In this document: one piece after another, positions 1 to 5,621 of the stretch
Numbering within the stretch: the first letter of the stretch is position 1
How the letters are laid out: each line of letters begins with the position of its first letter
Source: a virus
Length of the DNA stretch: 5,621 nucleotides
IMG/VR virus record: IMGVR_UViG_3300045988_000419
Span: 1 to 5,621 of that record
Strand: one strand, 5' to 3'
The notes under the pieces: generated by a model
The model's database searches: none
Told to the model about the DNA's origin: nothing
The model's input: only the letters and a program-made list of their open reading frames with translations
Translations under genes and position numbers: made by a program

Positions 1-141
1 GATGATAATGCGGCCTTCCTGTTTGCTCTCCGTACTCTCCTGCGCAGAAATAGCGTAAGCCCGGCTCTGAGGCCCTTCTAAGGCGTTTTATGAACTTCTG
101 CACATCCTCATACCATAGCGTTTGATTTGTCTTTAAATCGC
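1..141. repeat. Terminal redundancy copy 1 (identical to 5481-5621); marks circular genome closure
   Basis: Base-by-base reading shows gatgataatgcggccttcctg...ctttaaatcgc at both ends. Confidence 0.97.
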
Positions 142-490
142 CCTTTCTGCCGCTGTATACGCCACCTCTGAAAACTTCACCGGTTTCGTGGTTGATGCAT
201 GGCACATGAGTGTCATCATAAGTTAGCGTAAGAAAATATACACTATTTGGTATAGATGTTTTTGCTTCCATTTCAATTCTTGCCGCCCAGTCTTGCCGTT
301 TCCGGATTCTACATCCGATGCATTGCCCGCACGGTACTAGCATAACGTCTTTTCGATAGATAAGGTCTTCGTATGTCAAGTTCGGATTATGTGCTCTTTC
401 AAGCGCAAAGCGCCTGAGCGTGTATACATGCCCAGACGCTTCACGGTCTTCTGGCACATAAAACCGGATTAACGGTTTATAACATGCCAT
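1..490 (-). CDS. VP4: Replication initiation protein VP4 (HUH rolling-circle endonuclease), N-terminal part. The ORF runs off the window start and continues at 5480 because the genome is circular. The full gene is 490..1 joined to 5480..4954, 338 aa.
   Basis: Manual translation from ATG 490..488 gives MACYKPLIRFYVPEDREASGHVYTLRRFALERAHNPNLTYEDLIYRKDVMLVPCGQCIGCRIRKRQDWAARIEMEAKTSIPNSVYFLTLTYDDTHVPC... with no stop down to base 1. It is in frame with the 4954..5583 ORF (490-103=387, divisible by 3). It carries a CGQCIGC Cys cluster, RCR motif I FLTLTY (about 218-235) and an HYH motif at 2-10. An AGGAG SD lies at 503..499, 8 nt upstream of the ATG. Confidence 0.93.
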   Translation of the reverse strand, partial: MACYKPLIRFYVPEDREASGHVYTLRRFALERAHNPNLTYEDLIYRKDVMLVPCGQCIGCRIRKRQDWAARIEMEAKTSIPNSVYFLTLTYDDTHVPCINHETGEVFRGGVYSGRKGDLKTNQTLWYEDVQKFIKRLRRASEPGLRYFCAGEYGEQTGRPHYH

Positions 491-493
491 TGC

Positions 494-1351
494 TTATTCT
501 CCTGTATCTCCGTTCAGATCCTGTCGTCTTTTCGCCTTTTCCTGAAGAGTTTTGCTTACTTTGCCTGCGCTGGTTTTCGCCACATCGGTGACTTTGTCTT
601 CGATGTTTTTTTCGGCCTCTGCTTTCTGTTCCTGGTCTTCTTCGGTTTTGTTGATAATCGTTCCCACGTCTTTGGCCAGTTGCTGAAAGCTGTACCCGCT
701 GTTAAATCCTTGCTGGTAATAGTCACTGACTGCGCTTGCAATGTTGTGGCTCGCATTTGCGCTGAGCTGGAAATTGCTACTTAGTGCACTTCCTCCTAGT
801 GCGCTTGTGCTTCCCAGTCCCATACTTGCCGCTCCGATTGTGCCCGCACCGCCTCCCGGTGTGCTTGCGCCTCCGTTCATTGCCGCCAAGATTGGGTTGA
901 TTCCTGCGGCCCTCATGTCTTTCACGGCTCTTTGGTAGGCTGTACTGCTCATGTGCTCTTGCCAATCGCGGTTTGCTTGAGCTTCTGCGGAGTTGTAGGC
1001 CATTGCCTCCTGCATCATTTTGCGGTTAAATTTGCCTTGATAATTCATCATGTTTCGGTTTAGCATGTATTGCAGTCCGCTTGAACCCAAGTTTCCGAGT
1101 CTCTGTAAAACCATGCTTCCGAGGTTTACGACGTCGTTACTTCCTCCGATGCTTCCGCCGATTCCCCAGCCTTCGCTTCCGCTTTCGCTGTGCCCTCCGC
1201 CCTGCGTGTATCCATTGTTGCCGCTTGTCGTTAAGGTTGTGTTGCCGCTTGTGTCATAGTATAGCTGCTCGTTTTGTTTTCGGTTTTGCCAAGAGTTCCA
1301 CAGATTGACACCTGCGTTTATGAGGCTTGGCACTACGCTCCAAAAACCCAT
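494..1351 (-). CDS. VP2: Minor capsid / DNA pilot protein VP2 (285 aa)
   Basis: It sits directly downstream of VP1, the typical gokushovirus position. It has a Gly/Ser-rich low-complexity core, an N-terminus MGFWSVVPSLINAG, and a conserved-looking STAYQRAVKDMRAAGINPILA segment typical of gokushovirus VP2. Its TAA stop (494-496) is 3 nt before the VP4 ATG. Confidence 0.88.
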   Translation of the reverse strand: MGFWSVVPSLINAGVNLWNSWQNRKQNEQLYYDTSGNTTLTTSGNNGYTQGGGHSESGSEGWGIGGSIGGSNDVVNLGSMVLQRLGNLGSSGLQYMLNRNMMNYQGKFNRKMMQEAMAYNSAEAQANRDWQEHMSSTAYQRAVKDMRAAGINPILAAMNGGASTPGGGAGTIGAASMGLGSTSALGGSALSSNFQLSANASHNIASAVSDYYQQGFNSGYSFQQLAKDVGTIINKTEEDQEQKAEAEKNIEDKVTDVAKTSAGKVSKTLQEKAKRRQDLNGDTGE

Positions 1352-1359
1352 AATACAAT

Positions 1360-1382
1360 AGCCCGAGGTATTCCCCCGGGCT
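1360..1382 (-). promoter_or_regulatory. Intercistronic hairpin between VP1 and VP2 (candidate attenuator or split ribosome-binding site)
   Basis: The minus strand reads AGAAAGGGGGA-AGCCCGGGG-GAATA-CCUCGGGCU-AUUGUAUU-AUG. This is a 9-bp stem (one G-U) that sits between the only SD-like element (AAGGGGGA, 1390..1383) and the VP2 ATG (1351). It is followed by moderately U-rich sequence. Confidence 0.5.
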
Positions 1383-1393
1383 TCCCCCTTTCT

Positions 1394-3046
1394 TTAGTGA
1401 TGATCTACCAGACCCGGGACGCTATAGAGCGGCATCGGCCGGACAGTTGTGTTTTTCACGAGGATGTCCATGATGAACTGTGGTTCGTCCTGAATTGCGA
1501 GAGTACGTTGAATTTCAGCTTTGCCCTCTTTCATCCACTCCTGAGAGAGCACAGGCACTGAGCTGTATTCGTCGGCATAGTGCCAAGAGTCCAGTGTGCC
1601 GTTTGCGTTGCTTCTGAAGAGGCCACAGACGCGGTTCGGTTTCATCCTGTATTCGCTCCATGCTTCCTGATAGCCGAAGGCCTCTTCGTCGGATGCTTCC
1701 GCTGTTGCGTAAAGCTCCTTTTTCAGTACTGCCTGCTCGCCCAAGTTTGCGAATACCGGGAAGTAGAAATCCAGCTTGTTTTTCCGACTCCACATCCGCT
1801 CGATGCCCTGTTGATATGTGTGGTCGTGTCGCACGCAGCACACACCGATGACCCAGCCGTGTTCTTCGAAGGACTTCGTAAAAGAACTTTTGCCAAATCC
1901 GGTTACGGACACTGCCGCTACGTTGCCCTGCGGGCTTTCCGTGGTCGTGCCGCTCGTCTGCACAACTTGGTTAATGTTGATCATGACCCGGTCGCCGCCC
2001 AGATACTCCGGAATCTGTGCTGTTTTATCGCTGATGCGCGTCCGGAATAGACTGTAAATTTGCTCACGATACCGAGAGCCGCCCCGTGCCAGCTCTTCGA
2101 AGTACTTTTGCACCTGAAAAGCTTTTCTCAGTTCGTTGATGCTTGTTGCGTTGACTTTCGAAAGGTCCGCGCCTAGGTAGGCTTGTTTATCACCCGTGGC
2201 GAAGATCGCTCTATTGTCGGGCATGCCGAGTATGCCCGCTGTGCCGGTCCGTTCGATTGTTCCGTTGTATATTGCGTAAAGCGATGAGTCCCATTCGGTT
2301 TTTACGTTGGCGTTTTTGTAACCTTTAATGGGCGCGTTACCGCTCAATGGAATTCTAACCGGGTCTCCCGCTCTCTGAGGCGAAGGGAGACTGCTGGAGA
2401 AGTAGTCGTGAAAGCGGTTGACAGGAAGAGGACGACCGCCCGTATATGCTTGCTGGAGAATCTTTTCGATGTTGTCCCCTGCGTCGTCCTTGTAGTCCAC
2501 AGTTGCGTCTGTCACACTGTTGATTGCCGGATTGTCCACGTTCTGGTCTCTGAACCACTCATTCCAGATTTTCACATACGCACGAATTGGCAGTGCGTTG
2601 ATTTCTGTTTTCTTCCCTGCGCCGACAAATTTGGTCGGAATGCCCATATAGTCGAGGATGCTGGCTTCTTTCGGCAGTTTGTCGGTGTCGCTTGTACCCG
2701 TGATTTTGATAGTCGGAACAGTGTACTCGACTGCCTGCACCCACGGCTCATCGGTGACTTCGCCCATGAATTCCTTCCAATGCTCCCACAGAATACGGTT
2801 CGGAACAAAGAAATAATAGTAATCCAAGTATGCGTTGTCCATTACCGGAAAAATCGGTGTGGTCATACGAATAATTGCACTCTGGTCTACAGAGAAGGTA
2901 TCGCCGGGCAAGACTTCATCCACATAAAAAGGAATGAGCTTGCCAGCGTCGAATGTTAACTTAATATCTTGGTCGCGCTTGAAACGGCTTCGCGTGATTT
3001 CCAGTGCTGGCACTTGGTTAAAGTGCGCCTCATTGTTGCGTTTCAT
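1394..3046 (-). CDS. VP1: Major capsid protein VP1 (phiX174 F-like jelly-roll, 550 aa)
   Basis: It carries hallmark gokushovirus VP1 motifs: HFNQVPALEITRSRF, GKLIPFYVDEVLPGDTF, PVMDNAYLDYYYFFVPNRILWEHWKEFMGE, INELRKAFQVQKYFEELARGGSRY and IPEYLGG. A GGAGG SD lies 7 nt upstream of the ATG (3046..3044). Confidence 0.97.
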   Translation of the reverse strand: MKRNNEAHFNQVPALEITRSRFKRDQDIKLTFDAGKLIPFYVDEVLPGDTFSVDQSAIIRMTTPIFPVMDNAYLDYYYFFVPNRILWEHWKEFMGEVTDEPWVQAVEYTVPTIKITGTSDTDKLPKEASILDYMGIPTKFVGAGKKTEINALPIRAYVKIWNEWFRDQNVDNPAINSVTDATVDYKDDAGDNIEKILQQAYTGGRPLPVNRFHDYFSSSLPSPQRAGDPVRIPLSGNAPIKGYKNANVKTEWDSSLYAIYNGTIERTGTAGILGMPDNRAIFATGDKQAYLGADLSKVNATSINELRKAFQVQKYFEELARGGSRYREQIYSLFRTRISDKTAQIPEYLGGDRVMININQVVQTSGTTTESPQGNVAAVSVTGFGKSSFTKSFEEHGWVIGVCCVRHDHTYQQGIERMWSRKNKLDFYFPVFANLGEQAVLKKELYATAEASDEEAFGYQEAWSEYRMKPNRVCGLFRSNANGTLDSWHYADEYSSVPVLSQEWMKEGKAEIQRTLAIQDEPQFIMDILVKNTTVRPMPLYSVPGLVDHH

Positions 3047-3534
3047 TACTCACCCTCCTTTTTGGCGTTATTTTCAGGTGGCTTTTCAAGTGGATTTTCC
3101 TTTAAAATGTCCAATTTCTTGGCCCATTCCACTGTGCCGTAGTCGTGGATGAATTTATCCACGTCGTTGTCGAACTTCTGCTTGGTTTCGCTCGGGAGCT
3201 TATCCCAAGTTTGCTCGGCCTGGATCATGAGATTCTGAGCTTCTGCCAGCGTTGTTGGCATTTCCGTATAGTCTACCGGTTCGCCGTCTCCCAGACTTGC
3301 GCCCAGTTTCTGTGCCGCTTCCGGATCAAAAGTGGCTCTCCTGATGATGTTTTCGATTTTAGTCTCTTCAAGGAAACTTTGGATTTCTGCATCCCTGTCG
3401 ATTTCCTCATCGAGAGCCAGTTCCTTTTTGCCTTCGCTGTTGTACTTCCACCGAAAAGTGCGCCGGATTTTATCACCCGACGCACTTGCCTCTTTCGGCA
3501 CTGCACTTGCGGTCGTGAGTCCGAATATCTTCAT
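3046..3534 (-). CDS. VP3: Internal scaffolding protein VP3 (162 aa)
   Basis: It is acidic and helical, immediately upstream of VP1, with a VDYTEMPTTLAEAQNLMIQAEQTWDKLPSETKQKFDNDVDKFI block resembling the Chlamydia-phage-type scaffold family. A GGAG SD lies 7 nt upstream. Its stop overlaps the VP1 start (TAATG at 3048..3044). Confidence 0.87.
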   Translation of the reverse strand: MKIFGLTTASAVPKEASASGDKIRRTFRWKYNSEGKKELALDEEIDRDAEIQSFLEETKIENIIRRATFDPEAAQKLGASLGDGEPVDYTEMPTTLAEAQNLMIQAEQTWDKLPSETKQKFDNDVDKFIHDYGTVEWAKKLDILKENPLEKPPENNAKKEGE

Positions 3535-3782
3535 TACTTGTCTCCTTCGCTGGCGTTGTTCGGCTTACCGTTACAGACTTTCCTCTGGGTGTTGGTGAAA
3601 GTGCCCTTGTCTTCGTCGAACTGGCCGATCTTGTAAAGTGCATAGTCTTCCGGTTCCTGTGCCATCTGACCCGTTTTGCAGGCCGCACAGAACGCTCGCG
3701 TTGCCGTTCCGTCGTTGATCGATTCGAACATCCCCATGAATTTCTGTGCCACATAGTCATATACGCTGTACATGTTCATCAT
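3534..3782 (-). CDS. Small conserved gokushovirus non-structural protein (VP5-like, 82 aa); function uncertain
   Basis: The pattern MYSVYDYVAQKF..F.S.NDGTATRAF.....PEDYALYKIGQFDEDKGTF matches, from memory, a small protein family found just upstream of VP3 in many gokushoviruses. An AAAGGAGAA SD lies 7 nt upstream. Its stop overlaps the VP3 start (TAATG at 3536..3532). Confidence 0.8.
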   Translation of the reverse strand: MMNMYSVYDYVAQKFMGMFESINDGTATRAFCAACKTGQMAQEPEDYALYKIGQFDEDKGTFTNTQRKVCNGKPNNASEGDK

Positions 3783-3847
3783 TTCTTTTCTCCTTTCATG
3801 ATTGCGAAATAGGCCACTGCAGTGACGGCCCAGACGAGACTGATCAT
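3779..3847 (-). CDS. Hypothetical 22-aa hydrophobic mini-protein MISLVWAVTAVAYFAIMKGEKK (speculative)
   Basis: Hand-translated; it is below the ORF-track length cutoff. It nearly fills the only gap (3783-3855) between two genes. It has about 16 hydrophobic residues followed by a KGEKK tail. Its TGA stop overlaps the next ATG (ATGA at 3782..3779), and its ATG lies 8 nt after the upstream stop codon. It has no SD of its own. Confidence 0.3.
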   Translation of the reverse strand: MISLVWAVTAVAYFAIMKGEKK

Positions 3848-3855
3848 AAATTCAT

Positions 3856-4038
3856 TCAGAGTCTGATTCCTCCTCTCATAGGCTTTGCTGTGAGGTTGAT
3901 ACTCTTCGTTTGGTTGGCCGTCTTGTTGTAGATTTTGGCATCCTTACGACGGCGGACTTTGTTTCTCTTGCTCAACTTCTTCACACCTCCATTCTTCAGA
4001 TCCTCTTCCAATTTCTCTTCGGATTTGCTCCATTTCAA
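3856..4038 (-). CDS. Small highly basic DNA-binding/packaging protein (phiX174 J-like / gokushovirus ORF8-like). The coordinates give the maximal ORF, and the true start is probably internal.
   Basis: The C-terminal part, KKLSKRNKVRRRKDAKIYNKTANQTKSINLTAKPMRGGIRL, is very Lys/Arg-rich. From memory, the PMRGGIRL ending recurs in small basic microvirus proteins. The track start at 4038 is a TTG. Alternative starts are GTG 3984..3982 and TTG 3975..3973, both downstream of a GGAGG at 3990..3986. There is no in-frame ATG before the C-terminal Met. It overlaps the 88-aa ORF in another frame. Confidence 0.62.
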   Translation of the reverse strand: MKWSKSEEKLEEDLKNGGVKKLSKRNKVRRRKDAKIYNKTANQTKSINLTAKPMRGGIRL

Positions 4039-4210
4039 TACTATTCGCGAAAGCCTTCTTTTGAAATGCCATGTCGATGTAAAACTTTGCGTCTTCGATT
4101 GTGGCCGCTTGCTGGCTCAGTTTGTAGGCGTTTTTGATTTCCTTGTAAGTCCTTGCAAGTGTCGTCCTTAGAGTCTCGTCGGACTGGTCTTGTACGCTCC
4201 AGCATTTCAT
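3944..4210 (-). CDS. Hypothetical protein, 88 aa, predicted helical; no recognisable family
   Basis: It has an ATG start at 4210..4208, preceded by a strong GAGGAGG SD (4223..4217) with a 6-nt spacer. It is on the same strand and in operon context with the other genes, and its charged, helical composition is plausible for a real protein. Confidence 0.68.
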   Translation of the reverse strand: MKCWSVQDQSDETLRTTLARTYKEIKNAYKLSQQAATIEDAKFYIDMAFQKKAFANSIEMEQIRREIGRGSEEWRCEEVEQEKQSPPS

Positions 4211-4221
4211 GTGATGCCTCC

Positions 4222-4347
4222 TCAGCTCATGTTGTTGGCGTTCTCGTTCTTATCTTCCAGCATGTGATAAATTTTATCAAGGACTGCGAGGATTTCGCGC
4301 AGTTTGCTAAAGATAGCGTTGACTTCTTTAAAGGTCGTTGTTATCAT
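4222..4347 (-). CDS. Hypothetical 41-aa protein MITTTFKEVNAIFSKLREILAVLDKIYHMLEDKNENANNMS (speculative first cistron)
   Basis: Hand-translated. The ATG at 4347..4345 is preceded by GAGGGGG, and the predicted transcription start is only about 8 nt upstream. The TGA stop (4224..4222) overlaps the SD of the next gene. The sequence looks like an amphipathic helix. Confidence 0.38.
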   Translation of the reverse strand: MITTTFKEVNAIFSKLREILAVLDKIYHMLEDKNENANNMS

Positions 4348-4361
4348 CCCCCTCGTAACCC

Positions 4362-4390
4362 ATTATACTACTGCCGCCGTTTTTTTTCAA
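4362..4390 (-). promoter_or_regulatory. Sigma70/SigA-type promoter for the whole minus-strand operon
   Basis: The minus strand reads TTGAAA (4390..4385), then a 17-nt spacer AAAAACGGCGGCAGTAG, then TATAAT (4367..4362). This places the start about 7 nt downstream (near 4355), just ahead of the first SD and ATG. Confidence 0.6.
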
Positions 4391-4440
4391 CCGCGCAGAA
4401 TAGCCAAGGTTGCGCAAGCAATTTTGGGCGTTCTGCGCGG
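4391..4440. promoter_or_regulatory. 10-bp perfect inverted repeat abutting the -35 box (candidate operator or cruciform)
   Basis: ccgcgcagaa (4391-4400) and ttctgcgcgg (4431-4440) are exact reverse complements separated by 30 nt. The spacer contains the palindrome ttgcgcaa (4410-4417) and a ccaa/ttgg pairing. Confidence 0.7.
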
Positions 4441-4468
4441 TTTGCCCGCTGCAGGCGAAACTTTGAGT

Positions 4469-4495
4469 TTTCAACACTTTCAACACTTTCAACAG
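4469..4495. repeat. Tandem 9-bp iterons: TTTCAACAC, TTTCAACAC, TTTCAACAG
   Basis: Three head-to-tail units occupy 4469-4477, 4478-4486 and 4487-4495. Confidence 0.9.
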
Positions 4496-4510
4496 GTTTT
4501 CCACAAAATG

Positions 4511-4532
4511 TTGCACAAAGGATTTTGTGCAA
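4511..4532. other. 9-bp hairpin between the two iteron clusters
   Basis: ttgcacaaa (4511-4519) pairs with tttgtgcaa (4524-4532), with a 4-nt loop ggat. A mutually exclusive 8-bp pairing is possible between cacaaaat (4502-4509) and attttgtg (4522-4529). Confidence 0.75.
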
Positions 4533-4543
4533 ATTGCTATATT

Positions 4544-4581
4544 CTCAACAATTCAACAATCTTTCAACAAAGTTTTCAACC
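4544..4581. repeat. Second cluster of the same motif: CTCAACA, TTCAACA, TTCAACA, TTCAACC at 8-12 bp spacing
   Basis: Copies lie at 4544-4550, 4552-4558, 4563-4569 and 4575-4581, all in the same orientation as the 4469-4495 array. Further copies lie at 4629-4635 and at the -35 box (4386-4392). Confidence 0.85.
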
Positions 4582-4694
4582 TTCTTTTGTGCGCTTTTTT
4601 TACGATGATATGTAAGAAAATGGCACTATTCAACATTTCCACACTCTCTACTACTACGGCTACAACAAATAAAATATAATAATAACTGCGAATT

Positions 4695-4753
4695 CGTATA
4701 CGCACGCGCGTGCGCGCGCGCGTTTCGCGTGCGTGCATGTGTGTGTGTATGCG
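4695..4753. repeat. Two perfect 28-nt alternating pyrimidine-purine tracts (CG/CA/TG/TA dinucleotides) separated by TTT; Z-DNA-prone low complexity
   Basis: 4695-4722 is cgtatacgcacgcgcgtgcgcgcgcgcg and 4726-4753 is cgcgtgcgtgcatgtgtgtgtgtatgcg. Every position alternates Y-R. The region contains a 14-bp perfect palindrome, cgcacgcgcgtgcg (4701-4714), and a 9-bp stem between 4700-4708 and 4726-4734. Confidence 0.9.
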
Positions 4754-4783
4754 AATACCTATGTGTGAGCAAAGCGAACGCAC

Positions 4784-4802
4784 CAACGCCGTATAGGCGT
4801 TG
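4784..4802. other. Small 7-bp hairpin
   Basis: caacgcc (4784-4790) pairs with ggcgttg (4796-4802), with loop gtata. Confidence 0.6.
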
Positions 4803-4814
4803 TGGTATGGAGGT

Positions 4815-4847
4815 TCGGGGGGTAGCGGCAGAACGCTCACCCCCCGA
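4815..4847. other. GC-rich hairpin (G-run / C-run stem)
   Basis: tcggggggt (4815-4823) pairs with accccccga (4839-4847). After a 1-nt bulge (c4838), agcg (4824-4827) pairs with cgct (4834-4837). The loop is gcagaa. There is no flanking U-tract on either strand. Confidence 0.75.
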
Positions 4848-4865
4848 TAATATTCTTGGTAATAG

Positions 4866-4894
4866 AAAACCCCATGTTTCTAACATGGAGTTTT
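4866..4894 (-). terminator. Rho-independent (bidirectional-looking) terminator ending the operon
   Basis: The minus-strand RNA reads AAAACUCCAUGUU-AGA-AACAUGGGGUUUU followed by CUAUU. This gives a 13-bp stem (one G-U) with a 3-nt loop and a U-tract. It lies about 60 nt downstream of the VP4 stop. Confidence 0.6.
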
Positions 4895-4904
4895 GTTGTA
4901 AATC

Positions 4905-4952
4905 TGTCAACGGGCCAAGTTGCAGCCTTGTTAGTAACTTGGCCCGTTGACA
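4905..4952 (-). other. 17-bp perfect hairpin starting 2 nt after the VP4 stop (candidate terminator, origin or priming structure)
   Basis: 4905-4921 (tgtcaacgggccaagtt) is the exact reverse complement of 4936-4952, with a 14-nt loop gcagccttgttagt. The mRNA-sense strand carries CAACTTG (4922..4916) at the loop-stem junction. Confidence 0.7.
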
Positions 4953-4953
4953 C

Positions 4954-5621
4954 TTAAATTTTTCCGGATGCTTTCCGGTGCTTCTTGATTCGGTCTTCTT
5001 GTCCCTTTAGATACTCTTCAATACTAACGTTAGTACGTCCATATTTATCCTTACAGGCGTCTATTGCTTTAGCTTGTCGCGCCTCTTTTAAGGCCCAAAC
5101 TCTGCGTATGTCCTTTTCTTCCATCTGCTTTTCAAAATACCGTGGTATTTGTGCTCTCCGGCCCCCCGAGAGTTGCACATAGCCTTGCGTCCAGATTTCT
5201 TCTTCGTGTTCAAGATAGTATTGCTGACCTATACCCGGGTGTAAGCTCATCCTGCAAAATGGTGGTTGTAAGCCGTTGCGGATGTGAGCTTGTGTTTCCT
5301 CGTCCACCTTTTTTGTGACGTATCCTGCCACATAGCTGAAGGTTGTAAAGTCGTTTGTACAGGCTAAATTGTGTATCCCATATGTCCATAGTTTTGTGAT
5401 ACGCTCGTCTGTGTAGTATCCTTCTTTGCTGAGAAGTCGGTACGGCTTGAGTTTCTCCGGAAAATAGTTAAAAAGTATAAGATGATAATGCGGCCTTCCT
5501 GTTTGCTCTCCGTACTCTCCTGCGCAGAAATAGCGTAAGCCCGGCTCTGAGGCCCTTCTAAGGCGTTTTATGAACTTCTGCACATCCTCATACCATAGCG
5601 TTTGATTTGTCTTTAAATCGC
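4954..5621 (-). CDS. VP4: Replication initiation protein VP4, C-terminal part. The same gene as 1..490, and 5481-5621 duplicates 1-141.
   Basis: The ORF-track entry 4954..5583 begins at an internal GTG, which is an artefact of linearisation. It contains HUH motif II (RPHYHLILFN) and motif III YVAGYVTKK (5308-5334), with two Tyr spaced Y-x-x-x-Y as in the phiX174 gene A protein. The stop is TAA at 4954-4956. Confidence 0.93.
   Translation of the reverse strand, partial: DLKTNQTLWYEDVQKFIKRLRRASEPGLRYFCAGEYGEQTGRPHYHLILFNYFPEKLKPYRLLSKEGYYTDERITKLWTYGIHNLACTNDFTTFSYVAGYVTKKVDEETQAHIRNGLQPPFCRMSLHPGIGQQYYLEHEEEIWTQGYVQLSGGRRAQIPRYFEKQMEEKDIRRVWALKEARQAKAIDACKDKYGRTNVSIEEYLKGQEDRIKKHRKASGKI
5481..5621. 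repeat. Terminal redundancy copy 2 (identical to 1-141)
   Basis: Same as copy 1. The unit length is 5,480 nt. Confidence 0.97.

Follow-up and report, generated by a model that had tools for sequence, protein, structure and literature searches.

The 22-codon mini-ORF that lies between the VP8-like gene and the VP5 gene in the 5,621-nucleotide stretch of viral DNA analysed here (the window) is almost certainly a real gene. It occupies positions 3779 to 3847 on the minus strand and reads MISLVWAVTAVAYFAIMKGEKK, followed by a TGA stop codon. Its product is very probably a membrane peptide, and the gene itself is in all likelihood accessory. As an overall explanation, which we put forward tentatively and at a little under an even chance, the mini-ORF would encode a translated, accessory, one-helix membrane peptide that is coupled to VP8 and VP5 and tunes the end of infection.

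Genome organization

Because bases 1–141 of the window recur at 5481–5621, the window represents a complete circular genome of 5,480 nt. It is the genome of a gokushovirus, a small gut phage whose nearest GenBank relatives come from the faeces of human, monkey and pig. Every recognisable gene is encoded on the minus strand. These are the genes for the replication initiator (4954–5619 joined to 2–490), the pilot protein VP2 (494–1351), the capsid protein VP1 (1394–3046; Phage_F, E = 6.5e-142), the scaffold protein VP3 (3046–3534; Chlamy_scaf), VP5 (3534–3782; Phage_ORF5, Pfam PF20577, E = 1.8e-19) and a VP8-like small basic DNA-binding protein (3856 to about 3984), which was recognised by its match to phrog_10695 (E = 1.7e-10) and by alignment with relatives. 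The same strand holds two orphan ORFs of 88 and 41 codons. The VP8-like gene, the upstream neighbour of the mini-ORF, starts at GTG (42 aa) or TTG (39 aa) and ends ...KDAKIYNKTANQTKSINLTAKPMRGGIRL (C-terminus ...PMRGGIRL). VP5, the downstream neighbour, is the protein to which the switch from dsDNA to ssDNA has been attributed (PMC7062461). All ORFs of the genome were either assigned or scanned against Pfam and PHROGs, and none of them showed a peptidase or muramidase domain. A prophage search aimed at the host found no relatives of VP1 in 185,579 species genomes and gave no signal of lysogeny.

Position of the mini-ORF and coupling to its neighbours

The coordinates assigned to the mini-ORF in the first-pass annotation (3847 to 3779, minus strand, filling the gap between the VP8-like gene and VP5) hold, and so do the three features of its coupling that were claimed there. 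The stop codon TGA (3781–3779) shares bases with the VP5 start codon ATG (3782–3780); the start codon ATG (3847–3845) lies 8 nt past the stop codon of the VP8-like gene (3858–3856); and the tail sequence AAAGGAGAA (3796–3788, minus strand) doubles as the Shine-Dalgarno sequence of VP5. This stretch encodes Lys-Gly-Glu of the peptide tail and includes GGAG at 3793–3790, 7 nt before the VP5 ATG. It is retained in L096, a relative that has no mini-ORF, so conservation of the tail cannot be credited to the peptide alone.

Conservation and coding constraint

No close relatives of VP5 were found in IMG/VR. A search of 5.8 billion protein clusters yielded 13 VP5 homologues with 79–90% identity, whose contigs were then compared, and a pattern scan of metagenomes added one further family member (L167). 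The mini-ORF frame is open in all 13 distinct family sequences (the window and 12 others), and other sense frames are open in at most three of 12. In the relatives, the peptide has 25–26 residues and reads (M/V)NEFMISLVWAVT..YFAIMKGEKK; the family as a whole follows the pattern (M/V)NEFMISLVWA[VI]T[AV][VI][AT][YC]F[AS][IM][MT][KR]G[EA]K(K). Differences between the sequences fall overwhelmingly on third codon positions, and alanine-11 is spelled with all four of its codons. The invariant residues are M5, I6, S7, L8, V9, W10, A11, T13, F18, G23 and K25, such that the seven-residue run MISLVWA stays constant while its codons vary freely.

The strength of selection was estimated in the window and eleven family sequences, with L167, which was added later, left out. 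Pairwise comparison of the mini-ORF by the NG86 method gave pS of 0.44, equal to that of VP5, and pN of 0.07, for a pN/pS ratio of 0.16. The corresponding ratios are 0.22 for VP5 and 0.15 for VP8, and the mini-ORF segment read in its other two frames gives 2.3 and 1.5. A tree-based count, made by parsimony on a maximum-likelihood tree of the flanking genes and restricted to 20 codons by exclusion of the tail that doubles as the VP5 Shine-Dalgarno sequence, gave 42 synonymous and 22 non-synonymous changes, distributed over the three codon positions as 10:10:44 (omega ~0.14, binomial p = 8e-15). VP5 has omega of ~0.18 by the same count. Recombination may inflate such parsimony counts, but the ratio of synonymous to non-synonymous changes is robust to it. 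Antisense coding was considered as another source of the pattern and rejected: although 11 of 12 sequences have an open antisense frame in register with the codons, it is the first codon position of that frame that varies.

Preservation of a short hydrophobic ORF in relatives, with synonymous-biased substitutions, had been proposed as a check on the gene. Such an ORF is kept in the 13 distinct sequences, with omega of about 0.14–0.16, as in VP5 and VP8. From these substitution patterns we conclude that the mini-ORF frame appears to be translated and that its peptide is under purifying selection as strong as that on the neighbouring genes.

Start codon and translation

Among the 13 distinct family sequences, the first codon of the mini-ORF is ATG in three, GTG in nine and CTG in one, the window. 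The CTG codon is also found in contigs from two other samples (L082 and L083), which are identical to the window from VP8 through the start of VP5. In 12 of these 13 sequences, this codon overlaps the stop codon of VP8 (as ATGA or GTGA; TAAATG in L094) and lies 9 nt 3' of a GGAGG motif. In the window, the in-frame codons CTG AAT GAA TTT (3848–3859, minus strand) immediately 5' of the mini-ORF ATG correspond to (ATG/GTG) AAY GAR TTY in the relatives, where they specify the first four residues, (M/V)NEF. The GGAGG motif, read from the window sequence within the Arg-Gly-Gly codons of VP8 (3869–3873, minus strand), is 9 nt upstream of this ancestral start and is likely to be the ribosome-binding site of the mini-ORF. 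In genomes that lack the mini-ORF, VP5 itself starts at this overlapping GTG and is served by this GGAGG. The first-pass annotation had assigned the mini-ORF no Shine-Dalgarno sequence of its own, which is correct for the ATG of the window but not for the relatives, whose ATG or GTG start has GGAGG 9 nt upstream.

An in-frame ATG at codon 5, which yields the 22-residue form, is invariant across the family, and the window would use this internal start because CTG stands at its canonical start codon. Two in-frame candidate starts are present in the family, at codon 1 (kept in 12 of the 13 sequences) and at codon 5 (kept in all 13). Set beside the dual-start motif of holins, which gives two products, the extension brings an acidic rather than a basic residue. 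Codons 2–4 (N/S, E/D, F) vary synonymously or conservatively, as coding sequence does, so the long form of 25–26 residues is probably the normal product. The 22-residue form of the window is then a shortened and possibly weakly expressed variant; its output may be low because the canonical start has been lost and the remaining ATG has no Shine-Dalgarno sequence at a workable distance. Directly after the VP8 stop, a three-codon frame, ATG AAT TTA TGA (3844–3855, minus strand), has a stop codon that overlaps the mini-ORF ATG (ATGA). In the window, where the canonical upstream start is missing, this frame might serve as a termination-reinitiation relay.

Membrane character of the peptide

The peptide consists of about 17 hydrophobic residues followed by a short cationic tail. 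On the coding strand, the mini-ORF is the only ORF of the coding regions with a 17-residue Kyte-Doolittle window of at least 1.6; one other match on this strand falls in the AT-rich non-coding origin block. The hydrophobic core of the mini-ORF is the sole membrane-type segment that the genome encodes. The best 17-residue segment of the peptide has an insertion energy of about −0.4 to −1.4 kcal/mol, compared with +5 or more for all other proteins of the genome; these energies are approximate. The coding strand is poor in T (19%, compared with 29% in the hydrophobic part of the mini-ORF), so that few hydrophobic frames occur on it. A survey of 80 related genomes counted 16 small hydrophobic ORFs of this kind on the coding strand, as against 362 on the opposite one.

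The mini-ORF had been proposed as a candidate lysis or membrane peptide, and the membrane-peptide part of that proposal is strongly supported by hydropathy, insertion energy, the conserved frame, the synonymous bias of its substitutions and the failure of the alternative frames. The hydrophobic core of only ~17 residues is short for a membrane span. The last 4–5 codons also form the ribosome-binding site of VP5, so the cationic tail does not count as independent evidence. Because the N-terminus is short and acidic or neutral and the C-terminus is rich in Lys, the former is predicted to lie outside and the latter inside, with no signal peptide involved. Since nearly the whole peptide would sit in the bilayer, any specificity would have to come from helix-helix contacts.

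Presence and absence of the mini-ORF

Absence of the ORF from close relatives, which the first-pass annotation had regarded as telling against it, was seen in one close relative, L096. In this genome, whose VP5 is 81% identical, the VP8 stop codon is followed by a 12-nt spacer, GGAGATAACAGC, and the VP5 ATG. L096 is nested inside the clade, between L091/L092 and the rest (69% bootstrap), and its state is for that reason more likely to reflect loss than late gain of the mini-ORF. The trees rest on about 0.8–1.1 kb, and recombination is evident from VP5 types that diverge between clades far more than do VP8 or VP1, so that counts of gains and losses are qualitative.

In a wider set of 80 IMG/VR relatives, which were collected through VP1 (38–72% identity), the stop of VP8 is, in the great majority of genomes, either joined directly to the start of VP5 (a gap of −1 or −4 nt) or separated from it by a Shine-Dalgarno spacer of 11–18 nt. 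The latter arrangement, with a Shine-Dalgarno sequence and ATG but no ORF, is found in L014, L015, L020, L030, L058 and L096. No replacement membrane ORF was found in the seven complete empty-slot genomes that were scanned (L005, L006 and five other gokushoviruses). One candidate for such a compensating ORF, MLNTMNSYPWNDIFWLILMLILLWITC in L005 and L006, sits in an AT-rich, origin-like non-coding block and was taken as compositional.

Other mini-ORF families in the same slot

Unrelated mini-ORFs occupy the same slot in other gokushoviruses. PV067914 has a 38-codon hydrophobic ORF in exactly this position, and 63 IMG/VR genomes were found to carry its type of VP5. Thirteen of these encode a peptide of family B (38 codons, VNIMIWVGVIASIIAMCSASFALIAMGIDIIKNWRKxK), 23 encode one of family C (32 codons, VSAVFASMTMAFLAAGFYLVINAINIIKDWFK), one has a frameshifted copy, and 26 have none, the deletion being precise. 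Families B and C have in common an invariant tail, I-(D/N)-I-I-K-x-W, and their pN/pS ratios of 0.43 and 0.48 in frame, as opposed to 0.8–1.8 out of frame, indicate purifying selection. A fourth family, D (33 codons, MIEMASAITVICCGVAIIMMAVRMMMDKNKEDK), is present in MG945382; two of its relatives have no mini-ORF, and L002 retains a remnant after an internal deletion. The family found in the window (A) shows no detectable homology to B and C (hhalign probability 0.5%). Neither Pfam nor PHROGs, searched at relaxed thresholds, gave matches for any of families A–D, and a profile search of 1.84 billion representative proteins for wider relatives of B and C returned only five clusters, all of 32–38 aa. 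In the GenBank records that contain them, the mini-ORFs were left unannotated.

All four families are built alike. The start overlaps the VP8 stop, 0–3 N-terminal residues precede a hydrophobic stretch of 17–25 residues in which Ala, Gly, Ser and Thr abound, and a short charged tail extends into the ribosome-binding site or start of VP5. Carriers and non-carriers are interleaved on the tree, and the near-identical pairs L099/L105 and L143/L127 differ by precise excision. A short direct repeat, (G/A)TGA plus 2–6 nt, flanks the insert. The mini-ORF opens with the codons that open VP5 in empty genomes (e.g., GTGAGCACC), VP5 then restarts with ATGAATACC, and the inserted segment thereby replaces the VP5 start, which in empty genomes is a GTG that overlaps the stop of VP8, by an ATG with a strong Shine-Dalgarno sequence. 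An origin of the mini-ORF as a tandem duplicate of the 5' region of VP5 was rejected, as local alignment to the first 130 nt of the genome's own VP5 was no better than for shuffled sequences (p 0.19–0.97). When only the first 20 nt were tested for duplication, the result was significant for two members of family B (p about 0.003) but not for A, C or D.

The slot can also hold soluble ORFs of 60–66 codons (L061–L063), one of them with a weak hint of a ribbon-helix-helix domain (E = 0.04). Since patchily distributed mini-ORFs and soluble ORFs share one slot, the VP8-VP5 junction acts as a hot spot at which accessory genes come and go.

Comparison with known small membrane proteins

The closest positional analogue of the mini-ORF is gene K of phiX174 (Bullavirinae). 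K is a 56-residue, non-essential hydrophobic protein that is reported to raise burst size; its gene is overprinted on genes A and B and lies just upstream of, and overlaps the start of, gene C, which switches the phage from replication to packaging. Like K, the mini-ORF encodes a small hydrophobic microvirus protein, is expressed in a coupled manner in a compact operon, and lies just upstream of a C-type gene (VP5) with which it shares a start overlap. Natural genomes without the ORF (L096 and 26 of 63 in the sister clade) suggest that it may, like K, be dispensable. Unlike K, the peptide is half the size and its gene has its own, non-overlapping slot; no Pfam or PHROG family match that would indicate homology to K was found for it.

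The lysis protein E of phiX174 is an amurin that inhibits MraY together with the host protein SlyD. It is 91 residues long, its helix contains an essential proline and its C-terminal domain is basic; its gene lies within gene D, in a different reading frame. Expressed from the late operon, it has a single N-terminal transmembrane helix that alone carries the activity. The mini-ORF peptide likewise has a single predicted helix and belongs to the late operon, and its invariant helix stretch suggests a specific membrane target. In contrast to E, it has no C-terminal domain (the tail is only KGEKK), is apparently dispensable in close relatives and is not overprinted, as it touches VP8 and VP5 only at stop and start codons. 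As opposed to the essential helix proline of E, no proline occurs anywhere in the 13 family sequences. Searches of Pfam and PHROGs with the 22-aa and 26-aa forms found no match to E (Microvir_lysis) at E values up to 10.

The single-gene lysis proteins (Sgl) of ssRNA phages have 35–75 residues and one transmembrane helix, are diverse and non-homologous, have repeatedly arisen de novo and are routinely missed by gene callers. Phage M, for instance, has an Sgl of 37 residues that blocks MurJ, and the lysis protein of AP205 has 35 residues; MurJ as a target is also mentioned in PMC10707117. The mini-ORF product is similarly small, with one transmembrane helix predicted from hydropathy and insertion energy, and the recurrence of unrelated membrane ORFs in one slot resembles the de novo origins of Sgl. 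The difference is that Sgl are required for phage release and have demonstrated lytic activity, whereas the mini-ORF is known from sequence and is often lost. The membrane toxins of type I toxin-antitoxin systems, such as TisB, Fst, IbsC and ShoB (19–35 residues), illustrate that peptides this small can depolarise membranes. They match the mini-ORF peptide in size and in having one short hydrophobic helix with a few charged residues, but they are chromosomal or plasmid-borne and controlled by antisense RNA, and the mini-ORF shows no such arrangement and no homology to them. No Pfam or PHROG match to a holin family was found for any of the slot peptides, and the genome encodes no partner endolysin.

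Proposed role and alternative explanations

In the mechanism that we propose, ribosomes that terminate on VP8 would initiate at the overlapping ATG or GTG, which is served by the GGAGG inside the VP8 coding sequence; for the window, initiation would occur 12 nt downstream, at the conserved internal ATG. After completing the peptide, ribosomes would move on to VP5, so that translational coupling would place expression of the peptide with that of the late genes. The peptide of 22 residues (25–26 in the relatives) would enter the host cytoplasmic membrane as a single helix, with its very short N-terminus facing outward and its Lys-rich tail in the cytoplasm, and would make a specific intramembrane contact with a host or viral membrane protein instead of acting as a generic hydrophobic plug. 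A specific partner in the membrane is suggested by the seven invariant residues in the outer half of the helix, whose codons vary freely.

That the peptide tunes the end of infection, through lysis, lysis timing or burst size, is a guess that we rate as somewhat less probable than its opposite; it is made because the roles of E (lysis) and K (burst size) of phiX174 match. Several features fit lysis or its timing, namely the Sgl-like size and build, expression from the late operon and the recurrence of unrelated peptides in one slot. Against lysis stand the frequent clean loss of the gene, the absence of anything similar in most gokushoviruses, the lack of a helix proline and the lack of an endolysin partner. 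As the ORF is missing from L096 and from 26 of 63 genomes of the sister clade, and no replacement was found in the empty-slot genomes scanned, the gene does not appear to be an essential, indispensable lysis gene, but it could contribute to lysis or its timing as an accessory factor. Among microviruses, lysis is understood only for phiX174 (PMC3394797). Gokushoviruses are stated to lack a lysis gene of the phiX174 type (PMC7062461, PMC3394797), whose product inhibits cell-wall synthesis (PMC7062461). In some microviruses, peptidases take its place (PMC9239249); the window genome has none.

A less probable reading, which we consider unlikely, is that the peptide is a superinfection-exclusion factor or another host-interaction 'moron', an inner-membrane peptide that blocks genome delivery by related phages (e.g., through the pilot-protein conduit) or counters a membrane-linked defence. 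Patchy presence among near-identical genomes and precise excisions are typical of conditionally useful accessory genes, and the slot, which also takes the unrelated soluble ORFs of L061–L063, behaves as an insertion site for such genes. Moreover, carriage of a gokushovirus confers superinfection immunity (PMC7062461). However, no known exclusion, defence or anti-defence family was matched in Pfam or PHROGs, the gene lies in the late structural operon and not in an early or constitutive position, and the VP1 search of the 185,579 species genomes revealed neither a lysogeny signal nor prophage copies.

A role of the peptide as a membrane tether for replication or packaging, which together with VP5 would place late DNA synthesis or assembly at the membrane, perhaps by way of a peptide-VP5 frameshift fusion, is more doubtful still. 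Each mini-ORF family is found together with a VP5 type of its own (A, B/C and D), while VP8 and VP1 are far more alike between the clades, and the mini-ORF is translationally coupled to VP5. In nine of the 13 family members, the ORF closes with A_AAA_AAG or A_AAA_AAA, which is a slippery heptamer of the dnaX type, and the −1 frame leads from there into VP5. This heptamer is missing in the window, L085, L091 and L092, and the −1 frame is closed in L091 and L092; the run of A residues is also the ordinary look of a spacer between a Shine-Dalgarno sequence and ATG, and most gokushoviruses have a working VP5 without any such peptide. The remaining explanation, in which the peptide has no function and the segment is a dispensable spacer that carries the VP5 ribosome-binding site at the 3' end of an incidental ORF, passes ribosomes from VP8 to VP5 and turns the VP5 start from a GTG overlapping the VP8 stop into an ATG with a strong Shine-Dalgarno sequence, is highly improbable and already disfavoured by the codon analysis, as a spacer would not give 10:10:44 codon positions, omega of 0.14 and seven invariant residues with free third positions, and the six genomes with an ORF-less spacer (L014, L015, L020, L030, L058 and L096) reach the same layout with 11–18 nt.

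Implications for gokushovirus biology

Few small DNA phages are as abundant in the gut of humans and animals as the gokushoviruses. In a bolder extension of the end-of-infection role, which we regard as improbable but worth stating, families A–D would be the lysis effectors so far missing for a large group of gokushoviruses of the gut. They would be one-helix 'protein antibiotics' with at least 2–4 separate origins in the same slot of 70–110 nt, each having taken over the original start codon and ribosome-binding site of VP5 and each hitting a specific membrane step of host cell-wall synthesis; genomes without them would be low-lysis or carrier-state variants.

Mini-genes of 22–38 codons are at or below the length cut-offs used in annotation, for which a minimum of 110 bp was set in one study (PMC7062461). 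The four families provide concrete conserved peptide sequences, and the natural pairs of genomes with and without a mini-ORF offer a comparison that is close to isogenic. Should the peptides prove to bind specific membrane enzymes, new antibacterial targets in Firmicutes of the gut might be reached through them; if they are not lytic, they would still be the first class of membrane-protein genes in the gokushovirus gene set.

Variability of VP5 and the adjoining mini-ORFs

Between three sister clades of gokushoviruses, VP5 (window 3534-3782, compared with 1124-1366 in the relative L001 and 294-554 in L163) is much more divergent than either VP8 or VP1. VP8 retains about 79% nucleotide identity between these clades and VP1 retains 68-72% amino-acid identity, and the best match to the window VP5 in any record of the GenBank phage set has 46% amino-acid identity. 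Because VP5 diverges beyond VP8 and VP1 and each VP5 type is paired with its own family of mini-ORFs, the sequence comparison suggests that VP5 and the VP8-VP5 slot travel as a single recombination module.

The first codons of the mini-ORFs correspond to the first codons of VP5 in genomes whose slot is empty, and a near copy of these codons restarts VP5. The mini-ORFs are thus surrounded by a direct repeat, (G/A)TGA plus 2-6 nt, with copies at 3854-3859 and 3774-3779 in the window, 191-196 and 294-299 in L163, and 688-700 and 801-812 in L143 (compared with L127). Such a repeat would allow precise excision of the mini-ORF, and it hints that the slot inserts originated at, or captured, the VP5 start, although outside family B the statistics back this only weakly. 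Slot ORFs caught in the course of natural decay were seen in L134 (718-804), where a 10-codon in-frame deletion leaves a 28-residue hydrophobic ORF, in L111 (686-751), where the ORF is truncated by a frameshift, and in L002 (643-700; identical to L164), where an internal deletion leaves a non-hydrophobic remnant of 12 codons.

Nine of the 13 genes of family A, to which the window mini-ORF belongs, carry A_AAA_AAG or A_AAA_AAA at their 3' end, in register for a -1 slippery heptamer of the dnaX type (L084, about 890-907, with equivalent sites in L088-L090, L094, L095, L097, L098 and L167). The heptamer is absent from the window gene (3779-3796) and from those of L085, L091 and L092. Since the -1 frame from the heptamer enters VP5 directly, a membrane-anchored peptide-VP5 fusion made by frameshifting is conceivable; alternatively, the A-run may be a mere spacer between the SD and the ATG.

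Upstream of the slot, the only candidate start codons of the VP8-like gene (window 3856-3984) are GTG and TTG. The gene overlaps, in a different frame, the 3' end of a conserved 88-codon orphan ORF (window 3944-4210) that has the sequence MKCW.VRDQ.D... and is found, at 73-88 codons, in every examined relative with a slot mini-ORF.

Hydrophobic ORFs outside the VP8-VP5 junction

In the window (4553-4840), L005 (642-725) and L006 (5002-5085), hydrophobic coding-strand ORFs also occur within the AT-rich non-coding block in which the DnaA-box-like motifs lie. These ORFs are best explained as artefacts of base composition, conserved solely because the underlying DNA element is conserved. In L059, another gokushovirus whose slot is empty, the operon opens with an ORF of 55 codons (1290-1457) that has a clear hydrophobic helix and the tail ...MVKDMKGESKKWKSNHM and overlaps a 181-codon frame of doubtful reality. 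The 55-codon ORF may encode a further membrane mini-protein at another position.

Soluble ORFs at the VP8-VP5 junction

Three more distant relatives, L061 (2072-2273), L062 (1002-1185) and L063 (5717-5900), have a soluble ORF of 60-66 codons in place of the membrane peptide; one of the three gives a weak match to the ribbon-helix-helix family RHH_1 (E = 0.04). With soluble ORFs occupying the slot in these genomes, the VP8-VP5 junction seems to be a place where accessory genes of various kinds can insert.

Follow-up and report, generated by a model that had tools for sequence, protein, structure and literature searches.

What function is served by the large non-coding block that adjoins the Rep gene in the gokushovirus genome IMGVR_UViG_3300045988_000419? 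The window, i.e. the whole stretch of 5,621 nt that was analysed, consists of a 5480-nt circular genome and a 141-nt terminal redundancy, and all genes of the phage lie on the minus strand (Table 1). The original prediction held that the block contains no credible ORF and looks like a replication origin and control region, a candidate for an undescribed cis-acting module. The absence of a gene was borne out: the ORFs in the block have no Pfam match and no reading frame through the conserved core is open in more than 10% of 93 related genomes, and the idea of a hidden or conserved coding gene was rejected on these grounds. A structured-RNA reading was likewise rejected, as an Rfam scan gave no match at the gathering score, only sub-threshold miRNA-like matches on the CG/TG repeats and one greA-leader match, and no tRNA or tmRNA was found. 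The neighbouring 41-aa and 88-aa ORFs belong to no Pfam or PHROG family, for which reason a role as DnaA-related factors was discarded. A dif/XerCD attachment site, as in the lysogeny module of enterobacterial gokushoviruses, was sought with the E. coli and B. subtilis 28-mers; the best match was no better than those in shuffles. Every structural element listed in the original prediction was found at or near its proposed position, the AT-rich stretch expected at about 4655-4690 being located at 4663-4686. Folded as ssDNA, both strands of the block are far more stable than shuffles, with -127.1 kcal/mol (z -7.4) for the plus strand and -116.3 kcal/mol (z -6.4) for the minus strand.

Table 1 Features of the non-coding block and its flanks, in window coordinates
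Feature	Position	Strand	Remarks
41-aa ORF	4347..4222		downstream of block promoter
Non-coding block	4348-4953		606 nt, 11% of genome
Sigma-70/sigma-A type promoter, TTGAAA-17-TATAAT	4390-4362	-	11/12 consensus match
Long imperfect hairpin/inverted repeat	4389..4442		25-nt arms; 13 + 10 bp
Short GC hairpin, TTTGCCCGCTGCAGGCGAA	4441..4459		kept as GGTTTGCCCGCnGCAGGCG in part of clade
Distal DnaA-box array A: TTTTCAACA, CTTTCAACA, CTTTCAACA, then TTTTCCACA	4468..4505	+	first three at 9-nt spacing
Central palindrome, TTGCACAAA-GGAT-TTTGTGCAA	4509..4534 (4511-4532)		between arrays A and B
Distal DnaA-box array B: TTCTCAACA, AATTCAACA, CTTTCAACA, TTTTCAACC	4542..4581	+	
Variable spacer	4582..4626		~45 nt; small hairpin 4595-4620
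Proximal tandem DnaA boxes, TATTCAACA + TTTCCACA	4627..4643	+	9 + 8 nt, abutting
C-rich spacer, CTCT	4644..4647	+	4 nt; CTCC in most relatives and C. acetobutylicum
DnaA-trios, CTA CTA CTA CGG CTA	4648..4662		trio 3'-GAT-5' on - strand
CAACAA, then AT-rich stretch	4663..4686		CAACAA nearly invariant; candidate DNA unwinding element
CG/TG hairpin	4692-4722/4726-4756	+	31 bp; 7 G.T pairs; full pairing on + only
Lineage-specific insertion	4760..4865		with small hairpin 4784-4802 and G-run/C-run hairpin
G-run/C-run hairpin	4815-4823/4839-4847		
Bidirectional intrinsic-terminator-like hairpin, AAAACCCCATGTT-TCT-AACATGGAGTTTT	4866..4894		downstream of Rep
Rep-proximal hairpin	4905-4921/4936-4952 (4905..4953)	+	17-bp perfect stem, 19 bp with wobble
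Rep (VP4) gene	490..1 joined to 5480..4954	-	across circular junction; 3' part 4954..5480

Among relatives the architecture of the block is conserved; 4760-4895 is an insertion with respect to the four aligned relatives and is lineage-specific filler. The core of the block is common to more than 140 independent gut gokushovirus genomes, and the module of box-like repeats, trios and AT-rich DNA within it shows, across 2346 genome pairs, an identity of 0.81, vs 0.43 at the 4-fold degenerate sites of the capsid gene VP1 (0.68 vs 0.50 in the VP1-ascertained set), being more conserved than those sites in 92-100% of genome pairs. The core is thus evidently non-coding DNA under purifying selection. 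The trios, the 4-nt spacer and the proximal boxes rank among the most conserved columns, and the box-trio unit lies at a fixed 139 nt from a 17-mer in nearly all of 65/67 loci. The module has a single orientation relative to the genes and to the Rep-proximal hairpin in 92/92 loci and throughout the 45 VP1-ascertained genomes; an inverted copy was seen in one record, L136 (flagged UNVERIFIED). Neither the module nor DnaA-box arrays of other dialects were found in the sister clades (L157, L165, L186 and L189-192), and the module is also lacking in classical gokushoviruses; it is therefore accessory and not essential to the family.

The stretch from 4627 to 4686 reads TATTCAACA TTTCCACA CTCT CTACTACTACGGCTA followed by AT-rich DNA, an arrangement that resembles the basal unwinding system (BUS) of Firmicute chromosomal origins (Richardson 2016/2019, Pelliciari 2021, Winterhalter 2023). 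The published BUS of B. subtilis reads TTATCCACA AATCCACA GGCC CTACTATTACTT... and that of C. acetobutylicum TTATCAACA AATCCACA CTCC CTACTACTATTAC, both with a 12-nt spacer and the box orientation seen in the phage, and the C. difficile origin has CACCTACTACTATTACTAC. By the published rule, a box with at most 2 mismatches to TTATCCACA lies within 16 bp upstream of the trios; further hallmarks are a second tandem box with at most 4 mismatches (abutting, 9 + 8 nt, in Firmicutes), a run of three or more trios 3'-NAN-5' (ideally 3'-GAT-5') opposite the strand that reads TTATCCACA, a distance of some 12-13 nt between upstream box and first trio that includes a 4-nt G+C-rich gap, and an AT-rich unwinding element past the trios together with a distal DnaA-box subregion. 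All of these sequence features were found in the phage. The box ATTTCCACA (4635-4643), 4 nt from the trios, has 2 mismatches to TTATCCACA and TATTCAACA has 3, the pair corresponding to B. subtilis boxes #6/#7; the upstream proximal box is TTATCAACA or TTTTCAACA in relatives. The distance from the upstream box to the first trio is 8 + 4 = 12 nt, and the orientation of the trios agrees with that in B. subtilis (CTACTATTACTTCTACTA on the top strand). In the window the trio run is broken after three repeats (4648-4656), with a further CTA at 4660, and relatives have 3-6 repeats; (CTA)3 is unique in the genome, and the plus strand of the trio region reads as a DnaD recognition element (5'-TnnT-3' repeats). 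Past the trios, 4669-4685 is entirely A/T, and relatives have AAT/ATA runs there. Because the published loose BUS rule is non-discriminating (about 5 matches per shuffled genome), a strict Firmicute-type pattern was used, which gave one match in the genome and none in 1000 dinucleotide shuffles. Unlike a chromosomal origin, the element is not beside dnaA/dnaN, lying between Rep and the small phage ORFs, and must therefore be a mimic or captured copy.

Upstream of this unit are the repeats that the original prediction called iteron clusters. Clustered repeats are indeed present, but binding sites for a phage initiator they are probably not, and we read them as variants of host DnaA boxes. In array A, which is conserved in 92 unique cores, TTTTCCACA (4497-4505) is a perfect match to TTWTNCACA, and the third box of array B is the canonical TTATCCACA in many relatives. 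All distal boxes point one way, the 8-mer T[CT]TC[AC]ACA occurring in 7 plus-strand copies, all in the block, and in none on the minus strand of the genome. Recognition of the TCAACA variant by DnaA is a prediction; such boxes in published tables come only from a search program. We found neither an element-encoded iteron-binding initiator, the sole replication protein being the HUH Rep and the small ORFs being without family, nor iterons distinct from DnaA boxes, nor a second (rpmH-dnaA) box cluster in the genome. The theta origins of pSC101, P1 oriR and R6K likewise belong to mobile elements that use host DnaA boxes, yet these need their own iteron-binding initiator, in place of which the phage has a complete box-trio-DUE unit. 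The central palindrome carries two inverted box-like 9-mers, TGTTGCACA (plus strand) and ATTTGCACA (minus strand), with one mismatch each, and could thus put a box-like sequence in a hairpin stem, as in the DnaA-box hairpin (A site) of the ABC primosome. The palindrome is kept in one subgroup only and is not conserved in the KX513868-like subgroup, which has a different hairpin.

The same box dialect was found in a bacterial chromosome. A 22-mer of the phage module is present in the dnaA-dnaN intergenic origin of a Ruminococcus metagenome-assembled genome, which uses the same TTTCAACA/TTTTCCACA dialect, contains the same array A sequence and ends with TTTTCCACA GTTTCAACA CCCC CTACTACTACTA and AT-rich DNA. 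The block and this origin are colinear over 205 nt (64% identity, E 3e-9), the spacer between the arrays and the proximal boxes having equal length and the same place in the alignment. The dialect points to Ruminococcus-like Clostridia as hosts, on the basis of metagenome-assembled genomes only. The reading of the module as a plasmid origin was rejected, since blastn found no match among 72,556 plasmids. With the dnaA-dnaN (incC/oriC2) BUS of B. subtilis and Clostridium spp. the phage shares distal arrays, abutting proximal boxes of the same orientation, the 4-nt spacer, the box-to-trio distance, top-strand (CTA)n and the AT-rich element that follows. It differs in that the unit, only about 225 nt long, with no second box cluster found and with all distal boxes in the same direction, is flanked by Rep and structural genes in an ssDNA phage genome of 5.5 kb, and in that its short trio run (3-5 repeats) is followed by an invariant CAACAA, which host origins lack.

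At the opposite end of the block, directly after the Rep stop codon, the Rep-proximal hairpin exposes the loop AGCCTTGTTA (4924-4933), followed by TGACAC. The loop core is CTTGTTA in the window and CTTGATA/CTTGAT in most relatives and Chp2, and the phiX174 site was confirmed as CTTG^ATA; as the loop is the counterpart of the phiX174 gpA site CAACTTG^ATA, it is a candidate nick site for the HUH Rep. The hairpin is a candidate viral-strand (rolling-circle) origin, in which Rep is predicted to nick the plus strand between G4930 and T4931. It is present in 76/83 unique loci, which have 39 distinct stem arms and an invariant loop CTTG(A/T)TA; 91% of cells in the stem are paired, 8/15 pairs are compensatory, and the covariation score of 0.432 (0.148 in shuffles) was reached in 0/500 shuffles. 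The Rep itself matches PF23343 (E 7.5e-17), its HUH motif GRPHYHLILF aligns with GRLHFHAVHF of gpA, and its tyrosine motif SYVAGYVTKK resembles FYVAKYVNKK of gpA, giving a shared two-tyrosine YVAxYVxKK. The phiX174 gpA origin (CAACTTG^ATATTAATAAC) and the pC194-type double-strand origin share both the CTTG(A/T)TA core and this type of Rep with the phage. In the phage, the motif forms the loop of a 12-19-bp intergenic hairpin, whereas the phiX174 origin lies inside gene A and, to our knowledge, has no flanking hairpin. Polarity differs too: the motif is antisense to all genes across the gut clade, whereas it is on the sense strand in phiX174, Chp2, SpV4 and L194-L206, with the same hairpin in Chp2 and SpV4 formed by the coding strand. 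Packaging of the coding strand is assumed for the family, and in the gut clade this strand does not carry the motif. Conserved-loop hairpins were described in other microvirus clades in one paper, with no function assigned there.

Between the AT-rich stretch and the insertion, two tracts had been proposed as Z-DNA-prone. Alternating CG/TG tracts do occur at 4700-4750, but they form the two arms of one hairpin, and the Z-DNA reading was dropped because the wobble asymmetry of this hairpin is universal. It is more stable on the plus strand in 72/72 unique loci (median difference -6.3 kcal/mol, with 4.4 G.T pairs on the plus strand vs 0.3), while coding controls averaged +0.96 and 0/264 reached -6.3 kcal/mol. 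It was found in 75/89 circular genomes, with the loop TTT or ATTA. An imperfect hairpin on one strand is also typical of the sso of rolling-circle plasmids, the phiX174 primosome assembly site and the G4/M13 complementary-strand origins, and rolling-circle plasmids place the sso just upstream of the nick, which is where the CG/TG hairpin sits relative to the predicted nick. It departs from these single-strand origins in consisting of alternating CG/TG and in being absent from about 13/89 module-carrying genomes. The CG/TG hairpin is a candidate single-strand-stage signal (sso-like) and may serve as an origin for the complementary strand.

Taken together, selection on the core, the DnaA-box/trio/DUE match and the nick-site hallmarks support the proposed origin and control region and make the candidate cis-acting module more specific. 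We consider it probable, with some reservation, that the block is a replication-control region combining a rolling-circle origin, a single-strand signal and a host-oriC mimic by which DnaA is brought to the replicative form. The observed architecture, conservation, stem covariation, strand asymmetry and match to real oriC sequences suggest that the phage uses the host's own replication initiator. The third module would be a mimic of a Clostridial dnaA-dnaN-type origin, made up of eight direct boxes in two distal arrays, the abutting proximal pair, the 4-nt spacer, the trios and the AT-rich element. Host DnaA would bind the boxes of the double-stranded replicative form, extend from them as an oligomer onto the trios and melt the AT-rich element, and the opening would allow entry of the host helicase-loading machinery (DnaD/DnaB/DnaI-DnaC in Firmicutes). 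By such unwinding the phage would gain a host-initiator-dependent origin beside, or aiding, Rep-driven rolling-circle replication. Counting against the host-oriC reading, phiX174-type replication needs no DnaA, the proximal boxes of the window deviate from TTATCCACA and its trio run is broken, sister clades and classical gokushoviruses do without the module, and L136 carries it inverted. As a separate observation, the invariance of CTACAACAA, of which the oriC model gives no account, also counts against it.

The module could instead act on the incoming or displaced ssDNA and not on the duplex. The viral strand would then resemble a single strand of an oriC that is "already open", with the DnaD element (CTA)n or else the DnaA-trios exposed, and the adjoining hairpin would mimic a ds/ss junction at which DnaD/DnaB/DnaI load helicase and primase, so that complementary-strand synthesis begins. 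In favour of this, the orientation of the module is constant, as one would expect of a signal tied to one strand, the AT-rich stretch is followed directly on its 3' side, in the same strand, by the wobble hairpin, and the plus-strand block is located just upstream of the predicted nick, as is the sso in rolling-circle plasmids. Published work also shows that DnaD recognises paired 5'-TnnT-3' in the complement of the trio strand, and that DnaD on ssDNA promotes helicase loading at a single-strand origin. Against this stand about ten conserved direct DnaA boxes, which are read as duplex; the central palindrome is the one part able to form a duplex in ssDNA, and it is not conserved across subgroups. 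The inversion of the module in L136 also argues against a strand-specific role. We regard priming at the single-strand stage as unlikely; it can coexist with the host-oriC mimic.

Another reading concerns host takeover and not phage replication: the replicative form, present in many copies and with about ten boxes per molecule, would titrate DnaA and halt or delay initiation of the host chromosome, in a manner resembling datA or DnaA-box incompatibility in B. subtilis. Cloned DnaA-box regions of the B. subtilis origin do inhibit chromosome initiation, and the box cluster of the phage is dense and conserved, like datA and other DnaA-titrating clusters outside oriC. Titration would need boxes only, and such loci are without trios and an unwinding element; in the phage, proximal boxes, spacer, trios and AT-rich stretch are all kept at fixed spacing and in the orientation for unwinding, which makes a mere DnaA sink rather improbable.

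DnaA is also a known transcription factor, and a strong conserved promoter is found 80-300 nt downstream of the boxes. This promoter, replaced in relatives by one with TTGACA at its position, is predicted to drive the 41-aa ORF and downstream genes and is followed by the SD sequence GAGGGGGA. DnaA acting on it, or on Rep read-through, would couple expression to the host cell cycle. However, about 80 nt and two hairpins separate the -35 element from the nearest box, and the trios and AT-rich element, on the far side of the module, would have no role there; transcriptional control is accordingly given very little weight. Near the promoter, the arms of the hairpin at 4389..4442 vary in sequence among relatives with complementarity kept (CGCGCAGAA..TTCTGCGCG in the window vs CCTTTCCAAAG..CTTTGGGAAGG in PV067914/MG945138), and an element similar to the terminator-like hairpin downstream of Rep also occurs in L136.

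It appears highly improbable that the TTCAACA repeats are phage-specific iterons binding Rep, VP5 or the product of a small ORF, their likeness to DnaA boxes being coincidental. Direct and regularly spaced, they do resemble plasmid iterons, and VP5 is annotated as a DNA-binding protein; yet relatives have the canonical TTATCCACA, the downstream geometry is identical to that of oriC basal unwinding systems, and a chromosomal dnaA-dnaN origin free of phage genes uses the same dialect. We know of no HUH Rep of this family that uses iterons. An assembly chimera, or neutral captured host DNA without function, has next to no likelihood despite the resemblance of the module to host origin DNA, being contradicted by the recurrence of the architecture, junctions included, across separate studies (38 GenBank records, more than 120 IMG/VR contigs) and by conservation beyond that of the 4-fold degenerate sites.

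A bolder and rather doubtful extension of the host-oriC mimic is that the clade has a working host-type origin. Besides rolling-circle replication, the double-stranded form would then be able to replicate like a mini-chromosome under DnaA control, in a plasmid-like carrier state that lacks an integrase. In this extension, as the nick hairpin and every wobble-dependent hairpin are antisense to the genes, the non-coding strand would be packaged, making these phages negative-sense microviruses. In the literature, no reported negative-sense microvirus was found, nor any link of microviruses or gokushoviruses to DnaA, a DnaA box, oriC or a DnaA-trio.

In the human and animal gut, gokushoviruses rank with the most abundant phages. 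A conserved host-oriC mimic, if true, would mean that a minimal ssDNA phage depends on or manipulates host DnaA, and would offer a concrete mechanism for long-term carriage without integration. The CTTGATA-loop hairpin provides a testable Rep nick site for the whole subfamily, and its reversed polarity in the gut clade calls into question whether the coding strand is the one packaged by every microvirus, as has been assumed. For replication biologists, the module would be a box-trio-DUE unit that nature has pared down to about 225 nt and that selection maintains outside a chromosome.

The window begins and ends with an identical direct repeat of 141 nt (1-141 and 5481-5621) and therefore represents a circular genome of 5480 nt, in which the minus strand carries all genes. 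The block at 4348-4953 is the sole large gap in this layout, flanked by the stop codon of Rep and the small-ORF promoter; the two ORFs directly 3' of that promoter belong to no Pfam or PHROG family. All features listed for the block in the original prediction were located in the sequence, and as ssDNA each strand was far more stably folded than its dinucleotide shuffles (z -7.4 and -6.4). The block also proved non-coding as proposed, with no Pfam hit to its ORFs and no frame open through its core of about 225 nt in more than 10% of 93 related genomes. The Rfam scan that had been suggested gave nothing above threshold in the block, nor did a tRNA scan; sub-threshold Rfam hits to mir-3149 and mir-297 on the CG/TG repeats (4692-4756) and to the greA leader (4267-4371, minus strand, E 0.057) were judged compositional or chance.

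Genes and structural features in and around the block, with the SpV4 hairpin for comparison
Feature	Position	Strand	Remark
Rep/VP4	490..1 joined to 5480..4954	-	HUH domain; across circular junction
41-aa ORF	4222-4347	-	first after Rep/VP4
88-aa ORF	3944-4210	-	second after Rep/VP4
VP5, VP3, VP1, VP2		-	in this order; VP1 550 aa, Phage_F
Rep-proximal hairpin	4905-4952		17/19 bp
Terminator-like hairpin	4866-4894		bidirectional
G-run/C-run hairpin	4815-4847
Small hairpin	4784-4802
CG/TG tracts	4700-4750
AT-rich stretch	4663-4686
Two TTCAACA-type repeat clusters	4468-4581		flanking palindrome
Long inverted repeat	4389-4442
Promoter	4390-4362	-	near-consensus
SpV4 hairpin	L140, about 516-560	coding

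The block centre shares 68-86% identity with 38 GenBank records of gut Gokushovirinae, mostly unannotated, and a 17-mer from it was found in more than 120 IMG/VR contigs, mostly microvirus genomes of 5.2-6.2 kb. A five-way alignment revealed an identical order of parts in all relatives and an insertion in the window at 4760-4895. Given its conservation among relatives, the block is not a chimera. Across 2346 genome pairs the 225-nt core was 81% identical, compared to 65% for VP1 DNA and 43% for four-fold degenerate VP1 sites, and exceeded these neutral sites in every pair. As this set had been ascertained by a word inside the core, the comparison was repeated on genomes picked by VP1 similarity alone, in which the module was 68% and the four-fold sites 50% identical, the module being higher in 92% of pairs.

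On sequence grounds, the repeats of the block are DnaA-box variants, and the module imitates an origin of Firmicute type. The repeats originally called iterons are present, all seven genome copies of T[CT]TC[AC]ACA lying inside the block on a single strand, but a reading as iterons for a phage protein is very unlikely, since TTTTCCACA at 4497 matches the stringent DnaA consensus TTWTNCACA and many relatives carry canonical TTATCCACA as one of the repeats. Window 4627-4686 reads TATTCAACA TTTCCACA CTCT CTA CTA CTA CGG CTA CAACAA, followed by pure A/T. Published basal unwinding systems (BUS) are tabulated in the 3'-5' direction; on the top strand this corresponds to TTATCCACA AATCCACA GGCC CTACTATTACTTCTACTA TTTTTT for B. 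subtilis, a reading that has independent confirmation, TTATCAACA AATCCACA CTCC CTACTACTATTAC for C. acetobutylicum and TTATTAACA TATCAACA AGCC CTACTACTAC for C. botulinum, with 12 nt from first box to first trio in all three; the trio region of C. difficile is CACCTACTACTATTACTAC. The phage unit matches these systems in parts, order, orientation and spacing. A strict Firmicute-type pattern matched once in the genome and in 0 of 1000 shuffles; the looser published BUS rule was not discriminating.

When prokaryotic genomes, one for each species, were scanned with a 22-mer of the module, nine matches resulted, three of them in clostridial DnaA-box clusters. One is located 45 nt past the dnaA stop codon on a Ruminococcus contig of 55.7 kb, in a 620-nt dnaA-dnaN spacer (both genes confirmed by Pfam) that carries 11 TTCAACA and 5 TTCCACA on a single strand and ends in TTTTCCACA GTTTCAACA CCCC CTACTACTACTA, then AT-rich DNA. 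The final 200 nt of this origin are colinear with the phage block (64% identity, E 3e-9), each consisting of boxes, about 45 nt of spacer, proximal boxes, trios and AT-rich DNA in this order. Given this match, the host is probably a Ruminococcus-like Clostridium, an assignment resting on metagenome-assembled genomes (MAGs). A complete module-bearing microvirus genome (L129, CALBJK010000280, 5840 nt) was binned into an "uncultured Prevotella" MAG, probably a binning artefact, so binning alone is not host evidence. After the phage trios, CTACAACAA (4660-4672) is nearly invariant, occupying the same place in 91/93 loci. The minus-strand sequence at this place is ACTTGTTGTAG in 79/93 and forms a further nick-like motif, located within the unwinding element and on the opposite strand. 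This site is unexplained by the oriC model and absent from the Ruminococcus origin.

A regular expression recovered the box-trio unit in 45 of 80 VP1-ascertained genomes, always antisense to VP1 (45/45). In the 17-mer set, module orientation was identical in 92/92 loci with a locatable Rep, and the distance between unit and 17-mer was constant at 139 nt in nearly all of 65/67 loci. The sole inverted cassette among about 140 genomes, in L136 (MG945388, ~1290-1500; GenBank record flagged UNVERIFIED), runs opposite to the genes and to both the CG/TG and the Rep hairpin. DnaA-box arrays were found neither in the sister clades sharing the nick hairpin nor in classical gokushoviruses, which argues for a lineage-specific acquisition rather than a family requirement. 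One sister-clade genome without DnaA boxes (L186) has a tandem duplication in its non-coding region, with two copies of a unit of ~130 nt. The 17-mer also occurs in TTTTCCACAGG/TTTTCAACAGG box arrays of non-microvirus IMG/VR contigs of 6-134 kb (L046/L119, L079/L111, L094, L103, L117 and L124), where the arrays adjoin phage ORFs, terminase-like ones among them; clusters of DnaA boxes may also be present in other phages infecting these hosts.

The Rep-proximal hairpin is a candidate Rep nick site of the subfamily, as suggested by its conserved loop and stem and by comparison with phiX174, Chp2 and SpV4. A stem of 12-19 bp, with 39 distinct arm sequences, was present in 76/83 unique loci; the loop is (T)ACTTGAT in relatives and CTTGTTA in the window, with TGACAC after the stem. 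In an alignment of 18 sequences 91% of cells were paired, with compensatory change at 8/15 pairs and a covariation score of which all shuffles and slid registers fell well short. In phiX174 the origin reads CAACTTG^ATATTAATAAC (annotated origin A4306), and the window Rep and phiX174 gpA have an HUH motif and a catalytic YVAxYVxKK motif in common. Hairpins of this kind also occur in Chp2 (L138 2908-2960; stem of 14 bp, loop TCTACTTGAT, followed by GTGATA), in SpV4 and in distant environmental gokushoviruses (L194-L206), there on the coding strand; across Gokushovirinae, an ACTTG(A/T)T loop hairpin is followed by (G)TGA(C/T)A. Conserved-loop hairpins with no function assigned have been reported in other microvirus clades (microvirus genomics paper).

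Throughout the gut clade (VP1 identity to the window about 44% or more), the nick hairpin is antisense to all genes. Its stem mismatches are G.T on the hairpin strand 25 times versus 2 for the other strand, from few independent events. The two supposed Z-DNA-prone tracts turned out to pair with each other as the arms of a single 31-bp hairpin, which has 7 G.T pairs on the nick-hairpin strand. This wobble hairpin occurs in 75/89 circular module genomes, and the CG/TG region folds better on the hairpin strand in 72/72 unique loci (median -6.3 kcal/mol), a difference reached by 0/264 coding control windows (mean +0.96). Stem mismatches, wobble hairpin and folding bias together point to the strand antisense to the genes as the one existing single-stranded; the wobble hairpin might alternatively reflect an antisense RNA with G.U pairs. 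The hairpin strand is T-rich at four-fold sites in 41/41 antisense-hairpin genomes, 5/7 sense-hairpin genomes and Chp2, a weak and non-independent signal. Among the VP1 genes of the window and of L141-L209, those of the gut clade are A-rich at such sites on the coding strand (mean AT skew +0.42), and those of gokushoviruses with a coding-strand nick hairpin are mostly T-rich (mean -0.28, 2/7 exceptions; Chp2 -0.32). The antisense hairpin of the gut clade, compared to the sense hairpin of Chp2, SpV4 and environmental genomes, hints that the gut clade packages the non-coding strand. In rolling-circle plasmids the single-strand origin is placed just upstream of the nick; if the nick is on the antisense strand, the block would sit just upstream of it.

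All sequence features by which Firmicute unwinding systems are defined are present in the element, as are distal boxes, and by the comparisons made here it is maintained by selection. The original reading as a replication origin and control region is thus supported, and from the completeness of these features and from the stronger constraint on unwinding-relevant parts we infer that host DnaA would open the replicative form at 4648-4686. Such opening could allow theta replication without Rep and a plasmid-like carriage, could let the helicase load when replication is driven by Rep, or could help to expose the nick site, which in short-intergenic genomes lies within ~25 nt of the AT-rich element. 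A less likely rival, which could coexist with opening by DnaA, is that the module acts in its single-stranded form as a landing pad for DnaD or DnaA. Titration of DnaA, transcriptional control and iterons bound by a phage protein are further, unlikely rivals. The most constrained parts (proximal boxes, spacer and trios) are those predicted to serve unwinding, not mere binding. A literature search did not link microviruses or gokushoviruses with DnaA, DnaA boxes, oriC or DnaA-trios, and a region equivalent to the block is not described in the microvirus genomics literature examined. The type of element is already known. What appears to be new is that a complete, conserved oriC-type element sits in an ssDNA phage with rolling-circle replication, and likewise that the nick hairpin is reversed in polarity.

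What the first reader, a model, noticed from the sequence alone, without database searches (positions are those of the whole stretch)
4386..4635. Eight same-orientation TTCAAC iterons (plus one CTCAAC variant) flanking a hairpin and reaching the -35 box
Exact TTCAAC occurs at 4386, 4470, 4479, 4488, 4552, 4563, 4575 and 4629. A CTCAAC variant occurs at 4544. All nine are in one orientation within 250 nt. A given 6-mer is expected only about 1.4 times per strand in the whole window. Three copies form a perfect 9-bp-period tandem array, four more are spaced 8-12 bp apart, and the two clusters bracket the 4511-4532 hairpin. On the coding strand the motif reads GTTGAA(A), the same as the promoter -35 hexamer. 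The array could therefore be (a) Rep or host-factor iterons around an origin hairpin, as in CRESS-DNA viruses and RCR plasmids, (b) a sigma-factor or RNA-polymerase sink or UP-like element, or (c) binding sites for a phage or host regulator.
Basis: partly seen in the sequence, partly recalled or inferred. Interest (0 to 1): 0.72.

Follow-up and report, generated by a model that had tools for sequence, protein, structure and literature searches.

The report
Bacterial origin look-alike in gut phage
The repeated TTCAAC motifs are binding sites for DnaA, the bacterial protein that starts chromosome replication, and with the unwinding signal beside them they are laid out as in the chromosome origins of Ruminococcus-type gut bacteria, so this small single-stranded-DNA phage appears to carry a working-style copy of its host's origin, which also hints at its unknown host.

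Summary
All eight TTCAAC copies and the CTCAAC variant are at the stated coordinates, and the clustering is far beyond chance.

The window is a complete gut gokushovirus genome with its genes on the minus strand.

The real repeat unit is a 9-mer, TTTTCAACA or TTTTCCACA. In 50 related phage genomes the same slots hold TTTTCAACA, TTTTCCACA or the canonical DnaA box TTATCCACA.

The last two boxes (4627-4643) are followed by:
- a 4-nt spacer;
- CTA CTA CTA ... trios (4648-4668);
- an AT-rich tract (4669-4686).

This has the same geometry as the B. subtilis oriC 'basal unwinding system'. The same boxes and the same ending fill the dnaA-dnaN spacer of Ruminococcus and Oscillospiraceae genomes.

The module is more conserved than the capsid gene. 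It is inverted in about a fifth of relatives, including the closest one, and it has no single-strand structure. I therefore think it acts on double-stranded replicative-form DNA.

Best explanation: an oriC-like module that recruits DnaA and unwinds DNA. DnaA binding and unwinding are inferred, not shown.

The hairpin is specific to a subclade and consists of two convergent boxes. The Rep-iteron and sigma-sink readings are not supported.

I found no report of this for Microviridae.

The parts
4468..4494 (+). Three abutting DnaA boxes with a 9-bp period: TTTTCAACA, CTTTCAACA, CTTTCAACA.
   Evidence: Sequence and repeat family D1. The slots are conserved in 50 relatives. The same tandem arrangement is found in Ruminococcus dnaA-dnaN spacers and box clusters.
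4497..4505 (+). DnaA box TTTTCCACA, an exact match to TTWTNCACA.
   Evidence: Among relatives this slot holds TTTTCAACA (26), TTTTCCACA (18) or TTTTCCACG (4).
4509..4517 (+). DnaA-box-like 9-mer TGTTGCACA, which forms the left arm of the hairpin.
   Evidence: One mismatch to TTWTNCACA. Relatives hold T/AGTTGCACA in 28 of 50.
4526..4534 (-). Inverted DnaA-box-like 9-mer ATTTGCACA. With 4509-4517 it forms the 4511-4532 hairpin. It is specific to a subclade.
   Evidence: I15. The stem is present in only 14 of 50 relatives.
4542..4581 (+). Second array of four same-orientation boxes: TTCTCAACA (4542), AATTCAACA (4550), CTTTCAACA (4561) and TTTTCAACC (4573).
   Evidence: D2. Slot 4561 holds the canonical TTATCCACA in 11 of 50 relatives and TTTTCAACA in 26.
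4582..4626 (.). Variable AT-rich spacer between the distal arrays and the proximal box pair. In this genome it has imperfect hairpin potential at about 4588-4625.
   Evidence: The columns are poorly conserved apart from an ACG. The fold of the virion strand shows a weak stem here.
4627..4643 (+). Proximal pair of boxes offset by 8 bp, TATTCAACA and ATTTCCACA. This is the box pair of the unwinding module.
   Evidence: The 9+8 layout is the same as B. subtilis boxes 6 and 7, TTATCCACA|AATCCACA. The consensus in relatives is TTTTCAAC|TTTTCCACA.
4644..4647 (.). 4-nt spacer, CTCT (consensus CTCC).
   Evidence: The length is the same as the 4-nt 'GC-rich' gap in Firmicutes origins.
4648..4668 (-). 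DnaA-trio run. The + strand reads CTA CTA CTA CGG CTA CAA CAA, so the minus strand reads 3'-GAT GAT GAT GCC GAT GTT GTT-5'.
   Evidence: This is the only (CTA)3 run in the window. The columns are invariant in relatives. It matches the 3'-GAT-5' trio consensus and sits on the correct strand relative to the boxes. Oscillospiraceae origins end in CTACTACTACTACTA.
4669..4686 (.). AT-rich tract ATAAAATATAATAATAAC (17 of 18 bases are A or T), the presumed unwinding element.
   Evidence: Sequence. The tract is conserved as TTAATATATAATA in relatives. It matches MG945388 in inverted orientation at 85% identity.
4384..4392 (+). Outlying 9-mer TTTTCAACC that overlaps the -35 (TTGAAA) of the promoter at 4390..4362 on the minus strand. 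It is probably not part of the conserved module.
   Evidence: The DNA left of about 4467 is not conserved among relatives.

Best explanation
The TTCAAC 'iterons' are the cores of 9-bp DnaA boxes. These are TTTTCAACA and TTTTCCACA, the box variants used in the chromosome origins of Ruminococcus and Oscillospiraceae.

About eleven boxes lie in 4468-4643, and ten of them point the same way. They lead into a proximal pair of abutting boxes, a 4-nt spacer, a run of DnaA-trios (4648-4668) and an AT-rich tract (4669-4686). Together these form a phage-borne copy of the bacterial oriC 'basal unwinding system'.

Proposed mechanism on the double-stranded replicative form:
1. Host DnaA fills the box arrays.
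2. ATP-DnaA oligomerises from the proximal boxes onto the trio strand.
3. The AT-rich tract melts.

The anatomy, the conservation and the match to bacterial origins are shown here. DnaA binding and unwinding are inferred from the established mechanism of such modules.

What the opening is used for is speculative. The options I consider are:
- loading of the host replicative helicase, giving theta-type replication of the replicative form;
- giving the phage Rep (VP4) access to single-stranded DNA;
- in any case, titration of DnaA.

The box variants point to a Ruminococcaceae or Oscillospiraceae host.
For: (1) The unit is a DnaA box.
- TTTTCCACA at 4497 matches TTWTNCACA exactly.
- Across 50 unique related elements, homologous slots interchange TTTTCAACA, TTTTCCACA and the canonical TTATCCACA. 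Slot 4561 holds 26, 2 and 11 of these; slot 4497 holds 26 TTTTCAACA and 18 TTTTCCACA.
- The supplementary tables of Pelliciari 2021 (PMC8287927) list TTTTCAACA-GGT-TTTTCAACA in the Ruminococcus albus 7 origin. They list TTATTAACA|TATCAACA in Clostridium botulinum. They give TTTTCAACA as the species-specific box motif used for Chlamydophila.

(2) The module geometry matches published origins.
- Window: TATTCAACA|TTTCCACA|CTCT|CTA CTA CTA CGG CTA CAA CAA|AT-rich.
- B. subtilis: TTATCCACA|AATCCACA|GGCC|CTACTATTACTTCTACTA.
- The published search rules are a box with at most 2 mismatches, a spacer of at most 16 nt and at least 3 NAN trios.

(3) Bacterial origins use the same boxes and the same ending.
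- A scan of 185,579 species genomes for three closely spaced boxes is expected to give 0.3-2 chance hits.
- About 68 of the 120 loci are Clostridia, and about 42 of those are Oscillospiraceae or Ruminococc*.
- At least 23 loci lie directly beside dnaA and/or dnaN. Pfam confirms DnaA and DnaN in L121 and DnaA in L060.
- Those spacers hold 12-25 same-orientation TTTTCAACA or TTTTCCACA boxes. They end in box(es)-NNNN-CTACTACTACTACTA followed by an AT-rich tract.
- TTTCAACA is the top 8-mer both in the phage elements and in these spacers.

(4) Selection acts on the motifs.
- The element is the only DNA that megablast finds in 9 of 11 related records, and 37 records match by blastn.
- It is 70-86% identical at the nucleotide level, while VP1 is 41-73% and VP4 32-58% identical at the amino-acid level.
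- Boxes and trios are invariant, while the spacers vary.

(5) It acts on double-stranded DNA.
- The module is inverted relative to the genes in 10 of 50 relatives and sits in two different intergenic positions.
- It is inverted in the closest relative, MG945388, while all coding DNA stays collinear.
- The box region has no significant single-strand structure (z = -1.9). The neighbouring 4680-4960 stretch has z = -9.1.

(6) Host type. Strong Shine-Dalgarno sites and a sigma-70-type promoter fit a Firmicutes-type host.
Against: - There is no experimental evidence that DnaA binds or that the tract unwinds.
- Classical microvirus replication (phiX174) needs no DnaA. A rolling-circle phage has no obvious need for an oriC-type origin.
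- In the window the proximal upstream box, TATTCAACA, has 3 mismatches to TTATCCACA. The window also has only three uninterrupted GAT trios, and its spacer (CTCT) is not GC-rich.
- The bacterial comparison loci were selected with a pattern built from the phage motif. Most are metagenome-assembled genomes, so the taxonomy may be imprecise.
- No prophage or CRISPR link ties these phages to Ruminococcaceae. None of the 120 genome loci holds VP1, VP2 or VP4.
- The cultured gokushoviruses phiMH2K, Chp2 and SpV4 lack such a module, so it is not a general requirement of the subfamily.
- A pure DnaA-titration or regulatory role cannot be excluded.
Confidence: 0.68

Rival explanations
1. DnaA sponge or sensor. 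The array binds host DnaA but never fires as an origin. In this reading its role is one of two things. Either many replicative-form copies, each with about 11 boxes, titrate DnaA and block host initiation, like datA or the B. subtilis DnaA-box clusters. Or phage transcription is coupled to DnaA-ATP levels.
For: The evidence for box identity is the same as for the main explanation. The arrays lie upstream of the promoter at 4390..4362, and one box-like 9-mer overlaps its -35. Large box clusters away from dnaA also exist in Ruminococcus (L157). A function that does not depend on orientation fits a binding-only role.
Against: Titration needs only boxes. Yet the parts most invariant across 50 relatives include the trio run, the fixed 4-nt spacing and the AT-rich tract. 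Those parts are specific to unwinding. The promoter-proximal stretch (4384-4467) is not conserved.
Confidence: 0.2
2. Complementary-strand origin that acts on single-stranded DNA. On the incoming virion strand, the 4509-4534 hairpin presents a duplex DnaA box. DnaA then nucleates a primosome, as at the 'A site' of the ABC primosome. (The A site is from my own knowledge of Masai & Arai 1995; I did not check it here.)
For: The hairpin is made of two convergent DnaA-box-like 9-mers. In the majority orientation the packaged (coding) strand carries the 5'-TAG-3' trio strand.
Against: The hairpin is present in only 14 of 50 relatives. All the other boxes share one orientation, so they stay single-stranded in the virion strand, whose fold is unremarkable (z = -1.9). 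One fifth of relatives package the opposite strand of the module. The strongly structured stretch 4680-4960 is a better candidate for a single-strand origin.
Confidence: 0.05
3. Iterons for a phage protein. VP4 (Rep) or a small phage DNA-binding protein binds the repeats around an origin hairpin, as in CRESS-DNA viruses or rolling-circle plasmids.
For: These are direct repeats next to the Rep gene in a rolling-circle replicon. A hairpin lies between the two clusters in this genome.
Against: The repeats are invariant while VP4 is 32-58% identical among carriers. They are the same 9-mers that fill bacterial dnaA-dnaN spacers. They interchange with TTATCCACA. The hairpin is not conserved. The module is inverted relative to the packaged strand in a fifth of relatives. 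No phiX174-type origin core is present, with none found at up to 3 mismatches.
Confidence: 0.04
4. Promoter-related element. In this reading the repeats are extra -35 hexamers that act as a sigma-factor or RNA polymerase sink, or as an UP-like element.
For: On the coding strand GTTGAA(A) contains TTGAAA. The copies at 4386 and 4629 overlap -35 hexamers of promoter-like matches.
Against: Homologous slots hold TGTGGAAA or TGTGGATAA, which are not -35-like. The conserved unit is 9 nt. The -10 partner of the 4633..4605 match falls in the non-conserved spacer. The module is inverted in about 20% of relatives.
Confidence: 0.02

Closest known systems
Bacterial oriC basal unwinding system (BUS): DnaA boxes 6 and 7, DnaA-trios and an AT-rich element in B. 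subtilis incC (Richardson 2016/2019; Pelliciari 2021, PMC8287927, PMC6669920)
   Same: Two abutting same-orientation boxes (9+8 nt), a 4-nt spacer, 3'-GAT-5' trios on the strand complementary to 5'-TTATCCACA-3', and then an AT-rich tract. Further upstream boxes are separated from this by a spacer. The element has the same box variants and the same CTACTACTAC trios as Oscillospiraceae and Ruminococcus origins.
   Different: It sits in a 5.6-kb single-stranded-DNA rolling-circle phage, not next to dnaA or dnaN on a chromosome. It is compact, at about 220 bp. It is invertible relative to its flanks. In the window the spacer is not GC-rich and the trio run is interrupted after three units. Function is untested.
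DnaA boxes in plasmid and phage theta origins (P1 oriR, F, pSC101, RK2, R6K). This comparison rests on my own knowledge.
   Same: A mobile replicon recruits host DnaA through boxes in its origin.
   Different: Those origins pair one to a few DnaA boxes with iterons for their own Rep initiator, which does the opening. Here no separate iterons are seen, the only repeats are DnaA boxes, and a complete chromosomal-type trio and unwinding module is present. The phage's own Rep is an HUH nickase.
DnaA-titrating box clusters (E. coli datA, B. subtilis DnaA-box clusters). This comparison rests on my own knowledge.
   Same: A dense cluster of DnaA boxes outside the chromosomal origin, present here in multiple copies.
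   Different: Titration loci lack a conserved trio run and unwinding element. In this element those are the most invariant parts.
Complementary-strand origins of single-stranded-DNA phages and the DnaA-dependent 'A site' (ABC primosome). This comparison rests on my own knowledge.
   Same: It lies in the intergenic region of a single-stranded-DNA phage. In this genome one hairpin carries DnaA-box-like sequence in its stem.
   Different: Those elements work as folded single strands on a fixed strand. This module is unstructured as a single strand and occurs in both orientations.
Iteron/stem-loop origins of CRESS-DNA viruses and rolling-circle plasmids
   Same: Direct repeats near the Rep gene of a rolling-circle replicon.
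   Different: There is no conserved nick-site stem-loop, no co-variation with Rep, and the repeats equal the host's DnaA boxes.

Membership tests
DnaA box cluster | An asymmetric 9-bp motif that matches TTWTNCACA or a documented species-specific variant. | tested here: met
   TTTTCCACA at 4497 is an exact match. TGTTGCACA, ATTTCCACA and ATTTGCACA(-) each have 1 mismatch. TTTTCAACA is listed in the R. albus 7 origin and as the motif used for Chlamydophila in PMC8287927 table S. It is also the dominant 8/9-mer in Ruminococcus and Oscillospiraceae dnaA-dnaN spacers.
DnaA box cluster | Homologous positions tolerate only box-compatible changes and interchange with the canonical TTATCCACA. | tested here: met
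   Slot analysis of 50 elements. Slot 4561 holds TTTTCAACA 26, TTATCCACA 11 and TTTTCCACA 2. Slot 4497 holds TTTTCAACA 26 and TTTTCCACA 18.
DnaA box cluster | Sequence-specific binding by DnaA domain IV. | not testable with these tools
   This needs EMSA, footprinting or ChIP with the host DnaA.
oriC basal unwinding system (BUS) | A DnaA box, usually a tandem same-orientation pair at most 3 bp apart, lying 0-16 bp from the trios. | tested here: met
   The boxes are 4627-4635 and 4635-4643 (8-bp offset), followed by a 4-nt spacer. This is the same 9+8+4 layout as B. subtilis. ATTTCCACA has 2 mismatches to TTATCCACA and TATTCAACA has 3, which is within the published limits of at most 2 and at most 4.
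oriC basal unwinding system (BUS) | At least 3 consecutive DnaA-trios (3'-NAN-5', consensus 3'-GAT-5') on the strand complementary to 5'-TTATCCACA-3'. | tested here: met
   The minus strand reads 3'-GAT GAT GAT GCC GAT GTT GTT-5' at 4648-4668. Relatives mostly read GAT GAT GAT GAn GAT. The strand relation was checked against the published B. subtilis and E. coli entries.
oriC basal unwinding system (BUS) | An intrinsically unstable AT-rich tract beyond the trios. | tested here: met
   In 4669-4686, 17 of 18 bases are A or T. The tract is conserved in relatives.
oriC basal unwinding system (BUS) | A chromosomal location at the origin, typically flanking dnaA or dnaN. | tested here: not met
   The element lies between VP4 and the next gene of a microvirus. 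This is why I call it oriC-like and not an oriC.
oriC basal unwinding system (BUS) | Strand separation and helicase loading that depend on ATP-DnaA. | not testable with these tools
   This needs biochemical unwinding assays or in vivo replication assays.
Rolling-circle Rep iteron / nick-site stem-loop origin (CRESS viruses, RCR plasmids, phiX174) | A conserved stem-loop or core sequence that carries the nick site, flanked by iterons that co-vary with Rep and fixed on the packaged strand. | tested here: not met
   The hairpin is present in 14 of 50 relatives. The repeats are invariant while VP4 is 32-58% identical. The module is inverted in 10 of 50 relatives. No phiX174 origin core was found at up to 3 mismatches.
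Sigma-70 promoter -35 / UP element | A hexamer with a -10 partner at 16-18 bp, in a fixed orientation relative to the transcribed genes. | tested here: not met
   Only 4386 (and weakly 4629) has a -10 partner. Neither partner lies in conserved sequence. The orientation varies.
Known RNA family | A match to an Rfam covariance model at its gathering score. | tested here: not met
   There is no hit in 4386-4690. The only hits are sub-threshold miRNA-model matches on the (CG/TG)n palindrome and a weak greA-leader match.

The most novel reading that the evidence does not exclude
These gut gokushoviruses may use the module as a real second origin. In that case the double-stranded replicative form would replicate as a DnaA-dependent, oriC-type minichromosome in Ruminococcaceae or Oscillospiraceae cells. 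That would give a nominally lytic, non-integrating single-stranded-DNA phage a plasmid-like carrier state coupled to the host cell cycle. It could explain the long-term persistence of Microviridae in the gut. It would also make the 'dialect' of the origin boxes a host-prediction signal for uncultured phages.
Probability: 0.25. Interest if true: 0.9.

Novelty: new variant of a known kind. Interest (0 to 1): 0.78.

Why it matters
Microviridae are textbook rolling-circle replicons. They are thought to need only their Rep nickase plus host elongation factors.

A complete chromosomal-type DnaA box, trio and AT-rich module that is conserved more tightly than the capsid gene across a large clade of human, pig and monkey gut gokushoviruses would mean these phages tap the host's initiation machinery.

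If that is true, three things follow:
- It opens testable questions on how replicative-form DNA is amplified or maintained, including a possible plasmid-like carrier state.
- It suggests a DNA-level way for a phage to interfere with host initiation, by DnaA titration.
- It gives a concrete host hypothesis (Ruminococcus or Oscillospiraceae) for an abundant gut phage group that has no cultured host.

It also suggests a general method: reading the host's origin 'dialect' from phage noncoding DNA.

Tried and rejected
- My first IMG/VR scan used a mis-spaced pattern, CTACTACNNNNCTACAACAA. It returned only chance hits, so its null result is void. The corrected pattern found 34 microvirus genomes. 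Two further hits with at least 4 TTCMAC copies (L165, L281) are Thr/Ser-rich coding repeats.
- The Rfam scan of the whole window found nothing in the repeat region. It gave only sub-threshold miRNA-model hits on the (CG/TG)n palindrome and a weak greA-leader hit.
- I noticed a resemblance between CAACAAGTTAATAT and the phiX174 origin core. A search for AACTTGATATTAATAAC with up to 3 mismatches found nothing, so I dropped it.
- I looked for prophages to identify the host. None of the 120 bacterial loci holds VP1, VP2 or VP4, so the host assignment rests only on the box and trio variants, the Shine-Dalgarno sites and the promoter type.
- The plasmid database has no match to the element.
- The cultured gokushoviruses phiMH2K, Chp2 and SpV4 have no same-orientation box cluster with trios.
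- Five literature searches found no paper that links microviruses or gokushoviruses with DnaA boxes, or bacteriophage with an oriC-like origin and DnaA boxes. The one paper holding both 'gokushovir' and 'DnaA' is unrelated. The library covers open-access papers only.
- I considered homologous integration at the host origin and rejected it. Similarity to bacterial loci is limited to runs of short boxes (at most 38 nt at about 95%), and no integrated copies were seen.
Full report
**Context**

The 5621-nt window is a complete circular genome of the Gokushovirinae (Microviridae), with all genes on the minus strand.
- VP1 is at 3046..1394 (Pfam Phage_F, E = 6.5e-142).
- VP3 is at 3534..3046 (Chlamy_scaf) and VP5 at 3782..3534 (Phage_ORF5).
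- A VP2-sized ORF is at 1351..494.
- The C-terminal 209 codons of VP4 (Rep) are at 5583..4954.
- The VP4 frame stays open across the window ends back to ATG codons at 343 or 490, so the sequence closes into a circle.

The finding lies in the one long noncoding stretch, about 4348-4953, between the VP4 stop codon and the next ORFs downstream on the coding strand.

**Observation**

- The whole-window count of TTCAAC is only mildly high: 9 against a mean of 3.8 in shuffles.
- The clustering is far from chance. Eight copies lie on one strand within 250 nt. None of 5000 Markov resamples of the window exceeded 4, and none of 5000 resamples of the noncoding region alone exceeded 3.
- The 4511-4532 hairpin exists.
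- The copy at 4386 overlaps the -35 of a near-consensus promoter, TTGAAA-N17-TATAAT, on the minus strand at 4390..4362.

**Conservation**

- Megablast of the whole genome against GenBank phages found 11 records. For nine of them the only detectable DNA similarity was 4467-4681.
- More sensitive blastn found this stretch in 37 gut gokushovirus records from human, pig, monkey and dog, at 68-87% identity.
- The VP1 proteins of these phages are only 51-73% identical to the window's.
- A corrected pattern scan of IMG/VR added 34 microvirus genomes. Their VP1 is 41-72% and their VP4 32-58% identical to the window's.
- In an alignment of 50 unique elements the repeat units and a block just to their right are invariant or nearly so, while the stretches between them vary.
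- This pattern indicates purifying selection on the motifs, not recent common descent.

**What the unit is**

The conserved unit is a 9-mer, not a hexamer. The window holds the following:

| Start | 9-mer | Strand |
|---|---|---|
| 4468 | TTTTCAACA | + |
| 4477 | CTTTCAACA | + |
| 4486 | CTTTCAACA | + |
| 4497 | TTTTCCACA | + |
| 4509 | TGTTGCACA | + |
| 4534..4526 | ATTTGCACA | - |
| 4542 | TTCTCAACA | + |
| 4550 | AATTCAACA | + |
| 4561 | CTTTCAACA | + |
| 4573 | TTTTCAACC | + |
| 4627 | TATTCAACA | + |
| 4635 | ATTTCCACA | + |

- Across relatives the same slots switch between TTTTCAACA, TTTTCCACA and TTATCCACA. TTATCCACA is the canonical DnaA box. It occupies slot 4561 in 11 of 50 elements, against 26 with TTTTCAACA.
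- TTTTCCACA fits the general DnaA-box consensus TTWTNCACA exactly.
- The C-to-A variant TTTTCAACA is a documented box form. The supplementary tables of Pelliciari et al. 2021 (PMC8287927) list TTTTCAACA-GGT-TTTTCAACA in the Ruminococcus albus 7 origin. They list TTATTAACA|TATCAACA in Clostridium botulinum. They use TTTTCAACA as the species-specific motif for Chlamydophila.
That stem occurs in only 14 of 50 relatives.

Immediately after the last two boxes the + strand reads CTCT, then CTA CTA CTA CGG CTA CAA CAA, then ATAAAATATAATAATAAC (4644-4686).
- On the complementary strand this is 3'-GAT GAT GAT GCC GAT GTT GTT-5'. [quoted passage not shown]
- The published B. subtilis origin module is TTATCCACA|AATCCACA|GGCC|CTACTATTACTTCTACTA followed by AT-rich DNA.
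- The window reads TATTCAACA|TTTCCACA|CTCT|CTACTACTACGGCTACAACAA followed by AT-rich DNA.
- The two share the 9+8-nt abutting box pair, the 4-nt spacer, and the strand and direction of the trios relative to the boxes.
- The element meets the published search rules for this 'basal unwinding system': a box with at most 2 mismatches, a spacer of at most 16 nt, and at least three NAN trios.
- It is the only (CTA)3 run in the genome.

**Bacterial comparators**

I scanned one genome for each of 185,579 bacterial and archaeal species for three closely spaced boxes, using TTTCAACA-N1-4-TTTCMACA-N1-4-TTTCMACA.
- By my calculation about 0.3-2 chance hits are expected, depending on base composition.
- By record title about 68 loci are Clostridia, and about 42 of those are Oscillospiraceae, Ruminococcaceae or Ruminococcus.
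- At least 23 loci have dnaA and/or dnaN directly beside the match. This is a lower bound, because the stretches are cut at 8 kb.
- Pfam confirms DnaA and the beta-clamp on either side of the array in Ruminococcus sp. L121, and DnaA in L060.
- These dnaA-dnaN spacers hold 12-25 same-orientation TTTTCAACA or TTTTCCACA boxes. They include strings such as TTTTCAACAgTTTTCAACAggTTTTCCACA, almost the same as phage 4468-4505.
- They end in TTTTCCACA-GCCC-CTACTACTACTACTA or TTTTCAACA-G-TTTCAACA-CCCC-CTACTACTACTACTA, followed by AT-rich DNA and then dnaN.
- TTTCAACA is the most frequent 8-mer both in the 15 phage elements and in nine Oscillospiraceae and Ruminococcus spacers.
- Other Clostridia in the set favour TTTTCCACA with CTAATACTA-type trios. 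The phage variants therefore fit Ruminococcus and Oscillospiraceae best.
- None of the bacterial loci holds phage genes, so they are not prophages.
- Caveats: the loci were selected with a motif taken from the phage, and most are metagenome-assembled genomes.

**Double-stranded or single-stranded DNA, or RNA?**

Three results point to action on double-stranded DNA.
- First, the orientation of the module relative to the genes is not fixed. Of 50 carriers examined, 40 have the window's orientation and 10 the opposite.
- Second, the position varies. Most carriers have it downstream of VP4, while a KX513876-like clade has it between VP2 and VP4.
- The closest relative by VP1 is MG945388 (73.5% identity). 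All its coding DNA is collinear with the window, but the trio and AT-rich block matches on the opposite strand at 85% identity. Its neighbouring (CG/TG)n palindrome stays on the VP4 side. So the module behaves as a discrete, invertible cassette.
- Third, the virion (coding) strand across 4380-4690 folds no better than shuffles (z = -1.9). By contrast 4680-4960 forms five strong hairpins (z = -9.1).
- A strand-specific role is hard to reconcile with these results. That covers an mRNA leader, a single-strand origin, or a nick site fixed on the packaged strand.

**Mechanism proposed**

- Shown: the anatomy, its conservation, and its match to real chromosomal origins.
- Inferred from the established mechanism of such modules (PMC8287927, PMC6669920): on the replicative form, host DnaA occupies the distal arrays (4468-4581) and the proximal pair (4627-4643). 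ATP-DnaA then oligomerises onto the trio strand (4648-4668) and melts 4669-4686. The variable AT-rich spacer (4582-4626) may allow looping from the distal boxes, as proposed for incC.
- Speculative: what the opening is used for. Options are loading of the host replicative helicase for theta-type amplification or maintenance of the replicative form, or exposure of single-stranded DNA for VP4.
- Titration of DnaA by many replicative-form copies would happen in any case. It is the main rival as the selected function. It does not explain why the trio run, the spacing and the AT-rich tract are the most invariant parts.

**Rivals rejected or down-weighted**

- Rep iterons. The boxes are invariant while VP4 diverges to 32% identity. 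They equal the host boxes. The hairpin is not conserved. No phiX174-type core is present.
- Sigma sink or UP element. The TGTGGAAA and TGTGGATAA variants are not -35-like, and the orientation varies. Only the non-conserved outlier at 4386 is a plausible -35.
- An 'A-site'-like primosome site on the 4509-4534 hairpin is formally possible in this subclade only.

**Novelty**

- DnaA boxes are well known in plasmid and some phage theta origins. The basal unwinding system is well known in chromosomes. These two statements rest on my own knowledge and on PMC8287927.
- I found no report of DnaA boxes, or of an oriC-type module, in Microviridae. Five full-text searches returned nothing relevant. The library is open-access only.
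- The cultured gokushoviruses phiMH2K, Chp2 and SpV4 lack the module, and no plasmid in PLSDB matches it.
- I therefore rate it a new variant of a known kind. It is a chromosomal-type DnaA unwinding module carried as an invertible cassette by a clade of rolling-circle single-stranded-DNA phages.
- My confidence that these are DnaA boxes in an oriC-like arrangement is about 0.85. My confidence that the selected function is DnaA-driven unwinding or origin activity, rather than binding alone, is lower. The combined figure given is 0.68.

Noticed in passing
window 4688-4760: A GC-rich tract of about 70 nt with alternating purines and pyrimidines, (CG/TG)n. It is a near-palindrome lying directly after the AT-rich tract. 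Rfam gives only spurious sub-threshold miRNA-model hits on it (mir-3149, 42 bits against a gathering score of 100). Many relatives have a different (CG)n-rich palindrome at the same place. In MG945388 it stays on the VP4 side when the DnaA module is inverted. It may be prone to forming a cruciform or Z-DNA, or it may act as a boundary to unwinding.
   Followed up: partly
window 4765-4955 (virion strand = minus): Together with the palindrome above, this stretch forms five strong hairpins on the packaged strand (fold of 4680-4960, z = -9.1). They include a perfect 17-bp stem at 4905-4952, a G6/C6 stem at 4815-4847, and a terminator-like stem plus T-run at 4866-4894 just after the VP4 stop. They are candidates for a complementary-strand origin and/or transcription terminators.
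   Followed up: partly
window 4389-4442: An imperfect inverted repeat with 25-nt arms (80% complementary, 4-nt loop). It lies immediately upstream of, and touches, the -35 of the TTGAAA-N17-TATAAT promoter at 4390..4362 on the minus strand. It is not conserved in relatives.
   Followed up: no
window 4347..4222 and 4210..3944 (minus strand): Two small ORFs of 41 aa and 88 aa, with good Shine-Dalgarno sites and no Pfam family. They occupy the slot where many relatives encode a peptidase M15 (a likely lysis enzyme). The window appears to lack that peptidase.
   Followed up: no
window 1-493 joined to 4954-5621 (minus strand): The VP4 (Rep) ORF runs across the ends of the window. The frame stays open from 5583 through the junction to ATG codons at 343 or 490, which confirms a complete circular genome. 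The 209-aa ORF listed by the ORF tool is only the C-terminal part.
   Followed up: yes
L060 6478-7750 and L157 500-1120 (Ruminococcus sp. MAGs): Ruminococcus genomes hold very large arrays of TTTTCAACA and TTTTCCACA boxes. One is a 1.3-kb dnaA-dnaN spacer with about 29 boxes, including four repeats of the three-box unit. A second cluster of about 600 bp in L157 has no dnaA or dnaN within 8 kb and gives the best blastn match to the phage array. Origin architecture in this family looks unusual and seems undescribed.
   Followed up: partly
window 4267-4371 (minus strand): A weak, sub-threshold Rfam match to the enterobacterial greA leader (28 bits against a gathering score of 60, E = 0.057). It overlaps the promoter and the start of the 41-aa ORF and is most likely chance.
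   Followed up: no

Follow-up and report, generated by a model that had tools for sequence, protein, structure and literature searches.

A strand-specific hairpin of alternating CG and TG steps next to a candidate viral-strand origin in gut gokushoviruses

This study focused on two alternating pyrimidine-purine tracts in a 5,621-nt stretch of viral DNA (hereafter the window, at its full length), which proved to be the arms of a single hairpin, foldable on one strand only. The feature is real and conserved, and is re-interpreted here as a hairpin of single-stranded DNA replication: on balance, it has probably been selected as an intrastrand structure of one DNA strand (the plus strand in the window), where it would act as an origin-proximal signal at the single-stranded stage of replication. 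Its structure, conservation, strand specificity, and position were established, as was its co-inversion with an origin-like motif and with the composition skew of the genome. A surprising corollary concerns the packaged strand, which in this clade may be the one that is antisense to the genes.

The window carries a terminal direct repeat of 141 nt, giving a circular assembly of about 5,480 nt (5.48 kb), and its minus strand carries every recognisable gene. These are VP2 (494-1351), the capsid gene VP1 (1394-3046; Phage_F, E = 6.5e-142), the scaffold gene VP3 (3046-3534; Chlamy_scaf), VP5 (3534-3782; Phage_ORF5), a conserved ORF of 88 aa (3944-4210), and the 3' part of the Rep gene VP4 (4954-5621; REP_ORF2-G2P domain, E = 4.2e-15), which runs on across the circular junction and whose stop codon (4954-4956) abuts an origin-like hairpin. 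These domains bear out the initial annotation, which had placed the DNA in the Microviridae, and the combination of a Phage_F VP1, a Chlamy_scaf VP3, VP5, and an HUH Rep (VP4) on a circle in the range of about 4.5-6 kb is that of the Gokushovirinae. The best genome matches in GenBank were gokushoviruses from human and pig gut, and the best capsid match in IMG/VR was only 72% identical to that of the window.

Positions 4211-4953 are non-coding, with no ORF there that matches Pfam or PHROG. A weak Rfam match to the greA leader at 4267-4371 was dismissed as chance. Within this region lies a conserved non-coding block (4467-4681) with the repeats TGTTGAAA in gene sense, or TTTCAACA on the plus strand. 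It shares about 80% nucleotide identity with 10 GenBank microviruses, including one stretch of 50 nt that is identical in four genomes, and an exact 26-mer of the block is common to 69 IMG/VR genomes, whose VP1 and VP4 proteins are only about 60% and 57% identical, respectively, to those of the window. Similarity to relatives ends at 4681, so that the block stops 14 nt short of the hairpin; the spacer between them (4682-4694; the TAATAACTGCGAATT region) is A/T-rich, and relatives have an A/T-rich run at this place too. The possibility that the block marks a prophage or an attachment site (XerCD/dif) was rejected, as the 26-mer occurred in one of 32 million bacterial contigs and no integration junction was found. 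The single contig of the bacterial set that carried it was a free phage contig of 5.8 kb, binned with Prevotella.

The alternation itself, initially described as perfect over twice 28 nt, was verified by script at 28 of 28 positions both in 4695-4722 (CGTATACGCACGCGCGTGCGCGCGCGCG) and in 4726-4753 (CGCGTGCGTGCATGTGTGTGTGTATGCG). The tracts are parted by TTT at 4723-4725 and, strictly, the first run reaches 4723 and is 29 nt long. When the window was randomised by 2000 mononucleotide shuffles and 1000 first-order Markov simulations, its longest alternating run was 12.6-12.7 nt on average and in no case above 22, and the next longest runs of the real window are only 14 and 12 nt. The smaller self-complementary features that had been pointed out, a 14-nt palindrome at 4701-4714 (CGCACGCGCGTGCG) and a 9-bp stem between 4700-4708 and 4726-4734, are likewise real, and the literature search agreed with the earlier statement that such a tract has no described role in the Microviridae. 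A scan for sigma-70 promoters and intrinsic terminators found none at the tract. Rfam matches of the tract to mir-3149 (42.3 bits against a threshold of 100) and mir-297 (27 bits against 90) were rejected; they are low-complexity (TG)n look-alikes.

On the plus strand, the predicted DNA fold joins the arms end to end. The 5' arm (4695-4722), a (YR)14 tract of mostly CG, TG, and CA steps, pairs at all 28 positions with the 3' arm (4726-4753), also (YR)14, around a loop of TTT (4723-4725), forming 28 uninterrupted base pairs with a folding energy of -25.4 kcal/mol (z = -3.2 against dinucleotide shuffles). The strong self-complementarity noted at first is thus not only present but larger than the 9-bp stem suggested, and the element folds as single-stranded DNA over the full length of its arms. 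Only 20 of the 28 positions are complementary in the Watson-Crick sense; the other eight pairs are G·T wobbles, three of them among the outer 12 pairs. Since the plus strand has C or T as its pyrimidines and almost only G as its purines, the positions that are not Watson-Crick pairs are G·T on this strand and A·C on the other, and the minus (gene-sense) strand has a broken fold (-16.0 kcal/mol, z = +0.18) that is no better than shuffles. The hairpin has the form (YG)n - A/T loop - (YG)n, and in essence is a (CG)n stem with many C replaced by T, and hence with G·T in place of G-C pairs. Downstream of it, the plus strand continues with AATACC, i.e. no T-run follows.

The element is present in 92 of 212 distinct related genomes, as 69 sequence variants. 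In three GenBank relatives, a pair of alternating CG/CA arms with AAA, AAG, or AAT in the middle occupies the same place, between the VP4 stop codon and the conserved non-coding block, and most of the 69 IMG/VR genomes retrieved by the 26-mer have paired tracts at a fixed distance; retrieval by capsid similarity added genomes that carry the element without the exact 26-mer. Length polymorphism among relatives, which had been suggested as a point to check, was found: the arms range from 12 to 34 nt (32 and 34 nt in the closest relatives of the window). As regards the suggested slippage-prone contingency locus, no gene or promoter was tied to the element. The two arms co-vary in length (r = 0.77, with a mean difference of 2.2 nt), and the central loop is constant, being of 3-4 nt and A/T-rich (ATTA, TTT, CTAT, or CTT).

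On the foldable strand, the 1284 stem pairs of the 69 variants comprise 872 G-C, 117 A-T, and 295 G·T pairs, with only six internal unpaired nucleotides and stems of 9-32 bp, and every stem position alternates between pyrimidine and purine in all 69 variants. A is always opposite T, whereas G·T occurs freely, and in the first set of genomes, for which 53 A·C mismatches were expected under independent partners, essentially none were observed. A formal count, made on 38 variants over the inner 12 bp, found pairing in 99.8% of cells of the foldable strand, a value reached by none of 500 shuffles, compared with 72.6% on the opposite strand; there are double-sided changes at six pairs, and some wobble positions are conserved in their own right, such as one pair that is U·G in 30 of the 38. 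CA and TG steps are used asymmetrically, in a ratio of 251:59. A caveat is that, if G·T counts as a pair, any two (YG)n tracts will match, which makes the pairing partly automatic, and the real signal is therefore to be sought in the 117 A-T pairs, in the loop, and in the matching lengths of the arms. As judged from this comparison of sequences, the constraint rests on the pairing of the arms of one strand, structure having been kept rather than sequence.

The element is accessory, not essential, because 41 of the 126 genomes in its own clade and 60 of 67 T-rich gokushoviruses lack it, and it was not found in phiX174, Chp2, SpV4, or phiMH2K. A metagenome scan for near-identical relatives of the window returned a single diverged relative (L227), which lacks the element and in which the conserved block directly abuts the origin-like hairpin, and another genome (L020) retains only a remnant. 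Two unusual arrangements were also seen, one genome (L033) having two copies of the element and another (L086) having arms that are direct repeats.

The origin-like hairpin lies at 4905-4953 of the plus strand, with a perfect stem of 17 bp (4905-4921 and 4936-4952; z = -10.3). Its loop, GCAGCCTTGTTAGT, includes CTTG at 4927-4930, and GACAC then follows at 4949-4953. From its sequence features, this hairpin is likely to be the viral-strand origin and to hold the putative nick site of Rep (VP4), in keeping with an element near the origin, one of the possibilities listed in the initial annotation; the tract is in non-coding DNA near this probable origin. In relatives, the plus-strand loop is TACTTGATAG, followed by (TAG)GTGACACC. 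T-rich gokushoviruses and Chp2 have a homologous hairpin on the coding strand, upstream of VP4, with the form GCACAGT....-TACTTGAT-....ACTGTGC-TAGGTGACACC. The loop motif TACTTGAT occurs on the coding strand of 41 of 69 T-rich genomes, with one antisense match, and 60 of its 65 occurrences are in a hairpin loop. The hairpin of the window is homologous to the TACTTGAT-loop hairpin and GTGACAC flank of other gokushoviruses, and in the alignment the loop and the CTAGGTGACACC flank are common to both orientations. The stem of the origin-like hairpin changes freely by transversions and, in the A-rich clade, has 13 G·T against one A·C on the strand that carries the foldable CG/TG hairpin.

A likeness to the annotated origin of phiX174 is apparent. 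That origin has CAACTTG/ATA...GACCAC on the viral strand, with a spacing of 17 nt between CTTG and GACCAC, compared with 18 nt in the window. When compared with the gene A protein site of phiX174, CAACTTG/ATATTAATAACACTATAGACCAC, it is the hairpin at 4905-4953, not the tract, that has CTTG followed after 17-18 nt by GAC(C)AC, and the origin-like hairpin of relatives matches the phiX174 origin exactly over ACTTGATA. Unlike in phiX174, the gokushovirus motif lies in a hairpin loop outside the Rep gene and, in the A-rich clade, on the strand opposite to the genes. A plain match of 7-8 nt to the phiX174 origin is weak alone, and the likeness is convincing because the motif sits in a hairpin loop in nearly every occurrence and shares the 3' flank. 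Literature searches on nick sites and motif strings returned nothing on the TACTTGAT hairpin. Of the 82 genomes with both the element and the phiX174-like motif, 98% have the element, read on the foldable strand, 5' of the motif, at a median distance of 60 nt from its CTTG (10th-90th percentile 35-161 nt; 173 nt in the window).

The strand on which the hairpin folds changes with that of other markers. At 4-fold degenerate sites, the coding strand of the window clade is rich in A (0.42) and poor in T (0.12), in contrast to the T frequencies of 0.61 in phiX174, 0.50 in Chp2, and 0.65 in SpV4 on a coding strand that is also the viral one; codons of the form NNT are preferred on the viral strand of ssDNA phages (PMC3278643). 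In the clade with an A-rich coding strand, it is the antisense strand that forms the hairpin (24 genomes of the tested sample; 85 carriers in all), while in six genomes with a T-rich coding strand, whose VP1 is about 38% identical to that of the window, the hairpin folds on the coding strand; in these six the element has an identical GTTTC centre and is perfect on the coding strand but broken on the antisense strand. Without exception, the strand that folds is also the one whose synonymous sites are rich in T. Among 126 A-rich genomes, the composite motif CTTG[AT]T...TGACA[CG] stands on the antisense strand alone in 108 and on the sense strand alone in two; among 67 T-rich genomes, 47 have it on the sense strand alone and none on the antisense strand. 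With respect to the genes, the element, the origin-like motif, and the composition skew are jointly inverted from one clade to the other, a pattern that may represent only two independent lineages, as the genomes are related. The skew is an imperfect marker, phiMH2K being A-rich and two further genomes (L141 and L153) being A-rich with a sense-strand motif; synonymous composition alone was accordingly rejected as proof of the packaged strand, and the skew was used only together with the polarity of motif and hairpin.

To our knowledge, all characterised Microviridae package the gene-sense strand. If this textbook polarity held for the window as well, the hairpin would lie on a strand that is never free as single-stranded DNA. 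Four independent markers of the single-stranded strand, namely the strand of the CG/TG hairpin, the strand of TACTTGAT...GTGACAC, the richness in synonymous T, and the G·T bias of the origin-like stem, point to the antisense strand in the window clade and to the sense strand in classical gokushoviruses. Because the four agree, antisense packaging is suggested, and the chances appear evenly balanced that a large clade of gut gokushoviruses that includes the window has its viral-strand origin inverted with respect to the genes, with Rep nicking, displacing, and packaging the antisense strand. The initial annotation had expected the tract to fold strongly in the packaged DNA; this holds if the packaged strand is the plus strand, antisense to the genes, and fails otherwise. 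Literature searches on negative-sense or ambisense microviruses found no antisense packaging in the Microviridae.

How such a hairpin might act can be outlined by analogy. In rolling-circle plasmids, the single-strand origin (sso) is usually upstream of the nick site and is exposed last. The plus strand, we infer, would be the one nicked by Rep, displaced, and packaged, and the hairpin would snap shut whenever this strand is single-stranded, i.e. in virion DNA on entry and as each round of rolling-circle replication ends, the latter because, lying just 5' of the nick, it would be displaced after all other segments and right before the origin. The most likely role, on this analogy, would be that of an accessory signal for priming of the complementary strand, the hairpin staying free of SSB and marking the place of priming near the origin; alternatively, it could help to present, or to terminate at, the regenerated origin. 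For other small microviruses, conserved intergenic hairpins have been put forward as sites at which the complementary strand is initiated (PMC9865509). The co-inversion described above matters in this respect because a signal on the displaced strand must share the strand of the nick site, while an element acting in the duplex or in transcription need not. The shift from CG to TG would fit C-to-T change on exposed single-stranded DNA, tolerated in that G·T keeps the stem. Its frequent loss speaks against the element as a sole complementary-strand origin. Something besides pairing also shapes the tract, because strict alternation is not needed by a hairpin and the neighbouring stem has transversions; slippage, Z-form potential, or a protein may contribute.

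Among known systems, the sso of rolling-circle plasmids (ssoA, ssoU), the primosome assembly site of phiX174, the oric of G4, and the minus origin of M13 are non-coding, orientation-dependent, strand-specific hairpins, and the element shows the same strand- and orientation-specific intrastrand pairing in non-coding DNA. Sso and complementary-strand origins lie on the displaced strand just upstream of the nick site, a placement that the element would share if the phiX174-like motif is that site; like the element, they are conserved across diverged replicons and are not absolutely essential. However, the known origins are longer, imperfect, and of mixed sequence with defined motifs (RSB and CS-6 in ssoA; the CTG start in G4), whereas the tract is a short stem of pure alternating CG/TG, likened to them by placement and behaviour and not by sequence. 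A second group consists of strand-selective hairpins, such as the bottom strand of integron attC, the attP of CTX phage, the ends of IS200/IS608, and the 3' hairpin of Helitrons, which function in the folded form of one strand near the cleavage site of an HUH or tyrosine enzyme; a folded single strand near a cleavage site is also what is proposed here. These hairpins have extrahelical bases or defined sequences, whereas the element is bulge-free with wobbles only and, unlike theirs, its distance from the putative cleavage site varies from 35 to 170 nt. By analogy, then, the element would work most like a single-strand origin or an origin-auxiliary hairpin, an analogy that stops short of placing it in a known class.

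Several other readings were weighed against that of a single-stranded replication hairpin. The initial annotation had seen the tracts as Z-DNA formers in the negatively supercoiled replicative form, where such an element could absorb supercoils and tune the opening of the origin or transcription. The sequence is Z-prone: like Z-DNA-forming (CG)n/(TG)n tracts, which alternate over at least about 12 bp and are rich in CG or CA/TG, it alternates (over 29 and 28 nt, or 2 x 28 bp) in CG and TG/CA steps, it does so at all stem positions in 69 of 69 variants, and it adjoins an A/T-rich stretch and the putative nick site. By a rough energy estimate, each 28-bp arm would flip near a critical superhelical density of about -0.04 (range -0.038 to -0.046), and by an equally rough one, the flipping of both arms would relieve a 5.48-kb circle with a sigma of -0.06 of about 37% of its supercoils. 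However, Z-DNA potential is equal for both strands, CA being the same as TG, so that it predicts neither the asymmetry of CA over TG, nor the rule that A always faces T, nor the constant central loop and matched arm lengths, nor the co-inversion with the origin motif, and literature searches on Z-DNA in microviruses found no report in the Microviridae. Alternation of the duplex alone does not account for the conservation, given the different pairing of the two strands (99.8% vs 72.6%), the CA:TG ratio, the loop, and the arms; such constraints are expected of a hairpin rather than of a conformation of the duplex. Real though the Z-DNA propensity of the double strand is, the strand-specific comparative pattern reflects something else, and as the main explanation a Z-DNA element is unlikely. 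Z-formation is physically plausible on these estimates and could be a secondary property of the tract or have a role in the replicative form. The suggestion that the tract is cruciform-prone in the double-stranded replicative form was not supported as the main explanation, since a cruciform needs pairing on both strands and the second strand mispairs, with A·C at 23% of stem positions. This, together with the idea of an intrinsic terminator of the gene-sense transcript after VP4, is very unlikely. A G+C-rich inverted repeat downstream of VP4 and an A/T-rich run that follows it in gene sense in many relatives would suit such structures, but 27% of gene-sense stem cells (inner 12 bp, 38 variants) are A·C, the gene-sense fold is disrupted and no better than shuffles, the plus-strand hairpin is followed by AATACC, and the terminator scan flagged not the tract but a separate terminator-like hairpin at 4866-4894.

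An RNA structure has also to be considered, in which the gene-sense strand is packaged and the plus strand is transcribed, either into a small antisense RNA, such as a countertranscript directed at the 3' end of Rep, or into an RNA primer made on the viral strand. Wobbles would be natural here, G·U being typical of RNA helices and making up 23% of the pairs, and the plus strand has a sigma-70-like promoter (4319-4347; 10 of 12 matches) and a terminator-like hairpin with a T-run (4872-4888). That promoter is in a non-conserved stretch, however, and conservation of a Bacteroidota-type promoter motif is seen in gene sense (31-40 of 74 genomes) but hardly in antisense; the hairpin is not followed by a T-run, and Rfam offered only sub-threshold microRNA look-alikes. 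Since the T-rich clade has the element in gene sense, an RNA role would have to differ between clades, and the flip of skew and origin-like motif is left unexplained; an antisense RNA seems decidedly improbable. The same degree of doubt attaches to a neutral or selfish by-product, i.e. a functionless (CG)n/(TG)n microsatellite born of slippage at a recombination-prone spot near the origin and decaying from C to T. The wide variation in arm length, the frequent absence of the element even from close relatives, the duplicated copy in L033 and direct-repeat arms in L086, the automatic self-pairing of (YG)n, and the end of similarity at 4681, which fits a recombination junction, all speak for it. 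It is contradicted by the persistence of place, two-arm-plus-loop plan, matched arms, and A-T compensation among genomes whose capsid proteins are only 38-70% identical, as well as by the conserved U·G wobble and by a central A/T loop, for which a simple microsatellite has no need. Assembly or polymerase artefacts can produce simple CG/TG repeats, a concern raised at the outset, which is refuted by the homologous elements in syntenic position both in about 90 independently assembled metagenomic genomes and in three independent GenBank genomes of French and Chinese origin. Coding of an Arg-rich peptide was rejected too: minus-strand ORFs at 4553-4840 and 4626-4910 read through the tract, but neither these nor the plus-strand ORFs at 4710-4796 and 4729-4950 match a Pfam or PHROG family, and element lengths differ by non-multiples of three. 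The probability of an artefact or of a coding sequence is close to negligible.

The proposed single-stranded replication hairpin bears on a group of viruses, the gokushoviruses, that are the dominant ssDNA phages of animal guts and whose replication signals are essentially uncharacterised. The comparison provides a concrete, widely conserved candidate for their viral-strand origin, the TACTTGAT loop hairpin with its GTGACAC 3' flank, and beside it a new kind of strand-specific hairpin made of CG/TG steps only, as well as a simple, sequence-based way to tell which strand is single-stranded. If the corollary is true, a whole microvirus clade packages the antisense strand, which would overturn a textbook property of the family, represent the first 'negative-sense' Microviridae, and matter for strand-specific virome libraries, mutation-spectrum analyses, and synthetic genomes. 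The element is also a natural test case of a Z-prone duplex and a one-strand hairpin coexisting beside a supercoil-dependent origin.

Between the hairpin and the origin-like stem lies a variable spacer (4754-4904), which is long in the window but in most relatives measures only some 20-30 nt. Three more hairpins lie within it, at about 4786-4800, at 4814-4846 (with a G6/C6 stem), and at 4866-4894, the last of which is terminator-like on both strands.

The origin-like hairpin of the window lies on the plus strand at positions 4905-4953, with the loop CCTTGTTAG and GACAC on its 3' side. In relatives the loop of this conserved hairpin is TACTTGAT, with GTGACAC as the 3' flank, and the combination resembles the origin of phiX174. 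Counterparts were found on the coding strand of L152-L164 and of Chp2 (L075:2900-2945). The hairpin occupies the coding strand in classical or T-rich gokushoviruses, whereas it is antisense in the window's clade. The conserved hairpin with the TACTTGAT loop is a candidate for the nick site of Rep, and no description of it was found in the searchable literature. Synonymous-site composition was examined in the window and 212 related genomes, and at 4-fold degenerate sites the coding strand of the window's clade was A-rich and T-poor (A 0.42, T 0.12), while the skew in phiX174, Chp2, and SpV4 was the mirror image of this. The 4-fold sites of phiMH2K were likewise A-rich (A 0.45, T 0.24), and no clear origin-like motif was seen in that genome.

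The CG/TG hairpin (4695-4753) and the origin-like hairpin are separated by an insert of roughly 150 nt that was present in the window only. It contains a small hairpin at about 4786-4800, a G6/C6 hairpin at 4814-4846, and the hairpin CCCCATGTT/AACATGGAG at 4866-4894, which, with a T-run behind it on either strand, has the appearance of a bidirectional terminator. Unusual copies of the CG/TG element itself were also recovered. L033 carries the paired tracts in two copies, about 155 nt apart. At L086:1125-1178 one arm is an identical direct repeat of the other, yet the two can pair by means of G·T, which shows that (YG)n arms are direct and inverted repeats simultaneously.

On the other side of the CG/TG hairpin is a non-coding block (4467-4681), which contains, besides a small hairpin (4511-4532), about eight repeats of the type TGTTGAAA in gene sense. 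The block retained 80-100% identity among genomes in which VP1 and VP4 are just ~60% identical, and 31-40 of 74 genomes showed a Bacteroidota-type promoter motif (TTTG...TAnnTTTG) on the sense strand. The block may serve as a promoter, as a host-factor site, or as one portion of a single-strand origin (sso). None of the ten megablast matches to microviruses in GenBank extended beyond 4681, about 14 nt short of the CG/TG hairpin, and for this reason the hairpin and origin region may represent a recombination junction, at 4681/4682, where a shared block meets a variable region. In the T-rich gokushovirus L145 (3560-3600), TGTTGAT repeats are found on the coding strand, as is the CG/TG hairpin, and, on this single case, the TGTTGA repeats may stay fixed in direction with respect to the genes when the module of hairpin and origin flips.

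An exact 26-mer from the conserved block matched bacterial genome sequences only once, in a 5.8-kb free contig (L077, CALBJK010000280.1) binned with an uncultured Prevotella MAG, and this search found no prophage copy; the binning gives a weak hint of Prevotella as host. The first 141 nt of the window (1-141) recur exactly, in direct orientation, as its last 141 nt (5481-5621), so the assembly is circular, with a length of ~5480 nt, and the junction of the circle falls inside VP4. An ORF of 88 aa on the minus strand (3944-4210) had no Pfam or PHROG match, and is conserved in 61 relatives with a median identity of 57%; this ORF probably represents a genuine accessory gene. Many relatives also contain ACATGTGCGTATGTG, an alternating run of 15 nt (e.g., L095:285-299 and L109:3091-3105) whose placement relative to VP1 differs from locus to locus, and which has a 12-nt counterpart within VP1 of the window (2573-2584). 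The run looks like a conserved sequence without relation to the CG/TG hairpin.

Follow-up and report, generated by a model that had tools for sequence, protein, structure and literature searches.

A conserved two-box hairpin next to rep, a probable replication origin inverted with respect to the genes in a clade of gut gokushoviruses

The genome analyzed in this work raises the question of what role is played by a perfect hairpin lying immediately beyond the rep stop codon, and of the strand on which it might act. The window, that is, the whole stretch of 5,621 nucleotides (IMG/VR record IMGVR_UViG_3300045988_000419, assigned in IMG/VR to the class of direct terminal repeats), represents a complete circular genome of 5480 nt, since bases 1-141 recur at 5481-5621. 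Every long open reading frame is carried by the minus strand, namely, those coding for Rep/VP4, VP2, VP1 (PF02305), VP3 (PF09675), and VP5 (PF20577), and the genome is that of a gokushovirus-type microvirus, the closest matches in GenBank being Microviridae from pig and human faeces (about 72% nucleotide identity across 60% of the genome). The hairpin is contained in the non-coding block 4349-4953, and the adjacent rep gene, whose stop codon TAA occupies 4954-4956, crosses the circle junction:

490..1 joined to 5480..4954, minus strand: rep/VP4, 338 aa, Pfam PF23343
4954..5480, minus strand: 3' part of rep/VP4, with the HUH motif and the two-tyrosine motif SYVAGYVTKK

The residues HYH (161-163) and YVAGY (213-217) of this Rep are found as in phiX174 protein A, with which the HUH block aligns (E = 3e-5), and the two-tyrosine catalytic motif reads YVAGYVTKK in the window and YVAKYVNKK in phiX174.

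A preliminary description of this locus had reported a perfect 17-bp hairpin, and this is indeed the case, the arms 4905-4921 and 4936-4952 being 100% complementary with 14 nt between them; it had also placed a gap of 2 nt between the hairpin and the VP4 stop, where just one base (4953) is present. Folded as single-stranded DNA, the coding strand reaches -20.2 kcal/mol (z = -7.0, with none of 200 shuffles as good) and the plus strand -21.1 kcal/mol (z = -10.3), two added pairs giving a longer stem on the latter. The features of the hairpin are the following:

4905..4952, plus strand: putative origin hairpin, with a perfect 17-bp stem, or 19 bp and a 10-nt loop when folded on the plus strand
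4916..4922, minus strand: heptamer CAACTTG, a chance by-product of the stem sequence
4927..4933, plus strand: loop core CTTGTTA, homologous to the CTTGATA of relatives and phiX174 and aligned with the CTTGATA/CTTGTCA of relatives
4948..4953, plus strand: TGACAC box, 14 nt after the core; on the coding strand it reads GTGTCA, directly after the rep stop

The preliminary description had connected the hairpin to the phiX174 origin through the heptamer CAACTTG. This heptamer does occur on the minus strand, at the junction between the loop and the 3' arm, but it does so at chance level; two copies are found in the window against 0.88 expected, and two or more appear in 45 of 200 shuffles. Moreover, among 91 distinct hairpins of the family, the window's is the only one to carry CAACTTG on the mRNA-sense strand, and at the same position relatives have GTACTGGG, CTACTTGG, GTACTTGG, and others. 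On the basis of its chance frequency and of its absence from the 90 other hairpins, we rejected this reading of the heptamer. The related genomes, to which the description had looked for conservation, retain the hairpin through compensatory changes and have lost CAACTTG, a combination that it had itself named as arguing against a nick site marked by the heptamer. What survives of the proposal is the broad idea of a rolling-circle nick site on a hairpin adjacent to rep, together with its kinship to the phiX174 origin, which is borne out by a different sequence on the opposite strand.

Indeed, the conserved part of the locus is a two-box element on the window's plus strand, antisense to all genes, formed by a hairpin whose loop contains CTTG(A/T)(T/C)A and by a TGACAC box 13-14 nt downstream. 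The loop of the family, CTATCAAGTA, reads TACTTGATAG when reverse-complemented and includes the nick core CTTG|ATA of phiX174 and pC194. The layout of the relatives is CTTGATA, 13-14 nt, TGACACC, the spacing being fixed among the relatives compared. Both the core CTTGTTA and the box TGACACT of the window deviate from this consensus; in its subclade a changed core, CTTGT(T/C)A, is found, the nearest relatives having CTTGTCA or CTTGTTA, and CTTGTTA is also found in SpV4 and in L140/L141.

Searching with BLAST for 4780-5000 against phage records returned chance matches only, and an exact scan for the 3' arm returned no match; yet the hairpin lies 1-12 nt past the rep stop in every relative found by genome or Rep similarity, which implies that the element is conserved as a motif and a structure rather than as a long sequence. 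A fixed-register motif derived from the relatives matched at least 117 viral contigs, all of them microvirus-sized, with a single match per contig located in non-coding DNA. Of 129 distinct instances, 118 have the start of the motif 0-25 nt beyond the stop codon of a Rep homologue (38-71% identical to the window's Rep), the remaining 11 being near contig ends. Since matches selected by motif are biased, a second sample of 80 loci was chosen by Rep alone, 74 of which had enough downstream sequence. The element was present within 100 nt after the rep stop in all 74 (Rep identity 47-70%); 70 fit the strict motif, TGACAC box included, one has an insertion ahead of the motif, and three exhibit compensatory stem changes (GTCCAGT/ACTGGAC, CCTAGT/ACTAGG, and GGCCAGT/ACTGGCC). 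The TGACAC box belonged to the search patterns, so that its presence in motif-selected matches is by construction; independent support for it comes from the finding that GTGTCA(C) after the rep stop is kept in all the relatives found by BLAST or Rep, even where it is unpaired.

The element extends beyond the close relatives of the window. The outgroup Dulem virus 195, whose Rep is 34% identical, harbors a 19-bp hairpin upstream of rep, on the coding strand, with CTTGATA at the loop followed by GACACC. Likewise, strand-blind pattern scans revealed, in many distant microviruses, a hairpin with (T)CTTGATA(T/G) and, at a fixed distance of 13-14 nt, TGACACC. These scans relied on a fixed-spacing pattern, which replaced a looser one, TCTTGATA-N6-30-TGACACC, discarded because its matches were mostly chance occurrences in large phages (a microvirus capsid was found in 7 of 117). 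No two-box element was detectable in the whole genomes of Chp2 (L209) and phiMH2K (L211). In SpV4 (L210, NC_003438), positions 511-549 of the plus strand form a hairpin GGGGCATAT/ATATGCCCC with TACTTGTTA in its loop and TTGACGAC after it, accompanied by a TTGAC box; this is a candidate origin, with a weak match to the covariance model described below (20.7 bits, E = 0.05).

Some observations concern the surroundings of the boxes. In several relatives (L033, L104, L116, and L008) the TGACAC box is repeated just 3' of the element and on its strand, as happens often, either in direct orientation (TGACACC-A-TGACAC) or inverted, the copy then lying 4-8 nt off (TGACAC-CAAA-GTGTCA), an arrangement resembling iterons or dimer-binding sites; the window has a single copy. 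In L036, the rep stop and the hairpin are separated by an insertion at about 2925-3012, in which a unit of about 24 nt (GGTTAGCCTGACTAACTGGGCACC) occurs three times in tandem. On the element strand of most of the clade, the core TACTTGATAG is immediately followed by a 3' arm beginning with TACTTGG, so that TACTTG forms a direct repeat there (not in the window); as the 5' arm CCAAGTA might pair with one or the other of the two copies, more than one hairpin could form.

In the family, covariation is seen in the stem, the loop and the 5' flank being fixed. In a structural alignment of 73 sequences spanning the clades, all 11 stem pairs change on both sides, a count that is favoured by the fitting of this alignment to the covariance model. 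Pairing cells amount to 88.3% against 57.2% in shuffles (none of 500 reached the observed value), and the covariation score is 0.72 against 0.21 in shuffles and at most 0.18 in slid controls. The pair M14:K, whose 3' partner lay outside the search pattern, is C:G in 50 sequences of the family and A:T in 41, with no mismatch. The covariance model itself (R1, built from 29 sequences) assigns 44.9 bits to the plus strand of the window (E ~1e-6, span 4899-4955) and 16.5 bits to the minus strand (E 0.34), the latter match being just an echo of the palindrome. The model also recovers a copy in L206 on which it had not been trained, and it scores the two-box hairpin of other gokushovirus-type microviruses at 33-58 bits. 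Wobble versus A.C counts in the interior of the stem favour the antisense strand in three cases and the sense strand in one, and these are too few to decide.

The orientation of the element with respect to the genes sets the window apart. A strand-blind fixed-spacing pattern located the element on the coding strand in all 71 other capsid-encoding microvirus contigs, and the coding strand also carries it in SpV4 and phiX174. In the clade of the window, which includes the records of Gokushovirus WZ-2015a and "Human gut gokushovirus", it is antisense to the genes in 159 genomes. The phylogenetic tree of the capsid groups the antisense genomes into one clade (SH-aLRT 93, and 99 for its core), which also embeds six truncated loci lacking the region, the long-branch outlier L349, and the divergent L207, whose own divergent copy of the element lies on the antisense strand. 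Its sister clade, which is well supported, consists of 19 rows, all "sense". The inversion of the two-box element is particular to the clade of the window, and the simplest history would have the module inverted just once with respect to the genes. Across the 159 genomes, the element strand has 158 occurrences of CTTGATA followed by GAC at 12-16 nt, and the coding strand has 3. A depletion of CTTGATA alone on the coding strand was dropped as evidence, being explained by T-poor codon usage and in-frame TGA. We also observed a second CTTGATA on the element strand of the window (1036-1042, plus), inside VP2 and devoid of a TGACAC box; VP2 contributes about one such copy per genome throughout the clade (319 copies of CTTGATA in 159 genomes), which probably reflects a conserved Y-Q-G codon triplet.

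Base composition differs sharply between the two sister clades. At four-fold sites, T is 0.54 and A 0.06 in the sense clade, where T exceeds A in 19 of 19 genomes, whereas in the antisense clade T is 0.14 and A 0.40, and T exceeds A in 1 of 159. However, T exceeds A in just 14 of the 39 deeper "sense" lineages, and skew was therefore set aside as a general marker of polarity, being informative only between the two sister clades. The coding strand of phiMH2K is A-rich and G-poor at these sites (A 0.46, G 0.06), and Chp2 and SpV4 have T at 0.51-0.65. As to folding, the genome-wide mean energy favours the coding strand in both groups, an asymmetry that we discarded as probably an effect of purine-richness.

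Two further hairpins of the non-coding block bear on the functions that might be attributed to the one studied here:

4692..4756, plus strand: CG/TG hairpin of 31 bp, a candidate for the complementary-strand origin, which shares its strand with the nick core
4866..4894, minus strand: second hairpin followed by a T-run, 13 bp with one U.G pair, likely the intrinsic terminator of the operon

The former, made of alternating CG/TG, depends on G.T pairs and folds on the plus strand only (-29.2 kcal/mol, z = -5.3, against -17.8 kcal/mol, z = -0.3, on the minus strand); a scan of 18 window-type genomes placed the most strand-specific hairpin of every one of them 64-250 nt away from the element, on the element's own strand. 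The latter folds better on the coding strand (-9.5 kcal/mol) than on the plus strand (-7.9 kcal/mol), and in close relatives its stem is cleaner and is followed by TTTTTTATTA. The preliminary description had offered a transcription terminator as an alternative for the hairpin at 4905-4952; there, however, the coding strand continues after the stem with GATTTACAAC, lacking a T-run, and the hairpin is absent from a terminator consensus scan. Since the T-run and the better coding-strand fold belong to 4866-4894, the role of terminator falls to this second hairpin, and the hairpin next to rep should consequently be transcribed as part of a 3'-UTR. At 4815-4847 the window also has a hairpin of a G-run and a C-run, equally stable on both strands (-14.5 and -14.4 kcal/mol) and without a T-run; relatives such as L016 carry G6/C6 hairpins in the same region.

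Different explanations, other than that of an origin acting on the plus strand, have to be weighed against these data. If Rep nicked the mRNA-sense (minus) strand at CAACTTG, at the junction between loop and stem, in the way phiX174 is cut at CAACTTG|ATA, the virus would conform to the known microviruses, whose coding strand is the viral strand, and the heptamer is there at 4916-4922; nonetheless, it is followed by GCC and not by ATA, none of the 90 other distinct hairpins of the family shares a sequence that occurs at the frequency of chance, and the covariance model places the element on the plus strand (44.9 versus 16.5 bits), all of which makes a cut at this point extremely improbable. We also deem it quite improbable that the hairpin is primarily an RNA element of the rep 3'-UTR, acting as an intrinsic terminator, in the stabilisation of the mRNA, or in its processing. 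It begins 1 nt past the stop codon and upstream of the terminator, and it is hence transcribed, and in relatives of the L008 type the stem is followed by ATTTTATT; against this, the window has GATTTACAAC in place of a T-run and a separate terminator hairpin downstream, it is the loop and the unpaired box that are conserved in sequence while the stem varies, and an RNA function would leave unexplained why in other clades the homologous element is placed upstream of rep or at other sites and has the opposite orientation with respect to transcription.

The remaining two explanations keep a role in replication or in Rep binding and are unlikely to a lesser degree. A complementary-strand origin, at which primase, the primosome, or RNA polymerase would gain access to the packaged strand and which Rep would not nick, would account for a stable hairpin of single-stranded DNA with a conserved loop, and hairpin loops containing CTA or CTG presumably resemble the start triplets of primases. 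However, the match of both boxes, spacing included, is to the viral-strand origin of phiX174, and the nearby strand-specific CG/TG hairpin of 31 bp is a better candidate for this function, so that we regard such an assignment as unlikely. Somewhat less so, although still doubtful, is the possibility that Rep binds the hairpin for autoregulation or packaging, the true nick being elsewhere on the coding strand of an ordinary positive-sense virus. The known polarity of microviruses speaks for it, as does the mixed skew of the deeper lineages, which indicates that skew can have other causes. The coding strand, however, offers no second two-box site (3 versus 158 matches in the 159 genomes) and only the palindromic echo to the covariance model, and an inverted origin deprived of its function would not be expected to remain conserved and covarying in at least 159 genomes.

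The reading that we favour is that of an origin recognized by Rep, which is likely; that it also acts on the plus strand, the two parts taken together, we would put at a probability of roughly 0.6. According to this model, the hairpin would be the viral-strand rolling-circle origin, the local copy of an element of the gokushovirus type. Rep/VP4, which like phiX174 protein A is an HUH endonuclease of the two-tyrosine type, would bind both box and stem and would cut after CTTG, that is, on the plus strand between G4930 and T4931. It would then stay covalently bound to the 5' end, and the 3'-OH would prime displacement synthesis. It is from homology that we infer the cutting by Rep at the hairpin, the exact position of the cut, and the identity of the packaged strand. 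As the strand cut by Rep is also the one displaced and packaged, the inversion of the origin predicts virion DNA complementary to the mRNAs. Three observations bear on this prediction, namely, the strand-specific CG/TG hairpin on the strand of the element, the flip in four-fold-site composition between the sister clades, and the lack of a rival two-box site on the coding strand; the mixed skew of the deeper lineages and the mean folding energy, favouring the coding strand in both groups, weaken the case for an antisense polarity. To our knowledge, all the microviruses whose polarity has been measured package the coding-sense strand, and we consider evenly balanced the proposition that in a large gut gokushovirus clade, of at least 159 genomes, the antisense strand is the one that is nicked, displaced, and packaged. 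An additional role of the transcribed hairpin at the RNA level is possible.

Among the ssDNA phages of the gut, gokushoviruses belong to the most abundant. In the literature searched, no gokushovirus replication origin is mapped or named, and the openly available full texts, including PMC7062461 and PMC3394797, contain no description of a gokushovirus origin element or of an opposite polarity. A defined two-box hairpin represents a concrete substrate for nicking assays with Rep/VP4 and for the building of replicons. If the antisense strand were packaged, the Microviridae would gain in these viruses their first negative-sense members, and strand-specific virome data would have to be read differently for a major gut clade; the places in which to search for complementary-strand origins and for the mutational biases of ssDNA would change as well, and the polarity of Microviridae would appear able to flip via the inversion of a module of about 50 nt.

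The comparison with known systems places the element closest to the origins of its own group. Other gokushovirus-type microviruses have the same hairpin, its loop containing (T)CTTGATA(T) and TGACACC following at a distance of 13 nt, and the clade of the window differs from them in that the element is inverted and lies directly after the rep stop. The viral-strand origin of phiX174 and the Bullavirinae spans 30 nt, and the gene A protein cuts it between G4305 and A4306. The phiX174 record reads CAACTTGATA-TTAATAACACTATA-GACCACC, with the origin annotated at 4306 (the G|A of CTTG|ATA), so that CTTGATA is followed after 14 nt by GACCACC, and MAFFT aligns this origin in register with the phage elements. 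Most of the clade matches the phiX174 decamer at 8 of 10 positions (ACTTGATA), and the CTTGTTA of the window is altered at a single position, the base just past the cut. The two systems share a CTTG core followed by a GAC-containing box, in the same order and at the same spacing, as well as an initiator with HUH and YVAxYVxKK; they differ in the spacer, which is here the 3' arm of a covarying hairpin and is AT-rich in phiX174, and in the location, here intergenic and on the antisense strand, in phiX174 inside gene A and on the coding strand. The enterobacterial gokushovirus prophages carry a dif-like XerCD site of 28 bp, with two 11-bp arms and a 6-bp spacer resembling the dif of the host (PMC7062461). 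A reading of our hairpin as a dif/XerCD site was set aside by eye, since an 11-6-11 layout does not fit a stem of 12-19 bp with a conserved loop.

The double-strand origins of the rolling-circle plasmids pC194 and pUB110 have the nick core CTTG|ATA and a Rep of the same superfamily, and they differ by their plasmid context; we know of no TGACAC box in these plasmid origins. The nonanucleotide origins of geminiviruses and circoviruses and the gene II origin of f1/M13 likewise present a nick motif in a hairpin loop and repeated binding boxes beside the stem, whereas the nick sequence and the class of Rep are different here (two-tyrosine, phiX-type). Geminiviruses also provide a precedent for a rep gene encoded opposite to the packaged strand, the arrangement predicted here for the clade of the window.
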